This document shows positions 1 through 64,000 of a stretch of 64,000 nt of DNA, one piece after another. The translations under genes and the position numbers were made by a program. The first letter of the stretch is position 1, and each line of letters starts with the position of its first letter. The stretch spans positions 1,056,001 through 1,120,000 of the forward strand of contig CAWIIB010000001.1 of assembly GCA_963836075.1 (NCBI GenBank), in the 5' to 3' direction. The DNA is from an uncultured Acidobacteriota bacterium. Lineage in GTDB: Bacteria > Acidobacteriota > JAQAZP01. The notes beneath the pieces were generated by a model, which made no database searches, was not told the origin of the DNA, and saw only the letters and a program-made list of their open reading frames with translations.

Positions 1-278
1 TGACCGCCCACCCGAAATTCATCAGCTACATCGGCCTGACCGCCCCGCGGAACAATGTGTCGATGTATATGGGCTATATCTTCCTCTACGGGGTGATCGG
101 CAGCAGCATCGGCGGTGTGCTGGGGGCCAACCTCTACGTCACCTTTGTGGACGAGCTGAACCGGCCGAAAACCCTCTGGCTGATCTTCAGCATGATCGGC
201 GTGGCCACCATTGCCGGCCTCTGGCTTTACAACCGGTTCCTGGTGGTGCCCCGGGAGGCCGAGGCGCAGAAAGCCTGA
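1..278 (+). CDS. MFS-type transporter, C-terminal part (5' truncated by window)
   Basis: Open frame from base 3 (TAHPKFISYIGLTAPRNNVSMYMGY...) with the last hydrophobic helices typical of MFS C-termini. Confidence 0.65.
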   Translation, partial: TAHPKFISYIGLTAPRNNVSMYMGYIFLYGVIGSSIGGVLGANLYVTFVDELNRPKTLWLIFSMIGVATIAGLWLYNRFLVVPREAEAQKA

Positions 279-356
279 CCTGTGACCCGCACCCACCACC
301 CGCCGGGGTGGTGGGTTTCCATGTTGTCCGCACGTGTACAAAGTGAAACCGGTCAT

Positions 357-2695
357 ATGGTCTCCGTCGCCAGATACCTCCTGCTCATCCTGATATTGAT
401 TTCGCTGGTTCTCCAGGGCGGCTGCTCCAGGGAACCCGGGATCGACCTCGAGCTGGAAGTCACCCGGATCCACCTGATGCAGGGAGGCCCCCTGCTGCTC
501 AACCTCGAGTACCGGTGGCGGCGGGACGCCGGCTTCACCCTCGACTACCAGAAGCCGATGGTCTACGTCCATTTCCTCAACGAGGAGAAAGAGATCTTCT
601 TCCAGGACGACCACGTACCACCGGCGGAAGTTCTTTTCGGTGATCGCCACGACCAGACAGTCAGCTACCAGCGGTGCGGTATTCTGCTGACCACCGACCC
701 CGAACTGTTTGAAAATCTGGACCGGTCACACGTGAGGATCAGGAGCGGGTTCTACGAGAAAACGGAGATGACCAGGAAACATCCGGTCCTCGACACCCGG
801 ATGAAACCCACTCCCCGGCCATCCGCTCTCCCCACGATCACCGCCCTTGAAGGCACAGCCGCCCGCACCGCGGCCGGCAGCCGCGCGACCTCGCTCCCGC
901 TGCTGCTGCCGTCCTCCATCATCAGAGGGCCTGCAACCGACGAACCGCTGGCCACCCGGCTGATTTCCCGGGAGCAGCTGTCGCTGATCAGGGATCACCT
1001 GCCGGCACCGGCCGGCGGCGCGGAGCGCCCAGCCCAGCAGCCCGGCCCGCTGGGAATTGAAATGCCGGCCCACACCTCGGCTGAATTCATCCTCCGCCCG
1101 GCCGCCGGCTCGCGCCTGGTCTTCACCCCCCTGGCCCGCTCCCGGACCCTGTTCCGTGTCACGGTTCGCCGGACCGGAGAAGACGGAGAGGTCCTCCTGG
1201 AACGGACGGTTACCGGTGATGAACCGGAATTGTCACTGGCCCTGCCGGGCCCGGGGGATGGCCCGATGAGCCTGCGTCTGGAATGCCGGGGGCCCGATCC
1301 AGGCATCTGGGTCGATGCCCGGGTGGTGGAGCCGGCACCCGCTGTTCCGCCGGACCGGGAACTGGAAGGAAGGCTGGTTGAAATCCGCCGTGCCGCCCGG
1401 GACTGGAACGCCCTGGTGGTCATTCTCGATGCCACACGGGCCGATGCCCTCTCCAGCTACGGGCATTCCCGGCGCACCACTCCCACCCTGGACAGGATCG
1501 CCCGCCAGAGTGTCCAGTTCATCGAAAGCCACTCCTCGGCGTCCTACACCATCTCCTCCACGGCCAGCTTGTTTTCAGGTCTCTATCCCACCACCCACCG
1601 GGTGCTGGACTGGCAGGACCGCCTCTGGGAGGGCTTTCCCGTCCTGGCCGAGGCCCTTTCGGAATCCGGGAAATTCACCGCGGCCATAACCGCAAATCCT
1701 TGTATTTCAGATACCTACGGGATGAGACGCGGGTTCGACCACTTCACCGTGGTACCCCGGGTACGGGATGAGCGGATGGATTCAGCGGCGGTGAACAGTT
1801 GCCTCGAAGAACTGACCCCGCAACTGGCTGGCCCGGCAATCTCCTCGTTCTATCTCTACCTGCACTACCTCGAGCCCCACATGCCCTACGACCCTCCGGA
1901 ACCGATCCGGGAGCTGGTCACACGCCAGTCCAGCGACCCCAGTCTGCCCGCCACCCGGGAGACCATCCGCGATCCCGAACACGCCCGGGGGGAGGAACGG
2001 GAACAGTTGGCGGCTCATTTTCGAGCCCTGTACCACGGAAACCTGACCTACGTGGATTTCCAACTGGCCAAAGCCCTGGCCCGGCTGCGGCGGGAGGGAC
2101 TGCTGGACCGCACCCTGCTGCTGATCACCTCCGATCACGGAGAGGCTTTTCTGGAGCATGACCGGATGCTCCACGGCTCCACCGTCTATCGTGAGGAGAT
2201 CCTCGTCCCGCTGCTCGTGCGTTTTCCGCCGCCACTGGAGAAGCTGTCCGGCCTCAGCCGGCATCCGGTGAATACGGTGGACACCACGGCCTTTCTGCTC
2301 CAGTTGCTGGGCCCACCCGAAAGCCCGCTGGGCCGCTCGATGGAAGGCCGCAGCTACCTCCCCCCCTCCTGGGTGCGGAGAGTCCCACCGCCGGGGACCT
2401 GACCTACCTGGTGGCAGCTCTCACCCAACCCTACAGCTACGGTCTGTTCGACGACACTCACAGCCTTGTGGCGGGTCCGCACGGTGTCGAGCTGTTCAAC
2501 CGCACCACCGATCCGTACGAGTTGTCTCCCCTCCAGGGCAGCGACTCACTGGACCGGGCCTATCTCCTGCAGCAGTTCCTCGCCCACCTGACCACGAATT
2601 CCTGGCGGGATCCGAGCTCCACCGGATCCGGGGATGCCATGGTTGACCAGGCGCTGAAGGACCAACTGGCGGCCCTGGGGTATGTCCAGGACTGA
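357..2695 (+). CDS. Sulfatase/alkaline-phosphatase-fold lipoprotein, frameshifted near 2370
   Basis: Lipobox-like LQGGC; LDATRAD, YLEPHMPY and TSDHGE motifs; C-terminus (..QLAALGYVQD) continues in another frame after a C-rich run at ~2358-2370. Confidence 0.8.
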
Positions 2696-2699
2696 GTCC

Positions 2700-2728
2700 T
2701 TGACAGAACGGTAATACATTGTAATAAT
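2700..2728 (+). promoter_or_regulatory. sigma70-type promoter overlapped by a GTAATA direct repeat (putative operator)
   Basis: TTGACA at 2700-2705, AATAAT 17 bp downstream; GTAATA at 2711-2716 and 2721-2726. Confidence 0.55.
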
Positions 2729-2780
2729 TGAACCATGTAGCGTCTTGGATGGGGAGAAGTTTGTGTGAGGTGGTCGGCCG

Positions 2781-3041
2781 ATGAAACGCAAGAAACCGGA
2801 AGTGATCACCTTCAAGGTGGATGAATCGCTGCTCGAAGCGATGGAGGACATTCCCAACCGCTCCGAATTCATCCGCCATGCCGTGCAGGCAGCCCTCGAA
2901 CACAGTTGCCCGCTCTGCCGCGGCACCGGGGTGCTGACCCCGGAGCAGCACGACCACTGGAGGGCCTTCTCCGCCAGCCACCAGCTCCGGCGGTGCGAAG
3001 AGTGCCGTGAAATGCACCTGGTGTGCGAGAAGGGAAAGTGA
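2781..3041 (+). CDS. CopG/ribbon-helix-helix regulator with C-terminal Cys/His zinc-finger
   Basis: VITFKVD..L...NRSEFIR RHH pattern; CPLC, H, CEEC, H-x2-C; first gene of the znu operon. Confidence 0.75.
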   Translation: MKRKKPEVITFKVDESLLEAMEDIPNRSEFIRHAVQAALEHSCPLCRGTGVLTPEQHDHWRAFSASHQLRRCEECREMHLVCEKGK

Positions 3042-3961
3042 TGAACCGTCGCCCTGCCCTGCTGTTCTTTCTCCTGTTCACGGTACTGGCCTTCGGCTGC
3101 TCCGCCCCGAAGGAGACCGGCACGGCCCACAGGCCCCGCCCGGGGATATTCGTCAGCATCCCGCCGCAAAAATTCCTCGTGCAGCGCATCGCCGGAGACC
3201 TGGTCACGGTGGACGTCCTGTTGCCGCCCGGCCAGTCGCCGGCCACCTATGAACCGGCCCCCCGGCAGATGAGCCGGTTGTCGGAGTCGGCGCTCTTCTT
3301 CCGGGTGGGCGTGCCGTTCGAGGAGCGGTTGATGAAGAAAATCACCGACACCATGCCGGACCTGGAGGTGGTGGACACCCGGGAGGGAATCGAACTGCGA
3401 CGGATGGAGGGGGGACACGATCACGGCCACGCCCATCACGGCGATCACACTCATCAGCCCGGCAGCCCGGACCCGCACAGCTGGCTCGATCCGCGGCTGG
3501 CCATGATCCAGGCCCGCACGATGCACGATGCGCTGGTGCGGATCCTGCCCGGCAACGCCGACAGCCTGCGGGACGGGCTGGAGCGGCTGACCGCCGACCT
3601 GCAGGAAACCGACCGCCGGGTGGCACTGACTCTGGAGCCGCTGCGCGGCCGCAGCATCTACGTCTTCCACCCGGCTTACGGGTATCTGGCGGATGCCTAC
3701 GGCCTGACCCAGGTGGCGGTGGAACTGGAGGGCAAGGAGCCCAGCGCCAGGCAACTGGCCGACACCATCACCAGGGCCCGGCAGGACGGCGTACACGCCA
3801 TTTTTTACCAGCCGCAGTTTTCCCGGAGCAGCGTCGAGACGCTGTCCCGGGAAATCGGCGGCAACGCCGTTGAACTGGACCCGCTGGCCGAGGGCTACCT
3901 GGAGAACCTCGAGCGAATGGCGGCGGCCATCAGCGACGCACTGGAGGCGGAGGCGAATTAG
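3041..3961 (+). CDS. znuA: Zn/Mn ABC transporter substrate-binding lipoprotein
   Basis: LAFGC lipobox, His-rich loop, DPHSWLDP, FHPAYGY. Confidence 0.9.
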   Translation: MNRRPALLFFLLFTVLAFGCSAPKETGTAHRPRPGIFVSIPPQKFLVQRIAGDLVTVDVLLPPGQSPATYEPAPRQMSRLSESALFFRVGVPFEERLMKKITDTMPDLEVVDTREGIELRRMEGGHDHGHAHHGDHTHQPGSPDPHSWLDPRLAMIQARTMHDALVRILPGNADSLRDGLERLTADLQETDRRVALTLEPLRGRSIYVFHPAYGYLADAYGLTQVAVELEGKEPSARQLADTITRARQDGVHAIFYQPQFSRSSVETLSREIGGNAVELDPLAEGYLENLERMAAAISDALEAEAN

Positions 3962-3963
3962 CG

Positions 3964-4728
3964 ATGCCTGACCCTGACGGCAGCCCGGCCATCAGCGCCC
4001 TGAACCTCACCTTCACCTACGGCGGCCCGCCGGTGCTCGAGGATGCCACCTTCACCATCGAGCGCGGCGATTTCGCTTCCATCGTCGGCCCCAACGGCGG
4101 GGGCAAGACCACCCTGCTCAAACTGATCCTGGGTCTGCTGCACCCCTCGCGGGGCGAGATTCGGGTCAGCAACCGCCCGCCGGCTGACGCCCGCCCGCTC
4201 ATCGGGTATATGCCGCAGCACGTGGACCTCGATCCCAGCTTCCCGATAAACGTGACCGAGATCGTGCTGATGGGCCGCCTGGCGCCGGGCATGGCTCCCG
4301 GCCCCGTCGGCCGCAAGGACCGCCGGCTGGCCGCCGGCATCATCGAAATGCTCGGTCTGGAGGAGGTGCGCCAGAAGCCGCTGGCCGAACTTTCCGGCGG
4401 CCAGCGGCAACGGGTGCTCATCGCCCGGGCTCTGGCCTGCCAGCCGGAGATCCTGCTCCTTGACGAACCCACGGCACATCTCGACCTGCATCTGGAAGAC
4501 GAGTTTCTCGAAATTCTGAAGGACCTGAACCGGCGGATGACGGTGGTGATGGTTTCTCACGACCTGGGGTTCGTGGCCAGCTGCGTCAACCGCTGCGTCT
4601 GCGTCAATCGCCACGTGCACCTGCACCCCACCAGCGCACCGAAGGATGACCTGATCCGCAGCATGTATGGTGACAGCGTCCGCCTGATCCGCCACGATGT
4701 GGATTTCCCGGAGGGCGAAGAACGATGA
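3964..4728 (+). CDS. znuC: Zn/Mn ABC transporter ATPase
   Basis: GPNGGGKT, LSGGQ, LLLDEP. Confidence 0.9.
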   Translation: MPDPDGSPAISALNLTFTYGGPPVLEDATFTIERGDFASIVGPNGGGKTTLLKLILGLLHPSRGEIRVSNRPPADARPLIGYMPQHVDLDPSFPINVTEIVLMGRLAPGMAPGPVGRKDRRLAAGIIEMLGLEEVRQKPLAELSGGQRQRVLIARALACQPEILLLDEPTAHLDLHLEDEFLEILKDLNRRMTVVMVSHDLGFVASCVNRCVCVNRHVHLHPTSAPKDDLIRSMYGDSVRLIRHDVDFPEGEER

Positions 4729-5576
4729 GCGAGTTCGTCCAGGCCCTGAGCGAGCACGTCTTCCTGCAGCGGGCGCTGCTGGCCGGCCTGATGATCAGCC
4801 TGGCCTGCGGCATGGTGGGCACCTACGTGGTCTCCCGGAGGATCACCTACATCGCCGCCAGTGTGGCCCACTGCGTACTGGGCGGCATGGGCGCGGCCCG
4901 TTACCTCCAGGTGGTCCACGGCTGGGCCTGGCTGACACCGTTGTATGGCGCCCTGGCCGCCGCGGTGACCGCCGCGGTGATCATCGGCCTGATCAGCCTC
5001 AAGGCCCGGGAACGGGAAGACACCGTGATCGGTGCACTCTGGGCCATCGGCATGGCCGCCGGCGTGCTGTTCATATCCCGTACCCCCGGATACAACGAAG
5101 ACCTGATGAGCTACCTCTTCGGCAACATCCTGGTGATCTCCTCGCTTGATCTCTGGCTCATCGCCCTGCTGGACCTGGTGGTGGCGGCGATCACCCTGCT
5201 GTTCTACCGCCAGTTGCAGGCGGTCTGCTTCGACGAGGAATTTTCCCGTCTCCGCGGCCTGCGGGTGGAATTCCACTACCTGCTGCTGCTCTGTCTCACC
5301 GCCCTCACCGTGGTGCTGCTGGTCACCGTGGTGGGCATCGTGATGGTCATCGCCCTGCTCACCCTGCCGGCGGCCATTGCCGGATACTTCTCTCGTTCCC
5401 TGTGGCAGATGATGGTGCTGGCCACCGCAGTTTGCGCCCTGCTCACCAGTTCGGGACTGGCCCTCAGCTACGGCCCGAACCTCCCGGCCGGCGCCACCAT
5501 CATCATTCTCGCCGGCGCCGCCTACCTGCTGGTGGCTGGGGGACGGGCGCTGCTGCGCAGGTCCGCATCGGGCTAG
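4725..5576 (+). CDS. znuB: Zn/Mn ABC transporter permease
   Basis: ABC-3 permease motifs (SYLFGNIL, FDEEF), ATGA overlap with znuC. Confidence 0.9.
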   Translation: MSEFVQALSEHVFLQRALLAGLMISLACGMVGTYVVSRRITYIAASVAHCVLGGMGAARYLQVVHGWAWLTPLYGALAAAVTAAVIIGLISLKAREREDTVIGALWAIGMAAGVLFISRTPGYNEDLMSYLFGNILVISSLDLWLIALLDLVVAAITLLFYRQLQAVCFDEEFSRLRGLRVEFHYLLLLCLTALTVVLLVTVVGIVMVIALLTLPAAIAGYFSRSLWQMMVLATAVCALLTSSGLALSYGPNLPAGATIIILAGAAYLLVAGGRALLRRSASG

Positions 5577-5859
5577 CCTCAAAAACCAGGCCGGAGCAAT
5601 AATTGACATAATTGCTCCAAGTTTCGAAATTCTTACGATTTATGTGAAAAATGACTGGAATTTCATCAACTGCTAGTTTATATTGAAGTTCAAGAGTTTT
5701 TTGATAGGGAACCTTCGGATGTTACTGGGGCCGGAGGATCGATTCCCAGCCTGTCGGATCGGGGCGCCAGACCCCGGATCTTGATGTTTTTCCAAACGCC
5801 ATCACCATCACCGGAATCGTCCGGGTTGATGGGTGAGATTTCCGGAAAGGAGTGCTTTA

Positions 5860-6969
5860 ATGCGTTACCGTGGTATGAAGGGTTGGATCTGTTGCTCCGC
5901 CCTCCTCGTTTTCCTTTTCTCCATCGGGCTCATGTTCAGCGCCGGCACCAGCCTGGCCGCTGACAGAGTTGTACTGGGAGAACTCTTCTCCCGCACCTCT
6001 TGACCATACTGCCCATCCGCGGTACGCGGATTTGAAGATCTCGTCGACACCTACGGCACCGACCAGTTCCTCCCCATCACCTGGTATCTGCCCGGCTACA
6101 CCGGCAGTATCCCCGAAGCCGCCACGCGGGCCTCGGCCAGTTTCTACAATGTCACCGGAGCGCCCACGGCATGGTTCGACGGCTGGACCAATTCGGTGGG
6201 AGGCCTGCCCTCAGGCTCCATGTTCTCCTACTACAACCCGATTGTGATCAGCCACCTCGGCTCGGCAAGCCCGTTGGAGATGACCGCCAGCTATACCCAG
6301 ACAGGACTCGACGTGACGCTCAACGTGCATATCGATGTCACCGGCTTTGTCAGCACCACCAGCAACCGGGTACACTTCATCGTCTGCGAGGACGGGGGTC
6401 AGGGCAATGTGAACATGTCCCGCCAGGCCCTGACCTACGAGCCGTTCACCCTCACCTCCCCTGGACAGTCAGTGGACATCCAGCGCACCACCACCCTCTC
6501 AGCCGCCTGGACCGGCCCGATCAACATCATCGTCTTTGTCCAGAGCCACGGTTCGAACTTTGACGTGCTGCAGGCGACCCTGGCCGCCGAGGAGTGGGCG
6601 GGAGACACCGTGGGCGTCACCCTTGGTTGCACCCCCGGTTCCGGCACACTCCCCTTCACTTCCAGCATGTGGCTCCGTCTGGAGAACCTCACCCCCTGGT
6701 CCCGGCGGATCTCGGGCAAGATCAACGCCACCATCGGCAACGGCTCGACGTTTACCAGCTGGAGAGCCGGTTGGACCAACCTCAGTCCCGCTGAAGTCTA
6801 TACATCAAACTGGAACCAGAACTTCCCGGGCCTGGCTTCGCTGGTGGGCGACAACATCTTCACCCTCTACGGCTACGATGTAACACCCGCACCGTATAAC
6901 CAGCCGCCCTATGCCCCGGACGGCGGTTCCGACACCGCGTCCTGCACCATCACGGCGTACGCGCCCTGA
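5860..6969 (+). CDS. Secreted Omp28-like thioredoxin-fold selenoprotein (Sec at TGA 6001-6003) with C-terminal 'NQPP' domain
   Basis: AAGGAG RBS, ATG 5860, signal peptide, VVLGELFSRTS-TGA-PYC, then YNVTGAPTAWFDG; same frame as ORF 6196-6969. Confidence 0.8.
6015..6031 (+). promoter_or_regulatory. Bacterial SECIS-like hairpin
   Basis: ATCCGCG-GTA-CGCGGAT; G-initiated loop starts 18 nt after the in-frame TGA. Confidence 0.65.
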
Positions 6970-6991
6970 TCCTTTCGGCAGGGCAAAGAGC

Positions 6992-7030
6992 AAAGCCCCG
7001 GTCATCGCAACGGTGACCGGGGCTTTTTTT
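6992..7030 (+). terminator. Rho-independent terminator
   Basis: AAAGCCCCGGTCATCG-CAA-CGGTGACCGGGGC followed by T7. Confidence 0.9.
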
Positions 7031-7119
7031 ATCTGCTCTTCACGATTCTTCTTTTATTCCTACTCCACTATTTCTCCAAAACCTCATGTGTTGCCGGGCC
7101 GCACATGAGGTTTCGGGAC

Positions 7120-7171
7120 AAAAAAATACCCCCTGGCTCCCCTGTCAAAGACAGGCAGCGGAGGGGGTATT
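7120..7171 (-). terminator. Rho-independent terminator of the peptide gene
   Basis: AATACCCCCT...CCTGTC-AAA-GACAGG...AGGGGGTATT preceded on + by an A-run (T-run on -). Confidence 0.7.
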
Positions 7172-7202
7172 CATTCGCGAGACTGATCCGCGTCAGACGG
7201 CC

Positions 7203-7472
7203 TCAGCTGCTGTAGGTAATCCAGTTACCGCACATGCCGCTGTAGACGTAGCTGCCGCTGGTGCCGCCGGGGCCGAAGCCGATGCCGGCGCTGCCGCTGG
7301 CCGACTCGCTACCGCCGAAACCGCCACCGAGGTGACCGGTGAAGGTGTCATAGGGAGCACCCGTGTGCCAGGATCCCGGAGGGGGATCAGTGGTCTTGCC
7401 ACAGGCCAAAGCCGAGGTCTCGAACGACTTTTCACTCTTGATCACAGGCTTGCTGTACAGTGCCTTCTTCAT
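7203..7472 (-). CDS. Putative RiPP precursor peptide (89 aa)
   Basis: MKKALYSKPVIKSEKSFETSALACGK leader with a YxxP motif; Gly/Ser/aromatic-rich core; own promoter and terminator. Confidence 0.65.
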   Translation of the reverse strand: MKKALYSKPVIKSEKSFETSALACGKTTDPPPGSWHTGAPYDTFTGHLGGGFGGSESASGSAGIGFGPGGTSGSYVYSGMCGNWITYSS

Positions 7473-7544
7473 GAAACCCATCCCTTCTTGAGGTTGATAA
7501 TTTTGCCACTCCCTCACAGACCCCTAATTCGGAATGGCTGCGAA

Positions 7545-7573
7545 ACTATACCTTCTCACCATCAACGAGTCAA
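7545..7573 (-). promoter_or_regulatory. sigma70-type promoter of the peptide gene
   Basis: On - strand TTGACT-17 bp-TATAGT. Confidence 0.6.
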
Positions 7574-7743
7574 GACCAAATCCACATGTCGCATCCCGCA
7601 GCAAATCCGCCGATTCAGAGCAACGAAAACAGAACGCAAACCATGTAATCGGGATAACGATGCGAACAATTTACAAGTTTTCCATCCTTAAGTCAATACG
7701 GTTTTCAAGATCCGGTTCATCGGCTCCCGCACCCTCCCGCTCC

Positions 7744-9006
7744 TCACCTCAATTCTCCGGGTTCGAAGATCCGAACAGTACCGAAGAGACCGTCATATCC
7801 CGCAGATACGGCAAGCGCTCCCCGACGAACCCGGCTCACACCCTCGGCCAGCAGCGGACCACCGGCTGCGGCCAGTTCTTCCACCGGCACGTCCATCAGG
7901 ATCTGCAGTTCCGGACCGAGGCGGGCCAGCAGCCCATCGTAAATCCTGGCCACCTTTCTGGAGCCCGCCCCGACCCCTTTGATCTCTCCAATGATCTGGG
8001 ACAGGGAGACCAGCCGGTGAAAAGGCAGGGCCCGCGGGGAACGCGATCCTTCGTCGCGGTCAGCCAGCACTTCCACCCGGTGGGCCACCCCCACGGTGAC
8101 CGCCCTTCCGCAGGCGGGGCAGAGGCCGCCGGCCGCCAGGGTCTGGACCGGGGTCAAGCGTTGCCCGCAGGCCCGGTGGCCGTCCAGATGATATTTGCCC
8201 TCCTCGGGAAAGAACTCCACCGTTCCCTTGCACAACGCCGGGTCTGCACTGCGCAGCGCGGCGAACAGGTTGTCGTAGCCCGGCTCCACCGCCAGCAGGG
8301 TAGCCTCCCGCCCGATCCGCGATGGTGAGTGCGCATCGGAATTGGAGACCAGGGTGTACTCATCAAGCGTGGAGACGCGCCAGTTCATCGGCGGGTCGGA
8401 GGAGAGCCCGGTCTCCAGGGCGAAAATGTGTCCGGACAAATCTCCGTAGCAGTCGTTGATGGCATCAAAGCCGGACCGCGAACCCAGAACCGAAAACCAG
8501 GGCGTCCAGATGTGGGCCGGAATGAGAACAGCCCGCGGGGAACACTCCAGGGCCATGGCCAGCAAATCGCGGCTGTCCAGTCCCAGGATGGGCCGGCCGT
8601 CGGAGCCAAGGTTTCCCACCTTGCTCAGCAGAGCACTCAGCCGGTCCGCGGCAGGGAGGTCGGGGAGGTACACCAGGTTGTGCACCTTGCGGACCCGGTC
8701 CCCCCGTTTGTAGATGCTGCTGATTTCCACCTGGAGGATGAAGCGCACATCCGAGGCACATGAATCGGGCACCGCATCCTCCCCCTCCAGGGAAGGACCG
8801 CTCCGCAGCCGGAAAAGTCCGTTGCCTTCAGATACCAGTTGCTCCTTCAGTTCGGCTCGCCAGCCGGGGTGGGTGAAATCCCCGGTCCCCAACAGCCCCA
8901 TACCCTTTTTCCGGCCCCAGGCCCACATCCGCTCCAGGTCGAAGTTGCGGCTGGTGGCCCGGGAGTATCTGGAGTGGAGGTGAAGATCAGCGGCAAAAGT
9001 TTTCAA
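7744..9006 (-). CDS. Endonuclease Q family (PHP domain plus Zn ribbon) protein
   Basis: DLHLHSRYS, GTGDFTHP, NSDAHS, GKYHLDGHRAC..CPAC; TTG start after AGGAGG. Confidence 0.85.
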   Translation of the reverse strand: MKTFAADLHLHSRYSRATSRNFDLERMWAWGRKKGMGLLGTGDFTHPGWRAELKEQLVSEGNGLFRLRSGPSLEGEDAVPDSCASDVRFILQVEISSIYKRGDRVRKVHNLVYLPDLPAADRLSALLSKVGNLGSDGRPILGLDSRDLLAMALECSPRAVLIPAHIWTPWFSVLGSRSGFDAINDCYGDLSGHIFALETGLSSDPPMNWRVSTLDEYTLVSNSDAHSPSRIGREATLLAVEPGYDNLFAALRSADPALCKGTVEFFPEEGKYHLDGHRACGQRLTPVQTLAAGGLCPACGRAVTVGVAHRVEVLADRDEGSRSPRALPFHRLVSLSQIIGEIKGVGAGSRKVARIYDGLLARLGPELQILMDVPVEELAAAGGPLLAEGVSRVRRGALAVSAGYDGLFGTVRIFEPGELR

Positions 9007-9252
9007 GCGCTTTCCCTCCTGGAAACTCTTGCGGCAGCATGCAAAACCCACTTGACGCTGATCAACAATGTGTTTATTATCGTAAACGAGTCGGGTCGTC
9101 CCCGGTGGCTCATTCCCCGAACCGCCGCCGGAGTTCAAGGCGACAACCACCTTTGAGGGCGCATGTCCGACCAGAATTCACATCAGCAGGATCGAGCACT
9201 ACCCGTGCCCGGCACCACCGCTACCGGACGCCGCAGGAGTTCCCGGAGGAAC

Positions 9253-9474
9253 ATGGTGGCGCATATCGATTCGGATCTCTGCACCGGGTGCGAGGCGTGC
9301 CAGGACTTCTGTCCCACCGGCTGCATCCGCACCATCCCCGGTGAGGTCTACGAAACCATCGGAGCGGTGAACCGGGTCAACGAGGACGGCTGCGTGGGTT
9401 GCTTCATCTGCCTTGATTACTGCCGGTGGGAAGCGATCCTCAAGGTACCCGGCAACCTGCCCGATCCCAGCTGA
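9253..9474 (+). CDS. 2[4Fe-4S] ferredoxin
   Basis: CTGCEACQDFCP and CVGCFICLDYC motifs; GGAGG RBS. Confidence 0.85.
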   Translation: MVAHIDSDLCTGCEACQDFCPTGCIRTIPGEVYETIGAVNRVNEDGCVGCFICLDYCRWEAILKVPGNLPDPS

Positions 9475-9614
9475 ACGTCCGTCCATATTCACTTCCGTCT
9501 CTTCCCGATACTGCATTCCAGATGATGCTCGGCACCGTTCTGTCGGGCATAGCGGGACGGGCGTACGGAACCCGGCACAGGGTTGGCCGGTACCGGGCGG
9601 ATTGCATTGGAAAC

Positions 9615-10688
9615 TCAGGAGCCGGGGAAACCAGCCACGGCCTTGGACAGCCGCTCTTCCAATCCGATGAAAGTCATATCATCCGGCTGGAGGTAGACCC
9701 GCCGCCCCTCGAACTCGTCACGACTGAGGATGGAATAGAGCAGACTGTGCCAGCGGCCATCGCGCTCCCAGATGTCGAGGCGGAAGATATGCTCGCCGGA
9801 ATCCCAGGCGAACGCCTCGTCCTTGACCAGGACCGAACCCCTGAGCTGATACCAGCCGCCCATGTCGGCGGGGACACCATCATTCTCGGGGCTCAGTTCC
9901 ACGGTCCGGCCCGTGCCGGCCTTGAGCAGTTCGGCACGGAATCCCTCCAGAGCTGAACCCGCCGCGGCAGCGGCATCCATGCCGGAAGTGCCGGACGTTG
10001 AGTAGTAGATCTTGTCGTCCGAGTTTATGGGCAGGGTCCAGATGGCACCCTGTTGTGCTGTGCTGCCCTCCTGGTATATATCGGATCGCCAGCCATCGGG
10101 AATGAAGAAGACGAGATTGATCGCCGGGAAATTCATTTTCAACGGCACCTTGGGGTTGTTTATTCGCCGGTTCTCCCCGTGGCAGGAAATGGTCCGCTCG
10201 ATCTCGGCCAGCCGATCGGACACCGCCGCCGGGGTTCCGCAGGAGGCGTGCAGGTCGATCTGGGAGAGGATCAACCGATCGCTCTTGTTGCAGTGGAACA
10301 CCGCATAGGTGGTGTAGATGTCCCCACCCTCCCGGGTCCCGGTCACCGAGAATCCCTTGTGCCCATGCACCTTTATTTTGCCGCTGCTCTGGACCTTGAA
10401 CGACGCGGCCTCCTGGTCCCGGAAACTGTTCACCGTCTCCAGAACGAATGCTTCATCGATATTCTTGGGCATCGTTTCGGGCGTCGGTCCCCAGAAGATG
10501 AAATGCGAACCCCAGGTGGTGTTGTCCAGGTAAACGAAATTCTCACCGGAGGCCACGCTGTGCCAGTGGTCGAACTCGGTGGCCAGCCGATTAAGATTCA
10601 CCTGGGGGGTTCCGCAGAAGGCGACTGCGGGGACTATCATTACCAGGGCCGCCACCAGTAGTGCTCTGTTGTAACCTGGACCGTTCAT
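9615..10688 (-). CDS. Hypothetical secreted protein
   Basis: Long ORF with N-terminal signal peptide; no family recognised. Confidence 0.6.
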   Translation of the reverse strand: MNGPGYNRALLVAALVMIVPAVAFCGTPQVNLNRLATEFDHWHSVASGENFVYLDNTTWGSHFIFWGPTPETMPKNIDEAFVLETVNSFRDQEAASFKVQSSGKIKVHGHKGFSVTGTREGGDIYTTYAVFHCNKSDRLILSQIDLHASCGTPAAVSDRLAEIERTISCHGENRRINNPKVPLKMNFPAINLVFFIPDGWRSDIYQEGSTAQQGAIWTLPINSDDKIYYSTSGTSGMDAAAAAGSALEGFRAELLKAGTGRTVELSPENDGVPADMGGWYQLRGSVLVKDEAFAWDSGEHIFRLDIWERDGRWHSLLYSILSRDEFEGRRVYLQPDDMTFIGLEERLSKAVAGFPGS

Positions 10689-10914
10689 CACCGATTTCCT
10701 CCCGGCACGCACGAGCGAAGCTTTTGCCGTCAATTTCGAAGCAGTGCCGGGGCCGGACCGCAGCCCAGGGAACCCCGGCAGGATCCTCTATTGTAATGAA
10801 ATCCGTGACACATGCAAACCGGTGTACCACACCGGCTGTTTTCGATACCCGCCGTGGGGTACAATACAGTCTCGTTCCTGATCCAGTGCGCAACCTGAGG
10901 AGCCGCCAGCGCTG

Positions 10915-11679
10915 ATGAACGTCTATGCCATTGCCGACCTGCACCTCTCCCACTCCCGTCCAAAGCCGATGGACGTGTTTGGCCCGGCCTGGAATGACCA
11001 CACGGAACGGCTGCGGCGGCACTGGCAGGAGACGGTGGGCGAGGAAGACCTGGTCCTGTTGCCCGGCGACATCTCCTGGGCGATGGCCCTCGAAGAGGCC
11101 ATGCCCGACCTGGAGTGGATCCACCGGCTTCCCGGAACCAAGGTGCTGACCAAGGGCAACCACGACTACTGGTGGAAATCAGCGGGCAAGGTGCGCGCCG
11201 CGCTTCCCGAGTCGATCAGGATCATTCAGAACGACGCACTGCTCATCGGAGACGTGGCCCTGGCCGGGACCAGGCTCTGGCAGCTCCCGTGGGTGACCTC
11301 CGCGGGATTGCCGCTGCTGGTGGAGAACCCGCCCGTAGTGGTCTCGCCTGCCCCGGGCCGGGTCAAGAACATCGAGGAGGAGATGAAGTATGTCCGCCGG
11401 GAGATCGGACGGCTGAAACTGTCGCTGGAAAAGGCCTCCGCCCTGGGCGGCCGGCGGCTGGTGGCGATGGTCCACTATCCGCCGCTGGACCACCGGCGGG
11501 AGGAGAACGATGTGACCCGGTTGCTGGAACAGTTCGGGGTCACCGATTGCGTATACGGGCACCTGCACAATCTCGATCCGGAGGGGGCGTCGGTCCTCGG
11601 ATCGCTGCATCTGGGCGGGATCCACTACCGTCTGGTCTCGTGCGATTTCACGCGGTTTCAACCGGTTCGCATTCTCTGA
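10915..11679 (+). CDS. Calcineurin-like metallophosphoesterase
   Basis: DLH, GDISW, GNHDYWW, HYPP, YGHLH. Confidence 0.9.
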   Translation: MNVYAIADLHLSHSRPKPMDVFGPAWNDHTERLRRHWQETVGEEDLVLLPGDISWAMALEEAMPDLEWIHRLPGTKVLTKGNHDYWWKSAGKVRAALPESIRIIQNDALLIGDVALAGTRLWQLPWVTSAGLPLLVENPPVVVSPAPGRVKNIEEEMKYVRREIGRLKLSLEKASALGGRRLVAMVHYPPLDHRREENDVTRLLEQFGVTDCVYGHLHNLDPEGASVLGSLHLGGIHYRLVSCDFTRFQPVRIL

Positions 11680-11740
11680 AACCGGCCGGCGGACCGGGAA
11701 GGCCCACCGGACTCACTGCTACTCATTGAGGGAGATGAAG

Positions 11741-12322
11741 ATGACCAGTAGAAAAACCTGTCGGCGATCCGATTCAGCGGGGCGCGTCCTGGCGGCCCTG
11801 GTGCTGCCCGTCATGATGGTGGCGTCATTCTGCATCGGCTGCGGGAGCGCAGCCGACAAGGCGATGACCGAAGGATCATCGGGTCGCACCGCTGCTGCCG
11901 AGTTCAGTCTCACCGACATTCAAGGGAAAGTTCACCACCTCTCCGACTACCGGGGCAAGGTGGTGGTGCTCAACTTCTGGGATACCTGGTGCGGGCCCTG
12001 CCGCCAGGAAATCCCGGGGTTCATCGCCCTCCAGGATCAGTTGGGGTCCGAGGGGCTCCAGTTGCTGGGGGTGGCCCTGGGCCAGGAGGGAGCGGCCAGG
12101 GTCAAGGACTTCACCGCCGGCGCCGGCATAAACTACCCGGTCCTGCTCCTCGGTGAGAACAGCACAGTTCTGGCCGACTACGGCGGGATCAACTCCATCC
12201 CCGCCACATTTATCATCGACCGTGAGGGATACATCGCCGATAAGCACATCGGTTACCTCGCCAAAAGCGCATTCGAGGCAATGGTCAGGCCGGTTATCGG
12301 GACCGGGGGGGAGACGTCGTGA
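11741..12322 (+). CDS. TlpA/redoxin family lipoprotein
   Basis: LNFWDTWCGPC, IPATFIID; start approximate. Confidence 0.85.
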   Translation: MTSRKTCRRSDSAGRVLAALVLPVMMVASFCIGCGSAADKAMTEGSSGRTAAAEFSLTDIQGKVHHLSDYRGKVVVLNFWDTWCGPCRQEIPGFIALQDQLGSEGLQLLGVALGQEGAARVKDFTAGAGINYPVLLLGENSTVLADYGGINSIPATFIIDREGYIADKHIGYLAKSAFEAMVRPVIGTGGETS

Positions 12323-14019
12323 GCAGACTCACCATCCTGATCCTGCTCTTCTTCGCACTTGCCTGCGTGCCGGCCGCGGTGGCCGCCGGGCCGGAATTGC
12401 CGGTGATCACCGGTGGTCCCGGTGAACTGGTGACCCGCCAACTGGAGAGCCCCGCATCCTGCCCCATGGGCCTGGCCTGGGACGGGGAGCGTCTCTGGGT
12501 TTCCGACCGGCGAGAGGACCGGCTCTATGCCTTTGACGCACTGTCGGGCAGTCTGGTGGCCGAACTGCCCTCCCCCGGCTTCCAGCCCGCCGGGCTGGCC
12601 TGGGACGGCCGCTGCCTCTGGTGCGCGGACCAGGAGGAGGGGAAACTCTATCGCATCGAGCCGGACACCGGCCTGGTGGTGCGCACGGTGGACGCCCCCT
12701 GGCCCAAACCAACCGGCCTGGCCTGGGACGGAGAGCGCCTCTGGGTGGCCGACGAGCGCAAACGGGTGATCTGCCTGGTGGACCCGGCGGACGGCACCAC
12801 CATCCGGTCCTTCCCGGCCCCGGCGGAGTCACCCCAGGGCCTGGCCTGGGACGGCCGCACGCTCTGGTGCAGCGACCGCAAGATGGACCGGGTCCACGGC
12901 ATCAGCCCCGAGGGGGGTGAGGTACTGATCACCCTGCACAGCCCCGGGCCCTACCCCACCGGCCTGGCCTGTGACGGGGGAGACGGCCTCTGGTCCGTGG
13001 ACTACCAGACCGATCGCTGCTCGTCGCTGGAGGTCGGGGGCCGCGGCCCGGCAATCCTGGTGGATGAGCAGCGGCACGCCCGGATCACCGTCACCACCGA
13101 TGTGCTCAACTATGGTCCCGACGTCACGGAAAAGCTGGAGATATACCTTGCTCTGCCCTCGGACCTGCCCGGGCAGCAGTTGATCAACGGCCCGCAGTTC
13201 TCCCCGGAACCAACCCGGATGACCAGCGACCGCTGGGGACAGGCAGTGGCGGTTTTCGAAACCAGCGGGATTGGAGCCGGCACACTGAACCGGGTGGAGA
13301 TGGAGGTGGAGGCGAAGATTTCCCGCACGCGGCATCTGTTCCACCCGGACGACGTGGGACCGCTGGCGGAGATCCCCCCGGCCATCAGCGGGGCCTACCT
13401 GGCGGATGACACCAAGTTCGACCTGCGGCACCCCCTGATCCAGGCCATTGCGAACGAACTGAACGCCGGGGTCGACAACCCCTACTGGATCGCCCGCAAC
13501 ACGTTTCACTACCTGATCGACAACCTGTTCTACGAACTGGCCGGCGGCTGGAACACCGCCCCGGCAGTCCTCGAGCGGGGCAACGGATCCTGCTCCGAGT
13601 ACACCTTCTGTTTCATCGCCCTCTGCCGGGCGGCCGGGCTCCCCGCGCGTTATGCCGGGTCGGTTGTGGTCCGCGGCGATGATGCCAGTTACGACGATGT
13701 GTTTCACCGCTGGGCCGAAGTCTACCTGCCCCGGGTGGGCTGGGTGCCGGTGGATCCCAGCGGCGGTGACGATCCCCTGCCCGCCGACCAGGCGTCCTTC
13801 TTTGGTCAGCTGTCCAACCGCTTCCTGATCACCACCCACGGCGGGGGCGGGTCCGAGTACCTGGGGTGGGACTACAACGGTTCGCAGCGCTGGACCACCC
13901 GGGGCAAGGCCAGGGTGCGCACGGAGACGGTGGCCGACTGGGAGCCGCTGGGCACGGACAAGCCGCCGGTGCCCAACGGGCTCACCACCCGCGGCGGCGA
14001 AACCTGCAGCCGGCCCTGA
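12319..14019 (+). CDS. Secreted beta-propeller plus transglutaminase-like domain protein
   Basis: Repeated P.GLAWDG..LW blades; GSCSEY...HRWAEVY...DPS triad. Confidence 0.85.
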   Translation: MSRLTILILLFFALACVPAAVAAGPELPVITGGPGELVTRQLESPASCPMGLAWDGERLWVSDRREDRLYAFDALSGSLVAELPSPGFQPAGLAWDGRCLWCADQEEGKLYRIEPDTGLVVRTVDAPWPKPTGLAWDGERLWVADERKRVICLVDPADGTTIRSFPAPAESPQGLAWDGRTLWCSDRKMDRVHGISPEGGEVLITLHSPGPYPTGLACDGGDGLWSVDYQTDRCSSLEVGGRGPAILVDEQRHARITVTTDVLNYGPDVTEKLEIYLALPSDLPGQQLINGPQFSPEPTRMTSDRWGQAVAVFETSGIGAGTLNRVEMEVEAKISRTRHLFHPDDVGPLAEIPPAISGAYLADDTKFDLRHPLIQAIANELNAGVDNPYWIARNTFHYLIDNLFYELAGGWNTAPAVLERGNGSCSEYTFCFIALCRAAGLPARYAGSVVVRGDDASYDDVFHRWAEVYLPRVGWVPVDPSGGDDPLPADQASFFGQLSNRFLITTHGGGGSEYLGWDYNGSQRWTTRGKARVRTETVADWEPLGTDKPPVPNGLTTRGGETCSRP

Positions 14020-14723
14020 TGAGATTCGAGCAGACACTCATCCGGGGGCGGCTGATCAAACGCTACAAACGTTTCCTGGCCGATGTGCGGCTGGCCAGCG
14101 GAGCGGTCACCGTCCACTGCCCCAACACCGGCAGCATGATGGGCTGCGCCAGGCCGGGGAGCGCGGTCCGGCTCTCCACCAGCGACAATCCGGGACGCCG
14201 CTATTCCCACACCTGGGAGATGGTCCGCGTGGGCCGGGTCTGGGTCGGCATCAACACCATCCTGGCCAACCGCGTGGCCGCCGAGGCCATTGGCGCGGGC
14301 CTGATCCCCGACCTTGCCGGATACGACCGCCTGGAACGAGAACGCCCCCTGGGCGATTCGTCCCGTGTGGACATCCTGCTCAGTGGCCCTGCCGGCCGGT
14401 GCTGCTACGTGGAGGTGAAGAACGTCACCCTGGCCGAGAACGGCCTGGCGCTCTTCCCCGACGCGGTCACCCTGCGCGGGCTCAAGCATCTCCGGGAACT
14501 GGCCGAGGTGGTTCGAAAGGGCCGGGGCAAGGTTCGCGCAGCCATGCTCTACCTGGTCCAGCGCACCGACTGCCACTCATTTCGAGCCGCCCAGGCCATC
14601 GACCCCGATTACGCCGCCGGGCTGGACCATGCTGCCCGCGCCGGTGTCGAAGTCTACCCCCTCCTGGCCCGGGTCAGCCCCACCGGCATCGCACCGGTCA
14701 AGCTGTTGCCATGGAAAAGGTGA
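14019..14723 (+). CDS. sfsA: DNA/RNA nuclease SfsA
   Basis: KRYKRFLADV, HCPNTGSM, EVKNVT, FPDAVTLRGLKHL. Confidence 0.9.
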   Translation: MRFEQTLIRGRLIKRYKRFLADVRLASGAVTVHCPNTGSMMGCARPGSAVRLSTSDNPGRRYSHTWEMVRVGRVWVGINTILANRVAAEAIGAGLIPDLAGYDRLERERPLGDSSRVDILLSGPAGRCCYVEVKNVTLAENGLALFPDAVTLRGLKHLRELAEVVRKGRGKVRAAMLYLVQRTDCHSFRAAQAIDPDYAAGLDHAARAGVEVYPLLARVSPTGIAPVKLLPWKR

Positions 14724-14806
14724 CACCCATTAGAGTGCCCCTATATAAAGAAAGGGCCTGGGCTGTGCAATCACAACCCAGGCCCAAAATATTCACTCGA
14801 TACAGC

Positions 14807-15966
14807 TCAGCCGAGCAGGGTGAGGAAGACACCGGCGGCGACGGCGGATCCGATGACACCAGCCACGTTGGGGCCCATGGCCGCCATCAGCGGGTTGACC
14901 TTGCCGTTGGTGCTCTCCGAAACGAAGTTCTGCACCACCCGCGAGGCCATGGGCACCGCGGAGACGCCGGCGGCGCCGATGCAGGGGTTGAGCTTCTTGC
15001 CCTTGGGCAGGAAGAGGTTGATCAGCTTGGCGAAGACCACCCCGCCGAAGGTGCTGAACCCGAAGGCGACCGCCCCGAGCACCAGGATGAACAACGTCTC
15101 GGGCCTGAAGGAACGTCTCACCCACCATGGTGGCGCCCAACGGTGATGCCGAGGAAGATGGTGACGATGTCCACCAGCGAACCGCCGGCCGTTCTGGCCA
15201 GGCGGTCGGTGACCCCGGATTCACGCAGCAGGTTGCCGAACATCAGCATGCCGATCAGCGGCGCGCAGGAGGGGATGGCCAGGGAGGCCAGCATGGCCAC
15301 AGCGATGGGGAAAATGATCACTGCCGTCTTGCGAAACCGGCTTGGCCTGCGGCATGTCGATGGCCCGCTCTTTTTTGGTGGTCAGCATCCGCATGATCGG
15401 CGGCTGGATCACCGGGACCAGTGACATGTAGCTGTAGGCCGCCACGGCAATGGCTCCCAGCAGGTGCGGCGCCAGCTTTGCAGCAAGGTAGATCGAAGTG
15501 GGGCCGTCCGCGCCGCCGATGATCCCGATGGCCGCGGCTTCCTTGATGTCGAAACCGAAGAGGAAGTACGCTCCCAGCGCAGCGACAAAGATGCCGAACT
15601 GCGCCGAAGCGCCAAGGAGGAAGGTGATCGGCCGGGCCAGCAGGGGGCGAAAATCGGTCAACGCCCCCACGCCCATGAAGATCACCGGCGGAAGAAACTC
15701 GGTCTTGATCCCCGCGTCGTAGACCATCTGCAGCAGCGGGTGAATCCCGGTGTGCACGCGGCTGCACCTTCGCTGGTGGCCCCGAGCATGGCCAGCGGCA
15801 GGTTGGCCAGGATGGCCCCGAGACCGATGGGAATCAGGAGCAACGGCTCGTAGTTCTTGCGAATCGCCAGAAAGATCAGCACCCCGCCGATGACGAACAT
15901 CACCAGGTTCTGCCAACTCAGGCTGGCAAACCCCGAGCCGCGTATAAGCGTCTCAAAGGCTTCCAT
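14807..15966 (-). CDS. oadB: Na+-translocating decarboxylase beta subunit (several frameshifts)
   Basis: [43 protein letters not shown] spread over 4 frame pieces. Confidence 0.9.
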
Positions 15967-15967
15967 C

Positions 15968-17834
15968 TCAACCTCCGATCGTCATGATCGCCATGCCGGC
16001 CATAACATCGTCACCCAGCGAGGCATCGATGCTCAGCACCTTCCCGCGCACAGGGAGCCTTTACGTCGTGCTTGGCCTTCATCGCTTCCACCGAGGCCAC
16101 CACCTGGCCCTCGGAGACCGCATCACCCACCTTGATCTTGATCTCCACCAGCTCCGACTTCCCTTCGAAAGGCGAGAAGACCGGCGTGCCGTTTGATGGA
16201 CCCGCGGCCGGGGCGGCGGCCGCGGCGGACGGGGCCGCAGCGGCCATGCCGGCGGGCGGCTCGATGGTGATCTTGAAGTTGCGGGTATTGGCGCCGTCCA
16301 CCACCGTGCAGGTGGTGGTCACCGGGCCGGTGAAGACCGGTGCGGCTGCCGGAGCGGCCACGGCCGCCGGAGCAGCAGCGGCTGGTTTGGCGGGCTCTTC
16401 CTTCTTCTTCAGCGGGAGCACGATCTTCGCCTTGCCGGTGAGCAGCCGGATCCCTTCGTTGAGATCCATGTTCTTGCCCGGGATGATCGCCGCGGCCACG
16501 AGGAAGATGTTCTCCTCGGTGACCGGCAGGCCGCGTTCCTTGAGTGCTTCCTCGGCCGGTCCGAGGCTGTCCGGCGCGGCGTCCAGCGGGTCACCGTCGA
16601 ACGGCGGCTTGTCCATCTGCTTGGCGGCAATCTCCACCACCTGGGGATCGGGCGGCAGGGGGGTCTTGCCGAAGTAGCCGAGGACGGCCTTGCCATAGCC
16701 GTCATTGATTTTCTCCCAGCGGCCGTGGAGCACATTGTTGAAGGCCTGCAGCCAGTACTGCTGGCTGCCCGGGGTCACACTGGTCCAGGCGCCGCCGGCC
16801 TTGACCACCACCGGGAATTCGGCGAGCACTTCGTTGTATCTGTCGAGGATCCCGGCCTCGCTCATCATGTGCACGTTGGGGCCGATGGCGCCGCCCGGCA
16901 TGGGGAAGCCCACCACCCGGGCATCGGCCGTGGTGGTCACCGGGTTGAAGAAATAGTCCTTCAACCCCTCATTGAGCATGTTCTCGATCTCGCCCATCTT
17001 GGAAACATCGATGTCCAGCGAATAACCGGTGTTCTTCAGACCGTGGTCCATGGAGCGGACGTCCGGCTGCACCGTGCCGCTGGCCATCGGCCGGCAGGAA
17101 AGATCGATACCGTCCACGCCGCCTTCGATGCCGGCCATGTACTGGGCCACACCCAGGCTGGCGGTGTCGTGGGTGTGCTGCCAGAGGATCACATCCGGCG
17201 GCAGGATCGCCTTGATCCCCTTGGCCGTCTCGTAGCAGGTCTTGGGGTCGGTGGTGCCCGAGGCGTCCTTCATGCAGATCGAGTCCACCTTCATCCCGCT
17301 GTCGATGATCCGCCTGGCGATATCGATGTAGAACGCCGGCGTGTGAACCGTGTCGTCGTGGAAGGGCAGCCCCATCAGGGCCACGCAGACCTGGTGGTGC
17401 ATGCCGCTGTCGATGATCGACTGGCCGGTCTTGATCAGGTTCTCCACATCGTTCATGTAGTCGAAGTTGCGGTCCCAGGTGGTGGCGTGCTTCCGCATCA
17501 GCTTGGCCTGCAGCGACAGCGCCTTCAGCCTCTGGGTGGTCAGGGTCACACCGGACACCGAACGGGTCAGGATCTGCAGGTCGGCGTCAGGGCCCACGGC
17601 CTCGCGCATCTTGTCCTGGCACTCGAAGGGATCCTCACCGACGTAGAAGTACGGCGCCTGGTAACGGGCGCCCCCGCCGAACTCGAAGTGGCGGATCTTG
17701 GCCTCCCTGGCCGAAAACTCCATTGCCGGCAGAATGTCCTTCAGCCGGGCTTTGCCGCCGAATGAACTCTGCAATCCGTCACGAAACGGGGTGAACATCA
17801 CCCTGATCTTCTTCGCCTTTTCAGTGAAGATCAT
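15968..17834 (-). CDS. oadA: Oxaloacetate decarboxylase alpha / pyruvate carboxylase B-like carboxyltransferase with biotin carrier (frameshift near 16050)
   Basis: FRDGLQS, KDASG, HTHDT, VTPGSQ, Ala/Pro linker, EAMKA biotinyl motif; last residues (KVLSIDASLGDDV..GG) in a shifted frame. Confidence 0.85.
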
Positions 17835-18043
17835 GACTCCTCCTCAATACGCGTTACCCTGGCACCGGGGATCAATGTGGAAACCGTGCTGGAAATGGCA
17901 GCAACCATGGCCGAATCCAGAACGGCTTTGCGCTCCGGAAAAGCCGCCATGATCAACTGCATGACAACCGCTAGAAAGGCCAGAAGCACGAACACCGCCA
18001 GGAAGGCGATGCTGCAGGCCGAGAGAATGTGTACCTCGCCCAA
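17831..18043 (-). CDS. oadG: OadG-like gamma subunit
   Basis: Single TM helix plus 'VAAISSTV...RVTRIEE'; first gene of oad operon; TTG start after GGAGG. Confidence 0.75.
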   Translation of the reverse strand: MGEVHILSACSIAFLAVFVLLAFLAVVMQLIMAAFPERKAVLDSAMVAAISSTVSTLIPGARVTRIEEES

Positions 18044-18214
18044 AACTCTCCTCCGCTCCTGTTCGGCAATGAAGATGAGCGCTGCCGGCCGCCGTTCCGG
18101 CCGCGCCCGGTATGGCACCTGCGACCGGTGATTCGGCGGGGCCGATCGCGCCCCAAAGCATACACCCGGCGCCTGTTCGTGGCAACACCGCCGGGCGATT
18201 TTTTGAGATTTTTG

Positions 18215-19204
18215 CTATTTTTTTATAAGAAGGCTGTCACAGGAGGATTCAAAGGCCAGGCGGCCGCCGGTCACCGGCTCGTCATGGCCCTCCATGCGCA
18301 GTGTCAGATCGGCCTCGATGGAGAGTACCCGGCCGGCAGCCAGGGGTGCGGGCCACGGATCTTCAGCTCCCCGCTCACCCTCACTCTCGTCCCACACCCT
18401 TACCCGCCGCCCCACCACCAGCGAGGCCTCCCGATAGGCATGAAGCAGCGACTCTCCGCCCCCGGCCAGCAGCTCCAGGTGCCGCTGGCCCAGCGCCTCC
18501 AGAAGATGCCGCAATACACTGATAAAAGACGGCTTATCGCTTCCGGAGAACTCGTGCAGCGCGCCGGTGCGGGGCACGAAGGGCGTGGGCGCCACCCGGG
18601 GAGCGATGGACACGTTGAGGCCGATGCCCAGAGTGACCGCCTCCACCAGGTTCCCCCGGGTCTGGGTGGTGGTGAGCACTCCGGCGACTTTTCGCCCCTC
18701 AACGAGAATGTCGTTAACCCACTTGATTCCCGGCGCAACGAGATCATTGCCGGCCGCCCGAACGGCATCCACCACCGCCACGGCGGGGAGCATGATCAGC
18801 AGGGGCAGGGTGCCGACCGCCGGGAGGTTCACCGGCAATCCCACCGAGAGGTGGATGTTTCCAGCCTCAGCAGCCCAGGTCCGGCCCCGGTGGCCGTGGA
18901 ACCCGCTCCCGGCCAACGCCAGGCAGGCCACCGGCCCCAGTTGCGGGTCACCGCGCAGCAACCCGTGGAGCGTATCGAACTGGGAGGCCGGTGCGTCACC
19001 GATCACCAGCAGGCAGCGCCAGAAGCCCCCTGGAGGCAGCGAAGCAGCCAGCCGGCAGGTCCAGGCATGAGGACCGGTGCCCATGACCTGCCAGAGCGCC
19101 GCCGCCCGTGGCGGAAGTTCCTCCGCCGGGGTGCGGGTCCACTGCCGGCCTCGGGGAAGGAGGCCGCTGCAGCGACGGGGAGCATCGGTGAGGATAAGGC
19201 ACAT
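18215..19204 (-). CDS. birA: Biotin-protein ligase
   Basis: GHRGRTW, IKWVNDIL...KVAGVL, GIGLNV. Confidence 0.8.
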   Translation of the reverse strand: MCLILTDAPRRCSGLLPRGRQWTRTPAEELPPRAAALWQVMGTGPHAWTCRLAASLPPGGFWRCLLVIGDAPASQFDTLHGLLRGDPQLGPVACLALAGSGFHGHRGRTWAAEAGNIHLSVGLPVNLPAVGTLPLLIMLPAVAVVDAVRAAGNDLVAPGIKWVNDILVEGRKVAGVLTTTQTRGNLVEAVTLGIGLNVSIAPRVAPTPFVPRTGALHEFSGSDKPSFISVLRHLLEALGQRHLELLAGGGESLLHAYREASLVVGRRVRVWDESEGERGAEDPWPAPLAAGRVLSIEADLTLRMEGHDEPVTGGRLAFESSCDSLLIKK

Positions 19205-19211
19205 ACCCGGC

Positions 19212-20129
19212 TCAATCGCCTTCGCCGGCCGGCTGGGGGACGGCCACGGTGAGCACCGCCGTCCAGCTGGAGGCCACCACCTTTTCCACGGTGGAGCCGA
19301 GGAAGTGGGGGCCGCCATCGCCCAGGCCGCTTCCGGCGATCACCACCAGGCCGGCGCCGGTTTCCGCGGCGTGGCGGACGATCTCGGCATGCGGCCGGCC
19401 CTCGAGCACGGTGTATTCCACCCGCAGGCCCGGCGGGCAGTTCCCGGCCACCTCTTCCCGCATCTTCTCCAGACAGCGTTCCTCGAGATTGGCCTCCAGG
19501 ACGGTTACCCTCGCCTCGGGGTAGAACACGGGATAGTCGGGCTTCTCCATCACGTGAACCACGTCCAGCACCGCAAAGTACGATGAGGCCAGTTCAGCAG
19601 CCACGGCGAGCGCCCGTCGCGAGCCGTGGGAAAAGTCCACCGGCACCACCAGACGGCCGTTTCCGGATGAGAGCTGCGGCAGGTCCAGGCCTTCCCGAAC
19701 CGTGTACACCGGGACCGGGGAAAGGCGGATGACCTGGGAAGCCACACTGCCCAGCAGCATCCGCCCCATCCATCCGCGACCGTGGGTGCCCATGACCAGC
19801 AGGTCGTAGTCCCCACTGCGCAGGGTGTTGAGGATCTCCTCCGATGGGGAGAATCCGCGAACGATTGCCGTCTCCACCTCGAGGGCCCCTGCCCTGCCGG
19901 CCGCCGTCTGTTCCAGGTGCTCGGCGCCCCGGCCCTGAAAGCGGTCGAGCAGGGCCTCCATCTCCCGGCGGTCGCTCTCCGCCGGCGATGTGTCGAGCAT
20001 GACCTGAACGTGGAGCAGGGTCACCGACGCGTCAAACGCCCGGGCCAGGCCCAGGCAGTGCTCCAGCGCCTGGTCGGCGCAGTCGGAGAAGTCGGTGGGG
20101 AATAAAATCTTTTTCACAGTGCTAAGCAT
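19212..20129 (-). CDS. Tandem universal stress protein
   Basis: Two USP domains (PTDFS, GTHGR..LGSV; PVDFS, LGSTVEKV). Confidence 0.9.
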   Translation of the reverse strand: MLSTVKKILFPTDFSDCADQALEHCLGLARAFDASVTLLHVQVMLDTSPAESDRREMEALLDRFQGRGAEHLEQTAAGRAGALEVETAIVRGFSPSEEILNTLRSGDYDLLVMGTHGRGWMGRMLLGSVASQVIRLSPVPVYTVREGLDLPQLSSGNGRLVVPVDFSHGSRRALAVAAELASSYFAVLDVVHVMEKPDYPVFYPEARVTVLEANLEERCLEKMREEVAGNCPPGLRVEYTVLEGRPHAEIVRHAAETGAGLVVIAGSGLGDGGPHFLGSTVEKVVASSWTAVLTVAVPQPAGEGD

Positions 20130-20275
20130 CCTGCCGGTCTCCCTGGACAGACGGCTGGCGGCAGAGGAACTGCCGCATCACGCCGCGATTATGGCAGCAA
20201 TTGTATCACAGACCAGCCGGCGAACCACCGGGCCGGACCCCTGACACGATTCGAAAAGGGTAGCCGGCGGCAGGA

Positions 20276-20305
20276 TTGACAGCTTGTCTATGACATTTAT
20301 ATAAT
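20276..20305 (+). promoter_or_regulatory. sigma70-type promoter
   Basis: TTGACA-18 bp-TATAAT. Confidence 0.55.
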
Positions 20306-20419
20306 TAAACTTCAGTTCGGTTCAGGGATTGAACCCCCCCGGGTCTTCCGACACTTGAACCGGGCTTCGCCGGAAAGTGGAGAGGGACCGGGAAACCCAC
20401 AGTCAGAGGTTCGGGAAAC

Positions 20420-20761
20420 GTGGCAGGAAAAAGACCAAAAAAATACAATGTCGACTCGATCCGCGACAAAATCGTGGTCAACTGGTCGCCGATCAACATC
20501 GCGCGGGTCAATGATTGCGTGGTGCGCATCGTCAGGATCAAGGACGAATTCACCTGGCATACCCACGAACACGAGGACGAATTCTTCCTGATCATGGAAG
20601 GAAGCGCAGTGATCCAGACCGAGGATGGGAACGTGCACCTGGAAGCAGGGGAAGGCGTCCTCATACCCCACGGGCTTCGGCACTGCACCCGTTCCGACAA
20701 CGGTGCGGTGATGCTCGTCTTCGAACCCTGGACCACCAAAACGAGGGGCGACCAGGGATAG
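20420..20761 (+). CDS. Cupin domain protein
   Basis: WHTHEHEDEFF...IPHGLRH. Confidence 0.85.
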   Translation: MAGKRPKKYNVDSIRDKIVVNWSPINIARVNDCVVRIVRIKDEFTWHTHEHEDEFFLIMEGSAVIQTEDGNVHLEAGEGVLIPHGLRHCTRSDNGAVMLVFEPWTTKTRGDQG

Positions 20762-20847
20762 CATCCTTCCCGTCCGGCGATTAAATTTCATCAGGTTGGC
20801 CGACCGGCGGCAAAACAACCGGAATCACACAGGAAACTATACCTGCC

Positions 20848-21018
20848 ATGGGTAATCTGGGATCCAAATTCACTCTGCTCGGCGACATCTGGACCTTTCT
20901 CAAGGTCCGCAAGAAGTGGTGGCTGGCACCGATCATTGTCTTCCTGCTGGTCATGGCAGCCTTGATCGTGCTGACCGAGGGATCGTCGCTGGCGCCATTC
21001 ATCTATGCCATTTTCTGA
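20848..21018 (+). CDS. DUF5989 family small membrane protein (56 aa, below ORF-track cutoff)
   Basis: MGNLGSKFTLLGDIWTFLKVRKKWWLAPII...SSLAPFIYAIF, next to carbamoyltransferase. Confidence 0.8.
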   Translation: MGNLGSKFTLLGDIWTFLKVRKKWWLAPIIVFLLVMAALIVLTEGSSLAPFIYAIF

Positions 21019-21088
21019 CCCCGGGCAACAGAGCCATTCACCACACCGGGTGCGCCGAACCGTACAGCGGAGTGCGAGTGCAGCAAGA

Positions 21089-22907
21089 ATGAACATTCTG
21101 GGCATATCAGCGTTCTATCACGACAGCGCAGCCGCCCTTGTCTGCGACGGCAAGATCGTCGCCGCGGCCCAGGAGGAGCGGTTCACCCGGCGCAAGCACG
21201 ACCCGGGGTTCCCGGAGAAGGCGATCGCATTCTGCCTCGAGCAGGCGGGAATCAGCGTCGACGACCTCGACCGTGTCTGTTTCTACGACAAGCCGTTCAT
21301 CAAGTTCGAGCGTCTGCTGGAGACCTACCTGGCCTACGCCCCCGCCGGCATCTCCTCGTTCCTCAAGGCGATGCCGCTCTGGATCAAGAAGAAACTCTGG
21401 ATCGGTGAACTGATCCGGAAGACCCTGGGCTATGACGGCCAGATGGTCTACCCCGAACACCACCAGTCCCACGCGGCCTCGGCCTTTCTCCCCTCCCCGT
21501 TCCAGAACGCGGCCATCCTGACCCTTGACGGGGTTGGTGAATGGGCCACCGCCTCCTGGGGCGTGGGGCAGGACAACAAGGTCAACCTGAAGGCCGAGCT
21601 GACCTTCCCGCACAGCCTCGGGCTGCTCTACACCGCCTTTACCTACTACACCGGCTTCAAGGTGAACTCCGGTGAATACAAGGTGATGGGGCTGGCCCCC
21701 TACGGTGAACCGGAATACAAGGACACGATCCTCGAGCATCTGATGGACCTCAAGGAGGACGGCTCCTTCCGGCTGAACATGAAATATTTCAACTACTGCC
21801 AGGGCCTGACCATGACCTCCGAGGCCTTCCACGAGCTGTTCGGCGGACCGCCGCGGCAGCCGGAGTCGGAGCTGACCAGGAAAGAGATGGACCTGGCCCG
21901 CAGTGTCCAGGAAGTGGCCGAGCTGGTGATGCTGCGAATGGCCCGGCACATCCGCAGGGAGACCGGCGAAAAGCATCTCTGCCTCGCCGGGGGCGTGGCC
22001 CTCAACTGCGTGGGCAACGGGAAAATTCTCCGCGAGAAGATCTTCGACCGCATCTGGATCCAGCCGGCGGCCGGCGATGCCGGCGGCGCCCTGGGTGCGG
22101 CCCTCTTCACCTGGTACCACGTGGAAGACAACCCGCGCACGGCCCACGGGGTGCGGGACAGCCAGAGCGGCTCCTACCTCGGACCGGCCTTCAGCGGCGA
22201 CGAGGTGGAAACCTGGCTCAGGGAGCGGGGCTACCCCTACACCCGAATGCCGGCGGACGACATCCCCGCCGTACGTGGCCGAGCAGATCGACAACCAGAA
22301 AGTGATCGGCTGGTTCTCCGGCCCGATGGAGTTCGGGCCCCGGGCCCTCGGTGCGCGCAGCATCATCGGCGATGCCCGCAGCTCCGAAATGCAGTCGATC
22401 ATGAACCTGAAGATCAAGTACCGCGAGTCGTTCCGCCCCTTTGCACCCTCCTGTATCGTGGAAGACGTCAACGAATTCTTCGAGCTGGATGAGCCGTCGC
22501 CCTACATGCTGCTGGTGGCCAACGTCCAGGAGAAGCGGCGGGTGCAGATGACCGAGGAGCAGGAAAGCCTCTTCGGCATCGAAAAGCTGAACATCCCGCG
22601 GAGCGACATCCCGGCCATCACCCATGTGGATCACTCGGCCCGGGTCCAGACCGTCGACGCGCTGGACCACCCGCAATACCACGCGATGATTTCGAACTTC
22701 AAAAAGCGCACCGGATACGGGGTGATCATCAACACCTCGTTCAACGTGCGGGGGGAGCCGATCGTCTGCACCCCCTGGGACGCCTACCTCTGCTTCATGC
22801 GCACGGAGATGGAGGTGCTGGTGCTGGAGGACTGCGTGCTGCACAAAGCAGACCAGCCCGAACTGAGCGAGGAGAAGGACTGGCGCAAGGTATACGAACT
22901 CGATTGA
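21089..22907 (+). CDS. NodU/CmcH-family carbamoyltransferase (frameshift near 22270)
   Basis: ILGISAFYHDSAA, EHHQSHAASA, GEYKVMGLAPYG, EFGPRALG, INTSFNVRGEP. Confidence 0.9.
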
Positions 22908-22961
22908 CCTGCTGCCCGGCGAGACCACCCATGCCGGACAGAGCTGGAGAGGGCCCCGAGA

Positions 22962-23384
22962 ATGATGGACCTGATCAAGAAACTGATCGCGGCATCGGCC
23001 GACCGCCGGGAGATCAGAAAATTCGCCATTCCGGTGGCCGTGGTGCTCCTGGCCATCGGCCTGTTCGCCCTGTGGCGGGAAAAGTCCTTTGCCTGGCCCC
23101 TGGTGGGTGTCAGCGGGTTCCTCGTCGCCGCGGCGTATCTTCTTCCGGTGATCCTCCGGCCGCTCTACGTGCCCTGGATGCTGCTGGCCGCCGGTACTGG
23201 GCTGGGTGATGACCAGGGTCCTGCTCACGGTGACCTTCTTCTGATGATCACACCCATCGGGATTATCCGCCGGCTTTTCGGCAATGACTCCCTCAAACGG
23301 AAGTTCCCCGGCCAGGGGGACTCCTACTGGGAGCCGTGGGAAGAGCCGGAAGGCGGCCACACCAGGCACTACAAACCGTTCTGA
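22962..23384 (+). CDS. SxtJ family membrane protein (locally garbled by compensating indels)
   Basis: R.F...TM, 'PVILRPLYVPWMLLA', 'ITPIG..R..G.D.L....DSYW'. Confidence 0.75.
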   Translation: MMDLIKKLIAASADRREIRKFAIPVAVVLLAIGLFALWREKSFAWPLVGVSGFLVAAAYLLPVILRPLYVPWMLLAAGTGLGDDQGPAHGDLLLMITPIGIIRRLFGNDSLKRKFPGQGDSYWEPWEEPEGGHTRHYKPF

Positions 23385-23556
23385 CACTCCGTTGTGAGCC
23401 CCGCCCCATTGGTCAGCAAAAAAGTTGTTTCAGGGCTTGACAAATCGCTATTATTACTTAATAATTAATATACACTTATACGCCTGGCCGGTATCCCACC
23501 ATCCGGATCGCCCGCGCGCATCGAGCGGACCGGTAAACGTTTTGTGAGGTATCCAA

Positions 23557-25148
23557 TGAACGTATCTCCCGAAAGCCGGCCATCGCTCCCCGGCAGTCCT
23601 CCGGGGATTTCTGCCGCCGGCTGCCCGGTGGGGCTGCTGAGCCGCGCGGCCGCCTCGCTGAACCGGTCGCCGGCCCGCAAAAGCGCCCTGCGGGAGTCGA
23701 TGCGCTTTCTGCTGGAGGAAACCGGCGCCCGCCGCTGCCTGATCTACATCGAAAGCGGAGAAAACGACACGCTGCACCTGGATACGGGCTGTGACGAGCA
23801 GGGCGGCGACATCAGGAACAGACGACCGGATCAGCCGCGGTGTGGCGGGAACCGTGATCCACACCGCCGAACCACTGCTGCTGAACAGCGACGTCTCATC
23901 GAGCCGGCAGAGCCGTCAACAGGCCACCGCCGGGCTGGTCAACGCGGTGATCGCGGTCCCCCTGCGCTTCAACGGCTCCCTGTCCGGCGTGCTCTACATC
24001 GACCGCCTGGCCGACAAAGTCCGTTTCAGCAGGGCCCACCTCGCCTTTGCCTGCGCCTTCACCGAGATCATCGCCCTGGCCCTCAGGCACCACCCGCTGC
24101 CGCTCGGTTCATCTTCGACCACCGCGGCGCGGACGAGGGCGAAGCCCCGGCGCCGGACTCCTTCGCCCCCATCGTGGGGAACAGCCCGGCGATGAAAACG
24201 CTGCTGCGCCAGGCCCGGCAGGTTCTGCACCACAACGTGCCGGTGCTCATTCTCGGCGAGAGCGGCACAGGCAAGGAACTGCTGGCCAAAGCGATCCACG
24301 GCGGCGGCCGCAACTCCGGTTGTTCATTCGTTCCGCTGAACTGCACCGCGGTCCCCGGTGAACTGCTGGAAAGCGAACTGTTCGGCCACGTTCGCGGAGC
24401 CTTCACCGGCGCCGGCAACGACCGGCGGGGCCTGTTGGAGGAGGCCGACGGCGGAACGCTCTTCCTCGACGAGATCGGCGACCTGGCCCTTTCCACCCAG
24501 GCCAAACTGCTGCGGGTGCTGCAGGAAGGGGAGTTTCGCCGGGTGGGGGAAAACCGGATCAGGCAGGTCAATTTCCGGCTGATCACGGCCACCAACCGCG
24601 ACCTGAAGAGCGAGGTGGCCCGCCAGCGGTTCCGGCTGGACCTCTACTACCGCATCGCGGTGGTGGTGCTGCGCATCCCGCCCCTGCGGGAGCGGTCCGG
24701 CGACCTGCCGCTGCTGGTGGACCACTTCTTCCGCCGCTTCAACGGCCGGGGAAAATTCCAGGTGGCCTCGGTGGACCGGCCGGCAATGACCGCCCTGGCG
24801 GCCCACCAGTGGCCGGGGAATGTCCGGGAACTGGAAAACACCATCCACTCAGCGCTGGTGATGATGAACGGGGATACCGTGCTGGCCACCGAGCACCTGC
24901 CCCCGTCGGTCACCTTCCCCTTTGCCGGGGAGAGCGGAGCAGACGCCGACCCGCTGGACTGCGGCCTGCCGCTGCGCCAGGCCCGGGAGCGGTTCGACCG
25001 GCGGTATGTCACATCGATCCTGGAACGGCACAACGGCAACCGCACCCGCACCGCGTCGGCCCTCGGCATCTCGCGGCAGGCGCTGCTGAAGATGGTCAAG
25101 CGTCTGGGGCTGGCGCCGGGGAGACGCCCGCCGGCGGCACCAGTCTGA
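23557..25148 (+). CDS. GAF-domain sigma54-dependent (Fis-type) activator, N-terminal frameshifts
   Basis: GESGTGKE, ESELFGHVRGAFTGA, WPGNVRELEN, C-terminal HTH; GAF piece (VPLRFNGSLSGVLYID) in alternate frame. Confidence 0.85.
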
Positions 25149-26359
25149 ACAGGGCGGCCATGCAGCCGACGATGCACATCAGGTGCAGATACTGGTTCGG
25201 CCAGTAGAAGAACTCGTAGCCGGCCATGTCGACCAGCAGGCCGATCAGCGCCATGGTGCAGAGGGCCAGGCGGAGCTGGGCAGGCGGGGGTCGGGGAGAA
25301 CGGCGCAACCGCCGGGCGGCGCCCACCAGAAGCCAGCCCGCCAGCACGATGAAACCGATGGAGCCGGCGAGGCCCGTCTCGGCCAGGATGGTCAGGTACA
25401 TGTTGTCGGCGATCATGTTCTTGTGCGGCGTGGAATCCTCCTCGCGGTCGTAGTCGCTCGAACCGTATCCGATAGTGCTCGTAGCCGACCCCGACCAGCG
25501 GGTGGTCGCGAAACATCCGCCAGGCGATCTCAGCGCGGTTCAACCGGTAGTGCGAGACCACTCCCCCGCGGCCCAGGTAGTGCAGTCCCAGACGCTGGAA
25601 GGGCGACTGGGGTATGGAGCCGGCGGCCACCACCAGCAGGATCAGGAGAGAGTACACCAGTGCCTTGAACCGGCGGTCGGTGAACCAGAGATAGAACATC
25701 CAGGAGACCACCAGCCCCAGGCAGGCGCCGCGGGAAAAAGTGAGCACCAGCACCAGGGCCACCAGTCCGGTGCCGGCCCCGGCCAGCCAGCGGGTGCGGT
25801 TCGACGCCGCTTCCCGGAAGACCAGGATGTGAAACGGCAGGCTGGCCAGCAGGTATCCACCCAGGGCTGCCGGATTGTACTGGGTGGACATCGGTCTGAC
25901 CCGGCCCGCGATGTATCCGCGGTAATAGGGGTTCTCCAGCAGATGGCGATAGAGCGGGTTCTCCCCGAAGAGGAACTCGGCCAGCCCGCCCAAAGCCACA
26001 ACCGCACTCATGAAACAGAGCGCCACCGCCGCCAGCTTGAACACCCGCTGGTCGTTCACCGTCTCCGAGACAAGGTAGTAGACCAGGAGAGTGGCCAGCA
26101 CGAGGTCGATGCAGATCCGTACCGATACCGGGGCCAGCCCGGAAGCAAAGGCACCCGGAATCAGGGATACGGTGAACACCCAGACCGGCCAGTCGGACCA
26201 GCTGAAAATCCGGCCCCTCTTTTCCAGCAGCAGCGCGGCCACGGCCAGGGCCAGGCCGACCCGGGTGACCAGGGGAAAATCGTTCTGCACCGAACGGGGA
26301 AAAAACGAGAGCCAGAAGAGCAGCAGGATCAGGCCGGCGATGGAGAGTCGTTTGAACAT
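25096..26359 (-). CDS. O-antigen ligase (Wzy_C) family membrane protein, frameshift near 25440
   Basis: R..ST..NP, LTFSRGA, HPLVGVG, DNMYLTILAETGL.G. Confidence 0.8.
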
Positions 26360-26507
26360 CAGGGCCTCATATTACCACTTTGACGGGAGTTCCCACAAAG
26401 CATGGCGCCGAGTGTACCGGCACCCCGCTGCATGTGATATAAGATATCGGTGTCCCGGAATCTCGTCTCCCGGCGGGCGTAGCAGCCCGCCGGCCATGGT
26501 TCTCCGC

Positions 26508-27429
26508 ATGAAACGTTTTCTCACGCGACGGCTGCTGCTGCTGGTGCCGGTGACTCTCGGCGTCCTGACCCTGGTCTTCTCGCTGGTCCACCTGATCCCG
26601 GGAGACCCGGTGGAGATCATGCTCGGCGAGGGCGCCTCGGCCGCCGACATGGACAACCTGCGGCACCAGCTGGGTCTGGACCGCCCCCTTGCCGTGCAGT
26701 ACCTGGCACTACATCAACGGCCTGCTGCGCGGCGATCTCGGCACGTCCCTCTCCTACGGCGAACCGGTGGCCGCCCTGATCGCCGGCCGGCTGCTGCCCA
26801 CCCTGCTGCTCACCGTGGCCAGCCTGCTGGTGGCCCTGGCCATCGCGCTCCCCGCCGGCGTGCTGGGGGCGGTGAAGCAGAACAGCCCCGGTGACCACCT
26901 GCTCACCGTGTTGACCCTGCTCGGCGTGTCGATGCCCAACTTCTGGCTCGGACCGCTGCTGATCATCCTCTTCTCCATCCAGTTGGGCTGGCTGCCGGTC
27001 TCCGGCATGGAGGGCCCGTTGAGCATCGTTCTCCCGGCGATCACCCTGGGCACCGCGCTGGCCGCGGTGCTCACCAGGATGATCCGCTCCAGCCTGCTGG
27101 AGGAACTGGGAGAGGAGTACGTCCGGGCGGCGCGGGCCAAGGGACTTCCCGAGAACCGTGTGCTGTGGAAACACGCCATGCGCAATGCCCTGATCCCGGT
27201 GCTCACCGTGATCGGGCTGCAGTTCGGTTCCCTGCTCACCGGGGCAATCATCACCGAAACCATCTTCTCCTGGCCCGGGCTGGGACAGTTGTTGATCCGG
27301 TCGATCAACTACCGCGATTTCCCCCTGGTCCAGGGGTGCATCCTGGCCATCTCCATCATTTATATCGCGGTGAACCTGCTGACCGACCTGGCCTACGGCT
27401 GGCTCGACCCGAGGATCAAACTCTCATGA
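26508..27429 (+). CDS. Dipeptide/oligopeptide/nickel ABC permease (DppB-like), frameshift near 26700
   Basis: HLIPGDPV, GDLGTS, YVRAARAKGL, ETIFSWPGLG. Confidence 0.9.
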
Positions 27430-28307
27430 GCACACCGGTGAACACTCTGCGGCACCGCACCAGCGCTCCTGGGCGGCCAGGACCGGCCCGGGGCCGCAAC
27501 CCGCTGGTGATCACCGGCGGGCTGATCATCGCCCTGCTGGTGCTCACCGCCGTTCTGGCCCCGTGGCTCGCCCCCCGGTCGGTGAGCGAGCAGGACCTCT
27601 CCCGCCGGCTGTCACCGCCGACGCCGGAGAACCTGCTGGGGTGCGATGAACTGGGGCGGGACATGCTCTCCAGGCTGATCTACGGCTCGCGGGTCTCACT
27701 GAAAGTGGGCCTGCTGGTGGTGCTCATCTCCGGGTGCCTGGGCCTGGTGATCGGAATGATATCGGGGTATTTCGGCGGCCTGCTGGACGAAATGCTGATG
27801 CGGCTGATCGACATTCTGCTGGCCTTCCCCGGCATCCTGCTGGCCATCGCCCTGGTGGCGGTTCTGGGGCCGGGGCTGAACCACGTGATCCTGGCCCTCT
27901 GCCTCATCGGCTGGGTGGGCTATGCCCGGCTGGCCCGGGGACAGACCCTGAAAGTGCGGGAGCTGGATTTCGTCACCGCGGCCCGGGCCCAGGGCAGCGG
28001 GCCGCTGCGCCTGATCTTTCGCCACGTGGCGCCGAACATCCTCGGGCCGATGATCGTCCAGGCCACCCTGGGCATGGCCGGCGCCATCCTCGCCGAAGCG
28101 GGTCTCAGTTTCCTCGGCCTCGGCGTGGTGCCCCCCGAACCGAGCTGGGGCTCGATGCTCAACACCGGCTGCAGCCACCTCTCCACCGCGCCGCACCTGA
28201 CCCTCTTCCCCGGCCTGGCGATCATGCTGGTGGTGCTGGGGTTGAACTTCCTCGGTGACGGGTTGCGGGACGTGCTGGACCCCAAGCTGAAGAAAGGCGG
28301 GGGCTAG
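27426..28307 (+). CDS. Dipeptide/oligopeptide/nickel ABC permease (DppC-like)
   Basis: LGCDELGRD, EAGLSFLGLG, LGDGLRDVLDP. Confidence 0.9.
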   Translation: MSTPVNTLRHRTSAPGRPGPARGRNPLVITGGLIIALLVLTAVLAPWLAPRSVSEQDLSRRLSPPTPENLLGCDELGRDMLSRLIYGSRVSLKVGLLVVLISGCLGLVIGMISGYFGGLLDEMLMRLIDILLAFPGILLAIALVAVLGPGLNHVILALCLIGWVGYARLARGQTLKVRELDFVTAARAQGSGPLRLIFRHVAPNILGPMIVQATLGMAGAILAEAGLSFLGLGVVPPEPSWGSMLNTGCSHLSTAPHLTLFPGLAIMLVVLGLNFLGDGLRDVLDPKLKKGGG

Positions 28308-28879
28308 TTCTCTTTGTATGAGATGTCGAAGGCCACATCCTCGTTCATCACCTGCTTCTTGACCATCACGGTGACGGCACGCTGGTCCTTGCGGAAGGTG
28401 AACACACTGAGGATCGGCTTGCTCGAGCGGTTGACCAGCTTCCAGCCCTGCTCCGGCATCTGGTGGACGAAGAACTCGCCCACCGCTGCCCGGCGGTAGG
28501 AGGTGATGCAGCCGAGTACGAAGTCGGTCTCGCCCAACTGGCGCACCGAGCTGATGGAAAGCCAGTTGCCCAGGGGGATGTCGTCGGGAAACGTCGGCGG
28601 CAGGGCCGCGGCCAGTTCGGGCTTCAGTTCTTCGGCCACGGCCAGGGCCGCACCGTCACGGCTCCGGCCTTTGATCGACTCCGGGTCCATGGTCTCGCCG
28701 GTGCCCCGCTTTTGTGCCGCGGCCTTGACCGCTCTGGTTTTGGGCTGGTCCACCTGCTCAGCCGGTTTCTCCGCTTCGAGTGATTCACCCGTGCCGCAGC
28801 CGGCCATGAAGAGGGCCAGAACCAGAAGGATGGTGAAAGACGTGCTCATGGAACGATGGTGCGACTGTTTCATTTCCAC
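28304..28879 (-). CDS. Hypothetical lipoprotein
   Basis: FMAGC lipobox; LPPTFPDDIP motif. Confidence 0.6.
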   Translation of the reverse strand: MEMKQSHHRSMSTSFTILLVLALFMAGCGTGESLEAEKPAEQVDQPKTRAVKAAAQKRGTGETMDPESIKGRSRDGAALAVAEELKPELAAALPPTFPDDIPLGNWLSISSVRQLGETDFVLGCITSYRRAAVGEFFVHQMPEQGWKLVNRSSKPILSVFTFRKDQRAVTVMVKKQVMNEDVAFDISYKEN

Positions 28880-28883
28880 CGGA

Positions 28884-29456
28884 TCAGAAGCGGCGATAAA
28901 GCCTGAGGGTCACAAGTTCAAACTGGCGGCGGTCGAACATGGTGTCGCGCCGCTTGTGGTGTTCGATCTCCATTCTGGCCCCGCCCTTGAGAATAAACGA
29001 ATTTCGCTCGGAGGGAACCGAACTGTCGAACCGCAGATAGGACACCAGTTCACGGACCCGCTGGATGGTCACCGCCCTCCTGAAAAAGAGGTTCGGCAGC
29101 TGGCTGCGCTTGAACTCCATCAGGCCGAGGAAGAGGTGCTCCGGGCGGACCCGGGTGTGGCCGAAACTCTCCGCTTCCAGACCGGCCTCGATAACGATCT
29201 CCAGCGCCCGGTGGCCGAATGCCACCCCGGACATCGGCGTGGCCACCGCGGCTTCGGGGTTGTTGTGGCAGATCTGCTCGAGAATTTTCAGCGAATTGAG
29301 CCGGTAGCAAGCAGCAACAGCATCAATCAGGATATAATCCTCACGGAACAGGGCCAGCAGCAGGTGGTCCGGAGACACGATGTCCCTGCCGCGGAGACTG
29401 CAATCATACGCGGCGTATGAAAGTATGCGCTTGACCCCTTGCCCGAGCTGGACCAT
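28884..29456 (-). CDS. Stand-alone Clp N-terminal repeat domain protein
   Basis: Two repeats: 'IVSPDHLLLALF' and 'EAESFGHTRVRPEHLFLGL'. Confidence 0.7.
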   Translation of the reverse strand: MVQLGQGVKRILSYAAYDCSLRGRDIVSPDHLLLALFREDYILIDAVAACYRLNSLKILEQICHNNPEAAVATPMSGVAFGHRALEIVIEAGLEAESFGHTRVRPEHLFLGLMEFKRSQLPNLFFRRAVTIQRVRELVSYLRFDSSVPSERNSFILKGGARMEIEHHKRRDTMFDRRQFELVTLRLYRRF

Positions 29457-29590
29457 TGGTATCTCCCGCCTGCGGCGCCGCTTCCGGAACCGGTCCGGGC
29501 GGCGCGTGAGGCATCTGCAGCAATTATGATCGGAATCCCATGGTGATTTCAAGTTCTCCCGGGCCTTCCGTATCCAGGAGTGCGGTGAAC

Positions 29591-29618
29591 TTGACTTTTC
29601 CGCTGCCGTTTTTATAAT
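29591..29618 (+). promoter_or_regulatory. sigma70-type promoter of the gld-like ABC operon
   Basis: TTGACT-16 bp-TATAAT. Confidence 0.55.
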
Positions 29619-29709
29619 TTTTTGCGTTCAACTCCCAGCATCCCGACCGCCCCGCGGCCGAAATCCGGCCGGCGGATACGGAGGGAACAAGACGGAATGA
29701 GGATGGCTC

Positions 29710-30651
29710 ATGATCAATGTGCAGAACATCTCCAAGCATTTCGGGGAAACGGTGGCCCTGCGCGGCGTCTCCTTTGAAGTGCAGAAAGGTGAGGTGCTCG
29801 GGTTCCTCGGCCCCAACGGGGCGGGGAAATCCACCACCATGCGCATCATCACCTGCTACATGCCGGCCGATTCGGGGTCCGTCTCGGTGGCCGGTTTCGA
29901 CGTCTACGATGATTCCCTCGAAGTCCGACGCCGTCTGGGCTACCTGCCGGAAAATGCCCCGCTCTACCACGACATGAAAGTGAACGAGTTCCTCGGCTAT
30001 ATCGCCGATATCCGGCAGGTCGACGCCACCCGGCGCGTGCAACGGATCGGCAGGATGGTGGAGGTCTGCGGCCTGGAAACGGTGCTGAACAAGAACATCG
30101 CCCATCTCTCCCGCGGCTACCGGCAGCGGGTGGGCCTGGCCCAGTCGATGCTCCACGATCCCGACATCCTGATTCTCGACGAGCCGACCCTGGGCCTCGA
30201 CCCGAACCAGATCATCGAGATCCGCGAGTTGATCAAGCAGCTGGGCCGCGAGAAGACGGTGATTCTCTGTTCGCACATTCTGCCCGAGGTGTCGGCCACC
30301 TGCTCGCGGATCATCATCATCAACGACGGGCGGATCGTGGCCAGCGGCGCCCCCGACGAACTGACCAGCAAGGCCGGCGGCGCACCAGTGCTCTACATCA
30401 CGGTCCGCGGCCCGGCTGACGAGGTGGCCGCCCGGCTGTCCCGGGTGGACGGGATCACCGGCGTCAGGGCCGCTGGCGAACTCGAGGACGGGATGCAGCG
30501 GTTCACCGTCACCGGGCGGGAAGGCACCCGGCCCGGCGAAGACCTGTTCCGGGCCGTGGTGGATGGCGGCTGGAGCATCAGCGAACTGCGGCAGGAGAGC
30601 GCCACCCTCGAGGACGTGTTCACCAAACTGACCACCGGGGAGAGGGCATAG
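29710..30651 (+). CDS. ABC-2 ATPase (GldA-like)
   Basis: GPNGAGKS, LSRGYRQRVG, DEPTLGLDPNQ. Confidence 0.9.
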   Translation: MINVQNISKHFGETVALRGVSFEVQKGEVLGFLGPNGAGKSTTMRIITCYMPADSGSVSVAGFDVYDDSLEVRRRLGYLPENAPLYHDMKVNEFLGYIADIRQVDATRRVQRIGRMVEVCGLETVLNKNIAHLSRGYRQRVGLAQSMLHDPDILILDEPTLGLDPNQIIEIRELIKQLGREKTVILCSHILPEVSATCSRIIIINDGRIVASGAPDELTSKAGGAPVLYITVRGPADEVAARLSRVDGITGVRAAGELEDGMQRFTVTGREGTRPGEDLFRAVVDGGWSISELRQESATLEDVFTKLTTGERA

Positions 30652-30653
30652 AC

Positions 30654-31370
30654 ATGGGAACCATAGCCGCAACCTTCAAAAAAGAGTTTCGCGCCTATTT
30701 CAACTCCCCCATCGCCTACATCTTCATCACCGTCTTCCTGGTGCTGTCGAACTGGCTCTTCATGCGGGGTTTCTTCATTTACAACCAGGCGGACATGCGC
30801 GGGTATTTCGCCTTTCTGCCCTGGATCTTCCTCTTCTTCATCCCGGCGGTGACCATGCGGCTGTGGGCCGAGGAGAAGAAGCTGGGAACCATGGAGCTGC
30901 TGATGACCTTTCCGGTGAAGGACCGGGACGTGGTGCTGGGCAAATACCTGGCCAGCCTGCTCTTCCTCACCATCACCGTCCTGCTCTCCTTCAGCATCCC
31001 GCTGACCATCTCCATCCTCGGCGACCCGGACGGCGGCCCGATCATGGGCAGCTACCTGGGAACGATCCTGATGGGGGCGGCCTACCTGGCCATCGGCCTC
31101 TTTCTCTCCAGCCTCACCGAGAACCAGATCGTCGCCTTTATCCTCGGCGTGGCGGGCTGCTTCCTGCTCTTCATCATCGGTGAGGGGTTCGTCCTCTTCA
31201 CCCTGCCCCAGGCCCTGGTCCCGCTGTTCAAGTTTCTCGGGCTGGGGACTCACTTTGACAGCATCAGCCGGGGAGTGCTCGACTCGAGGGACATCCTCTA
31301 CTACGTTTCCGTGGTCGTCTTCTTCCTGTATCTGAACGTCCGGTCGCTCGAGAGCCGGAAGTGGAAATAG
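30654..31370 (+). CDS. ABC-2 permease (GldF-like)
   Basis: KEFRAYFNSPIAY, AEEKKLGTMELL, SSLTENQIVA. Confidence 0.9.
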   Translation: MGTIAATFKKEFRAYFNSPIAYIFITVFLVLSNWLFMRGFFIYNQADMRGYFAFLPWIFLFFIPAVTMRLWAEEKKLGTMELLMTFPVKDRDVVLGKYLASLLFLTITVLLSFSIPLTISILGDPDGGPIMGSYLGTILMGAAYLAIGLFLSSLTENQIVAFILGVAGCFLLFIIGEGFVLFTLPQALVPLFKFLGLGTHFDSISRGVLDSRDILYYVSVVVFFLYLNVRSLESRKWK

Positions 31371-31390
31371 CGGAGGGGAGATCGGACACA

Positions 31391-33164
31391 ATGGCCAACA
31401 GAAGCAAAATCCGGATCAGCACCAACGTCATCCTGATGATCCTGATCGTGGCGGGCGTCCTGGCGGTGGTCAACTTCATCGCCCAGCGGCATTTCTTCCG
31501 CCTCGACCTCACCGAGAACAAGCAGTACACCATTTCCGACGCCACCAGGAAGATCGTCGGCAACCTCGACGACCTGGTCAACGTGAAGATCTTCTTCTCC
31601 CACAAGCTGCCGCCGCAGATGGTCAACCTGGAGAACCAGATCAGCGACCTCTTCGACGAGCTGGAGGCCTATCTCCGACGGCAACCTGCGGGTGGAATAC
31701 ATCGACCCCGGTGACGACCCCGAGCTGCAGCAGCTGGCGCAGAGCTTCACCATCCCCCAGGTCCAGCTCAACATCTACGAGAAGGACAAGGCCGAGGTGA
31801 CCTCGGCCTACATGGGCATCGGCTTCATGTACGGCGACCGCAAGGAAGCGATCCCGATCATCCAGAACCTGCAGAGCCTGGAATACGACGTGGCCTCGCG
31901 GCTGCTCAAACTGACCCGCGAAGAGGTGGAGACCGTCGGTTTCCTGGTGGGTCACGAGGGCCCGGACATTTACGACGACGCGCAGTACGGAGCGCTGCGC
32001 CGGGAGCTGGAGAAGGAATACCGGGTGACCATGGTGGACCTGACCTCGGGCGGTGACGTGCCGCCGGAGGTGGACACCCTGGTGGTGGCCGGGCCGAAGA
32101 CGATCCTCAAGGAGCGGGAGAAGTTCGAAATCGACCAGTTCCTGATGCGGGGCGGCCGGGGAATCTTCCTCCTCGACCCGGTGAAGATGAACCCCGGGCT
32201 GCAGGCCACACCCCAGCCGACGAACCTCGACGACCTGCTGGCCCACTACGGCGTGCGGGTCTCCCGGGACCTGGTGATCGACAGCCTGAACAGCATGGCT
32301 TCCTTCAGCCGGGGCAACATGCGCTACAGCCTGCCCTACCCCTACTGGCCCCGGGTGCACAAGTCGAACTTCAACCGGGACAACCCGGTGGTCAACAAGC
32401 TGGACGGGCTGACCCTGCCCTGGTGCAGCCCGCTGCGGCTGCTCACCGCCGAGGTGGAGGAGGTGGCGCTGCCTGACGGCGAGGAGGCGGGAGCCGACCC
32501 CGCTGCTGAGGACGGCGACCCGGACGGGGAAACCGAAAGCCGGGAATCATTCATGTGGCCCAGGGCGGGGAGGTGGAGAACGTCCGGGGCATCGTCCTGG
32601 CCACCAGCACCCAGTTCGGCTCGGTGCTGAAGAGCCCGTTCAATCTCGACCCGCAGCAGAAGTTCAACCCCGGGGAGACCGGCCGCTACCCACTGGCCGT
32701 GGCCCTCGTCGGGCAGTTCACCAGCTTTTTCCGCGACCGGCCGATCCCCAAGCCGCTCACCGGTGAGGAAGACGATCAGCAGATGGACCTCTCGGCGATG
32801 CTCTCTCCGGGCGGTGAGGAAGAGGAAGAACGGGAGCCGATACTGGAGGAGAGCCCGGTGACGCAGATCATCGTGGTGGGCAACGCCCTCTTTGCCAACT
32901 CCAGCTACGCGTCCCAGTTCCCGGGCAACGGCATCTTCCTGCTCAACGCCATCGACTGGGCCACCCGGGGTGGCGACCTGATCGACATCCGCTCCCGGGC
33001 GGTGATCGACCGGCCGCTCAAGGAAGTGTCCGCCCGCGGGAAAACCATGGTCCGCTTCCTGAACAACTTCGGCATTTCACTGCTGGTGGTGCTCTTCGGG
33101 CTCTACCGCTTTTACACCCGCCGGAAGAACAGAACCGACGCCGGCGCCCCAGCCAGGAGATTGA
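31391..33164 (+). CDS. GldG-like ABC auxiliary component (frameshifts near 31680, 32555, 33150)
   Basis: RLDLTENKQYTIS, GHEG, DQFLMRGG, FLLNAIDW, C-terminal TM. Confidence 0.8.
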
Positions 33165-33169
33165 GGACG

Positions 33170-34154
33170 ATGAATCAGAAGAAAACCTGGGTGCTGCTGC
33201 TGATCCTTGCCGCCGTGGTCGCGGTGCTCTACCTGATGGTCAACCCGCCGGAGCGGGAGCCGAGCGAAGAGACCGCCGAACCGGGTCTCTTTGCCGGTCT
33301 CGACCTGGACCGCATCTCCAGCGTGGTGGTCAACACCCCGCGGAACAGCTCGACGCTGCGCCGCGACGGCGACCGCTGGGTGGTGGAGGAATTCGACGAC
33401 TTCCCCGCCGACCTGCTGGCCCTGGAAGAAGCGGTCACCGCACTGAAGGAGCTGGAACTGGGCGACGTGGTTTCGGAAAACAGTGAGAAGCAGGCCATCT
33501 TCCAGGTGGACCAGAGCGGTGTCGAGGTTCTGCTCTACGGCGACAACGGCGACGATGACCTGCTGGCCCACTTCTTCCTCGGCAAGCCGGGCCACGATTA
33601 CCGCAGTATCTACTTCCGCCTGGCCGATTCGGACCAGGTGCACCTGGTGGACCAGCAGCTGCGCGGCCGATTCGACCGCGGCGACCGAACCTGGCGTAAC
33701 CGCCGCCCCTTCAACTTCCCGCCGGAAGAAGTGAGCGCGCTGCGGCTCCCGGCCGGTGAGAGCGGCGAACAGCTCTCGCTGAAGCTGGACGACCAGGGAA
33801 ACTGGGTGGTGGAAGGCACAGAACCGGTGCCGGCGGACAAGCGCAAAAGTGGAACTGGTGGTCCGGTCCTTCACCCAGTTGGCCGCCGATGATTTCCCCG
33901 AAAGTCCGGACCCCGATCTGGCCGTTTACGGCCTGGACACCCCGCTGTGGACCTACAGTGTCGACCTGCTGGACGGTTCAACCAGAACCCTGCTGGTGGG
34001 CAGTGTGGAAGCGGACGAGAACCGTTACTACGCCAAGCGTGACGACAGCCCGATCATTTACATCCTGGGGAAATTCCGCATCCGCAACCTCTCCAAGACA
34101 CTGGATGAGATCCGTCTGGAGCCGGCCGGGACGCCCACCGGCGGGGAGGATTGA
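33170..34154 (+). CDS. DUF4340 domain protein (frameshift near 33845)
   Basis: N-terminal TM, 'W.VE..PAD', 'YGLDTP', 'YYAKR'; usual last gene of gldAFG-like operons. Confidence 0.75.
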
Positions 34155-34176
34155 CCGGCCAGGAGGAGCGGCCACA

Positions 34177-35181
34177 ATGCCCGCAAACCTGACGCCCGAC
34201 TACATGGCCGCCGAGCAGCGGCTGCAGAGCGCCACAGACCCCCGGGAGCGTCTGGAGATCCTCGAGGAGATGCTCCGCCTGATCCCCAAACACAAGGGGA
34301 CGGACAAACTCCAGGCCGACCTCAAGCGCAAAATCTCCAGGGCCAGGGCCGATCTGAAGAAGAAAGGCCCGGCCGGCCGGAAACGGGTATCCCACCACGT
34401 GGACCGCGAGGGCGCCGGCCAGATCGCCATCGCCGGACCGCCAAACGCCGGCAAGTCGAGCCTGGTCCGGGCGATCACCTCCGCCGAGCCGGAAGTGGCC
34501 CCGTACTCCTTCACCACCCGTGCGCCGATCCCGGCGATGATGAACTTCGAGGACGTCCAGGTGCAGCTGGTGGATCTGCCGCCGGTATCCGACACCTACA
34601 TGGAGTTCTGGGTACCCTCGATCATCCGCTCGGCCGACGCCGTACTGCTGGTGGTGGACCTCTCCGACGACGGCGCACCGCTGGTGGGTACCGAGGAGAC
34701 GCTCACCATCCTGCAGAAAGCGAAGATCCGGCTGGTGGCCGACCCGGACAGCCCGGCCCCCGGGGCCGCGGATGAAAAGGGTGTCGCGCTGAAGAAGGCC
34801 CTGATGGTCTGCACCAAGAACGACCGGCCCGAAGCCGCAGACAACCTGGAGATCCTGCTCGAGTTCTTCGGCCACCTGCTTCCGCGGGTGGAGGTGAACA
34901 CCGAAGACGGCTCGGGCCTGGACCAGTTGCGGGAGGCACTGTTCCGCATGCTGGGCAAGATCCGGGTCTATTCCAAGGCCCCGGGGAAGGAGCCGTCCAT
35001 GGCCACGCCGTTCACCCTCAAGCAGGGATCGCGGGTCATCGATTTCGCCCGCCAGGTGCACAAGGATTTCGCCGAAGGGCTGCAGCATGCCCGGGTCTGG
35101 GGATCAGGGAAATTTGAAGGGCAGAAAGTTCCCCGGGACCACGTCCTCTCCGACCGGGACGTGGTGGAGCTGAATATCTGA
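34177..35181 (+). CDS. DRG/OBG-family GTPase with TGS domain
   Basis: MPANL..IPKHKGT, GPPNAGKSS, YSFTT, TKND, TGS 'ARVWG...GQKV'. Confidence 0.85.
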   Translation: MPANLTPDYMAAEQRLQSATDPRERLEILEEMLRLIPKHKGTDKLQADLKRKISRARADLKKKGPAGRKRVSHHVDREGAGQIAIAGPPNAGKSSLVRAITSAEPEVAPYSFTTRAPIPAMMNFEDVQVQLVDLPPVSDTYMEFWVPSIIRSADAVLLVVDLSDDGAPLVGTEETLTILQKAKIRLVADPDSPAPGAADEKGVALKKALMVCTKNDRPEAADNLEILLEFFGHLLPRVEVNTEDGSGLDQLREALFRMLGKIRVYSKAPGKEPSMATPFTLKQGSRVIDFARQVHKDFAEGLQHARVWGSGKFEGQKVPRDHVLSDRDVVELNI

Positions 35182-35358
35182 ATCAGATTCCGGTTGTTGG
35201 TCTTCTCTCGCCGTGTTTCACGGCGCAGGGGGCATTCCCGGGCACCAGCTTTATCAGCTTTTTGCAGCAGCTGCTCCTCCCGCTCTTCACCGTCAACCCC
35301 TGGCAACGCTATAATGGGATATACCGATTGCGATGGCGGAGCAAGGAGGTTCAGATTG

Positions 35359-36093
35359 ATGCGTTCCACACCCACCTGCCTGGTCTGGCGGCACCTGGCC
35401 CACGAGGGCCCGGGCCTGTTCGGTGACCTGCTCACCGCCCGGGGGTGGGACGTCCGGGTGGTGGATATCACCTCGCCTGGCGACGTGAGCCCGGAAGCGG
35501 ATTCCGCCGATCTCCTGCTGGTCATGGGCGGGCCCATGGGAGTCCACCAGGTGCAGGACCACCCGTTCCTGCAGGCCGAGATCGACCTCTGCGCCCGCCG
35601 GCTGTCCGCCGACCTGCCGACCCTCGGGGTCTGTCTGGGGGCGCAGATCATGGCCGCGGCCCTGGGCGCCCGGGTCTACCCGGCCGCGGTCCGGGAGGTC
35701 GGCTGGTTCGCCCTGAAACCGGAAGCCTGGACCGCCGGGGACAGCGAGACCTGGGGCCTCACCGCCCGCGGCACCACCGTGCTGCACTGGCATGGCGACA
35801 CCTTTGACCTGCCCGACGGGGCGCTGCGCCTGGCCGGCTCGGCAGCCACCCCGAACCAGGGTTTCCGGGCCGGGCGCAACGGGTATGCACTGCAGTTCCA
35901 CCTCGAGGTACCAGCGGCCGAGATCCGCGTCTGGACCGCCGGCCACCAGAAAGGTGCGGAAGAGGGCAGCAACGTGCAGACCGCCCGGGAGATCGAGGAC
36001 GGGGCGCTGCGCCACGGAACGGACGCGGCCGAGAACGCCGCGATCTTCCTCCATGCCTATCTGTCCCGCCTGGAAGCGGAATGCACGCCATGA
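35359..36093 (+). CDS. Class I glutamine amidotransferase
   Basis: MGGPMG, GVCLGAQ, WHGD, QFHLE. Confidence 0.9.
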   Translation: MRSTPTCLVWRHLAHEGPGLFGDLLTARGWDVRVVDITSPGDVSPEADSADLLLVMGGPMGVHQVQDHPFLQAEIDLCARRLSADLPTLGVCLGAQIMAAALGARVYPAAVREVGWFALKPEAWTAGDSETWGLTARGTTVLHWHGDTFDLPDGALRLAGSAATPNQGFRAGRNGYALQFHLEVPAAEIRVWTAGHQKGAEEGSNVQTAREIEDGALRHGTDAAENAAIFLHAYLSRLEAECTP

Positions 36094-38294
36094 AGCAGTT
36101 CCGGCTCCCGGCCCTTCTTCTGTTGACCCTGCTCCTTATCCCGGCGTGCCGGGAAACCGGTCAGGAGGCCAAGCCCGAGAAAACCGCCCGGGAGGTGGCC
36201 CGGGCCGTTCGCATTCAGCAGTCGGGCGGCGCCGCACCCCACCGCAACATTCACCACGTCTCCCGTCCGCTGCTGCTTGAGGGCTCCGGCCGGTTCAGCT
36301 CAGCTCTGTTCACCGTTCCCCCCGGGGCGGAAATGGAAACCGCTTATGGCATTTCCGGAGGACGGTTTGCCCGACCGGCCGGCCAGACGTCTGCAACCGT
36401 CGATGAAGCAGAGCGGCCGGTGACCTTCACCCTCTCCTTCGAACCCCGGTCCGGTGGAGCGCCCCGGACACTGCACCAGGAGACCCTGGATGCCGCGCCG
36501 GACCGCAGCCGGCAGTGGTGGCGCGAACGCCGTATCGATCTCTCCCCGCTGGCCGGGGCCACCGGGAGCTTTATCTTCGAAACCGGCCCGGTCCCGGCTG
36601 CGGAGGAAGCACTGAAACCGCGAAACCGCCCGGTCCCGGTCTGGGCGGAAAGCGTTCTTCGCCCACGGGCTGCCGGAGGCCGGGGCCGGCTGATCATCCT
36701 TGTTTCCGCCGACACATGCCGGGCCGACGCCCTGGGCTGTTACGGCCAGCAGCGCTGGACCACCCCTCACCTGGACGCCTTTTCCCGTCAATGCCTGCTC
36801 TTTGAAAACGCCTACGGCCCGTCGCCCTGGACACTGCCGTCCCACGCCTCGCTGCTCACCGCCACCTACCCCAACGTGCACCTGCTGGAGACATACCGCC
36901 CCACGGCCCTCTCCCCGCAGATCAGGACGCTCACCGAAGAACTGGCGGCCGCCGGATTCCTCACCGCCGCCTTCGTCGATATGGGCTTCATCACCCCGTT
37001 CAAGGGCCTGCATCGCGGCTTTGACCTCTTTGACTACCGCGGCACGGGCATCCGGCAGATCAGTGAGCGGCTGTTGCCCTGGATCCTCCAGCGACCCGCA
37101 GACGACCTCTTCCTCTTCTTCCACTTTTACGACATCCACTTTCCCTACGACGAGCAGATCCCGGGCCGCACCTTCGGTGCCGGAACCCAGCCGGACGGGG
37201 TGGACCACCGGGTGCTGACCAACAACCGGGCGAGTGACCCGGCGGTGGCCGCACACCTCCACGACCTGTATCACAACGGGGTGGCCTACACCGACGAGGC
37301 CTTCGGACGCGTTCTCGCCGCCCTGCGCGGCAGCGGGCGCTACCGGGATGCGCTGATCGTCTTCCTCTCCGACCATGGCGAAGAGTTCGCTGAACACGGC
37401 CGGCTGGGGCACCAGCTGGCCCTGTTCCAGGAATCGCTGGCCGTTCCACTGCTGATCAAGCTGCCGGGCAACCGGCTGGCCGGTTCACGCTCACCGCTTC
37501 CGGCCAGCCTGGTAGACCTGATGCCCACCATCCTCGGTCAGGCCGGTCTGTCGTCCCCGCCGGGGAGCGGGGGGATCGATCTTCTCGGCCCCGCCCCACC
37601 CGACCCCGACGCCCGGTTCGTCTTTGGCGAGACCGTTCTGGAAGGCAGCGCCAGCGCGTTGATCGGCCGGCGGTACAAGCTGATCCACCAGGCCGGATCG
37701 GACACCATCCTCACCGACCTGAAAACGGATCCGGGAGAACTGCAGGCGGGACATGACCGCGCCCAACAGGACCGTTTTGAGCTGATGACCCAGGCCCTGG
37801 TCACCGACCATCTCTGGCGCAGGCCCGGTCTGCACATCTGGTTTGCCGGCCTGGAGCCGGGAACGGCGCTGGAGATCACCGTGGGAGGCCGCAGCCTGCA
37901 ATTCCAATCGATCCTTCCGTTCCGGGCAGATCTTCAGCCTGCGGACACTCAACCGGATACGGACGTCTGGAGGGCCCGGTTCACACCCCGGGATACGGCC
38001 TGCGGTCTGGTTCTCGGGTTCAAGGGGGACCCACCGGAGGAACTGACCGTGAGGGTGACCGATGTTCCCCTCCGGCTGCCCGGGGGCGGTCCAGCCGCCG
38101 GACCAGCCGAATGGTGCCGCTGTCCGCTGAACTCACCGCAGCCCGGGGCGACGGAGCTCGACCTGCTCGATAAAACACGCACTCCCCTCGGTCTGGTCCA
38201 CTACCGGCACCGGGCCCCCTCGATACTGCCGGAACCCGGGGAGGAGGACCGGGAGGTCACCGACCGTCTGCGACAGCTGGGGTATCTCGAATGA
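36090..38294 (+). CDS. Sulfatase-fold lipoprotein
   Basis: LIPAC lipobox, DTCRAD, PWTLPSHASLLT, SDHGEE, ends RLRQLGYLE. Confidence 0.85.
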   Translation: MKQFRLPALLLLTLLLIPACRETGQEAKPEKTAREVARAVRIQQSGGAAPHRNIHHVSRPLLLEGSGRFSSALFTVPPGAEMETAYGISGGRFARPAGQTSATVDEAERPVTFTLSFEPRSGGAPRTLHQETLDAAPDRSRQWWRERRIDLSPLAGATGSFIFETGPVPAAEEALKPRNRPVPVWAESVLRPRAAGGRGRLIILVSADTCRADALGCYGQQRWTTPHLDAFSRQCLLFENAYGPSPWTLPSHASLLTATYPNVHLLETYRPTALSPQIRTLTEELAAAGFLTAAFVDMGFITPFKGLHRGFDLFDYRGTGIRQISERLLPWILQRPADDLFLFFHFYDIHFPYDEQIPGRTFGAGTQPDGVDHRVLTNNRASDPAVAAHLHDLYHNGVAYTDEAFGRVLAALRGSGRYRDALIVFLSDHGEEFAEHGRLGHQLALFQESLAVPLLIKLPGNRLAGSRSPLPASLVDLMPTILGQAGLSSPPGSGGIDLLGPAPPDPDARFVFGETVLEGSASALIGRRYKLIHQAGSDTILTDLKTDPGELQAGHDRAQQDRFELMTQALVTDHLWRRPGLHIWFAGLEPGTALEITVGGRSLQFQSILPFRADLQPADTQPDTDVWRARFTPRDTACGLVLGFKGDPPEELTVRVTDVPLRLPGGGPAAGPAEWCRCPLNSPQPGATELDLLDKTRTPLGLVHYRHRAPSILPEPGEEDREVTDRLRQLGYLE

Positions 38295-38396
38295 TTCTCC
38301 CTCCCGGACGGTTCCACTTTCCTTCCCTCCTCGCACTGCGATATGATTGGTTGTTCACCGGTGTCCCCGTGTCCCGTCGGCAGGCGAGTGATGACG

Positions 38397-39176
38397 ATGA
38401 TGGAAGCAAAAATACTGGCGGTGGGTGATGAAATCCTCAGTGGCACCACCGCGGACAGCAATTCCGGGTGGCTCGCCGGAAGGCTCACCAGGCTGGGCAT
38501 CCGGGTGGTGGAAATCCGTGTCATTCCGGACGTGGAAGAGATCATTGCGAAATATCTCCAACAGAACCAGAGCTGGCCGGGCCTGATCTTCACCATGGGC
38601 GGCATCGGTCCGACCCACGATGACCTGACCCGGGCTGCGGTGGCCCGCGGTCTGGGGCTGGAACTGGTTTCGGACATCGCCTCCCAAAAGGTGCTCAAGG
38701 CTCATTACGGCAGCCGCTGCAACGAGCAAAGACTGAAAATGGCAATGCTGCCCGAGGGGGCGGACCTGTACCCCGGTGCCGATTCAGCGGCACCCGGCTT
38801 CCGGGTGGGCAACGTCTTTGTTCTGGCCGGCGTCCCGGAGATCATGAAGCGGATGTTCGAGGCCGTGGCCCCGGAACTGCCCACCTCGCCCTACCACCGG
38901 CGGGTGGTCTACACCCCGAACAGCGAGGGCGAGATCGCCGGCATCCTGGGTGAGGTGCAGAAGGCGTTCACCGAGGTGAGCCTTGGCTGCTACCCGTCCC
39001 TCTCACGGTTCAGGGCCGGCGGCTACCCCACCAAGCTGGTCTTCAGCTCGTCGAGCACGGAAATCATCGAGAAGGCGCTGCGGATGCTGGCTCGCGAAGT
39101 GGAACTCTTCGTGGATGACGGAATGGACGAGACGAAGCGTGAGCCGCTGCCCCCCACCGGAGGCACCGGTCAATGA
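38397..39176 (+). CDS. CinA-like molybdopterin-binding domain protein
   Basis: VGDEILSG...DSNS, GGIGPTHDDLT, LAGVP. Confidence 0.85.
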   Translation: MMEAKILAVGDEILSGTTADSNSGWLAGRLTRLGIRVVEIRVIPDVEEIIAKYLQQNQSWPGLIFTMGGIGPTHDDLTRAAVARGLGLELVSDIASQKVLKAHYGSRCNEQRLKMAMLPEGADLYPGADSAAPGFRVGNVFVLAGVPEIMKRMFEAVAPELPTSPYHRRVVYTPNSEGEIAGILGEVQKAFTEVSLGCYPSLSRFRAGGYPTKLVFSSSSTEIIEKALRMLAREVELFVDDGMDETKREPLPPTGGTGQ

Positions 39177-39595
39177 TCCAGGTCAACGTCGACTGCCCGG
39201 CCTGCGGCGCCTCACTGATGGACGAAGAGCAGACCGTGGGGGGCTCGCCTGCCATCCTCACCCGGGTGGAACTGGACGGCGGGAAAGTAGACCTGCGGCT
39301 TTCCTCCGTGCTGGGCGATCACACCATCCACTGCGAAGCCGAGATCGAGGCGGGCCGGGAGGTGGTGTTCCTCTGTCCCCGCTGCCAGCAGTCGCTCACC
39401 GGCACCCGGACCTGCGATCTCTGCTCGGCGGCCATGGCCCATTTCCGGATGCGGGATGGCGGCGGGATCCAGGTCTGCTGCCGGCGCGGTTGCCCCAAAC
39501 ACGTCCTCGAGTTCGAGAATCCCGAGACCGAGGTGTCCGAATTCTACCGCCGGAACCCGATCTTCTGGGACGCCTACCATTCGCCCGAAGAGTAA
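39173..39595 (+). CDS. Cys-rich putative metal-binding protein
   Basis: CPAC, CPRC, CDLC, CCRRGC..H. Confidence 0.7.
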   Translation: MIQVNVDCPACGASLMDEEQTVGGSPAILTRVELDGGKVDLRLSSVLGDHTIHCEAEIEAGREVVFLCPRCQQSLTGTRTCDLCSAAMAHFRMRDGGGIQVCCRRGCPKHVLEFENPETEVSEFYRRNPIFWDAYHSPEE

Positions 39596-39662
39596 TAATG
39601 GAGACAGTTACCTGGTACGCTCGCAACTGCGAGTGTACCAGGTAACTGTCTCCATTATTACT
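39591..39662. repeat. 72-bp near-perfect palindrome between convergent genes
   Basis: 28-bp perfect arms AGTAATAATGGAGACAGTTACCTGGTAC plus 7 further pairs (one G-T). Confidence 0.95.
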
Positions 39663-39668
39663 ACTCTG

Positions 39669-40361
39669 TCACAGCACCTTGAAGATATACTTCAGACAGA
39701 ACCAGACACCCACCAGCAGGAAGAGGACTCCAGTGCCCCTCCTGGCCCACTTCTCGAAGCTGGTCAGCATGTTGAACGCCCGGCTCAGCCGGTGGGCGCT
39801 GAAGGCCAGCAAGAGCGAGAAGAAGACCACCGGCAGTGCGGTGCCCAGGCCGTAAAGGCAGGGCATCATCACCGGTGATCCGTGGTTGACGGCCAGCGGC
39901 ACCAGGCTGCCGAAGAAGAGGGCCGCGGAGACCGGGCAGAAGGAGAGCGCGAAGACCACGCCCAGCAGGCCCGCCCCCCAGATGCCGCCGCGGTCCGCCC
40001 GGGCCTTCATCCTCTCGGAGAGGCCGCTGCCGGCAAAGACCACGGGGACCATTTCCAGCAACACCATGCCGGCCAGGATGAGCAGTGGCCCCAGCAGGAT
40101 GTTCATGTAGCGCTGGAGAAAAGTGGAGAGCGCCGGGACCGAAGCCAGGCTGGAGAGGATCAGCAGGGCCAATGCAATGTACGCAGCCATCCGGCCCAGG
40201 GTGTAGAGCAGACCGGCGGCGAGGACCAGGCGCGGGCGATCGACCCGCTTGCCGATGTAGGAGATGGCGGTGATATTGGTGGCCAGCGGACAGGGGCTGA
40301 TGGAGGTGAGGATGCCGAGCCAGCCGGCGGTGACCAGCCCCAGCCAGTATCCCTCCATCAT
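39669..40361 (-). CDS. ArsG-like / CcdA-DsbD transmembrane protein
   Basis: LTSISPCPLATNI, ALSFCPVSAALFFG. Confidence 0.8.
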   Translation of the reverse strand: MMEGYWLGLVTAGWLGILTSISPCPLATNITAISYIGKRVDRPRLVLAAGLLYTLGRMAAYIALALLILSSLASVPALSTFLQRYMNILLGPLLILAGMVLLEMVPVVFAGSGLSERMKARADRGGIWGAGLLGVVFALSFCPVSAALFFGSLVPLAVNHGSPVMMPCLYGLGTALPVVFFSLLLAFSAHRLSRAFNMLTSFEKWARRGTGVLFLLVGVWFCLKYIFKVL

Positions 40362-40876
40362 GCGTCCCCGAGAAAGGTCGAAATTTCCGATTCCACGTAG
40401 CTGTTGAATTTCATCGGGCTGTGCACCAGTTCCCAGACCCGGGTGCAGTTCTTGTATTTTACCGTCTCGCCGTCCTTCCGCTGGGCCAGGACAAGCGACG
40501 TGGTGTGCAGTTCGAAATCTTCCATGAAGTGCTTGTTTGCCGGCTGGTCCACGTTCAGCGCCAACCACTGCAATCGACCGTCCTCCATCGCCTCGGGAAA
40601 ACCGTCCTCCATGGCCATCTTTGACAGCTCCTCGATCTTGAGACAGGTGGCGCAGCGGCTCTCCGGGTGCAGGTAGTAGGCAATCACACCGTTGTCGATG
40701 GCTTGCACCGGCGGGGCCGCGGCCACGACGGGCGCGGGAGGATCTTCCCCCTGCTCCGCCGGCAGGGCGCCGGTCTTCTCCACCTCCGGCGTGTCCGCCG
40801 GATTGAGCAGGGCCCAGGCCACAGCGACAATCACAAATGCCAGCAAAACCACCGCCAGAACGTGTTTCATCTGCAT
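40358..40876 (-). CDS. ArsF-like thioredoxin-fold periplasmic protein
   Basis: YYLH...RCATC..IE, NVDQPANKHF. Confidence 0.75.
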   Translation of the reverse strand: MQMKHVLAVVLLAFVIVAVAWALLNPADTPEVEKTGALPAEQGEDPPAPVVAAAPPVQAIDNGVIAYYLHPESRCATCLKIEELSKMAMEDGFPEAMEDGRLQWLALNVDQPANKHFMEDFELHTTSLVLAQRKDGETVKYKNCTRVWELVHSPMKFNSYVESEISTFLGDA

Positions 40877-40889
40877 TTTCCGTCCTCCC

Positions 40890-41129
40890 TCAGCTGATCA
40901 TTCCCTTGATCTCGTCCAGCGACGGCAGTTTGCCGGTAACTTTCACCTCGCCGTCCACCACCAGGCCGGGGGTCATGATCACTCCCCGTTCGGTGATCGC
41001 CATGATGTCGGTGACCTTGACCAGTTCATAATCCAAACCCAGTTCCCGGGCCGCCTGATCGGTGAGCTCAGCAAGTTTGTCGCACTTGGCACAACCGGTA
41101 CCGAGTATTTCCAGCTTCTTCATGTTCAT
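40890..41129 (-). CDS. Small thioredoxin-like protein (MTH895/ArsE type)
   Basis: ILGTGCAKC, MTPGLVVDG. Confidence 0.85.
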   Translation of the reverse strand: MNMKKLEILGTGCAKCDKLAELTDQAARELGLDYELVKVTDIMAITERGVIMTPGLVVDGEVKVTGKLPSLDEIKGMIS

Positions 41130-41156
41130 CCCTTCGTTCTGTGGAGCGCTTCACGC

Positions 41157-42323
41157 TCAGGAGAGCACGGCTCCACCAATGATACCCGATACGGTGGCCA
41201 TTGCCACCACCAGCAGCACGTAAACCACCGTCTTTTTCGTCCCCAGCACGCCGCGGATCACCAGCATGTTGGGCAGCGAGAGGGCCGGGCCGGCCAGCAG
41301 CAGGGCCAGGGCCGGCCCCTTGCCCATGCCGGCGCCGATCAGCCCCTCGAGGATCGGCACCTCGGTGAGGGTGGCGAAATACATGAACGCCCCCACCACC
41401 GAAGCGAAGAGGTTGGCAGCCCAGGAATTGCCGCCCACCAGCATCGAGACCCACTCCGACGGAATCAGCCCCTCGCTGCCCGGGCGGCCCAGAAGAAATC
41501 CGGCCAGCAGCACTCCGCCGAGCAGCAGGGGCAGGATCATCGCCGCATACTCCCAGGATGAGGCCATCCAGCTTTTCATTTCGTCCTTCCTGAACCAGCG
41601 CCAGAGCACCAGGGCCAGCAGCAGGGCCAGCAGTCCGGTGATCGCCCACTTGGCCTGGTAAAGAAAGACCCAGACCTGGCCCGCCCCTTCACGGGGCGCG
41701 CCCCAGTTGGCAATGACCAGCAAGGCGATCATCAGCGCGAAATAGACGGCCTCCTGCCACAGCGGCCTGGCCGTCTCCATCTCGGCGGTGGCGATTCCCC
41801 CTTCACCGGCGGCCGTCTCCTTGCGAAAGATGAACTGCATGGCCATACCGATGACCACCGAGAAGACCACCGCACCCACGGCACGGGCAATGCCGAGCTC
41901 CGGCCCCAGCACCCGGGCGGTGAGGATGATGGCCAGCACGTTTACCGCCGGTCCGGCATAGAGGAAGGCTGTGGCCGGGCCGAGGCCGGCCCCGCGGCGG
42001 TAGATGCCGGCAAAGAGCGGCAGGACGGTGCAGGAACAGACGGCCAGCACCGACCCGGATACCGAGGCCACGCCATAGGCCAGAAAACGGTTGGCCCGGG
42101 CGCCGAGATACTTGATCACCGAAGCCTGGGAGATAAAAGTTGCAATGGCGCCGGCGATGAAAAACGCGGGCACCAGGCAGAGCAGCACGTGTTCACGGGC
42201 ATACCAGCTGGTGAGGGCCAGCGACTCGTTGACCGCCCGTCCGAAGCGTGCCCCGTCAACGGGCAGGAACCAGAAGAGCAGGAAAACGCCAAGGAACAGC
42301 AGAAACTTCTTGCGGTCGTTCAC
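41157..42323 (-). CDS. ArsP/DUF318 permease
   Basis: AVCSCTVLPLF, YFATLTEVPI, GPALSLP; GTGA overlap with arsR. Confidence 0.85.
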   Translation of the reverse strand: MNDRKKFLLFLGVFLLFWFLPVDGARFGRAVNESLALTSWYAREHVLLCLVPAFFIAGAIATFISQASVIKYLGARANRFLAYGVASVSGSVLAVCSCTVLPLFAGIYRRGAGLGPATAFLYAGPAVNVLAIILTARVLGPELGIARAVGAVVFSVVIGMAMQFIFRKETAAGEGGIATAEMETARPLWQEAVYFALMIALLVIANWGAPREGAGQVWVFLYQAKWAITGLLALLLALVLWRWFRKDEMKSWMASSWEYAAMILPLLLGGVLLAGFLLGRPGSEGLIPSEWVSMLVGGNSWAANLFASVVGAFMYFATLTEVPILEGLIGAGMGKGPALALLLAGPALSLPNMLVIRGVLGTKKTVVYVLLVVAMATVSGIIGGAVLS

Positions 42324-42625
42324 TCGCACCCTCCCCCGCCCTTGTTTCCGTTCAGCACCCTGGTTGTGCACGAAAACATCTCGAGAACACAAGGTGTGAG
42401 CAGTCGGTAGAAGATGACATTGCCTTCTTTTCGGTTCTCCACGATCCCGGCGGTCAGCAGCACGGCCAGGTGCTTGGATACCGTGGACTGGTCCAGTCCA
42501 ACAGCCCGCGTCAGGTCTCCCGCCGATCGTTCACACCGGCGAAGCTGCTGAATGATCATCAGTCGCGCCTCGTTCCCCAACGCCCGGTGGAGCCTGGCCT
42601 GCGCCTTGAAATCTTCTCTCTGCAT
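42320..42625 (-). CDS. arsR: ArsR/SmtB family regulator
   Basis: ALGNEARL.I, DQSTVSKHL, Y.L..PCV..MFSC. Confidence 0.85.
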   Translation of the reverse strand: MQREDFKAQARLHRALGNEARLMIIQQLRRCERSAGDLTRAVGLDQSTVSKHLAVLLTAGIVENRKEGNVIFYRLLTPCVLEMFSCTTRVLNGNKGGGGCE

Positions 42626-42673
42626 CACCGAACCTCCCCCTGTCCGCCACTGGATGTCTGTGGCAAGATGGAG

Positions 42674-42702
42674 ATCATATGGCAATATGGCAATATTGTC
42701 AA
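42674..42702 (-). promoter_or_regulatory. sigma70 promoter of ars operon with repeated ATATTGCC in the spacer (putative ArsR operator)
   Basis: On - strand TTGACA-ATATTGCCATATTGCCA-TATGAT. Confidence 0.75.
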
Positions 42703-42758
42703 ATTGCTTGAGCCCATCGTGCTTTACAGTGTCTTTGAATTTCGAATAAGCCGGAGAT

Positions 42759-43208
42759 TCAGGTAGTTCGGCCCTCACGCATGGCCAGGGCCTGTTCGAT
42801 CACGCGCGGCAAGCTCGAAGTGGTCTGGTAGTCGGCCAGTTCTTCGGGGAGGACGAACCGGGCATCCGCGGCGTCTGAGGCGGCGGTTGGCACACTGTCT
42901 CCGGCCGCTTCGCAGAGATAATCAACCAGGACGTAGTGATATTGCACGGTGCCGTCCTCGTCTCGGAGAATCCGGTCAAAGGTGGTGATCAGGGGCCCCA
43001 CCTCCACCTCGACCCCGGTCTCCTCCAGCACCTCCCGGCGGACACCGTCGGCCATGGATTCCCCGAGGTCGAGCATTCCGCCCGGTATGGACCAGCGGCC
43101 CTTGAGCGGTTCGCTCCCGCGGCGGATCAGCAGCACCCGGCCGTCGGGGTGGAAAACCACCCCACCCACGCCGACCCTCGGATGCTCCGGATAGCGCCTG
43201 TTCCCCAT
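42759..43208 (-). CDS. Nudix hydrolase
   Basis: Nudix box GGMLDLGESMADGVRREVLEETG. Confidence 0.9.
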   Translation of the reverse strand: MGNRRYPEHPRVGVGGVVFHPDGRVLLIRRGSEPLKGRWSIPGGMLDLGESMADGVRREVLEETGVEVEVGPLITTFDRILRDEDGTVQYHYVLVDYLCEAAGDSVPTAASDAADARFVLPEELADYQTTSSLPRVIEQALAMREGRTT

Positions 43209-46180
43209 CAGTATCCCAACTCTTCGAGGAAGGAAAGGACCACGCTCTCCACCCGGGCGGTTGTCGCCTGGTACTCGAAGATCATCCTTTCGGAACCGGC
43301 CGTGCCATCCGTGTCGTCACCGTATCCGAGAATGCGGGCCATCTGCCCGGTTTCGTCGGTCAGCAGTTCATCTTCGGCCGCCACGGTGAGCCGGTACAGA
43401 TCCCGGCGGTGCTTGAGGTAGGTGAAGGCCTGGAACAGCTGATCCAGGTCGCCGGCCCGCTGGGGCATCAGTTCCAGCAGTGGCTGGTGGAGTTCCAGCG
43501 ATACCGGCTGCCAGAGGTTGTGCTTCGCTTCGAGGCAGAGCAGCAGCAGTTCGATGTCCCGCAGACCGCCCTTGGTCTCCTTGACGTTCATGCTGGAGAT
43601 CAGCCCCTGGTCCACGGCTTCGTGCCGCGAGCGGATCTCGCGCGCCAGGCGGCGGATGTAATCGTCCTTGCGAGCCAGGATGAACGGTTCGATGATCTGT
43701 TGCCGGAGATCGCTCTCGAACTGTTTGCTGCCTACGATGCGCCGACCGCTCATCAACTGGGACATGTCGATGAAGGTTGTATCGTCCGGCTCCTCAAACA
43801 GCGTGCGGATCTGTCCGAAGGTGGTGACGTAGTCCCCGAAGCGCTCGGCAAAGCGGTAATGGGGCATGGTGCCGCGGCGGATGATCTGGCGGTTCATCCT
43901 GGCGATGATCCGGCAGCAGTAGGCCAGCACCTCCGGTTCGTCGTTCTTGAGGATGGCCACCAGGTCGAAATCGTCGTCAAAGGCCAGTTTGCGGCCGTGC
44001 CCCCCGGCGGAGTAGATCCCCAGCAGGTCGCGGGTGGGGACCCGGCCCCCCGACTCCTGGTCCACCTCCTGCTTGCAGACGTCGAAAAGAATGCGGAAAT
44101 AGTTGTCGGAGAATTCGGTGAACTCGGCGTCAGTGTACTCGGTGGGCTTTCCGTTCATCGCCTCCAGGCCCACGCGGAGGAACTCCAGGTCGTAGTAACT
44201 TCCCAGGTCGTGCTTTTTCCGCGAAAAGGTCTTCAGGCTGTCCAGGCGGGCGAAGATCCCCTTGGCGATCACTTTCAGCCGCTGCGGCTTGTCGAAGTGC
44301 TCCACATATTCGGCGTAGCGCACCACGATGCGCTGGAAAAATCGCTTGAAATAGTGGCTGGTGGTGAGGTGCAGCCGGCAGAAATAGATCAGCTGTTTGC
44401 GCAGCACCTCCACCTCCCGGGACCAGGCCTGGTCGCCCTCCAGCATCTGCAGGAAGCGCTCGGTCTCCTCGGTGGGCATGCCCAGCAGAAAGCTGTTCAC
44501 CAGCCGGGGGTAGTGATGGAAGACAGTGGTCACCCGGGAAACCTTGTCGCCGCAGCGCATCAACCGGCCGATGAAGGCTGAGCCCAGGTCCTGGAAGAGG
44601 GAGAGGGAGTCGACCTTGCGGATGTTGCGGTAGAGGATGTCCAGCAGGCGGAAGAGGGGCAGCGCGGTGACTTCACCCCATTTGGCGTAGCGCTGGATCC
44701 AGATCTGCTTTTTCGACGGGTCCAGCCGGTTGAAATCATCGACAAAGCGTTTGAGCAGGGTCAGGTCCACCCCTTCCAGCTGGTCGAGGACATCGTCCCA
44801 GAACCGGGTGCCGCGGAAAAAGCGCAGCGCGGTGACGAACTCCACTGCGAGGTTGCCGTCCCGGGAGGAGCCCACCTTGACCAGGCCCCGGGTGCGGACC
44901 ATGCCGGAAAAAACACTGACCCGTTCAAGGTGGATCCGCAGGTCCTCCACCAGCACCTGGGCCATGGCCCTGGCGGTGGTCACGTGCTCGTGGTAGTGGA
45001 TCAGCAGGTGGTCATACGCCTTGACCACCCCCATGTCCTCGTAGCCCATCAACTCGGCCACCGCCTTCAGCTGGGCGTGGGAACCCTCCTCTTCCAGCGG
45101 GATCTCCTCCTCCTGGACTTCGAGCATCTGGTAGAGGAAACGGAAGGCTTCGATGAAGGAGAGCGACCGCTCCAGTTCCTCGTACACGTCGAGGTAGCGG
45201 GAGTCCAGCTCCATCAACTGCCGCAACACCTCCCAGGCGTTGACATCCTCGAGGCCGAACACCGTCTTGCGCGCCGAAACGATGCCCTTGATGATGCGCA
45301 GCGCGTCGCTCTTGGGATCGATGCTCCCCTTGCGGATCTCCCACATCATCAGCGCCCGCACCTCGCCGAGCATGCCCCGGAGGTAGCCCTCGTGAAACCG
45401 GTTGTCGCCGCCGGGACGGTAGAAGTAGCGGTCGGTGACCTCCTTGGTGAACACGTTGAACAGGTCGGTACTGCCGAGGATCGGTTGAGCGCCGAGCATT
45501 TCGGAAATGATGATGAAGTCCTGGATCTCGTGGTCCAGAAGTTCCCGGTACTCGGCGATGGACGCGGAGTAACTCTGCTCGCCCACGTGCTCGGAGAGAT
45601 AAAAATGGAGCGGGACCGCCCGGCGCAGCATCTCCCGCTGCAGACGGCCCACCGCCCGGTTGAACGGCGCCCGCAGGTCCGATCCGTCATCGACGATACC
45701 CAGGTCGAGGTCGTCCTGGTCGGCGCGGGTGCCCACGCCGCAGATGACGAACTCGGGCCGCTGGCTTTCAGGAAGAAAGATGTTGAGCAACTGCTCCATG
45801 TAGCAGGAAATCATCCGGCGCAGATCGTTGCCCATCTGCAGCATGAAATCGCGGTAAACCCGGAACCGGTCGGCCCGTGCCGTGAGGCCCAGGCGCAGGA
45901 TATCCACCGCCCTGGTGTTCATGTGCAGATACTGGAGGGCGAAATAGGTACCCAGGAGTTCGAGTTTCTCCTCCTCGGTTTCCCCCAGCTCACTGACCAG
46001 GGCCATCTGGGCGCAGATGTCCTGGGCGCCGCGCCAGAGCTGGACCGCGTCGATCTTCCCCTGGGTTTCCAGCAGGTCGATCAGTTTCTGACCATGGGAT
46101 GAGATAAAGCGGATGTACTTGAGGTGGTGATTCCCCAGCGATTCGGCCCGTTCCTTAAGCTTGGCAAAATTGTCAAGCAT
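43208..46180 (-). CDS. GlnE/GlnD-like protein with two nucleotidyltransferase domains
   Basis: GVGTRADQDDLDL and AGGHGRKLAFDDDFDL motifs; VKETKGGLRDIE. Confidence 0.7.
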   Translation of the reverse strand: MLDNFAKLKERAESLGNHHLKYIRFISSHGQKLIDLLETQGKIDAVQLWRGAQDICAQMALVSELGETEEEKLELLGTYFALQYLHMNTRAVDILRLGLTARADRFRVYRDFMLQMGNDLRRMISCYMEQLLNIFLPESQRPEFVICGVGTRADQDDLDLGIVDDGSDLRAPFNRAVGRLQREMLRRAVPLHFYLSEHVGEQSYSASIAEYRELLDHEIQDFIIISEMLGAQPILGSTDLFNVFTKEVTDRYFYRPGGDNRFHEGYLRGMLGEVRALMMWEIRKGSIDPKSDALRIIKGIVSARKTVFGLEDVNAWEVLRQLMELDSRYLDVYEELERSLSFIEAFRFLYQMLEVQEEEIPLEEEGSHAQLKAVAELMGYEDMGVVKAYDHLLIHYHEHVTTARAMAQVLVEDLRIHLERVSVFSGMVRTRGLVKVGSSRDGNLAVEFVTALRFFRGTRFWDDVLDQLEGVDLTLLKRFVDDFNRLDPSKKQIWIQRYAKWGEVTALPLFRLLDILYRNIRKVDSLSLFQDLGSAFIGRLMRCGDKVSRVTTVFHHYPRLVNSFLLGMPTEETERFLQMLEGDQAWSREVEVLRKQLIYFCRLHLTTSHYFKRFFQRIVVRYAEYVEHFDKPQRLKVIAKGIFARLDSLKTFSRKKHDLGSYYDLEFLRVGLEAMNGKPTEYTDAEFTEFSDNYFRILFDVCKQEVDQESGGRVPTRDLLGIYSAGGHGRKLAFDDDFDLVAILKNDEPEVLAYCCRIIARMNRQIIRRGTMPHYRFAERFGDYVTTFGQIRTLFEEPDDTTFIDMSQLMSGRRIVGSKQFESDLRQQIIEPFILARKDDYIRRLAREIRSRHEAVDQGLISSMNVKETKGGLRDIELLLLCLEAKHNLWQPVSLELHQPLLELMPQRAGDLDQLFQAFTYLKHRRDLYRLTVAAEDELLTDETGQMARILGYGDDTDGTAGSERMIFEYQATTARVESVVLSFLEELGY

Positions 46181-46268
46181 GGCGACCTTTCCGCCGGGGA
46201 TCCGTCTGGCGAGGCTGAAAACACGGGAACCGGACCACTCCCCGGCGGTCCGGCTCCCGAAGAGCAGG

Positions 46269-46817
46269 CTACAGATCGAGTGCTTTGGCCACTTCCACCC
46301 CGGCCTTGAAGGCCCGGAGGTTCAGCTCCTCGGTGCCCTTGGGCACCCGGGCCAGAATGGCCGACTCCACGGCCTGTCCGGAAACCACGCCGGCCAGCTC
46401 GGTGATCACACCGAGAGCCACGATGTTGGCCACCAGCACGCGGCCCACCGTGTCACGGGCGGTGGAGATGATCGGAACCTTGAACATTTTGAAGGTACCC
46501 TCGGGCATCGTGCTCACCGCGTCCTCATCCACCAGCAGCATGCCGTCGCCCTTAAGATCCTTGCAGTAGCGGTTCACCGACTCCTGGGTCAGGGCCAGCA
46601 GGAGGTCGATGTTCACCGCCTTGGGATAATCAATGTCGTCGTCGGAGATGATGACATCGGAGCGGCTGGCGCCTCCCCGCGCTTCCGGTCCGTATGACTG
46701 GCTCTGGGTGGCATTCTTGTCGTCGTAGATGGCGGCGGCTTCGGCCAGAACCTTCCCGGCCAGAACCAGGCCCTGCCCCCCCTCGCCGCTCAACCGGACC
46801 TCGTAACGAAAACTCAT
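46269..46817 (-). CDS. korC: 2-oxoacid:ferredoxin oxidoreductase gamma subunit
   Basis: SGEGGQG, SYGPEARGG, NIVALG. Confidence 0.9.
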   Translation of the reverse strand: MSFRYEVRLSGEGGQGLVLAGKVLAEAAAIYDDKNATQSQSYGPEARGGASRSDVIISDDDIDYPKAVNIDLLLALTQESVNRYCKDLKGDGMLLVDEDAVSTMPEGTFKMFKVPIISTARDTVGRVLVANIVALGVITELAGVVSGQAVESAILARVPKGTEELNLRAFKAGVEVAKALDL

Positions 46818-46829
46818 TTTCGATATCTC

Positions 46830-47642
46830 CTATGCTCGCGCCAGGGAAGCGATCAACTGATCATAGCGTTCGGTGTATTCCGGCTTGTCCTTGTCGACGA
46901 AGATACCGGTGACGATCTTGCCCTCCAGTTCCTCCTCGGTCATCTTCTCGGCTTTCTTCAGCGGAACAGAAAGCTCCTTCAGTTCCTGGAGCATCACCAC
47001 ACCGTTGCGCAGCTTGTTGCGGCGCCCGTAGACCGTGGGACAGGGGCTCATCGCCTCCACCACCGAAAAGCCGTTCTTCAGCATGGCCTTCTCGATGAAG
47101 CGGCTCAACTGCACCGTCTGGTAGGCGGTGCTCCGGGCGACAAAGGACGCCCCGGCCGCCTCGGCCAGGCCGCTGATGTTGAACGAGGGTTCGAGGTTGC
47201 CGAAGGGAGCGGTGCTGGCCATCTTGCCCACCGGGGTGGTGGGTGATACCTGGCCGCCGGTCATCCCGTAGATGTAGTTGTTCATCAGGATCACGGTGAG
47301 GTTGATGTTGCGGCGGGCGGCGTGGATGTAATGGTTGCCGCCGATGGCCGTGGCATCGCCGTCACCGGTGACCACCACCACGTGCAGTTTGGGATTGGCC
47401 ATCTTGACGCCGGTGGCGAAGGGGATCGCCCGGCCGTGGGTGGTGTGCAGGGTGTTGAAGTCGACATACCCGGGCATGCGGCTGGAACAGCCGATGCCGG
47501 AAACCAGCACCATCTCGTCGTTGGTCCAGCCGATCTTGTCGATGGCCCGGAGGATCGCTTTCATCACGATGCCGTGGCCGCATCCGGCACACCAGATCAG
47601 GGGAAATTTCTGCTCGCGGAGATATGGGCTGTACTGGCTCAT
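46830..47642 (-). CDS. korB: 2-oxoacid:ferredoxin oxidoreductase beta subunit
   Basis: WCAGCGHG, GIGCS, GDGD...GGNH, YGMTGGQ. Confidence 0.92.
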   Translation of the reverse strand: MSQYSPYLREQKFPLIWCAGCGHGIVMKAILRAIDKIGWTNDEMVLVSGIGCSSRMPGYVDFNTLHTTHGRAIPFATGVKMANPKLHVVVVTGDGDATAIGGNHYIHAARRNINLTVILMNNYIYGMTGGQVSPTTPVGKMASTAPFGNLEPSFNISGLAEAAGASFVARSTAYQTVQLSRFIEKAMLKNGFSVVEAMSPCPTVYGRRNKLRNGVVMLQELKELSVPLKKAEKMTEEELEGKIVTGIFVDKDKPEYTERYDQLIASLARA

Positions 47643-48793
47643 CTGCTTGCCACCTCTTCAATCTTCTCCATGACCATCATCGGGCTGATCGGATCGCCGC
47701 TGATCAGGTTGACACGCTCGACCCTGGCGTCTCCAGCCACGGCCCACTCGACCTCGTGCGCCATCTGCCCCAGGTTCATCTCCGGGACGATGATCGTGTG
47801 TACCTGCTTCCCCATCTCGCGGACTTCCTTGTCCGGGAAGGGCCAGAGCACCTTGGGCCGCAGCAGCCCCACCTTGATCCCCTTCTCCCGGGCCGTGTTC
47901 ATGGCCCGGCGGGCCGACCGGGCACAGGAGCCGTAGGCGAAGACGCCGATCTCCGCATCATCGAGCTCGAACTGCTCCACGTCAACGATATCGTCGCGGT
48001 AGCGCTCCATCTTGCGATTGATCCGCAGGAGCATCTTGTTGATCTCGTCCGTGTTGTTGGTCGGGAACCCGGTCTCGTCATGGCACAGCCCGGTGACATG
48101 GAAGCGGTAGCCGGTGCCGAAACTGGCCATCTCCGGGATGTCGTTCTCGGTGTGGCGATACGGCAGGTGCTCTTCCGGGGTGTCAGTGGGCCCCGCACGG
48201 TCGATCAGCGTCAGTTCGCTGGCCGGGGGAATGACGATCTTCTCGCTGGTGTGCCCCACGATCTCGTCGAGGAGGATGATCACCGGGATACGGTATTTTT
48301 CGGTGAGGTTGAAGGCCTCCACGGTGAGGTGGAAGGTCTCGGTGACGCTCTGGGGGCAGACGGCGATGATCGGGTGGTCGCCGTGGGTGCCCCAGCGCGC
48401 CTGCATCACATCCGACTGGGAAGGCAGGGTGGGCAGACCGGTGCTCGGTCCGCCGCGCATCACGTTGACGATGACGCAGGGGACTTCGGTGATGCAGGCA
48501 TAACCGATGTTTTCCTGCTTGAGGGAGAAACCGGGACCGCTGGTGGCGGTCATCGACTTGGCCCCGGTGAGCGAGGCGCCGATGATCGCACCCATGGCGG
48601 CGATCTCATCCTCCATCTGGATGAACTTGCCGCCGACCCGGGGCAGGTGGGCTGACAGATCCTCGGCGATCTCCGACGAGGGTGTGATCGGGTACCCGGC
48701 GAAGAACCGTACTCCGGCGGCGAGCGCACCTGCCGCGCAGGCATCGTTCCCCGTCATCAGTCGAACGTTGCTGTTCGATTTGGCCGCTGACAT
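47639..48793 (-). CDS. korA: 2-oxoacid:ferredoxin oxidoreductase alpha subunit
   Basis: GYPITPSSE, QMEDEIA, TSGPGFSL, RGGPSTGLPT, EMNLGQ. Confidence 0.92.
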   Translation of the reverse strand: MSAAKSNSNVRLMTGNDACAAGALAAGVRFFAGYPITPSSEIAEDLSAHLPRVGGKFIQMEDEIAAMGAIIGASLTGAKSMTATSGPGFSLKQENIGYACITEVPCVIVNVMRGGPSTGLPTLPSQSDVMQARWGTHGDHPIIAVCPQSVTETFHLTVEAFNLTEKYRIPVIILLDEIVGHTSEKIVIPPASELTLIDRAGPTDTPEEHLPYRHTENDIPEMASFGTGYRFHVTGLCHDETGFPTNNTDEINKMLLRINRKMERYRDDIVDVEQFELDDAEIGVFAYGSCARSARRAMNTAREKGIKVGLLRPKVLWPFPDKEVREMGKQVHTIIVPEMNLGQMAHEVEWAVAGDARVERVNLISGDPISPMMVMEKIEEVASR

Positions 48794-48827
48794 TGGCGAG
48801 ATCCTTTCTGCTGCTGGGATACTGAAG

Positions 48828-49043
48828 TCAGGTCACGGTGATGGCGAAATCGGGACACCGATAGTCGCACAGCTGGCAATTGGTGCAGGCCTCGAGGTTG
48901 ACCACCACGGCCACACCGTTCTCCATCGCCAGCACATCGGTGGGACAGAACTCCACACAGATGCCACAGCCCTTACACAGCCTGTCCACAATTTCAATGA
49001 CTGGAGGGGCCTTTTCCTTCTTGACCGCCGCTTCCTCGCTCAT
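48828..49043 (-). CDS. korD: 2-oxoacid oxidoreductase delta (ferredoxin) subunit
   Basis: CKGCGICVEFCP, CTNCQLCDYRCPDFAI. Confidence 0.88.
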   Translation of the reverse strand: MSEEAAVKKEKAPPVIEIVDRLCKGCGICVEFCPTDVLAMENGVAVVVNLEACTNCQLCDYRCPDFAITVT

Positions 49044-49271
49044 CCAACTCTCCCCTGGATCACGGTTGCCGGCGGGTGACAGGAGTATTTCTCTCGCCAT
49101 TCCGGCCGGACGCATGGAGTTTTTGCCCGGCCCTCGCATCTGCAACCTGAGGGAAGCCCGGGTACGTGCGTTTCAAGCCCGGAATATACTCCTCGACCCG
49201 GAGAGAGTCAAGATCGAAACAACTTTTCAATCGTTGGGAAATCAACAGTTTCCAAGCAGTGGGGCAGAGGA

Positions 49272-51470
49272 TCAATTGAGGTAGCCGAGGGCACGGAGCT
49301 GCCGGCGCATTTCCGGGGACATTTCGCCACCGGTCAGAGAGCCGGTGGCCGCCGCGGCTTCGGCCAGCTCGCGGCTCTCCCGGTCCAGTTCGAAGATCCT
49401 GTGGCGCAAATCCGACACGATCCCGTCCGCGTCGGCCTGGGCCGCCGGGTCCACTTCCCCCCCCTTCAGCGGATCGGTGCTGAAGAGCCGGGCCCGTCCA
49501 GAGGAACGGTCGAGGATCAGCTTGAAGTCTCCCATTTCCAAAGACTTCCAGTTCACTGCGTCCTGGGTGCCCTCGGAGAGGACCGCCAGTGGGTCACCGG
49601 TGTACGGGCCGGAGTTCACCGAGTCCGGCAATCCGCCGAACAGGCCGGCCATGTCGCGGCCCTGGACCCCCGGATGTGACTCCACGTTCCCGGCCAGCGC
49701 CAGCAGGGTGGGGTAGAGATCGATGAGCTGCAGGCCGGTCTCCCAGGGCGCCCGGGCCGGAATCCCGCCCGGCAGCCGCACCAGCAGCGGCACCCGGAGC
49801 AGTTCGTCGTAGAGGGTGTGGCCGTGTCCCAGGCCGCCATGCTCCAGAAACTCCTCCCCGTGGTCGGCAGTGACCACCACCACCGACCGCTGGAGAATTC
49901 CGCGCTGCTCCAGCAGCGAGAGCAGGCGCCCCAGCTGGCGGTCAAAGGCGAGGATCTCCTCGTCATAAAGCAGTTGCAGGCGGTCCAGGTCGGCGGATTC
50001 CAGGAGCCCGCCGCGCATGATGGTCTGCACCAGGCCGGAGCTCCGCAGGTAACGGCCGCGGTATGGGCCCGGGGACGGAGCCGGTTTCGGGCTGTACGGC
50101 TCGTGGGGGTCCATGTAGTGCAGCCAGAGGAAGAAGGGCTGGCCGGGTACCGGCACCCCTTCCAGCCACTGGAGGGCCCGGGCGGTGACCTGGTCGGCAC
50201 GGATCCGGTCCTTCGACTCCCCACCCTCCGGACCGTGGCAGAGCAGCCGGTGCCAGAACATCCGTTTCAGCTGGTAGCTCGACACCCCGCCCTCCTCGAG
50301 GTGAGTATAGGCACTGAACCCCCGGTGAAAACCGAACTCCCGCTTGAGCCAGGGGTTGGTGGCGATGGCACGGGTCAGATACCCCTCAGCGGCCAGGGCG
50401 CCGGCCAGGGTGGGCACCGCGGCCGGCAGGCGGGCCGGACCGCCGCCCATACCGAGGGCCGAAGGGAGCCGGCCGGTGAACAGGGACGACATGGACGGCA
50501 GGGTCCAGGGCGAGTTGCTGGTCATCCGCTGAACCAGCACCGCCTCCCTCGAGAATCGGTCAAGGGCCGGAGAGGACCTCCGCTCGCTGCCGTAGCAGGA
50601 GAGACGGTCCGAACGGAGCGTGTCCACCGTAATCAGCAGGATGTTGGGTCTCCGGTCGGCACCGTCTGTCGCTGCGGGAAACGCCTCGACACGTCTCACC
50701 TCCGGCAGGAGGGAAGCCGTCAGCAGACCGGCGGCCAGGTGGACGGCCAGCAGCACGATACACACCACCCACGACCAGGGACGGCCGGTACCCCCGCGCA
50801 GCGGCGGCAGGAGGGTGAGCAGGAGAAAGAGCAGGGCCGAGGCAGCCGCCACGGCCAGGGTCACCCCTGCCCCACCGCCAAGAACGGGTTGGAGGGCCAG
50901 GCCCAGGGCCAGCAGAGTGCCGGCGGACCAGACAGCCGCCAGAACGATCCCCACCCGACCCAGGAACCCCCTGCGCATGAAAGAAAGGGCAGCCGCTGCT
51001 GCGGCCCCGCCGGCGGCGAGGGAAACGGCAAGGGCGGTGAGGAGATTGAAGACCACCGGTGGTGAACGCAGCATCTCACCCGGACGTTGACCGGACGGCA
51101 GCAGGGATGACCACCAGGGGGCGAGGATGGCTCCCGCCACAATGAGCAGGACGAGGCAGGCAATCCCCGCGTCCTGCCGCTTTCGGCCGGCCAGGGTCGC
51201 CGGCAGCCAGAGAACCAGGCCGGCGGCCACACCGAGGCCCAGACAGGCCAGCGACGGCACGTAGAGCAGCTGGAAGATGTCACGGGCATGGAAACGGAGA
51301 ATGCCGATGCCGGTGGCCGGTTGGTTGACCAGCGCCTGCACCCCGAGGTAGAGGCCGAGAAACAGCCCGGATAGTCCCCCGGCTGCCACGGCCTGCAGCA
51401 GAATCCCGTATGCACGGCGGTTTCCACCGCCCTGCTCATTCTCCGTTTTCATCGATACGCCAGGATTCAC
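49272..51470 (-). CDS. Membrane-anchored sulfatase-fold protein
   Basis: Multiple N-terminal TMs; DTLRSD, PWTLPSMSSLFTG, HYMDPH, ADHGEE, ends QLRALGYLN. Confidence 0.85.
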   Translation of the reverse strand: MNPGVSMKTENEQGGGNRRAYGILLQAVAAGGLSGLFLGLYLGVQALVNQPATGIGILRFHARDIFQLLYVPSLACLGLGVAAGLVLWLPATLAGRKRQDAGIACLVLLIVAGAILAPWWSSLLPSGQRPGEMLRSPPVVFNLLTALAVSLAAGGAAAAAALSFMRRGFLGRVGIVLAAVWSAGTLLALGLALQPVLGGGAGVTLAVAAASALLFLLLTLLPPLRGGTGRPWSWVVCIVLLAVHLAAGLLTASLLPEVRRVEAFPAATDGADRRPNILLITVDTLRSDRLSCYGSERRSSPALDRFSREAVLVQRMTSNSPWTLPSMSSLFTGRLPSALGMGGGPARLPAAVPTLAGALAAEGYLTRAIATNPWLKREFGFHRGFSAYTHLEEGGVSSYQLKRMFWHRLLCHGPEGGESKDRIRADQVTARALQWLEGVPVPGQPFFLWLHYMDPHEPYSPKPAPSPGPYRGRYLRSSGLVQTIMRGGLLESADLDRLQLLYDEEILAFDRQLGRLLSLLEQRGILQRSVVVVTADHGEEFLEHGGLGHGHTLYDELLRVPLLVRLPGGIPARAPWETGLQLIDLYPTLLALAGNVESHPGVQGRDMAGLFGGLPDSVNSGPYTGDPLAVLSEGTQDAVNWKSLEMGDFKLILDRSSGRARLFSTDPLKGGEVDPAAQADADGIVSDLRHRIFELDRESRELAEAAAATGSLTGGEMSPEMRRQLRALGYLN

Positions 51471-51485
51471 TGGTCCGCTATTCCC

Positions 51486-53192
51486 CTACCGGCCTGCCGC
51501 CCGGGGCGTCCCCGACCCGCCGATCGCTGCCCGGGCCATGATCAGTGAGCTCTCGCCGGTGATGGTGTCCCGGATCCCGGTGGCTACGGCATAGTCCGCG
51601 GCGGGAAAGACCAGCCGCGCCCCGTAGCTGAAAGTTGCTTGCGGGTCCATCTCTTCCGCCGCGATGAAGATCGGGAGCTTGATGGTGTGCGAAGGGATAT
51701 AGCTCAGATCGGGGGACCGCGCGGCGATGAAGATGGTCAATTCCCCGGAATACCCTCCGGCGCTTCGCTCCACCAGACCCAGTTTGCTCTGGGGCAGCGA
51801 CACGGCAAGGGTCAACCGGGTCACGACCCCGGCGTCCTGCACGACCCGCTCCGCGGCCACCACCTCGGCCACCGCTTCCAGCGGGTTCCGCTCCAGCCGG
51901 TGATCGAAGTGGAGCAGAAGGGTCTCCTGGGCCATCCGGGTATCCGGCCCGGAAACCGACAGTGCCCTCTGGTAGCTGACGTTGAGCCGCTTCTTCTCCG
52001 GCAGGTCGAGGGTGATCCGATAGTTGGCGTCGGGCTGCCAGCCGTCGGTGCGGATGCCGATGCTGTAATAGTTGTTCAGACTGGCCCGGATCTCCTTTAG
52101 AGCCGCCGTGTAACTGCTGCTGCCCACGTAGGCCTTGCCGCCGGTTTCCCGGGCCAGGTAGGTCACCCCGCCGGACGCAACCGAAGTGAGTCGGGTGTCG
52201 GCACCCAGCCCCCGGGCATCCAAAGTAAAGACCGGGATCTCGGCCGCGTTGAGTTGCCGTACCGTCGAGAACAGCGCCTCCTTCTCATTGAAAGCGCCGG
52301 CCGACTGCTGGTTGGCCCCGCCCCGGTCATCCCCGAAGCGCAGACCCGGTCCCATCTCCACCGGCAGTTCCTCGGAGAGGAAGATGATCACTTTGCGGCC
52401 CGGCACCCCGGCAAGAAAGGTGCTCAGGGTGCCCAGGGCTTCACAGGTCAGCTTGGCGTAGTAGCTCTTCTCCCCCAGGGTCCGGTCGGCCATGTTGACA
52501 TCATTGTCGGGGTAGATGCTGGTGGGCCCCTCGCCGGCCAGCCCGCCGGGGAAAGCCGCCTGCATCGAGGCCCGCTTGAGGTTGTCCTTGAGCACATTGG
52601 GATTGGTGGTAAAACGGGTGTTCAGCTGGAACCCCTGCTCGAAATTGACCACCAGCCCCTTGTCCCCCCCACCGAACATTTCGTCCACGAAGCTGTTGAG
52701 CCTGGTGACCACCCGCGGCCGGTTTCTCGGGTCCATATGCAGGTTGTCGAAGAAGAAGACATAGTGGATCGGCTCACCTTCGATTGGATCAACTATTTCC
52801 GACGGAATGTCCGCCTGCCCCTCTTCCCCGGGTTCCGGCGGGGCATCTTCCTCTTCTTCCACCGGGGGAAAGATGGTCTGGCCGTCGCGCACTTCGTGGA
52901 ACAGGCGAACCGGAATCTCGCGGCCGTTCAATTTCAGTTGAAAATCTTCCGGATGCAGCCCCTGGACGAATTCACCAGACTTGTCCTGGACCGTCACCCG
53001 CAGATTGAGAACCCGCACCTCCAGGTCCACCTTGAGCGGATCAGGCTCCTCCCCCTCGGCACCCGGTTTCGGTATCGGCTCCATTGGCGGCGCATCCTGG
53101 GCCTCGAGAAAGGGCGACCCGCCCCATACCCCCAGGATCAGCAGGGCAAAAACCACGGTAAGCAGAAGCTTCGCGGAAGATCTCATGGGCAC
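51486..53192 (-). CDS. VWA domain protein (Acidobacteria-type VWFA-related)
   Basis: VTVQDKSGEFVQGLHPEDF, PGRKVIIFLSE, LARETGG, YYSIG. Confidence 0.8.
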   Translation of the reverse strand: MPMRSSAKLLLTVVFALLILGVWGGSPFLEAQDAPPMEPIPKPGAEGEEPDPLKVDLEVRVLNLRVTVQDKSGEFVQGLHPEDFQLKLNGREIPVRLFHEVRDGQTIFPPVEEEEDAPPEPGEEGQADIPSEIVDPIEGEPIHYVFFFDNLHMDPRNRPRVVTRLNSFVDEMFGGGDKGLVVNFEQGFQLNTRFTTNPNVLKDNLKRASMQAAFPGGLAGEGPTSIYPDNDVNMADRTLGEKSYYAKLTCEALGTLSTFLAGVPGRKVIIFLSEELPVEMGPGLRFGDDRGGANQQSAGAFNEKEALFSTVRQLNAAEIPVFTLDARGLGADTRLTSVASGGVTYLARETGGKAYVGSSSYTAALKEIRASLNNYYSIGIRTDGWQPDANYRITLDLPEKKRLNVSYQRALSVSGPDTRMAQETLLLHFDHRLERNPLEAVAEVVAAERVVQDAGVVTRLTLAVSLPQSKLGLVERSAGGYSGELTIFIAARSPDLSYIPSHTIKLPIFIAAEEMDPQATFSYGARLVFPAADYAVATGIRDTITGESSLIMARAAIGGSGTPRAAGR

Positions 53193-53355
53193 TCCTCCGA
53201 ACGGGTGAAACGCCGCCTGCCCTTGAGGGCCGGGCCGGCGCCGGTTATCCTAGGATGACGCTGAACAATGCTCGGGCCTCGCCGGCCCGAATTGACCACA
53301 TCATACACCAATTGCAGGAGATCGGACAGATTCCGCCGCCGAGGAGGGCCGAGGG

Positions 53356-53772
53356 ATGAAATCGTATCGCAAGGAACTCTGGTTCGAAGTGCCCACCCGC
53401 CGGGCGCTGATCAACATCACCCCCGAGGTGGATGAATGCCTGCGGGAGAGCGGCATCCGCGAAGGGCTGGTGCTGGTAAACGCCATGCACATCACAGCGA
53501 GTGTCTTCATCAACGACGACGAGCCGGGCCTGCACCAGGACTACGACGACTGGCTGGAGAAACTGGCGCCCCACGAACCGGTGAGCGGCTATCGCCACAA
53601 CGTGGGCGAGGACAACGCCGACGCCCACATGAAGCGCCAGATCATGGGCCGCGAGGTGGTGGTGGCCATCACCGGCGGCCAACTGGACTTCGGCACCTGG
53701 GAGCGGATCTTCTACGGCGAGTTCGACGGCCGGCGGCGGAAGCGGGTGCTGGTGAAGATTATCGGGGAATAA
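53356..53772 (+). CDS. yjbQ: YjbQ/UPF0047 (secondary thiamine-phosphate synthase) family protein, intact copy
   Basis: [30 protein letters not shown]. Confidence 0.92.
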
Positions 53773-53833
53773 TGATGCGTAGCATCATCAAGTGACATCG
53801 TTGCTCTGAACAGCCAGATATTCCTCTTCTTAG

Positions 53834-54058
53834 CTACACCCATCACTCGCGTCTACCATATGGGGGAGCTTACGGAATCTAACACATGAATGGCAAGTTA
53901 GTTTGGCTGTTTACGAGTCAAGCGCTGTGACGTGGGATAGATTTACTGTAGCAATCCCAGGTAATGCTGTTCTTGAAGAAGATATCGAAAGCACATTTAA
54001 GGATTTCATTGATGACTTAATTATTGATTACTTGGCGGCCAATAGGAGTAAAAACTAA
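53834..54058 (+). pseudogene. Start-less 3' end of a hypothetical gene
   Basis: Open frame after TAG 53831 with no ATG: ..SAVTWDRFTV..KDFIDDLIIDYLAANRSKN*. Confidence 0.45.
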
Positions 54059-54066
54059 GTTTATTA

Positions 54067-54270
54067 ATGGAAGATCACATAATAAAAGTCAATGCACATG
54101 GCAATAAGGTATGGTCGAAGATTATTGAAGGTATCGATTATGGTTACGCTGTAAAGGAGACATCCGATGGTGGTTTTATTATCACAGGATTCACCGACAC
54201 AAACAGTCAAGATATGTATCTTCTCAAGCTTGACAGCTTGGGGAATGCGCCCACCATCGCTACTAAGTGA
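54067..54270 (+). pseudogene. 3' remnant (last blade) of a 'TSDGG'-repeat beta-propeller gene
   Basis: GNKVWSK..GYAVKETSDGGFIITG..DMYLLKLDSLGN; such proteins normally have many blades. Confidence 0.6.
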
Positions 54271-54362
54271 TAACAGTTGTATCTCAAAATAACGAATGAA
54301 TAATAATGAGGTTTTGCAGCAGCATTTTTCCAAAATAAATCCCGCAGAATTGGCATGGTTCT

Positions 54363-55856
54363 CTAGTTTTGTGAATCGATGGGGTCTATATAAGTGAACA
54401 GCCAGAAAGGGCCAGGCCATGATTTCGTTTTATTAGAAAAATGTAAGACAACCGATGATGGTTTTGAAGCCGATAGATCAACTACTCCATCATTCAGCCT
54501 ATGCTGGATAGCACAAATATTGTTTTCACCGCGCTTGATATTCCATTGCCGAGAATGACCTCTCTGCGGTGAACACGTGAAGACCCATTGTTCATAGTTA
54601 TCTGGTTCATCTGGATCTGGCCGCGGAGTGTGGGCCCTGAGTAAACGACCAGTAGATTTTTGCTGTATTGTATAATAATCGCCTTCCACTCTGGACACAA
54701 TCCACTTCTGTGAATCATCATCCTTAAGCTCAGACGTGAAAGCTCTAGAGTTTTCAGGATCTACTGCCCGAACATCCTCAATCTCATAAGCATCAAGAAA
54801 TTGTTGATTAAAAACATTTTGGATCCTGTATATCCCAGATTTCAAAGAAGTTCCAGCAACTGCTGGAGGAAAAGGGAATTTCTTGCAATACTCAGCAAAT
54901 GCATTTTCCAGTGTTTTTCTTCTCTCCCCGTTTTCGGTTAATTCCCAAATCGGACGCAGACTATCCTCATTAAAATCAACAAGAACAGGCATTCCTTCAA
55001 TTCCATCGGCCCAGCCTTTGTACGCTTCGTAAGTTTCTAAATCTCTCAACAGTTCCGGGTTGCCACCGACCGCATATAGACTTGTAGTTGTATTCTCATT
55101 TTCAATTATACTTTCAGTTTCACCAGATACTTTTACCCCTACGGATATACATTTGTACTTCGCTTTAACGGCTGTCTTAAACTTGTTTTTTTCTTCGGTT
55201 TGAGTATATGTCGTCGAAGCTCTGTATTCTGCTCTTCCACCCAGAATTGCTGAAAAAATGAAATGCGTTCCATACATTTCGAACAGTTTAAAAGGAACCA
55301 TTTCTTCTAAGTCTTGTTTAAAATTTTCTTCCAACAGTGACTTATAAGCATCTCTTCTTTCATCAAATTGTATAAGCCATTTTTGCGTTACATCACCATA
55401 GGTGTAATAATATTTCTTCCCGGTTTTTTCTTTACCCAGCTCAAAATTTTGTTCTACTGATGCTTTAAAGAAAAAGGCATTCGCCCTTAATCCCACTTTT
55501 ACTGCAAGTTCTTGTGAATATTCCTCACGACTCGATCCTTCGGCCGTAAAGATGTCTTTCTGAGAAAGATTCTTCAGTGCAACATAGTCTGGAACCAAAT
55601 ATCGCTTTGTCCCAATTGGCGTTATGGATGAACCGGTATACTTAAAGAGACAATATGGCTTAAGGCCACCCTGTGTTGCATAATCGCCAAATACATCGTA
55701 TCCATAACCGAGAACATCCAATCCAGGCGCTGGCTCAGCCTCTGGATCAACACCAAAACCGGTTTGCTCAAACACAGTTACCAATGCAGTCTGAGCCGTA
55801 GCAGGCGTAATGAATAAAAGAGACAGAATAAGATAGAATGTGATATGCTGATACAT
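54363..55856 (-). CDS. Secreted MACPF-domain protein with C-terminal ricin-B-like lectin domain
   Basis: Signal peptide, LGYGYD, YGTHFIFSAILGG MACPF signature, LRPIWEL; SQKW / YYTIQQKSTGRLL / RQW beta-trefoil; AT-rich DNA. Confidence 0.85.
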   Translation of the reverse strand: MYQHITFYLILSLLFITPATAQTALVTVFEQTGFGVDPEAEPAPGLDVLGYGYDVFGDYATQGGLKPYCLFKYTGSSITPIGTKRYLVPDYVALKNLSQKDIFTAEGSSREEYSQELAVKVGLRANAFFFKASVEQNFELGKEKTGKKYYYTYGDVTQKWLIQFDERRDAYKSLLEENFKQDLEEMVPFKLFEMYGTHFIFSAILGGRAEYRASTTYTQTEEKNKFKTAVKAKYKCISVGVKVSGETESIIENENTTTSLYAVGGNPELLRDLETYEAYKGWADGIEGMPVLVDFNEDSLRPIWELTENGERRKTLENAFAEYCKKFPFPPAVAGTSLKSGIYRIQNVFNQQFLDAYEIEDVRAVDPENSRAFTSELKDDDSQKWIVSRVEGDYYTIQQKSTGRLLRAHTPRPDPDEPDNYEQWVFTCSPQRGHSRQWNIKRGENNICAIQHRLNDGVVDLSASKPSSVVLHFSNKTKSWPGPFWLFTYIDPIDSQN

Positions 55857-56260
55857 AGTTTTGTCCTTTCACTGTACATATAAACAAGTGAATATAGCCC
55901 AGATAAAGAACATACATAATCTGACATTATGAGTTAATTATGAAATATTGTCAAGAGATATATTGCTGCAGTGATTTAATTAAATGAAGTTATTATTTAA
56001 ATATCAGACGTGAAATGTTGAAATGAAACTCAATAATATTACACTTGTAAGTGGCCTTATGAAAAATATAGATTTATTTAGCATTTGTTGTTGGAACACC
56101 TCAAATTGATGGCAGGCATAGTCATAAGAGGAAACTGGAAGAAAAAGGATCGATTAATAAATTATTTTAAATAGGGCCTTCGCCTCCCGAAAGCGCAGTT
56201 AGAAAAGGTAACAATGATTTACGTGACGGATGATATAGCTTGCGTATGAGCTTCACGCTC

Positions 56261-56506
56261 GGCCTGCACCAGGACTACGACGACTGGCTGGAGAAGCTGG
56301 CCCCCCACGAACCGGTGAGCGGCTACCGCCACAACGTGGGCGAGGACAACGCCGACGCGCACATGAAGCGCCAGATCATGGGCCGTGAGGTGGTGGTGGC
56401 GATCACTGACGGCCAGCTCGACTTCGGCACCTGGGAACGGATCTTCTACGGCGAGTTCGACGGACGGCGGCGGAAGCGGGTGCTGGTGAAGATCATTGGA
56501 GAGTGA
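56261..56506 (+). repeat. yjbQ 3' tail, copy 2 (246 bp)
   Basis: Colinear with 53527-53772; about 17 substitutions by hand count, only one changes an amino acid. Confidence 0.95.
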
Positions 56507-56510
56507 GAGG

Positions 56511-56642
56511 TCAGAACCGTCCACCCTTCAAGGCGGTACCGCGGGTGAGCCCCGGAAACGCCTCAAGCGACAGCCACTTGAATACCTGTGAACCCTCGAG
56601 TTTGTAAACCAGGACCTCGGTGCCGGCGCTCGGACTGGGTCC
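56511..56642 (-). pseudogene. Orphan 43-codon C-terminus of an FG-GAP-type domain
   Basis: GPSPSAGTEVLVYKLEGSQVFKWLSLEAFPGLTRGTALKGGRF*, 23/43 identical to the C-terminus of the 62206 gene. Confidence 0.85.
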
Positions 56643-56654
56643 GCGGTCCCGCGG

Positions 56655-56687
56655 TCAGACCCGGGGCGGCCGCTACCCCGGGTCTGA
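56655..56687 (-). terminator. GC-rich hairpin just after the giant gene
   Basis: TCAGACCCGGGG / CCCCGGGTCTGA 12-bp arms; no T-run. Confidence 0.55.
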
Positions 56688-56697
56688 TGCAGAAGGC

Positions 56698-59600
56698 CTA
56701 CCTCTTGTAGGTTACTCCTCCCGGCTTAAGCACCGGACGTTCGCCGGAGGCAAAAGCGGCAATATCGAGCTGGTCGATCTTGCCGTCCCCGGTGAGGTCG
56801 GCCACGATCAGCTCGGCCAATCCCCTGCGCACAAGTTCCGCATTGGTGATCGCGGTGACCGGGGGATGAACCGGCTCCGGCAGGCCGCAGCACGCCGCGT
56901 CATTGCCCTGCAGGAAGTTGATCTGGATGTAGCTGAACTCGTCCGTGTCCACCAGGCCATCGCCGGTCACGTCGGCATGGAAGGGCGCGGTGCCGCAGTC
57001 GGTATCGGCCGAACCGTAATCCACCAGCCAGTTCATCGAGAAGACACCGAAGTCGAGGATGTCGATCCAGTTGTCGTTGTTGAAGTTGCCCAGCACGAGA
57101 TCGCTGGTGGCCGTGATGAAGTCGGCCACATACTGCGTGCCGAAGATCTCGAACGTCGGGCTCACCATGGTCCGGCGCAGGGAGTGCAGTTCGTCCTGGA
57201 CCGCGACGCAGGAGTAGGCGCCGCAGGGCACCAGGACCGTGGCCGAGGCGGAACCGGCGGTGAATTCGACGACTTCTTCAACGGTGACGCTGCTCGGCCC
57301 GCCGCACTCCCAGAGGGTGATGGTGAGGCAGCGGTCGAACGGACCGGCCTCCACGTCGCCGTCGAAGTCGAGGCTGAGCACCAGCTCGTTCACCGCGTCG
57401 ACGGTGATCGTCTGGACCTGAGCCGGCGAGACATTGCCGCAGGCGTCGGTGGCGGTCCAGGTGATGGTGATCGGCGAGTCGGTCGAATCGTAGGGATCGG
57501 TGAGACTGGCACCGCCATCACTGCGCACCCAGCCGATGACCGGCGCCCCGTCGCAGTTGTCCACCGCTGTGGCCGCCCCCGGATCGACAGCCGCCGAGCA
57601 GAGGCCGGCGTCGGCGTTCACGGTGATGTCGCCGGGAATGGTTAGCACAGGAGCGATGCTATCATCAACCGTGATCGTCTGCACGCACTGGCTGACGTTG
57701 CCGCTGGCATCGGTGGCGGTCCAGGTACGGGTGATCGCCTCCTCCTGCGGGCAGGCGCCGGCGGCAGTCGAATCGGAGTAGTCGACCACCGGCGCCGGAT
57801 CAGTGTCATCCGTCGCCGTGGCCTGTCCGGTGAAGGCCGGGTCGCTGGAAGTGCCGCACTCGATGGTCAGGTCCCCAGGACAGACGATCACCGGGGCAGT
57901 GCTGTCCTCCCACTCCGTGTCACCGAGGCGATAGAAAGCGCCGGCGTCATGCTGGTTGTTGTATTCCGTCCAGATCCATCCCGCACTCCTCGCGACATCC
58001 GAGATCCGCACCTCGTCCATTAGGCCATCAAGACAATTCCTGTCATCAATATCACCAGTGTTCTTCCAGCGGGTCGCCAGACCCATGTTGGACGCGTAAG
58101 TCCCCACGGAACAGTTGCCATTCGCCGTCGTGCAGGTTCTGGTCACGTCCGGGTCGCCATCGACGTAGAACGTCATGTCATCATCGGCAATCGAAACCAC
58201 GATATAGTGCCAGGTGTCGTCACTGATGTAGACCGTGCCAGTCTCCCGTTCGGCGGACCCGGTGTAGTCATGAGTTCGCCCGACCTCGTTGTAGCCATCG
58301 GTGATCCCGAAAGAGAACGGGACACGAGTATCAGTACCGCTTTCTCGACGCAATTCGAGCAGGAGAACGCTCGGATACCACACGTCGGCGGCGAGTTCGC
58401 CATTCTCTTGTGACGTCTTGACCCAGGTCGAGATGGTGTAGTCGTTATTGTTGCCGAGGCCCTGGAACTCTGGATCCACGGTCCCGCTGTCGAAGACGCT
58501 GACGTAGTCGTCAATCCCGTCGAAATCGTCGGCACCGTCGATCGGCCCGACGGCATTCTGGGTCACGCCACCAACCGGCGTTCCATCGTTGGCGTATTGC
58601 GTGGAATCGAGGTGCACTCCGCTCGTCTCGTCCAGGTGATGGACCATGAGGAAGTTGAAGTCCCAGGTTTCGGCGACGTTCTCCTGGTTCTCGGCAACGG
58701 GATTGCCGAAGTAGAGGTATAGCGTCGTGTCGACCGTCGACGGCAGGAAGGGCACCTCCACCCAGGCCACCAGATGTCCGGTCGAGCTGTCATATGTTTC
58801 TATCTCGTGGTCCAGCTTCGTTCCGTCGTAGGTGGTAAAGACCAGGTCGTCTCCATCGCTTTGCGCCGTCGTCCGCAGATCGTCGTCGACGATGTCGACC
58901 AGGATTGGAAAGCTGGTGAGGTCGTCGCCGACCAGGGTGTGATCAATGGTGATCGGTTTGCGGAACGGCCAGGCACCGTCCCACCAGGGGCCTTGGACAG
59001 TGAAGCTGAAGACCTCGGTGGTTTCATGGACACCGTCAGTAGCATAGACCTGCCACTGGTATGTCCCGTAGGTCAGCCCGGAAACGCCGACCTGGTAAGT
59101 TCCGTCGTAGACGCCGCTCGCCGAGTCGGAGCCGATGTCGGGGATCGTCGTGACGCTGTAGTCCATCGGCAAGCCCTCCCAGTCGGTCAGCGTGAAGCTG
59201 AGTTGGGAGAGCAGCGGCGGCACGTCGTTGGCGCCGTCTGCGGGGTCGGGGGCGGAGACGAGTGGAGCGAGTGATTCCTCGCCGCCGATCAGGGTGTATG
59301 GCTCAGGCTCGACATACTGGCGCACTCGGACGTCGTCGAAGTGTACGTCCGTTGCCGAGGAGTAGGCGCGCAGCACAGCCGGCCTCGAACCGGTCAAGGT
59401 CGCGTCCGTGCCGCTGAGCCAGCGATTCGTGCCCCGGTCGTCCACCTCGCCGCTCAGTGACGACCCGGCAGCCCCCAGCCCCAGCGGATACCAGGTATTG
59501 GGCACCCAGTGCGCATTGTTGCCGGCGTCCCAGATATCGACGGTCTGGAAGGTGCCGCCGGCCCTCTCCAGCAGCTCGGCCGCGTCATTCAATCCAACGG

Positions 59601-61196
59601 TATCGCGGATGAGCGTTCCGTACCAGTTGTCCTGGTCCTGGTAACGCAGGCCCACGCCGTGGCGGCTGCCGTTCTCCACGGTGAACTTCAACCTGGCGTC
59701 GATTCTCGCATCGGCCGGCATGTTGGCGTCGGTGACAATGACACTCTCCCAGGGCTCCTCCGTTAGCATATTGCTGCGCAGTTCGCCGTTGACCCCACCG
59801 GTCAGCCCCAGGGCCGCACCGATGTCGGTCTCGATGACAAGCCCGATCTGGCGGGTCTTGGGCCCGATATCGGAACCGCCGTAGTAGACCCACAGTTCAT
59901 CATTCGGGAATGTGTCTTTCTCGATGGTGTGCGTCAGGACCCATGGGGCGTCGGTATCGTCACCATCCCATTCGTCAGGGCCCCCCACCCCGAACGCCTT
60001 GCCGATACGCTCGCGCTGACCGGGGTAAAACGTGGGGCTGCTGTCCCGGTAGAGCTCCTGTTCCGAGAAATCGCTATCCGACCTGTAATGGCCGACGAGA
60101 ATGTAATATTCCCCGTTGTAGGTGAACGGGGCTGTGGTATGTCGCCCATTCACAAAAAGCGGATTGTTCGGATCTTGCGTCCAGTTGACCAAATCGGTGG
60201 AGGTCGCCAGTCCGGTCCGCCTGTCTAAGCCCGATGCAACGTTGTTGTGGAAGGCGTAGTACGTCGAGCCGACCTTCATCACGCCGATGATCTCGAGGTT
60301 CTCGCCAGCTTCCGTCAGAACCGGATTGCTCGGGTCCCTGGTCCAGTTGACCCCGTCGGGCGACGTCGCCAGCCCGGCGGCCCTGTAAGTGCCGCTCCCC
60401 ACGTAGAGCATGTACCAGGTGCCGCCCTCGATCCAGACCGTGGGGCCGATCACTTCAGTGTCATCCCACGCGCCGGGTGAACCCACGTCGAGCACCGCTC
60501 CCACCGGATCATCGACCCAGTTGGTCATGCCGTCCGACGAACGCTTGCGGTGAATGCGAGCCCTGCCGCCGCTGTCATGGCGGTAGGTACAGATAATACG
60601 TGCCGCCATCCAGGACCACGGCCACAGCGTAGCCGTCGGCAGGGAACATCGGGTTGTTCTCGTACTTGTGCCAATCGAGATCGTGATAGATCGACCAGTC
60701 GCCGGAGACCTCGCTCCATTGAATCAGGTCACCGCTGAAGTCGTCGAAGAACGAGAAGGTATCCTGCCCGCTGGCCGCGGCGGCCGCGGCCCCGTTCCCA
60801 TAGGTACATGTAAATGGTCTTGGTTGACGATGCAGGGATACTCGGGTTCTCAACCCAGATCCGGGTGTCCGAGGTGTTGACCCCCGACTCGATCCAGAAG
60901 TCCAGCTCCGTCGCGTTGTCGCTGTCGATGAAGCGGATATCGTCGCCCTGTTCATCCATCTCGCCGTTGGCGATCGGGCTGGCCGTGTCCACCGTGACAA
61001 GGACCACGTAGTTCGTCAGGGCTCCTCCCCCGGCGGTGTTGTCAACCGTAATCACCGCTCGGTGAATCCATGCGTTATCCCACCAAATGGATGGGTCGCC
61101 CGACGCTTCCTGGGGGGGGACGAGCAGCGCGAGGCAAACCACGAGCAAGGGCAGAAAACCAGCACGGCTGACGCGAAGACCATCATGATTGTTCAT
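56698..61196 (-). CDS. Giant secreted modular protein: DUF2341, glycosidase-like 5-bladed propeller, DUF2341/LamG, HYR-like repeats, dockerin/EF-hand-like end (frameshifts near 60590 and 60805)
   Basis: WWDNAW..DIRF..LDFWIE; W.KYENNP, GLATSPDGVNW; GLMDEVRIS..RSAGWI; TRTWTATDASGN; ADVTGDGLVD. Confidence 0.75.
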
Positions 61197-61512
61197 CGTT
61201 CCATCCTTTCCCAAACAGACACCAACCGCGAAACTGGCTCCTCCGGACAGCGGGTAGCAGACGAAATCTCTAAGACCTGACGGCTGAAATTCCGTTCGAG
61301 CAGGGGACCCAGACGAGAAAGAGCTTAATGAACGCAGAACTTAAAGCAATTTACATTGAAAATAAGCAATTTACATTCCATATTTTTCAGCAGAGACCAT
61401 TCAGACCAGTAATTTCCTGAAATGGTTGATTCTAATTCGTTTAGGGCAAAACATAGTCCCGAAAGGATTGCTTGAAGAACCCGAGTAAATGTCATCATTG
61501 GCACCGGATTAC

Positions 61513-61695
61513 TCATTTGGTGGAAGTATTTTCATAAGCTCGCATCTTCGGCCCCCGTCCTTTGACATCCCTGCAGGAAAGATGAAAATGGCAGACGTCG
61601 TTCTCATCGCTCTGGCCGCCCAGACAGTTGTCGCCACCGCAATCCCTGACCTCGTAATGGCTGCCGACACACTCGACTCAGAATGCACGGATTCC
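61513..61695 (-). pseudogene. Degenerate Cys-rich gene fragment
   Basis: [36 protein letters not shown]..; internal TGA at 61678-61680. Confidence 0.35.
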
Positions 61696-61763
61696 TCTTT
61701 GTTTCTCAGGAAGTTGGCCGTTCAGGACGAACAGCAAAGGGCAAGTAAAACTAGATTTTCTCT

Positions 61764-62059
61764 TAAACGCCATGCACATCACCGCCAGCGTTTTCATCAA
61801 CGACGACGAGCACGGCCTGCACCAGGATTACGACGACTGGCTGGAGAAGCTGGCCCCCCACGAACCGGTGAGCCAGTATCGCCACAACGTGGGCGAGGAC
61901 AACGCCGACGCCCACATGAAGCGCCAGATCATGGGCCGCGAGGTGGTGGTGGCGATCACCGATGGCCAGCTGGACTTCGGTACATGGGAGCGGATCTTCT
62001 ACGGCGAGTTCGACGGCAGGCGGCGAAAGCGGGTGCTGGTGAAGATCATTGGGGAGTGA
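61764..62059 (+). repeat. yjbQ 3' tail, copy 3 (296 bp)
   Basis: Colinear with 53477-53772; about 24 substitutions by hand count, 3 amino-acid changes, no indels. Confidence 0.95.
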
Positions 62060-62107
62060 GGTGGGTCATCCTGAAGGGACACCGCTTCTGGGTAGCCGAA
62101 CCGCTGC

Positions 62108-62194
62108 TCACGGCGCGATCCCCGTCACCGTGCACCTGTCCATGTCAGTGTTTCCGGCCGGCGGAAACGGCGGCTGGTTGCAGGGAAACGGCGT
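62108..62194 (-). pseudogene. Orphan 28-codon C-terminus of the 'NQPP' domain
   Basis: TPFPCNQPPFPPAGNTDMDRCTVTGIAP*, 15/28 identical and gap-free with the end of the 5860-6969 protein. Confidence 0.8.
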
Positions 62195-62205
62195 CCTGCA
62201 ACCGC

Positions 62206-64000
62206 TCAGAACCTTCCTGCCGCCACGTTGGCCCCATGCGTCATGCCCTGGAACGCCTCAAGCGAGAACCAGGGGGTCACTCCGGAGCCATCGTATTGGA
62301 ACACCTTCACTTCAGTGTTGGCGTCAGGATCAGGGCCACAGCCCACCACTATTTCGTTCCAGCCCTCGCCATCAAGGTCGGACCCGGCAAAGACTTTGGC
62401 GCCATACCGGACCCCAGACGGCGGCCAGGCTAAGAAACTCAGTCCGGGCAAAGGCGTGCCGTTCATATCGAATCCCCGGATGTGGGCGCCGAAAACCGGA
62501 GAGGGACCCGGTGCGGTGATGATCTCGTCGATGCCGTCTCCGTCCACGTCGCCGCAGCTGATGTTCACGCCGTATTTGTGGGTGCCGTAAGCGATAAAGC
62601 TGCAGCCGGGTATGGACGCCGCCGTTCCCCCGTCCACGTTCCAACCCCGCACGTGAGGCCCGTAGACGGCCCCGGGACCCGCGCCAGTGACGATCTCGTC
62701 ATAGCCATCCCCGTCGATGTCACCTGCTGAGACGTTCACCCCCCACTTGGGTGTTCCATAGGCGAAGTAGCTCACGGTGGATATCGGCGTCACGTCAGGG
62801 CCACCGTCGTAGTCCCAGCCGCGGACATGAGGGCCAAACACCGCACCGGGGCCTGCTCCGGTGATGATCTCGTCAAATCCGTCTCCGTCGATGTCACCCG
62901 CGGCCACGTTCACGCCCCACTTGCTGGTGCCATACGCGAGGTAGCTGAGGCCCTCGAGGGGCGCGCCGTCCACCTGAAATCCCCGCACATGGGGACCGAA
63001 GATCGGTCCCGGACCTGGGCCGGTGATGATCTGATCGACGCCGTCAGCAAACACGTCACCACAACTGACGTTGACGCCGGCGGCGCCACCGTATGCGTTA
63101 AATTCAAAAGCAGCCTCGGCATTCTGCTCGGGTGGGAACACCCTCACAGTCGGAGGATTTTGCGTATGGGGGCCAGGTCCAACAACTATGCCCGTTGCCG
63201 GGTAGTGGTATCCCATATCTTTACTGCCCCATGCTGCCAGGCATCTGGTTGTGCCGCAGAGCTCCAGCGATGGAAGTCCGGCACCCACACATGGGCTGTT
63301 TTCCGGATCGCCGCAAATGACATTGCTGAGGTAGTAAACACCATGGGGGCCGCTGACGAAGAGCGGATCGGCATCTATGTTGCTCCCACCCGGCCATCCG
63401 CCCTGGACGTCGGAGAAGTAGATCAATGGGTCGCCCGAATACACTTCGATACTATTCGGAGAGTTGTCCCAGATGATGCAGTTAGAGATAATTGGTGAGG
63501 AACTCATGCAGTAGACCCCACCACCAAGATCATCACCACGGTTCCGGCTGAAGGTGCAGTTGGTGATCCTTGCCGGGGCCCAGAAGCAGTAGATCCCACC
63601 ACCACGATCAGAATCGTTCCCGTTGAAGATGCAGTTAAAGATCTTTGGAGAGGAATTCGTGCAGTAGATCCCGCCACCAGCACAATGAAGAGATCCGTTT
63701 CCGTTGAAGATGCAATCGGTGATTGTCGGGGAACCCTGCTCACAGGCTATCCCCCCGCCAGCAGCAACAGTCCGGTTCTCGCTAAAGGTGCAGTTCGTGA
63801 TCTTTGGCGAGGACCCGACGCAGTAAATCCCACCACCAAGATCAGGACCACGGTTCTCGCTGAAGGTGCAGTTGGTAATCGTTGGCGAAGACCCGACGCA
63901 GTAAATCCCACCACCCCAATCAGCCACATTTGCGCTGAACGTGCAGTTGGTGAATGTCGGGGACCCGTCCTCGCAGTACATCCCGCCACCATCACTTGCT
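62206..64000 (-). CDS. Right-handed beta-helix (Pmp-like GGGI/FxxN repeats) plus C-terminal FG-GAP repeat domain; 5' end outside window
   Basis: Tandem ~25-aa NCTFSEN..GGGIYC..SSP repeats; repeated GVNV..GD.DGDG.DEI.TG.GPG...GPHVRG. Confidence 0.85.
   Translation of the reverse strand, partial: ASDGGGMYCEDGSPTFTNCTFSANVADWGGGIYCVGSSPTITNCTFSENRGPDLGGGIYCVGSSPKITNCTFSENRTVAAGGGIACEQGSPTITDCIFNGNGSLHCAGGGIYCTNSSPKIFNCIFNGNDSDRGGGIYCFWAPARITNCTFSRNRGDDLGGGVYCMSSSPIISNCIIWDNSPNSIEVYSGDPLIYFSDVQGGWPGGSNIDADPLFVSGPHGVYYLSNVICGDPENSPCVGAGLPSLELCGTTRCLAAWGSKDMGYHYPATGIVVGPGPHTQNPPTVRVFPPEQNAEAAFEFNAYGGAAGVNVSCGDVFADGVDQIITGPGPGPIFGPHVRGFQVDGAPLEGLSYLAYGTSKWGVNVAAGDIDGDGFDEIITGAGPGAVFGPHVRGWDYDGGPDVTPISTVSYFAYGTPKWGVNVSAGDIDGDGYDEIVTGAGPGAVYGPHVRGWNVDGGTAASIPGCSFIAYGTHKYGVNISCGDVDGDGIDEIITAPGPSPVFGAHIRGFDMNGTPLPGLSFLAWPPSGVRYGAKVFAGSDLDGEGWNEIVVGCGPDPDANTEVKVFQYDGSGVTPWFSLEAFQGMTHGANVAAGRF

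Follow-up and report, generated by a model that had tools for sequence, protein, structure and literature searches.

A predicted exported selenoprotein of the Omp28-related kind, with a widely repeated C-terminal domain, in an uncultured Acidobacteriota bacterium

Selenoproteins that carry a UxxC motif in a thioredoxin fold are the commonest kind. An Omp28-related kind has already been named, in the form of the curated NCBIfam model NF045500 ('Omp28-related selenoprotein', Omp28_seleno, type equivalog_domain), which stands for modules of Omp28/HBP35 type, made up of a thioredoxin domain and a beta-sandwich, with selenocysteine (Sec) in the redox motif. A literature search found no paper combining 'Omp28' with 'selenoprotein', and the terms Omp28, hemin, outer membrane and signal peptide are absent from the main texts of deep-Sep and BSepDB; the family table of BSepDB may list the family. 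The closest relative of known structure over both domains is HBP35 of Porphyromonas gingivalis (PDB 5Y1A), in which a signal is followed by a thioredoxin-like CxxC domain, then a sandwich, and finally a C-terminal domain that attaches the protein to the surface. Passages of one study of HBP35 (PMC2907840) report that its thioredoxin activity requires both cysteines, that it binds hemin and that growth under hemin limitation depends on it. Two further points of reference are the Omp28 outer-membrane lipoprotein family, of which a domain has been solved (2R2C), and Atu2684 (AGR_C_4864) of Agrobacterium (PDB 2AXO), which has no Sec and differs in the rest of the protein.

Here we describe a gene from the genome of an uncultured Acidobacteriota bacterium, found in a window of 64,000 nucleotides (the whole stretch of DNA that was analysed). 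From its sequence, the frame at 5860-6969 is very probably one intact gene encoding a 369-residue exported selenoprotein (Table 1). An earlier note, made from the letters of the window, had placed a ribosome-binding site, an ATG at 5860 and a frame running through a single TGA here, and rereading the sequence gave all three at the same positions. Translation meets no stop other than this TGA before the end of the frame and no frameshift. Under table 11, ORF finding breaks the gene into 5833..6003 and 6196..6969, both in the same frame; the second begins at 6196, the ORF start given in the note. The peptide around the Sec codon reads VVLGELFSRTS-U-PYCPSAVRG, with YNVTGAPTAWFDG further downstream. 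By inspection, the N-terminus has the signal peptide that the note had proposed, with a basic n-region, a hydrophobic core and an S-L-A|A site that is matched by A-x-A|A sites in paralogs. A lipoprotein reading was rejected, also by inspection, there being no lipobox after the hydrophobic core; in this the product, with its type I-looking signal peptide, differs from the Omp28 lipoproteins. No RNA run was listed for the stretch among the public runs.

Table 1. Coordinates of the gene, its elements and the domains of its product within the window.
Feature	Position	Strand	Basis or remark
Shine-Dalgarno AAGGAG	5847..5852	+	read from sequence; 7 nt 5' of ATG
Full selenoprotein CDS (predicted)	5860..6969	+	369 codons, Sec = codon 48, then TGA stop (6967-6969); translation with TGA=U
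Predicted type I signal peptide	5860..5958	+	residues 1-33, cleavage after S-L-A; by inspection
Thioredoxin-fold domain	5971..6258	+	about residues 38-133; U48/C51, cis-Pro P102 (codon 6163-6165); AlphaFold2 model
UGA read as selenocysteine, U48 (predicted)	6001..6003	+	position 1 of U-P-Y-C; homolog column 22 TGA, 23 TGC, 5 TGT
SECIS-like hairpin AUCCGCG-GUA-CGCGGAU	6015..6031	+	11-nt spacer after UGA; 17 nt, 7-bp stem, loop GUA
Beta-sandwich, Omp28/HBP35-like part	6274..6582	+	about residues 139-241; model, Foldseek, weak Pfam Omp28
C-terminal beta-sandwich domain	6601..6966	+	122 residues; candidate anchoring/sorting domain; tblastn, alignment A6, model pLDDT 95.3
Intrinsic terminator	6992..7026	+	16-pair stem, then T run; 23 nt past stop

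The pairing of Sec with Cys was examined in homologous modules that a local profile search picked out from all the loci retrieved. Among 51 distinct modules the column of the Sec codon holds TGA in 22, TGC in 23 and TGT in five, with one gap. All 22 TGA-bearing modules have the codon at the first-Cys column of U/CxxC, the position to which it had been assigned from the window alone, and the placement is therefore beyond chance. The TGA forms take in five paralogs of this genome together with orthologs of the same genus, and they are not independent of one another, since three genomes of one genus supply 17 of the 22. Scanning 301 genomes of the phylum gave 62 matches, of which 21 have exactly one TGA and the other 41 have no TGA; TGA forms make up 5/5 in this genome (G000) and 6/6 and 5/6 in two other genomes of the genus (G001 and G002), and outside the genus they occur in four genomes (G035, G050, G164 and G290). 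Four Cys-type Bacteroidales loci were matched by a search pattern that was itself built on Cys codons (8 sequences). In metagenomes, a homolog of 49% identity (P0013) reads CPYCPSAV at the site, and another (P0014) has Ser there (SAYC), so that catalysis via the residue equivalent to U48 is not universal in the family.

A Cys codon may be turned into TGA by a single base change, from either TGC or TGT, and the gene could on that account be a decaying pseudogene. Public gene calls might be taken in the same sense, as the entries for the gene and its close relatives in protein sets are all 'hypothetical proteins' of 249-275 residues, cut short at the N-terminus and missing both signal peptide and active site. 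However, the TGA is kept in orthologs from two other species of the genus, which align to residues 1-369 at 85% and 80% identity with one TGA each, as well as in each of the five paralogs found here, always in the same column. Moreover, the frame is otherwise undamaged and, judged from codon differences, coding constraint is present on both sides of the TGA. Between the window and G002, 10 codons differ by synonymous changes only and 5 by amino acid changes among the 47 codons 5' of the TGA, with 60 and 49 respectively among the 322 codons 3' of it; for G001 the corresponding counts are 8 and 5, and 67 and 69. Synonymous-only differences equal or outnumber the others 5' of the TGA in all three comparisons made, and 3' of it in one of three, the other two being near parity. 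The genome also holds a full Sec machinery (see below), and decay is very unlikely.

The same orthologs bear on an error at 6001-6003, which the metagenome-type nature of the assembly might have introduced. The TGA stands at the site in the independent genomes G001 and G002, and two metagenomic contigs speak for it as well. A contig from run X1, possibly from the source sample, equals 5700-6004 without a difference and ends 1 nt past the TGA. A salt-marsh contig (run X5), about 89% identical, spans 5838-6352 and differs at 5995-5999 and 6039, with no difference at 6001-6003 among those listed; contigs of runs X2 and X4 leave the three positions uncovered. An assembly or sequencing error is thus extremely improbable.

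The Sec machinery, for which the whole genome was searched, comprises selA (562.8 bits, cut-off 267.9), selB (365.7, cut-off 242.25), two Sec-type selD genes (348.5 and 345.8 bits, cut-off 125) with one in-frame TGA each, and a tRNA-Sec (74.7 bits, above the curated cut-off) that ARAGORN also reports as tRNA-SeC with anticodon TCA. TGA serves as a normal stop in this genome too, ending 127 of the 220 frames that carry the C-terminal domain described below.

A hairpin with a 7-bp stem and a G-initiated loop had been noted 18 nt downstream of the TGA. It lies at nucleotides 15-31 counted from the U of UGA, its loop beginning 18 nt past the codon. We scored downstream hairpins that have 4 bp or more in the stem and a loop of 3-14 nt with G in one of its first two places, 16-37 nt past the codon, criteria that we take to be those of bSECISearch. 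Of the 22 Sec forms, 21 have such a hairpin, compared with 3 of the 28 Cys forms; it is absent from Cys homologs of Bacteroidales in which the same peptide, PYCPSAARG, is encoded. The two selD genes here each have an 11-nt spacer, a 9-bp stem and a 3-nt, G-first loop (GGU). In E. coli, according to passages of a review, the minimal SECIS is 17 nt long and lies 11 nt from the UGA; the fdhF element is of this form, with G-U in its apical loop. The element in the window shares length, spacing and G-U, and the bacterial SECIS layout claimed for it thus holds in position for both E. coli and the selD genes. It differs from the fdhF element in having a 3-nt loop, GUA, with G22-U23 rather than G23-U24, and no bulged U17, and is closer to the selD element of its own genome.

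Covariation in the stem was assessed over nine sequences of the paralog clade, in which 96.8% of stem cells are paired, compared with 46-70% when the partner column is slid. One pair covaries cleanly (CG in four sequences, UA in five), which may reflect no more than one or two events in evolution. Over the 76-nt stretch, folding energy is ordinary (z -0.43, with 65 of 200 shuffles folding equally well or better), and mean downstream folding energies are alike for Sec and Cys forms (-12.3 and -12.5 kcal/mol, Mann-Whitney p 0.74). The weight of the hairpin therefore comes from its position and conservation and not from its stability. A search of Rfam at E<=10 placed no family on the hairpin, the weak matches all falling on the terminator.

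The AlphaFold2 model of the thioredoxin fold and beta-sandwich is confident (pLDDT 92.7, pTM 0.90). In model numbering, the thioredoxin domain has the order b-a-b-a-b-b-a (E7-13, H20-33, E39-45, H54-60, E72-75, E79-82, H91-102), with U17 and C20 at the N-terminus of helix 1 and P71 in the cis-Pro loop before strand 3. These three positions are invariant in a 43-sequence alignment (A5; U or C at the first), the upstream strand is also conserved, and profile searches match thioredoxins and glutaredoxins. The thioredoxin fold, CxxC and cis-Pro recognised earlier from the letters thus reappear in both alignment and model. The modelled fold is that of the thioredoxin-fold CxxC oxidoreductases; among the relatives, HBP35 is known to have thiol-disulfide exchange activity.

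This conservation bears on whether translation instead starts at GTG 6196 and yields a 257-residue product ending at 6969, with the TGA closing a small upstream ORF that might act as a selenium-dependent switch. The shorter frame is what table-11 ORF finding yields and, as passages of a study in E. coli put UGA recoding at 30-40% (PMC4513850), some termination at 6003 is expected. Such a product would nevertheless begin only after the signal peptide and three quarters of the way through the thioredoxin domain, which the model folds confidently as one unit, and would leave out of account the conservation of CxxC, cis-Pro and upstream strand across the 43 homologs. It would also retain the C-terminal domain, whose other carriers have starts resembling signal peptides (a crude test gave 111 of 167 frames). 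We consider it highly unlikely.

Among named families the best match is NF045500 (E 1.6e-14), residues 34-179 aligning to profile positions 37-188 of 377. The product likewise places Sec in the redox motif of such an Omp28/HBP35-like module, but the alignment takes in no more than the thioredoxin domain and the beginning of the sandwich; towards its C-terminus the model fits FlgD-Ig or T9SS-tail-like segments of other proteins and not the C-terminal domain seen here. With 54.1 bits the product stays below the cut-off of 200, which none of the 301 genomes of the phylum reached, and by sequence it is therefore a new, divergent relative of an already-named selenoprotein family. The four other paralogs of this genome also match the model, three across their internal TGA and the fifth gene of the set only 3' of its TGA. 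With a curated model for such proteins in existence, the novelty that the earlier note saw in an exported selenoprotein of this fold was overrated.

HBP35 is the best structural match over both domains (Foldseek E 7.3e-9, TM 0.75), and is matched by profile over both as well (E 2.1e-7, profile positions 5-207), at an identity of 16% and with Cys where the product has Sec. Atu2684 is the best sequence-profile match among solved structures (E 1.4e-12, positions 8-127) and the second structural match. The label 'Omp28-like' stands in a loose sense, as the Omp28 domain 2R2C superposes on the beta-sandwich (TM 0.66 normalised to target, Foldseek). Taken strictly it fails: Pfam Omp28 (PF11551) matches weakly at residues 92-186 (17 bits, E 0.0055) against a gathering threshold of 34.9, NCBIfam NF033782 (Omp28) scores 17.5 against 150 bits, and NF045500 and HBP35 match better.

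By analogy with HBP35, there is about an even chance that the product is a thiol-disulfide oxidoreductase in the envelope or on the cell surface; its function, its location and whether it oxidises or reduces are all carried over from this distant structural relative. A real selenoprotein could also use its U/C pair on another ligand, namely a metal or metalloid, heme, peroxide or polysulfide. The hemin binding of HBP35 reported in passages of PMC2907840 would fit such a role, and so would the position of the gene 3' of znuA-znuC-znuB on the same strand, an order kept in both same-genus orthologs. Fusions of the module to FG-GAP-type repeats in paralogs suggest a surface role, which would also agree with it. 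However, the znu linkage is confined to one genus and absent at the paralogs, a 284-nt gap and the gene's own ribosome-binding site separate it from the znu genes, and the invariant residues are the classic redox set of CxxC and cis-Pro. A dedicated ligand of this sort is rather unlikely.

The product would be made as follows. During translation, the hairpin would recruit SelB with Sec-tRNA(Sec), and selenocysteine would be inserted at codon 48. The signal peptide would take the chain through the Sec translocon and would be cut after residue 33. The mature protein would then comprise the thioredoxin fold with U48-P-Y-C51 and P102, the beta-sandwich and the C-terminal beta-sandwich of 122 residues. 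Acting as a thiol-disulfide oxidoreductase, it would attack its substrate with the U48 selenolate, and the resulting mixed selenenylsulfide would be resolved by C51, in the way the CxxC of HBP35 works in an insulin-reduction assay.

The last 122 residues form a domain with about 200 copies in this genome (220 tblastn matches), and of the 199 matches extending at least to query residue 110, 174 share one C-terminal end point. Residues 248-369 have no Pfam or NCBIfam match at E<=10. Foldseek returns only generic Ig/FnIII-like sandwiches (RbmA, CARDB, transglutaminase barrels), and the ESM Atlas gave no usable relative (best score 0.80). The domain takes the architectural slot that a type IX secretion tail fills in HBP35, from a Bacteroidota pathogen, and in metagenome homologs (P0014, P0042 and P0087 carry a TIGR04183-type T9SS tail). 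It is itself unrelated to that tail: residues 248-369 match neither TIGR04183 nor the type B sorting domain, and this genome gave no match to TIGR04183 (type A tail) or SprA, searches in which control genomes gave none either. Our tentative reading is that the domain may anchor or sort the protein. A PorU-like C25 peptidase encoded at G000:C1:1027253-1029103 is a first candidate for a gene whose presence follows that of the domain.

No new principle is involved in a UxxC thioredoxin-fold selenoprotein of an already-named kind. Selenoproteome counts for the lineage are, however, too low, with at least five such genes per genome missed, because public entries are truncated and the curated NCBIfam selenoprotein model is out of reach. 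An exported, multi-copy UxxC module on different surface-type tails suggests that this bacterium of anaerobic sediment runs selenium-dependent redox reactions in its envelope. The natural series of Sec, Cys and Ser forms could serve for probing the benefit of Sec in an extracytoplasmic thioredoxin fold. More speculatively, the Sec-thioredoxin module might be a surface-displayed redox head, one of five in the genome, and its delivery or anchoring might depend on an undescribed system that is specific to the lineage, is built on the C-terminal domain and serves about 200 cargo proteins per genome. If true, a sediment bacterium would be using selenium for thiol or (poly)sulfide chemistry beyond its cytoplasm, and would possess a new protein-sorting signal.

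The gene at 5860-6969 is genuine but mis-annotated. Standard ORF finding breaks it into two pieces, 5833..6003 and 6196..6969, which lie in one frame, and in public gene calls it and its near relatives appear truncated, at 249-275 residues. The earlier note had proposed a frame starting at ATG 5860, preceded by AAGGAG and running through a single TGA after a signal peptide, and the sequence bears this out. By inspection, the 369-codon frame seems to begin with a type I signal peptide, in which MRYRGMKG and a hydrophobic stretch precede SLA/AD, and its translation around the TGA reads VVLGELFSRTS-U-PYCPSAVRG. With the AAGGAG and the downstream terminator, the gene has its own ribosome-binding site and its own terminator (see table).

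Positions of the features discussed (window positions unless a contig or locus is named; C1, C4 and C9 are contigs of the source genome, G000)
Feature	Position	Strand	Details
Shine-Dalgarno	5847-5852	+	AAGGAG, 7 nt 5' of the ATG, read from sequence
Selenoprotein frame	5860-6969	+	ATG 5860 to stop TGA 6967-6969; motif UPYC; one in-frame TGA within, 6001-6003 (codon 48, U48)
Hairpin	6015-6031	+	AUCCGCG-GUA-CGCGGAU; perfect 7-bp stem; nucleotides 15-31 from the U of UGA
C-terminal domain	6601-6966	+	Residues 248-369
Intrinsic terminator	6992-7026	+	Strong; 16-pair stem, then T run
Paralogue, UPNC	C9:2.706 Mb
Paralogue, UGYC	C9:3.141 Mb
Paralogues, UAYC	C1:0.679 Mb; C9:2.000 Mb		Two copies
selD, Sec form (L018)	C4:17381-18301		SGGUAAK; SECIS hairpin near-identical to that of L019
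selD, Sec form (L019)	C9:892330-893256		SGGUAAK
Double module (L088), TGA codons	Locus positions 698 and 1548		UGTC and USSC

Codons on both sides of the TGA show constraint. Compared with G002, one of two other genomes of the genus, codons 1-47 differ by 10 synonymous-only and 5 amino-acid-changing codons and the 322 aligned downstream codons by 60 and 49; for the other, G001, the counts are 8 and 5 upstream and 67 and 69 over 320 aligned codons downstream. Such a synonymous share, on either side of the TGA, would not be expected of untranslated DNA. Independent assemblies were sought in four public metagenome runs, labelled freshwater sediment, marine sediment, soil and salt marsh. A contig from run X1 that may derive from the source sample matches 5700-6004 exactly and ends 1 nt beyond the TGA, and a contig of ~89% identity from run X5 covers 5838-6352, with no difference at 6001-6003 among the rows listed.

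The source genome (6.23 Mb, 10 contigs, 94.7% complete), in which the window takes up C1:1056001-1120000, encodes the selenocysteine (Sec) machinery for which the earlier note had asked that it be searched. Matches above cut-off were found for selA (562.8 bits, cut-off 267.9), selB (365.7, cut-off 242.25) and two copies of selD (348.5 and 345.8, cut-off 125), and each of these copies itself contains an in-frame TGA. A tRNA-Sec scored 74.7 bits against a gathering score of 47 and was called by ARAGORN as tRNA-SeC with anticodon TCA. Elsewhere in this genome TGA is an ordinary stop, terminating 127 of the 220 frames that bear the C-terminal domain described below.

Homologues place Sec and Cys in the same column. 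Five paralogous modules in the genome, this gene included, each have a single TGA, which opens the redox motif; two end in the C-terminal domain and three in FG-GAP-type repeats. Both same-genus orthologues keep the TGA (85% and 80% identity over residues 1-369), and in both the neighbouring genes are conserved too (94-96% identity for ZnuB, ~80% for the downstream gene). When 301 genomes of the phylum were scanned with a profile of the N-terminal module, 41 of them gave 62 matches in all, 21 with exactly one TGA and 41 with none; TGA forms occurred in 4 genomes outside the genus. Among 51 distinct modules fetched and mapped onto the profile, with 15 weaker matches from the scan left out, the first-Cys column holds TGA in 22, TGC in 23, TGT in 5 and a gap in 1; one TGC row (L060) comes from the unpublished genome G048, and the conclusions are independent of it. 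A 43-sequence alignment excluding G048 is invariant at three columns only, U/C17, C20 and P71, which are the CxxC and cis-proline of the thioredoxin fold. The placement of the TGA at the first Cys of a CxxC in the earlier note is upheld, and homologues pair Cys with TGA there. A metagenome relative (P0013, 49% identity) has CPYCPSAV at the Sec site. Another metagenome protein (P0014, 622 aa, 46% identity) has Ser there (SAYC), together with choice-of-anchor J and type IX secretion tail domains. Locus L088 (G164:C8), from another genome of the phylum, carries two Sec-type modules on a single strand, separated by ~850 nt; they represent a module duplication or a tandem pair.

The 7-bp hairpin with a G-first loop that had been described 3' of the TGA is present. 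Two reviews describe the minimal SECIS of E. coli as an upper stem-loop of 17 nt, set 11 nt from the UGA, with loop G23/U24 and a bulged U17. The hairpin here matches this in position but has a GUA loop (G22-U23) and no bulge. In both selD genes, which serve as an in-genome control, a spacer of 11 nt leads to a 9-bp stem topped by a 3-nt GGU loop; hairpins with loops GUA, GGUC, GGA and GGA sit at this same offset in the four paralogues inspected. Under bSECISearch-style geometric rules (a stem no shorter than 4 bp; a loop 3-14 nt long with G among its first two bases; location 16-37 nt past the codon), 21 of the 22 Sec forms have such a hairpin, and 3 of the 28 Cys forms do; the Cys forms lacking one include Bacteroidales genes for the same PYCPSAARG peptide. 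Across nine paralogue-clade sequences 96.8% of cells are paired, against 46-70% with the partner column slid, and covariation is limited to one pair, which switches cleanly (CG 4, UA 5). Against the element count this single covarying pair, its unremarkable folding energy (z -0.43), the equal mean energy of Sec and Cys forms, the close kinship of the Sec sequences and the lack of an Rfam match. We consider it very probable that the UGA at 6001-6003 is read as selenocysteine.

The proposed thioredoxin fold with CxxC and cis-Pro also held in structural modelling. AlphaFold2, run on residues 32-247 with 43 homologues (pLDDT 92.7, pTM 0.90), gave a b-a-b-a-b-b-a thioredoxin fold followed by an eight-strand sandwich, with helix 1 starting at U48/C51 and P102 preceding strand 3. 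The top Foldseek match in the PDB was 5y1a (E 7.3e-9, TM 0.75), the 35-kDa hemin-binding protein HBP35 of Porphyromonas gingivalis, followed by 2axo; sequence profiles likewise matched 2axo (E 1.4e-12), HBP35 over both domains (E 2.1e-7) and thioredoxins. The Omp28 likeness was borne out in part: Omp28 domain 2r2c superposes on the sandwich and NF045500 (NCBIfam 'Omp28-related selenoprotein') matches at E 1.6e-14, but the Pfam Omp28 match is below threshold. The NF045500 match covers only profile positions 37-188 of 377 and scores 54.1 bits where the cut-off is 200, which makes the protein kin of the named family beyond its curated bounds; none of the 301 genomes of the phylum reached that cut-off. 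We found no open paper joining 'Omp28' with 'selenoprotein', and Omp28 is absent from the main texts of two recent selenoprotein resources. The protein is a divergent new member of an already known kind. HBP35 is described as surface-located, with a thioredoxin motif and, at its C-terminus, a domain for attachment; the recombinant protein, which also binds hemin, has thioredoxin activity that is abolished by mutating the two cysteines (PMC2907840). A redox function is proposed on this basis, and we give the specific redox role about even odds. Sec is expected to be a better nucleophile than Cys, from general selenoprotein chemistry (PMC11431864).

Directly 5' on the same strand, across a gap of 284 nt, lies a znuA-znuC-znuB metal ABC transporter (3023-5576), an order kept in both same-genus orthologues and absent at the paralogues. 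Genes for an AhpC/TSA-redoxin family protein with a ~55-residue N-terminal extension and then a transglutaminase-core protein occupy 11726-14019; the former is a second thiol-redox gene, ~4.7 kb downstream of the selenoprotein gene.

Lastly, the 122-residue C-terminal domain was modelled as a confident eight-strand sandwich (pLDDT 95.3). Searched by tblastn, it gave 220 matches in the source genome, 198 of them extending to residue 115 or further, and the end position is identical in 174 of the 199 reaching residue 110 or further. It ends ~200 proteins of this genome (for example C1:1148517-1148882 and C1:1630195-1630557), with the conserved motif ...DVTPAPYNQPPY.P.GDTD...CTVTG.AP-stop. No Pfam or NCBIfam family matched more than 2 of 21 copies at E<=10, and the ESM Atlas and Foldseek returned generic leads only. 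Of 41 relatives, none but the three members of the genus were seen to carry it; in metagenome homologues of the N-terminal module, its slot is filled by a type IX secretion tail. The type A tail and SprA had no match in the source genome, nor in the control genomes. A PorU-like C25 peptidase (type IX 'sortase'; 201.7 bits, cut-off 420) is encoded in a 937-residue frame at C1:1027253-1029103 (-), ~27 kb ahead of the window start, and 20 further, weaker C25-region matches include some in frames ending with the domain. It is possible that the PorU-like peptidase is its processing enzyme. The unnamed domain is a candidate for an undescribed anchoring or sorting domain and a more novel lead than the selenoprotein itself.

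Follow-up and report, generated by a model that had tools for sequence, protein, structure and literature searches.

An array of gene cassettes behind a housekeeping gene was found in the window, which is a 64,000-nt stretch of an uncultured Acidobacteriota genome (G000), and just beyond its end. The array comprises an intact yjbQ gene, three 5′-truncated direct copies of the 3′ end of this gene, and three cassettes. We consider it probable (roughly 0.6) that it was generated through recombinase-free, sequential displacement of the yjbQ 3′ end by homologous recombination, which would have proceeded via circular intermediates or via homology-facilitated illegitimate recombination (HFIR).

The anchor gene, an intact yjbQ (UPF0047; 53356..53772, + strand; 138 aa), matched Pfam family PF01894 along its full length (E 1.1e-37; profile positions 1-117 of 117). 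Tail 2, which extends from yjbQ nt 172 to the stop codon, occupies 56261..56506 (+ strand; 246 bp, 93.8% identity over 242 nt), and tail 3, extending from nt 122 to the stop codon, occupies 61764..62059 (+ strand; 296 bp, 92.5% identity over 292 nt). The alignments of the intact gene with these two tails were ungapped (BLAST E 1e-102 and 1e-120), values that leave no room for a chance match. The preliminary description of this region, in which an intact yjbQ with two tails had been proposed, was correct in the coordinates, the direct repeats and the stop-codon ends, whereas its tail count has to be raised to three. Inspection of the sequence beyond 64 kb revealed tail 4 (yjbQ nt 304 to the stop codon; C1:1120718-1120831 of G000, equivalent to window 64718-64831; + strand; 114 bp, 86% identity over 110 nt), which is located 718 bp past the window end, on the far side of a beta-helix/FG-GAP gene at 62206-64545. 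The order in the array is therefore intact yjbQ, cargo 1, tail 2, cargo 2, tail 3, cargo 3, tail 4 and native neighbours, and the far end is formed by the core genes after tail 4. The four yjbQ copies start at nt 1, 172, 122 and 304, every one of them is direct and ends with the stop codon. The modules behind them are all different and non-homologous: MACPF/ricin after the intact gene, DUF2341/LamG after tail 2, beta-helix/FG-GAP after tail 3 and the native neighbours after tail 4. The unequal left breakpoints reported earlier were confirmed (nt 172 and 122), and that of tail 4 lies at nt 304; the three are spaced 50-180 nt apart, and no shared motif was detected in their flanks. On the other side, no homology extends more than 0-45 bp beyond the stop codon at the yjbQ array or more than 0-7 bp at two other loci; a weak similarity of ~30 bp past the stop codon was seen between the intact copy and tail 3.

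Cassette 1 (53773..56260, 2488 bp), recognized by Pfam and by its GC content, carries a MACPF and ricin-B-lectin gene on the − strand (54363-55856, 497 aa). Its GC content is 0.33-0.42 versus ~0.64 for the genome, the best database relative shares 41% identity, and no homologue was found with the query used in either of the two sister species, G001 and G002. A sigma-70-like match (11/12; window 55954-55926, − strand) lies near this gene as a predicted promoter-like site, in a promoter/terminator scan whose totals were not above those of shuffled sequences (11 vs 7.4±2.7 and 6 vs 10.4±2.8). Cassette 2 (56507..61763, 5257 bp; − strand) was resolved by Pfam and three-frame reading into a DUF2341/LamG/dockerin gene (56698-60609) and an N-terminal piece (60729-61214). 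The gene is broken by two frameshifts in the present assembly, and contigs of the public run X1 have one base fewer at window 60586 and 60803; no close DNA relative was found in G001 or G002. Cassette 3 (62060..64000 in the window and 62060-64717 as a whole; − strand) carries the beta-helix/PMP/FG-GAP gene (62206-64545, 779 aa), identified by Pfam from the full ORF taken from the genome. This family is abundant, with 271 matches in G000 and >200 matches per genome. A ~90-nt remnant of the C-terminus of another gene family was also observed inside cassette 3, at 62106-62195. The cargo genes, three out of three, run convergently to yjbQ, and their products begin with a hydrophobic signal-like stretch as judged by eye. 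The earlier annotations of the cargo were upheld. By composition, cassette 1 alone looks foreign, whereas cargo 2 and 3 have a GC content ordinary for the genome.

Compared with the intact gene, tail 2 shows 16 nucleotide differences and 1 amino-acid change across 81 codons (dN/dS 0.016, dS 0.335), and tail 3 shows 23 nucleotide differences and 3 amino-acid changes across 97 codons (dN/dS 0.063, dS 0.355), close to the counts given previously (about 17 changes with 1 aa and about 24 with 3 aa). Tail 4 carries 5 aa changes over 37 codons, including RRRKRV>RSLQRA (dN/dS 0.112), and is the only copy with decay in a conserved 14-residue motif that is kept in 20 relatives. No indels separate the copies. 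Synonymous and non-synonymous changes stand at 15:1 for tail 2 and 18:5 for tail 3, with binomial P values under neutrality of 4e-9 and 4e-8, and the dS between intact yjbQ and the tails (0.34-0.56) can be set beside that of 0.31 between G000 and G001/G002. Such dN/dS values (0.016-0.112), combined with dS near the between-species value, imply that the copies diverged as working genes in separate lineages, which is the selection-like pattern claimed before. The intact gene is an open 138-aa frame whose allele is unlike every tail; it is 97% identical in amino acids to yjbQ of G001, and residue 107 is G in the intact copy and D in all tails and in G001. Judged from these substitutions, the tails are the displaced ends of different, once-functional yjbQ alleles that were laterally acquired, as the preliminary description had proposed. 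As to the sequence of arrivals, we infer that the 3′ end of the intact gene is the most recently imported allele, that tail 3 is the end of an allele earlier than that of tail 2, and that tail 4 is the oldest and most decayed copy. The proposal that the newest cargo lies nearest the intact gene fits this order, the outermost tail being the most decayed.

The comparison collection contains only two congeneric genomes, those of the sister species G001 and G002. In G001, yjbQ is followed after ~0.95 kb by the T2SS-ATPase gene that in G000 follows tail 4, and G001 therefore represents the empty site. On contig C172 of G002, the yjbQ 3′ end runs into the same native neighbours as those found after tail 4. 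A tabulation of other lineages revealed truncated yjbQ copies at 0/80 loci in one set and at 1/80 in a second set. The single case (L164, a metagenome contig of another organism) has yjbQ followed by tandem tail units starting near nt 158 and no cargo, and at 3/80 yjbQ loci only paralogues of 27-38% identity were present. Among the matches listed from protein scans of wider genome and metagenome contigs, the yjbQ sequences belonged to other phyla with ≤92% identity, and no donor arrangement, in which cargo 2 or 3 would stand immediately behind a complete yjbQ of the tail-2 or tail-3 allele, was among them. A search upstream of yjbQ for a divergence step that would mark a crossover gave no usable boundary: both genes there just show greater divergence from G001 and G002.

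The architecture of gene, cargo and 3′ tail recurs, with 92-95% identity, at no fewer than five other genes of G000, and tail arrays are thus not specific to yjbQ. These include an lpd-like gene (its tail spans 52 codons and has 1 aa change), a gene for a 771-aa protein (C9:1962517-1964832) followed by two tails of unequal length, 312 and 150 bp, and three more genes: one glgA-like, one of the DUF2391 family and one at C1:1703 kb. Every tail seen is a 3′ tail. For the S8 protease cargo behind the lpd-like gene, a counterpart with 96% identity over 1454 bp sits in another context in G001, while the flanking core DNA is 88% identical, a match that argues for mobility of the cassette.

The displacement model explains these features as follows. 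DNA from congeneric lineages would have entered three times. Each entry would have brought the 3′ part of yjbQ together with the DNA that followed it in the donor, and would have occurred via recombination within the conserved yjbQ sequence. The yjbQ 3′ half retains 80-86% DNA identity even to other phyla and is therefore a good homology anchor. For the route of recombination two forms are possible: a circle made of the yjbQ 3′ fragment and the cargo may have been integrated by a single RecA-type crossover, or a linear fragment may have crossed over in or before yjbQ, while its other end, lacking homology, was attached to the interior of the resident gene by illegitimate joining (HFIR). In both cases yjbQ would stay intact with an imported end, the resident end, cut at an arbitrary position, would be pushed behind the new cargo, and repeated rounds would yield the order seen in the array. 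A cassette lying between direct repeats could also loop out by homologous recombination, which would restore the empty site and release a circle able to enter another genome at yjbQ. This is in essence the serial homology-anchored capture that had been suggested from the window.

Several observations speak against the displacement model. It gives no account of how each cargo was first placed directly 3′ of the stop codon, and a sharp end of homology at the stop codon would also be expected from elements carrying a mimic of the gene end. Purely random crossover would give 5′ heads as well, and yet only 3′ tails are seen; the convergent orientation of 3/3 cargo genes is not predicted; the matches listed held no donor arrangement; and neither a circle nor a recombination junction was observed. 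As for accessory functions, ComEC is present in the genome and Ku was not found, and neither was given weight.

As an alternative that we regard as unlikely, IS91-family rolling-circle transposons may have built the units themselves. An element inserted just behind the stop codon with its terIS facing the gene would, by one-ended read-through, produce circles of a gene tail of variable length, cargo and IS, which would then insert by transposition or by yjbQ homology in the manner of ISCR1 units at the 3′-CS of class 1 integrons, and the IS copies would since have been deleted from the array. G000 does harbour three intact copies of an element with a 462-aa Y2_Tnp/Zn_Tnp_IS91 transposase, and the other 28 of the 31 blastn rows were fragments. 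Moreover, IS91 left-end remnants lie after the stop codon of the lpd-like gene, after the stop codon of its tail, and 16 bp after the stop codon of the 771-aa gene with two tails. In G002 (C13), an ectopic yjbQ tail has cargo on its left, a 5′ piece of the IS91 tnp gene from ~57 bp after the stop codon and a further tnp piece beyond the cargo, and in G001 (C84) an ectopic 68-bp yjbQ piece lies 65 bp from an IS91 tnp piece. The literature supports the parts of such a process: PMC13181058 places terIS upstream of tnpA and describes the formation of circular intermediates and a rate of 1-14% for one-ended transposition, while entry of ISCR1 units at the 3′-CS by homologous recombination is described in PMC8386438, and 3′-CS duplications in ISCR1-linked integrons in PMC3575428. 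The array itself, however, showed no IS91 similarity in blastn and tblastn searches of C1:1108000-1122000, and every IS91-like match of the genome lies outside the window. One-ended transposition always takes the whole IS, so that three clean losses would be required, and no tetranucleotide such as CTTG or GTTC is conspicuous at the three breakpoints. In addition, a tail copied locally would at first match the gene exactly and would then have changed by neutral drift, a history that is excluded here by the dN/dS values of the array. IS91-family sequences adjoin the ectopic tails of both sister species and two further tail loci in G000, but not the array. The earlier statement that the window contains no transposase holds within the range scanned, although IS91 remnants lie beside yjbQ tails in both sister species.

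Next in order, and also improbable, is a series of decayed tandem site-specific islands at the yjbQ 3′ end, whose integrase genes and left tail parts would have been deleted. In the tandem accretion of ICE, IME and CIME elements, the element regenerates its target gene, direct repeats bound the units, and integrase-less derivatives exist; integration depends on an integrase and always takes place at the same att core. Regeneration of the gene by an imported end, a tail at the far end, homology stopping at the stop codon and the newest unit nearest the gene would all be accounted for in this way, and the tandem tail units from near nt 158 in L164 point in the same direction. The three breakpoints (nt 122, 172 and 304), by contrast, are unlike one another, differ by 50-180 nt and have no common motif. 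Pfam detected no integrase or transposase in the ORFs it was applied to, which start at window 39115 and continue until 44 kb past the array, and no integrase accordingly lies within 14 kb upstream or 44 kb downstream. A recombinase beyond 64 kb, and an integrase with one fixed att core, had both been named as worth checking, and neither was found in this range. In genome-wide searches, which covered PF00589, PF00239 and IS91-like sequences, PF00589 gave 4 matches (two of ~315 aa, one integron integrase and one fragment), all outside the window and none island-type besides the integron integrase, and PF00239 gave 0 matches, leaving the genome with no serine recombinase. Furthermore, the cassettes are single genes of 2.5-5.3 kb, the other anchor genes, at least five in number, would each require its own lost integrase, and tails occur at only 0/80 and 1/80 yjbQ loci of other lineages. 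In favour of the island reading, yjbQ is also listed as an insertion site of 22-26 kb mobile islands in Vibrio cholerae (PMC12082036).

A very improbable explanation is an assembly artefact, in which strain variants behind yjbQ were concatenated through their common yjbQ sequence. The assembly is of the metagenome type with 4.6% contamination and probable indel errors, and yjbQ-like contigs of several alleles occur within the same public runs. Against this, the contig is 2.3 Mb long, the repeats measure just 110-296 bp and are 6-14% diverged, a chimera would require a common word between each cargo end and mid-yjbQ, and the layout recurs at other genes. The junctions were also searched for in public runs that may derive from the source sample; these provided contigs of low depth and 150-500 bp in length (32 of 566 pieces listed), and stretches lacking cover were given no weight. 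An X4 contig covering L046:13546-13822 crosses the cargo 3/tail 4 junction with 172 + 105 letters and no difference, and another contig crosses cargo 1/tail 2 with 137 + 29 letters, just below the 31-letter rule. Among the pieces listed, joints leading from the intact copy into tail 2 or tail 3 keep the register of a lone yjbQ gene carrying another allele and are therefore indistinguishable from excised forms. That the tails were born on the spot, when the yjbQ 3′ end was duplicated or an insertion left a long target-site duplication, and then drifted, has a negligible probability and is contradicted by dN/dS: although L164 shows a tandem partial duplication of the yjbQ end without cargo, ~77% non-synonymous changes are expected without selection against 1/16 and 5/23 seen, no indels occur, and the divergence equals the between-species level.

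Sequential end displacement also has published parallels, and the models proposed for them match the array point by point. The rhs C-terminal displacement arrays were explained by Jackson et al. (2009, PMC2935791) with a recombinase-free model of excision and insertion through homologous recombination via a circular intermediate. They share with the yjbQ array an intact gene followed by direct, 5′-truncated fragments of variable length from its conserved part, a different module after each fragment, the lateral acquisition rather than duplication of the fragments, and the lack of a linked recombinase. The variable module of rhs is the toxin tip of the gene itself with downstream genes, and its conserved part is the 5′ core, whereas the anchor at yjbQ is a small housekeeping gene conserved over its whole reading frame to the stop codon, and the cargo consists of independent convergent genes with their own predicted promoters. 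The toxin tip and cognate immunity gene of displacement arrays are accordingly absent here, the cargo being separate and on the other strand. In the orphan immunity-gene arrays of the Vibrio cholerae T6SS, sequential displacement by HFIR with a conserved upstream anchor was proposed, and serial insertion at one anchor likewise moves older material downstream (PMC5361080). There, duplication was rejected on phylogenetic grounds, as it is for the yjbQ tails on dN/dS, and the effector is displaced while immunity genes are kept under selection; at yjbQ, in contrast, gene ends devoid of function are displaced, and nothing evident connects the retained cargo with the anchor. Complex class 1 integrons with ISCR1 resemble the array in that a conserved segment is partly duplicated around captured non-cassette genes and a circular unit enters by homologous recombination (PMC3575428 and PMC8386438); an IS91-family element is likewise present in the genome and lies next to ectopic tails. 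ISCR1 stays in its structure, whereas the yjbQ array has no IS91 trace and a chromosomal housekeeping gene as its anchor.

Integron cassette arrays likewise gather ordered single-gene cassettes at one place, but in an integron attC sites form the cassette borders and IntI performs the insertion at attI, whereas the cassettes at yjbQ lie between gene tails. The integron of this genome, with intI and attC repeats, is located on another contig (G000:C9:572-597 kb), and in the genome self-comparison no repeat pair joined the array to the attC repeats and the yjbQ cassettes shared no similarity with them. The preliminary idea of an undescribed cassette system dedicated to yjbQ can be abandoned, as the architecture has been published, with recombinase-free models, for rhs and T6SS loci (PMC2935791 and PMC5361080) and at least five other genes of G000 have tails; a description of yjbQ tail arrays was not found in the literature search.

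Beyond the displacement model, we put forward, as a tentative possibility, that in this lineage the ends of housekeeping genes serve as portable homology tags for recombinase-free cassette traffic, for which IS91-family rolling-circle transposons would supply the first step. An IS91 element just behind a stop codon could read through its terIS and yield circles of a gene tail with the neighbouring gene, RecA could then insert these circles at the conserved gene of any related genome, and later spread would depend on the direct repeats alone. If true, this first step would explain the origin of the circular intermediate left open in the rhs model, and IS91-seeded traffic would widen displacement arrays from toxin genes to ordinary genes. 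The recurrent contact with IS91-family remnants offers a testable source for the circles postulated in the rhs model.

The footprint described here is of a recombination type already known from toxin genes, and not that of a new mobile machine. Its novelty lies in the anchor of end displacement, a 138-aa housekeeping gene, and in the cargo, which consists of separate convergent genes for secreted proteins. Additive gene gain by end displacement thus reaches beyond polymorphic toxin loci to several ordinary genes with no integrase. The tails mark insertion hotspots that are overlooked by island finders keyed to integrases, and they constitute dated, ordered scars that record the arrival order of alleles and cargo.

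The array in the genome studied (G000; 6.23 Mb in 10 contigs, 64% GC, 94.7% complete; the window corresponds to C1:1056001-1120000) begins with a full-length UPF0047/YjbQ gene at window 53356-53772 (PF01894, E 1.1e-37). Repeat finding, alignment and BLAST confirmed the two truncated copies of its 3′ end reported in the preliminary description, namely tail 2 at window 56261-56506 (93.8% identity over 242 nt) and tail 3 at window 61764-62059 (92.5% over 292 nt), both ungapped direct copies, and a whole-genome search extended the array by a third, tail 4, at C1:1120718-1120831, 718 bp past the window end (86% over 110 nt). All four copies have + orientation and run to the stop codon, and their starts in yjbQ coordinates are nt 1 for the intact gene and nt 172, 122 and 304 for tails 2, 3 and 4, so that the breakpoints are indeed unequal. 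Each of the three cassettes between successive copies holds one gene on the − strand, encoding a MACPF and ricin-lectin protein in cassette 1 (2488 bp), a DUF2341/LamG/dockerin protein in cassette 2 (5257 bp), and a 779-aa beta-helix/PMP/FG-GAP protein in cassette 3 (2658 bp). The GC content of cassette 1 is 0.33-0.42; that of cassettes 2 and 3 is genome-like. Downstream of tail 4, an unnamed 233-aa ORF and a T2SS-type ATPase gene are followed by ordinary genes. Directly past the stop of the cassette 3 gene (window 62106-62195) lies a stretch of ~90 nt left over from the C-terminus (…NQPPFPPAGNTD…CTVTG…) of a domain that is present at over 150 genomic sites, and the same remnant stands behind an FG-GAP gene at C9:1813980-1814066. 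A second UPF0047 paralogue (C1:1147977-1148378, −; 37% identical; PF01894, E 1.5e-43), adjoined by a C25 peptidase gene, was found 28 kb past the window.

As regards the assembly, the contig is 2.3 Mb long, and the yjbQ repeats, besides being short, differ from one another by 6-14%. Segments of each of the three cargos occur without differences in contigs of public sequencing runs, which may include the source sample (32 of 566 pieces listed). One such contig spans the junction from cargo 3 to tail 4 (172 + 105 letters) and another that from cargo 1 to tail 2 (137 + 29 letters, slightly below the threshold of the comparison). The cargo 2 gene is split by two frameshifts in the assembly. Contigs of the public run X1 have one base fewer at each site (window 60586 and 60803), which suggests that the differences are probably assembly errors and that this gene is probably intact.

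Nei-Gojobori counts of the substitutions between intact yjbQ and each tail gave 15 synonymous and 1 non-synonymous changes over 81 codons for tail 2 (dN/dS 0.016), 18 and 5 over 97 codons for tail 3 (0.063), and 11 and 5 over 37 codons for tail 4 (0.11). Under neutrality, a non-synonymous share of ~77% would be expected (deficit P = 4e-9 for tail 2 and 4e-8 for tail 3). The dS of tails 2 and 3 from the intact gene, 0.34-0.36, is near the 0.31 between this genome and its sister species G001 and G002. Moreover, the variant residues of tail 3 are also found in working yjbQ genes of relatives, and a 14-residue motif conserved in 20 relatives is damaged in tail 4 only. Judged from these sequence comparisons, the tails are the ends of different, formerly functional yjbQ alleles, as had been proposed, and the outermost, tail 4, is the oldest. 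Duplication of the yjbQ end in place is excluded by the predominance of synonymous changes and the between-species level of dS.

Among 61 genomes searched (including the unpublished G025 and G048, on which no claim is based), high-identity truncated yjbQ copies were restricted to this genus. G001 has an empty arrangement, with yjbQ followed after ~0.95 kb by the ATPase gene, and in G002 yjbQ is divided between two contig ends, the 3′ contig continuing directly into the native neighbours. No close relative of cargo 1 or cargo 2 was found in either species; the cargo 3 family has more than 200 matches per genome. At yjbQ loci of other lineages, tails were seen in 0 of 80 in one set and 1 of 80 in another. 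This sole locus, on a metagenome contig of another organism (L164:5585-6486), carries yjbQ and then cargo-free tandem units of a tail (~nt 158 to stop) plus a 75-bp spacer, the first tail being indel-decayed apart from its last 50 nt. The 3′ half of yjbQ (window 53477-53772) has 80-86% DNA identity, unusually high across phyla, to yjbQ labelled Desulfobacterales, Planctomycetales, Bradyrhizobium and others.

Self-comparison of the genome and its follow-up revealed the layout of gene, cargo and 3′ tail at five further loci (C9:1913173-1916523, C9:1962517-1971785, C9:1143114-1147042, C9:958488-968792 and C1:1703603-1708446), whose tails share 92-95% identity with the intact ends. An lpd-like gene is followed by a cargo that encodes a subtilase and by a tail of 52 codons with 1 amino acid change, a 771-aa gene (C9:1962517-1964832) has two unequal tails (312 and 150 bp), and a glgA-like gene, a DUF2391 gene and the gene at C1:1703 kb have one tail each. 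A more complex locus at C9:1811-1818 kb contains, flanked by FG-GAP and citrate-synthase-like genes, a decayed tail 4 copy plus ~120 bp of the DNA that natively lies downstream of yjbQ (together C9:1817410-1817598); the whole has the appearance of an old copy of the stretch from cargo 3 through tail 4 into the downstream DNA. The subtilase cassette, consisting of the gene and ~50-bp flanks (C9:1914746-1916199), matches G001:C133:19946-21399, where its context is different, at 96% identity along exactly 1454 bp, whereas flanking core DNA is 88% identical; such cassettes thus do move between species. The boundary of the subtilase cassette lies 4 bp past a TTGACA-17-TATACA promoter-like site. A dedicated, undescribed cassette system at yjbQ, the other option of the preliminary description, is not supported, since the layout recurs at these other genes and its anatomy has been published for rhs and T6SS arrays.

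Tandem site-specific islands, which could also have built the array, retain some weight because yjbQ is named among island insertion sites in Vibrio cholerae (PMC12082036). Against them, Pfam searches of every larger ORF between 14 kb upstream and 44 kb downstream detected no integrase or transposase, in agreement with the initial reading of the array; the whole genome has no PF00239 match and only four PF00589 matches (a fragment, an integron integrase and two proteins of ~315 aa); and no motif common to the three tail breakpoints was found. Outside the window, a chromosomal integron comprises a tyrosine recombinase with the integron-type extra segment (C9:572416-573768, −) and, behind it (C9:576100-596550), no fewer than 11 attC-like repeats that have TAAC...GTTA ends and fall into a ~110-bp and a ~140-bp family.

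The genome has three intact elements of the rolling-circle IS91 family (C9:2468920-2470641, C9:2477579-2479300 and C9:2233159-2234562; 462-aa Y2_Tnp + Zn_Tnp_IS91 transposase), two of which, separated by 8.7 kb, are 99.9% identical; the other 28 of 31 blastn rows are fragments, many internally deleted. No IS91 copy or fragment was found in the yjbQ array. Left-end (terIS-side) remnants lie directly behind the stops of the lpd-like gene, its tail and the 771-aa gene, at two of the five further loci. In G002, an ectopic 170-bp yjbQ tail has two secreted-protein genes to its left and a 5′ piece of an IS91 transposase ~57 bp past its stop, and in G001 a 68-bp yjbQ piece is separated by 65 bp from another transposase piece. 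Since IS91 elements are described as forming circles and, in 1-14% of events, as reading through terIS (PMC13181058), they could make circles of a gene tail and its neighbour, which would explain the travel of tails to ectopic sites.

The anatomy of the yjbQ array matches that of C-terminal displacement arrays. Jackson et al. (PMC2935791) described rhs loci in which an intact gene precedes a series of core fragments that vary in length and have different tips, and proposed excision and insertion by homologous recombination via a circular intermediate; for T6SS immunity arrays, homology-facilitated illegitimate recombination was proposed by Kirchberger et al. (PMC5361080). Serial homology-anchored capture, the main inference of the preliminary description, is the best-supported explanation of the array, with a probability of roughly 0.6. 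Unlike the rhs and T6SS arrays, however, the role of anchor falls here to a housekeeping gene whose conservation extends to the stop, the cargos are independent, convergent genes, and the same scar occurs at many ordinary genes of one genome.
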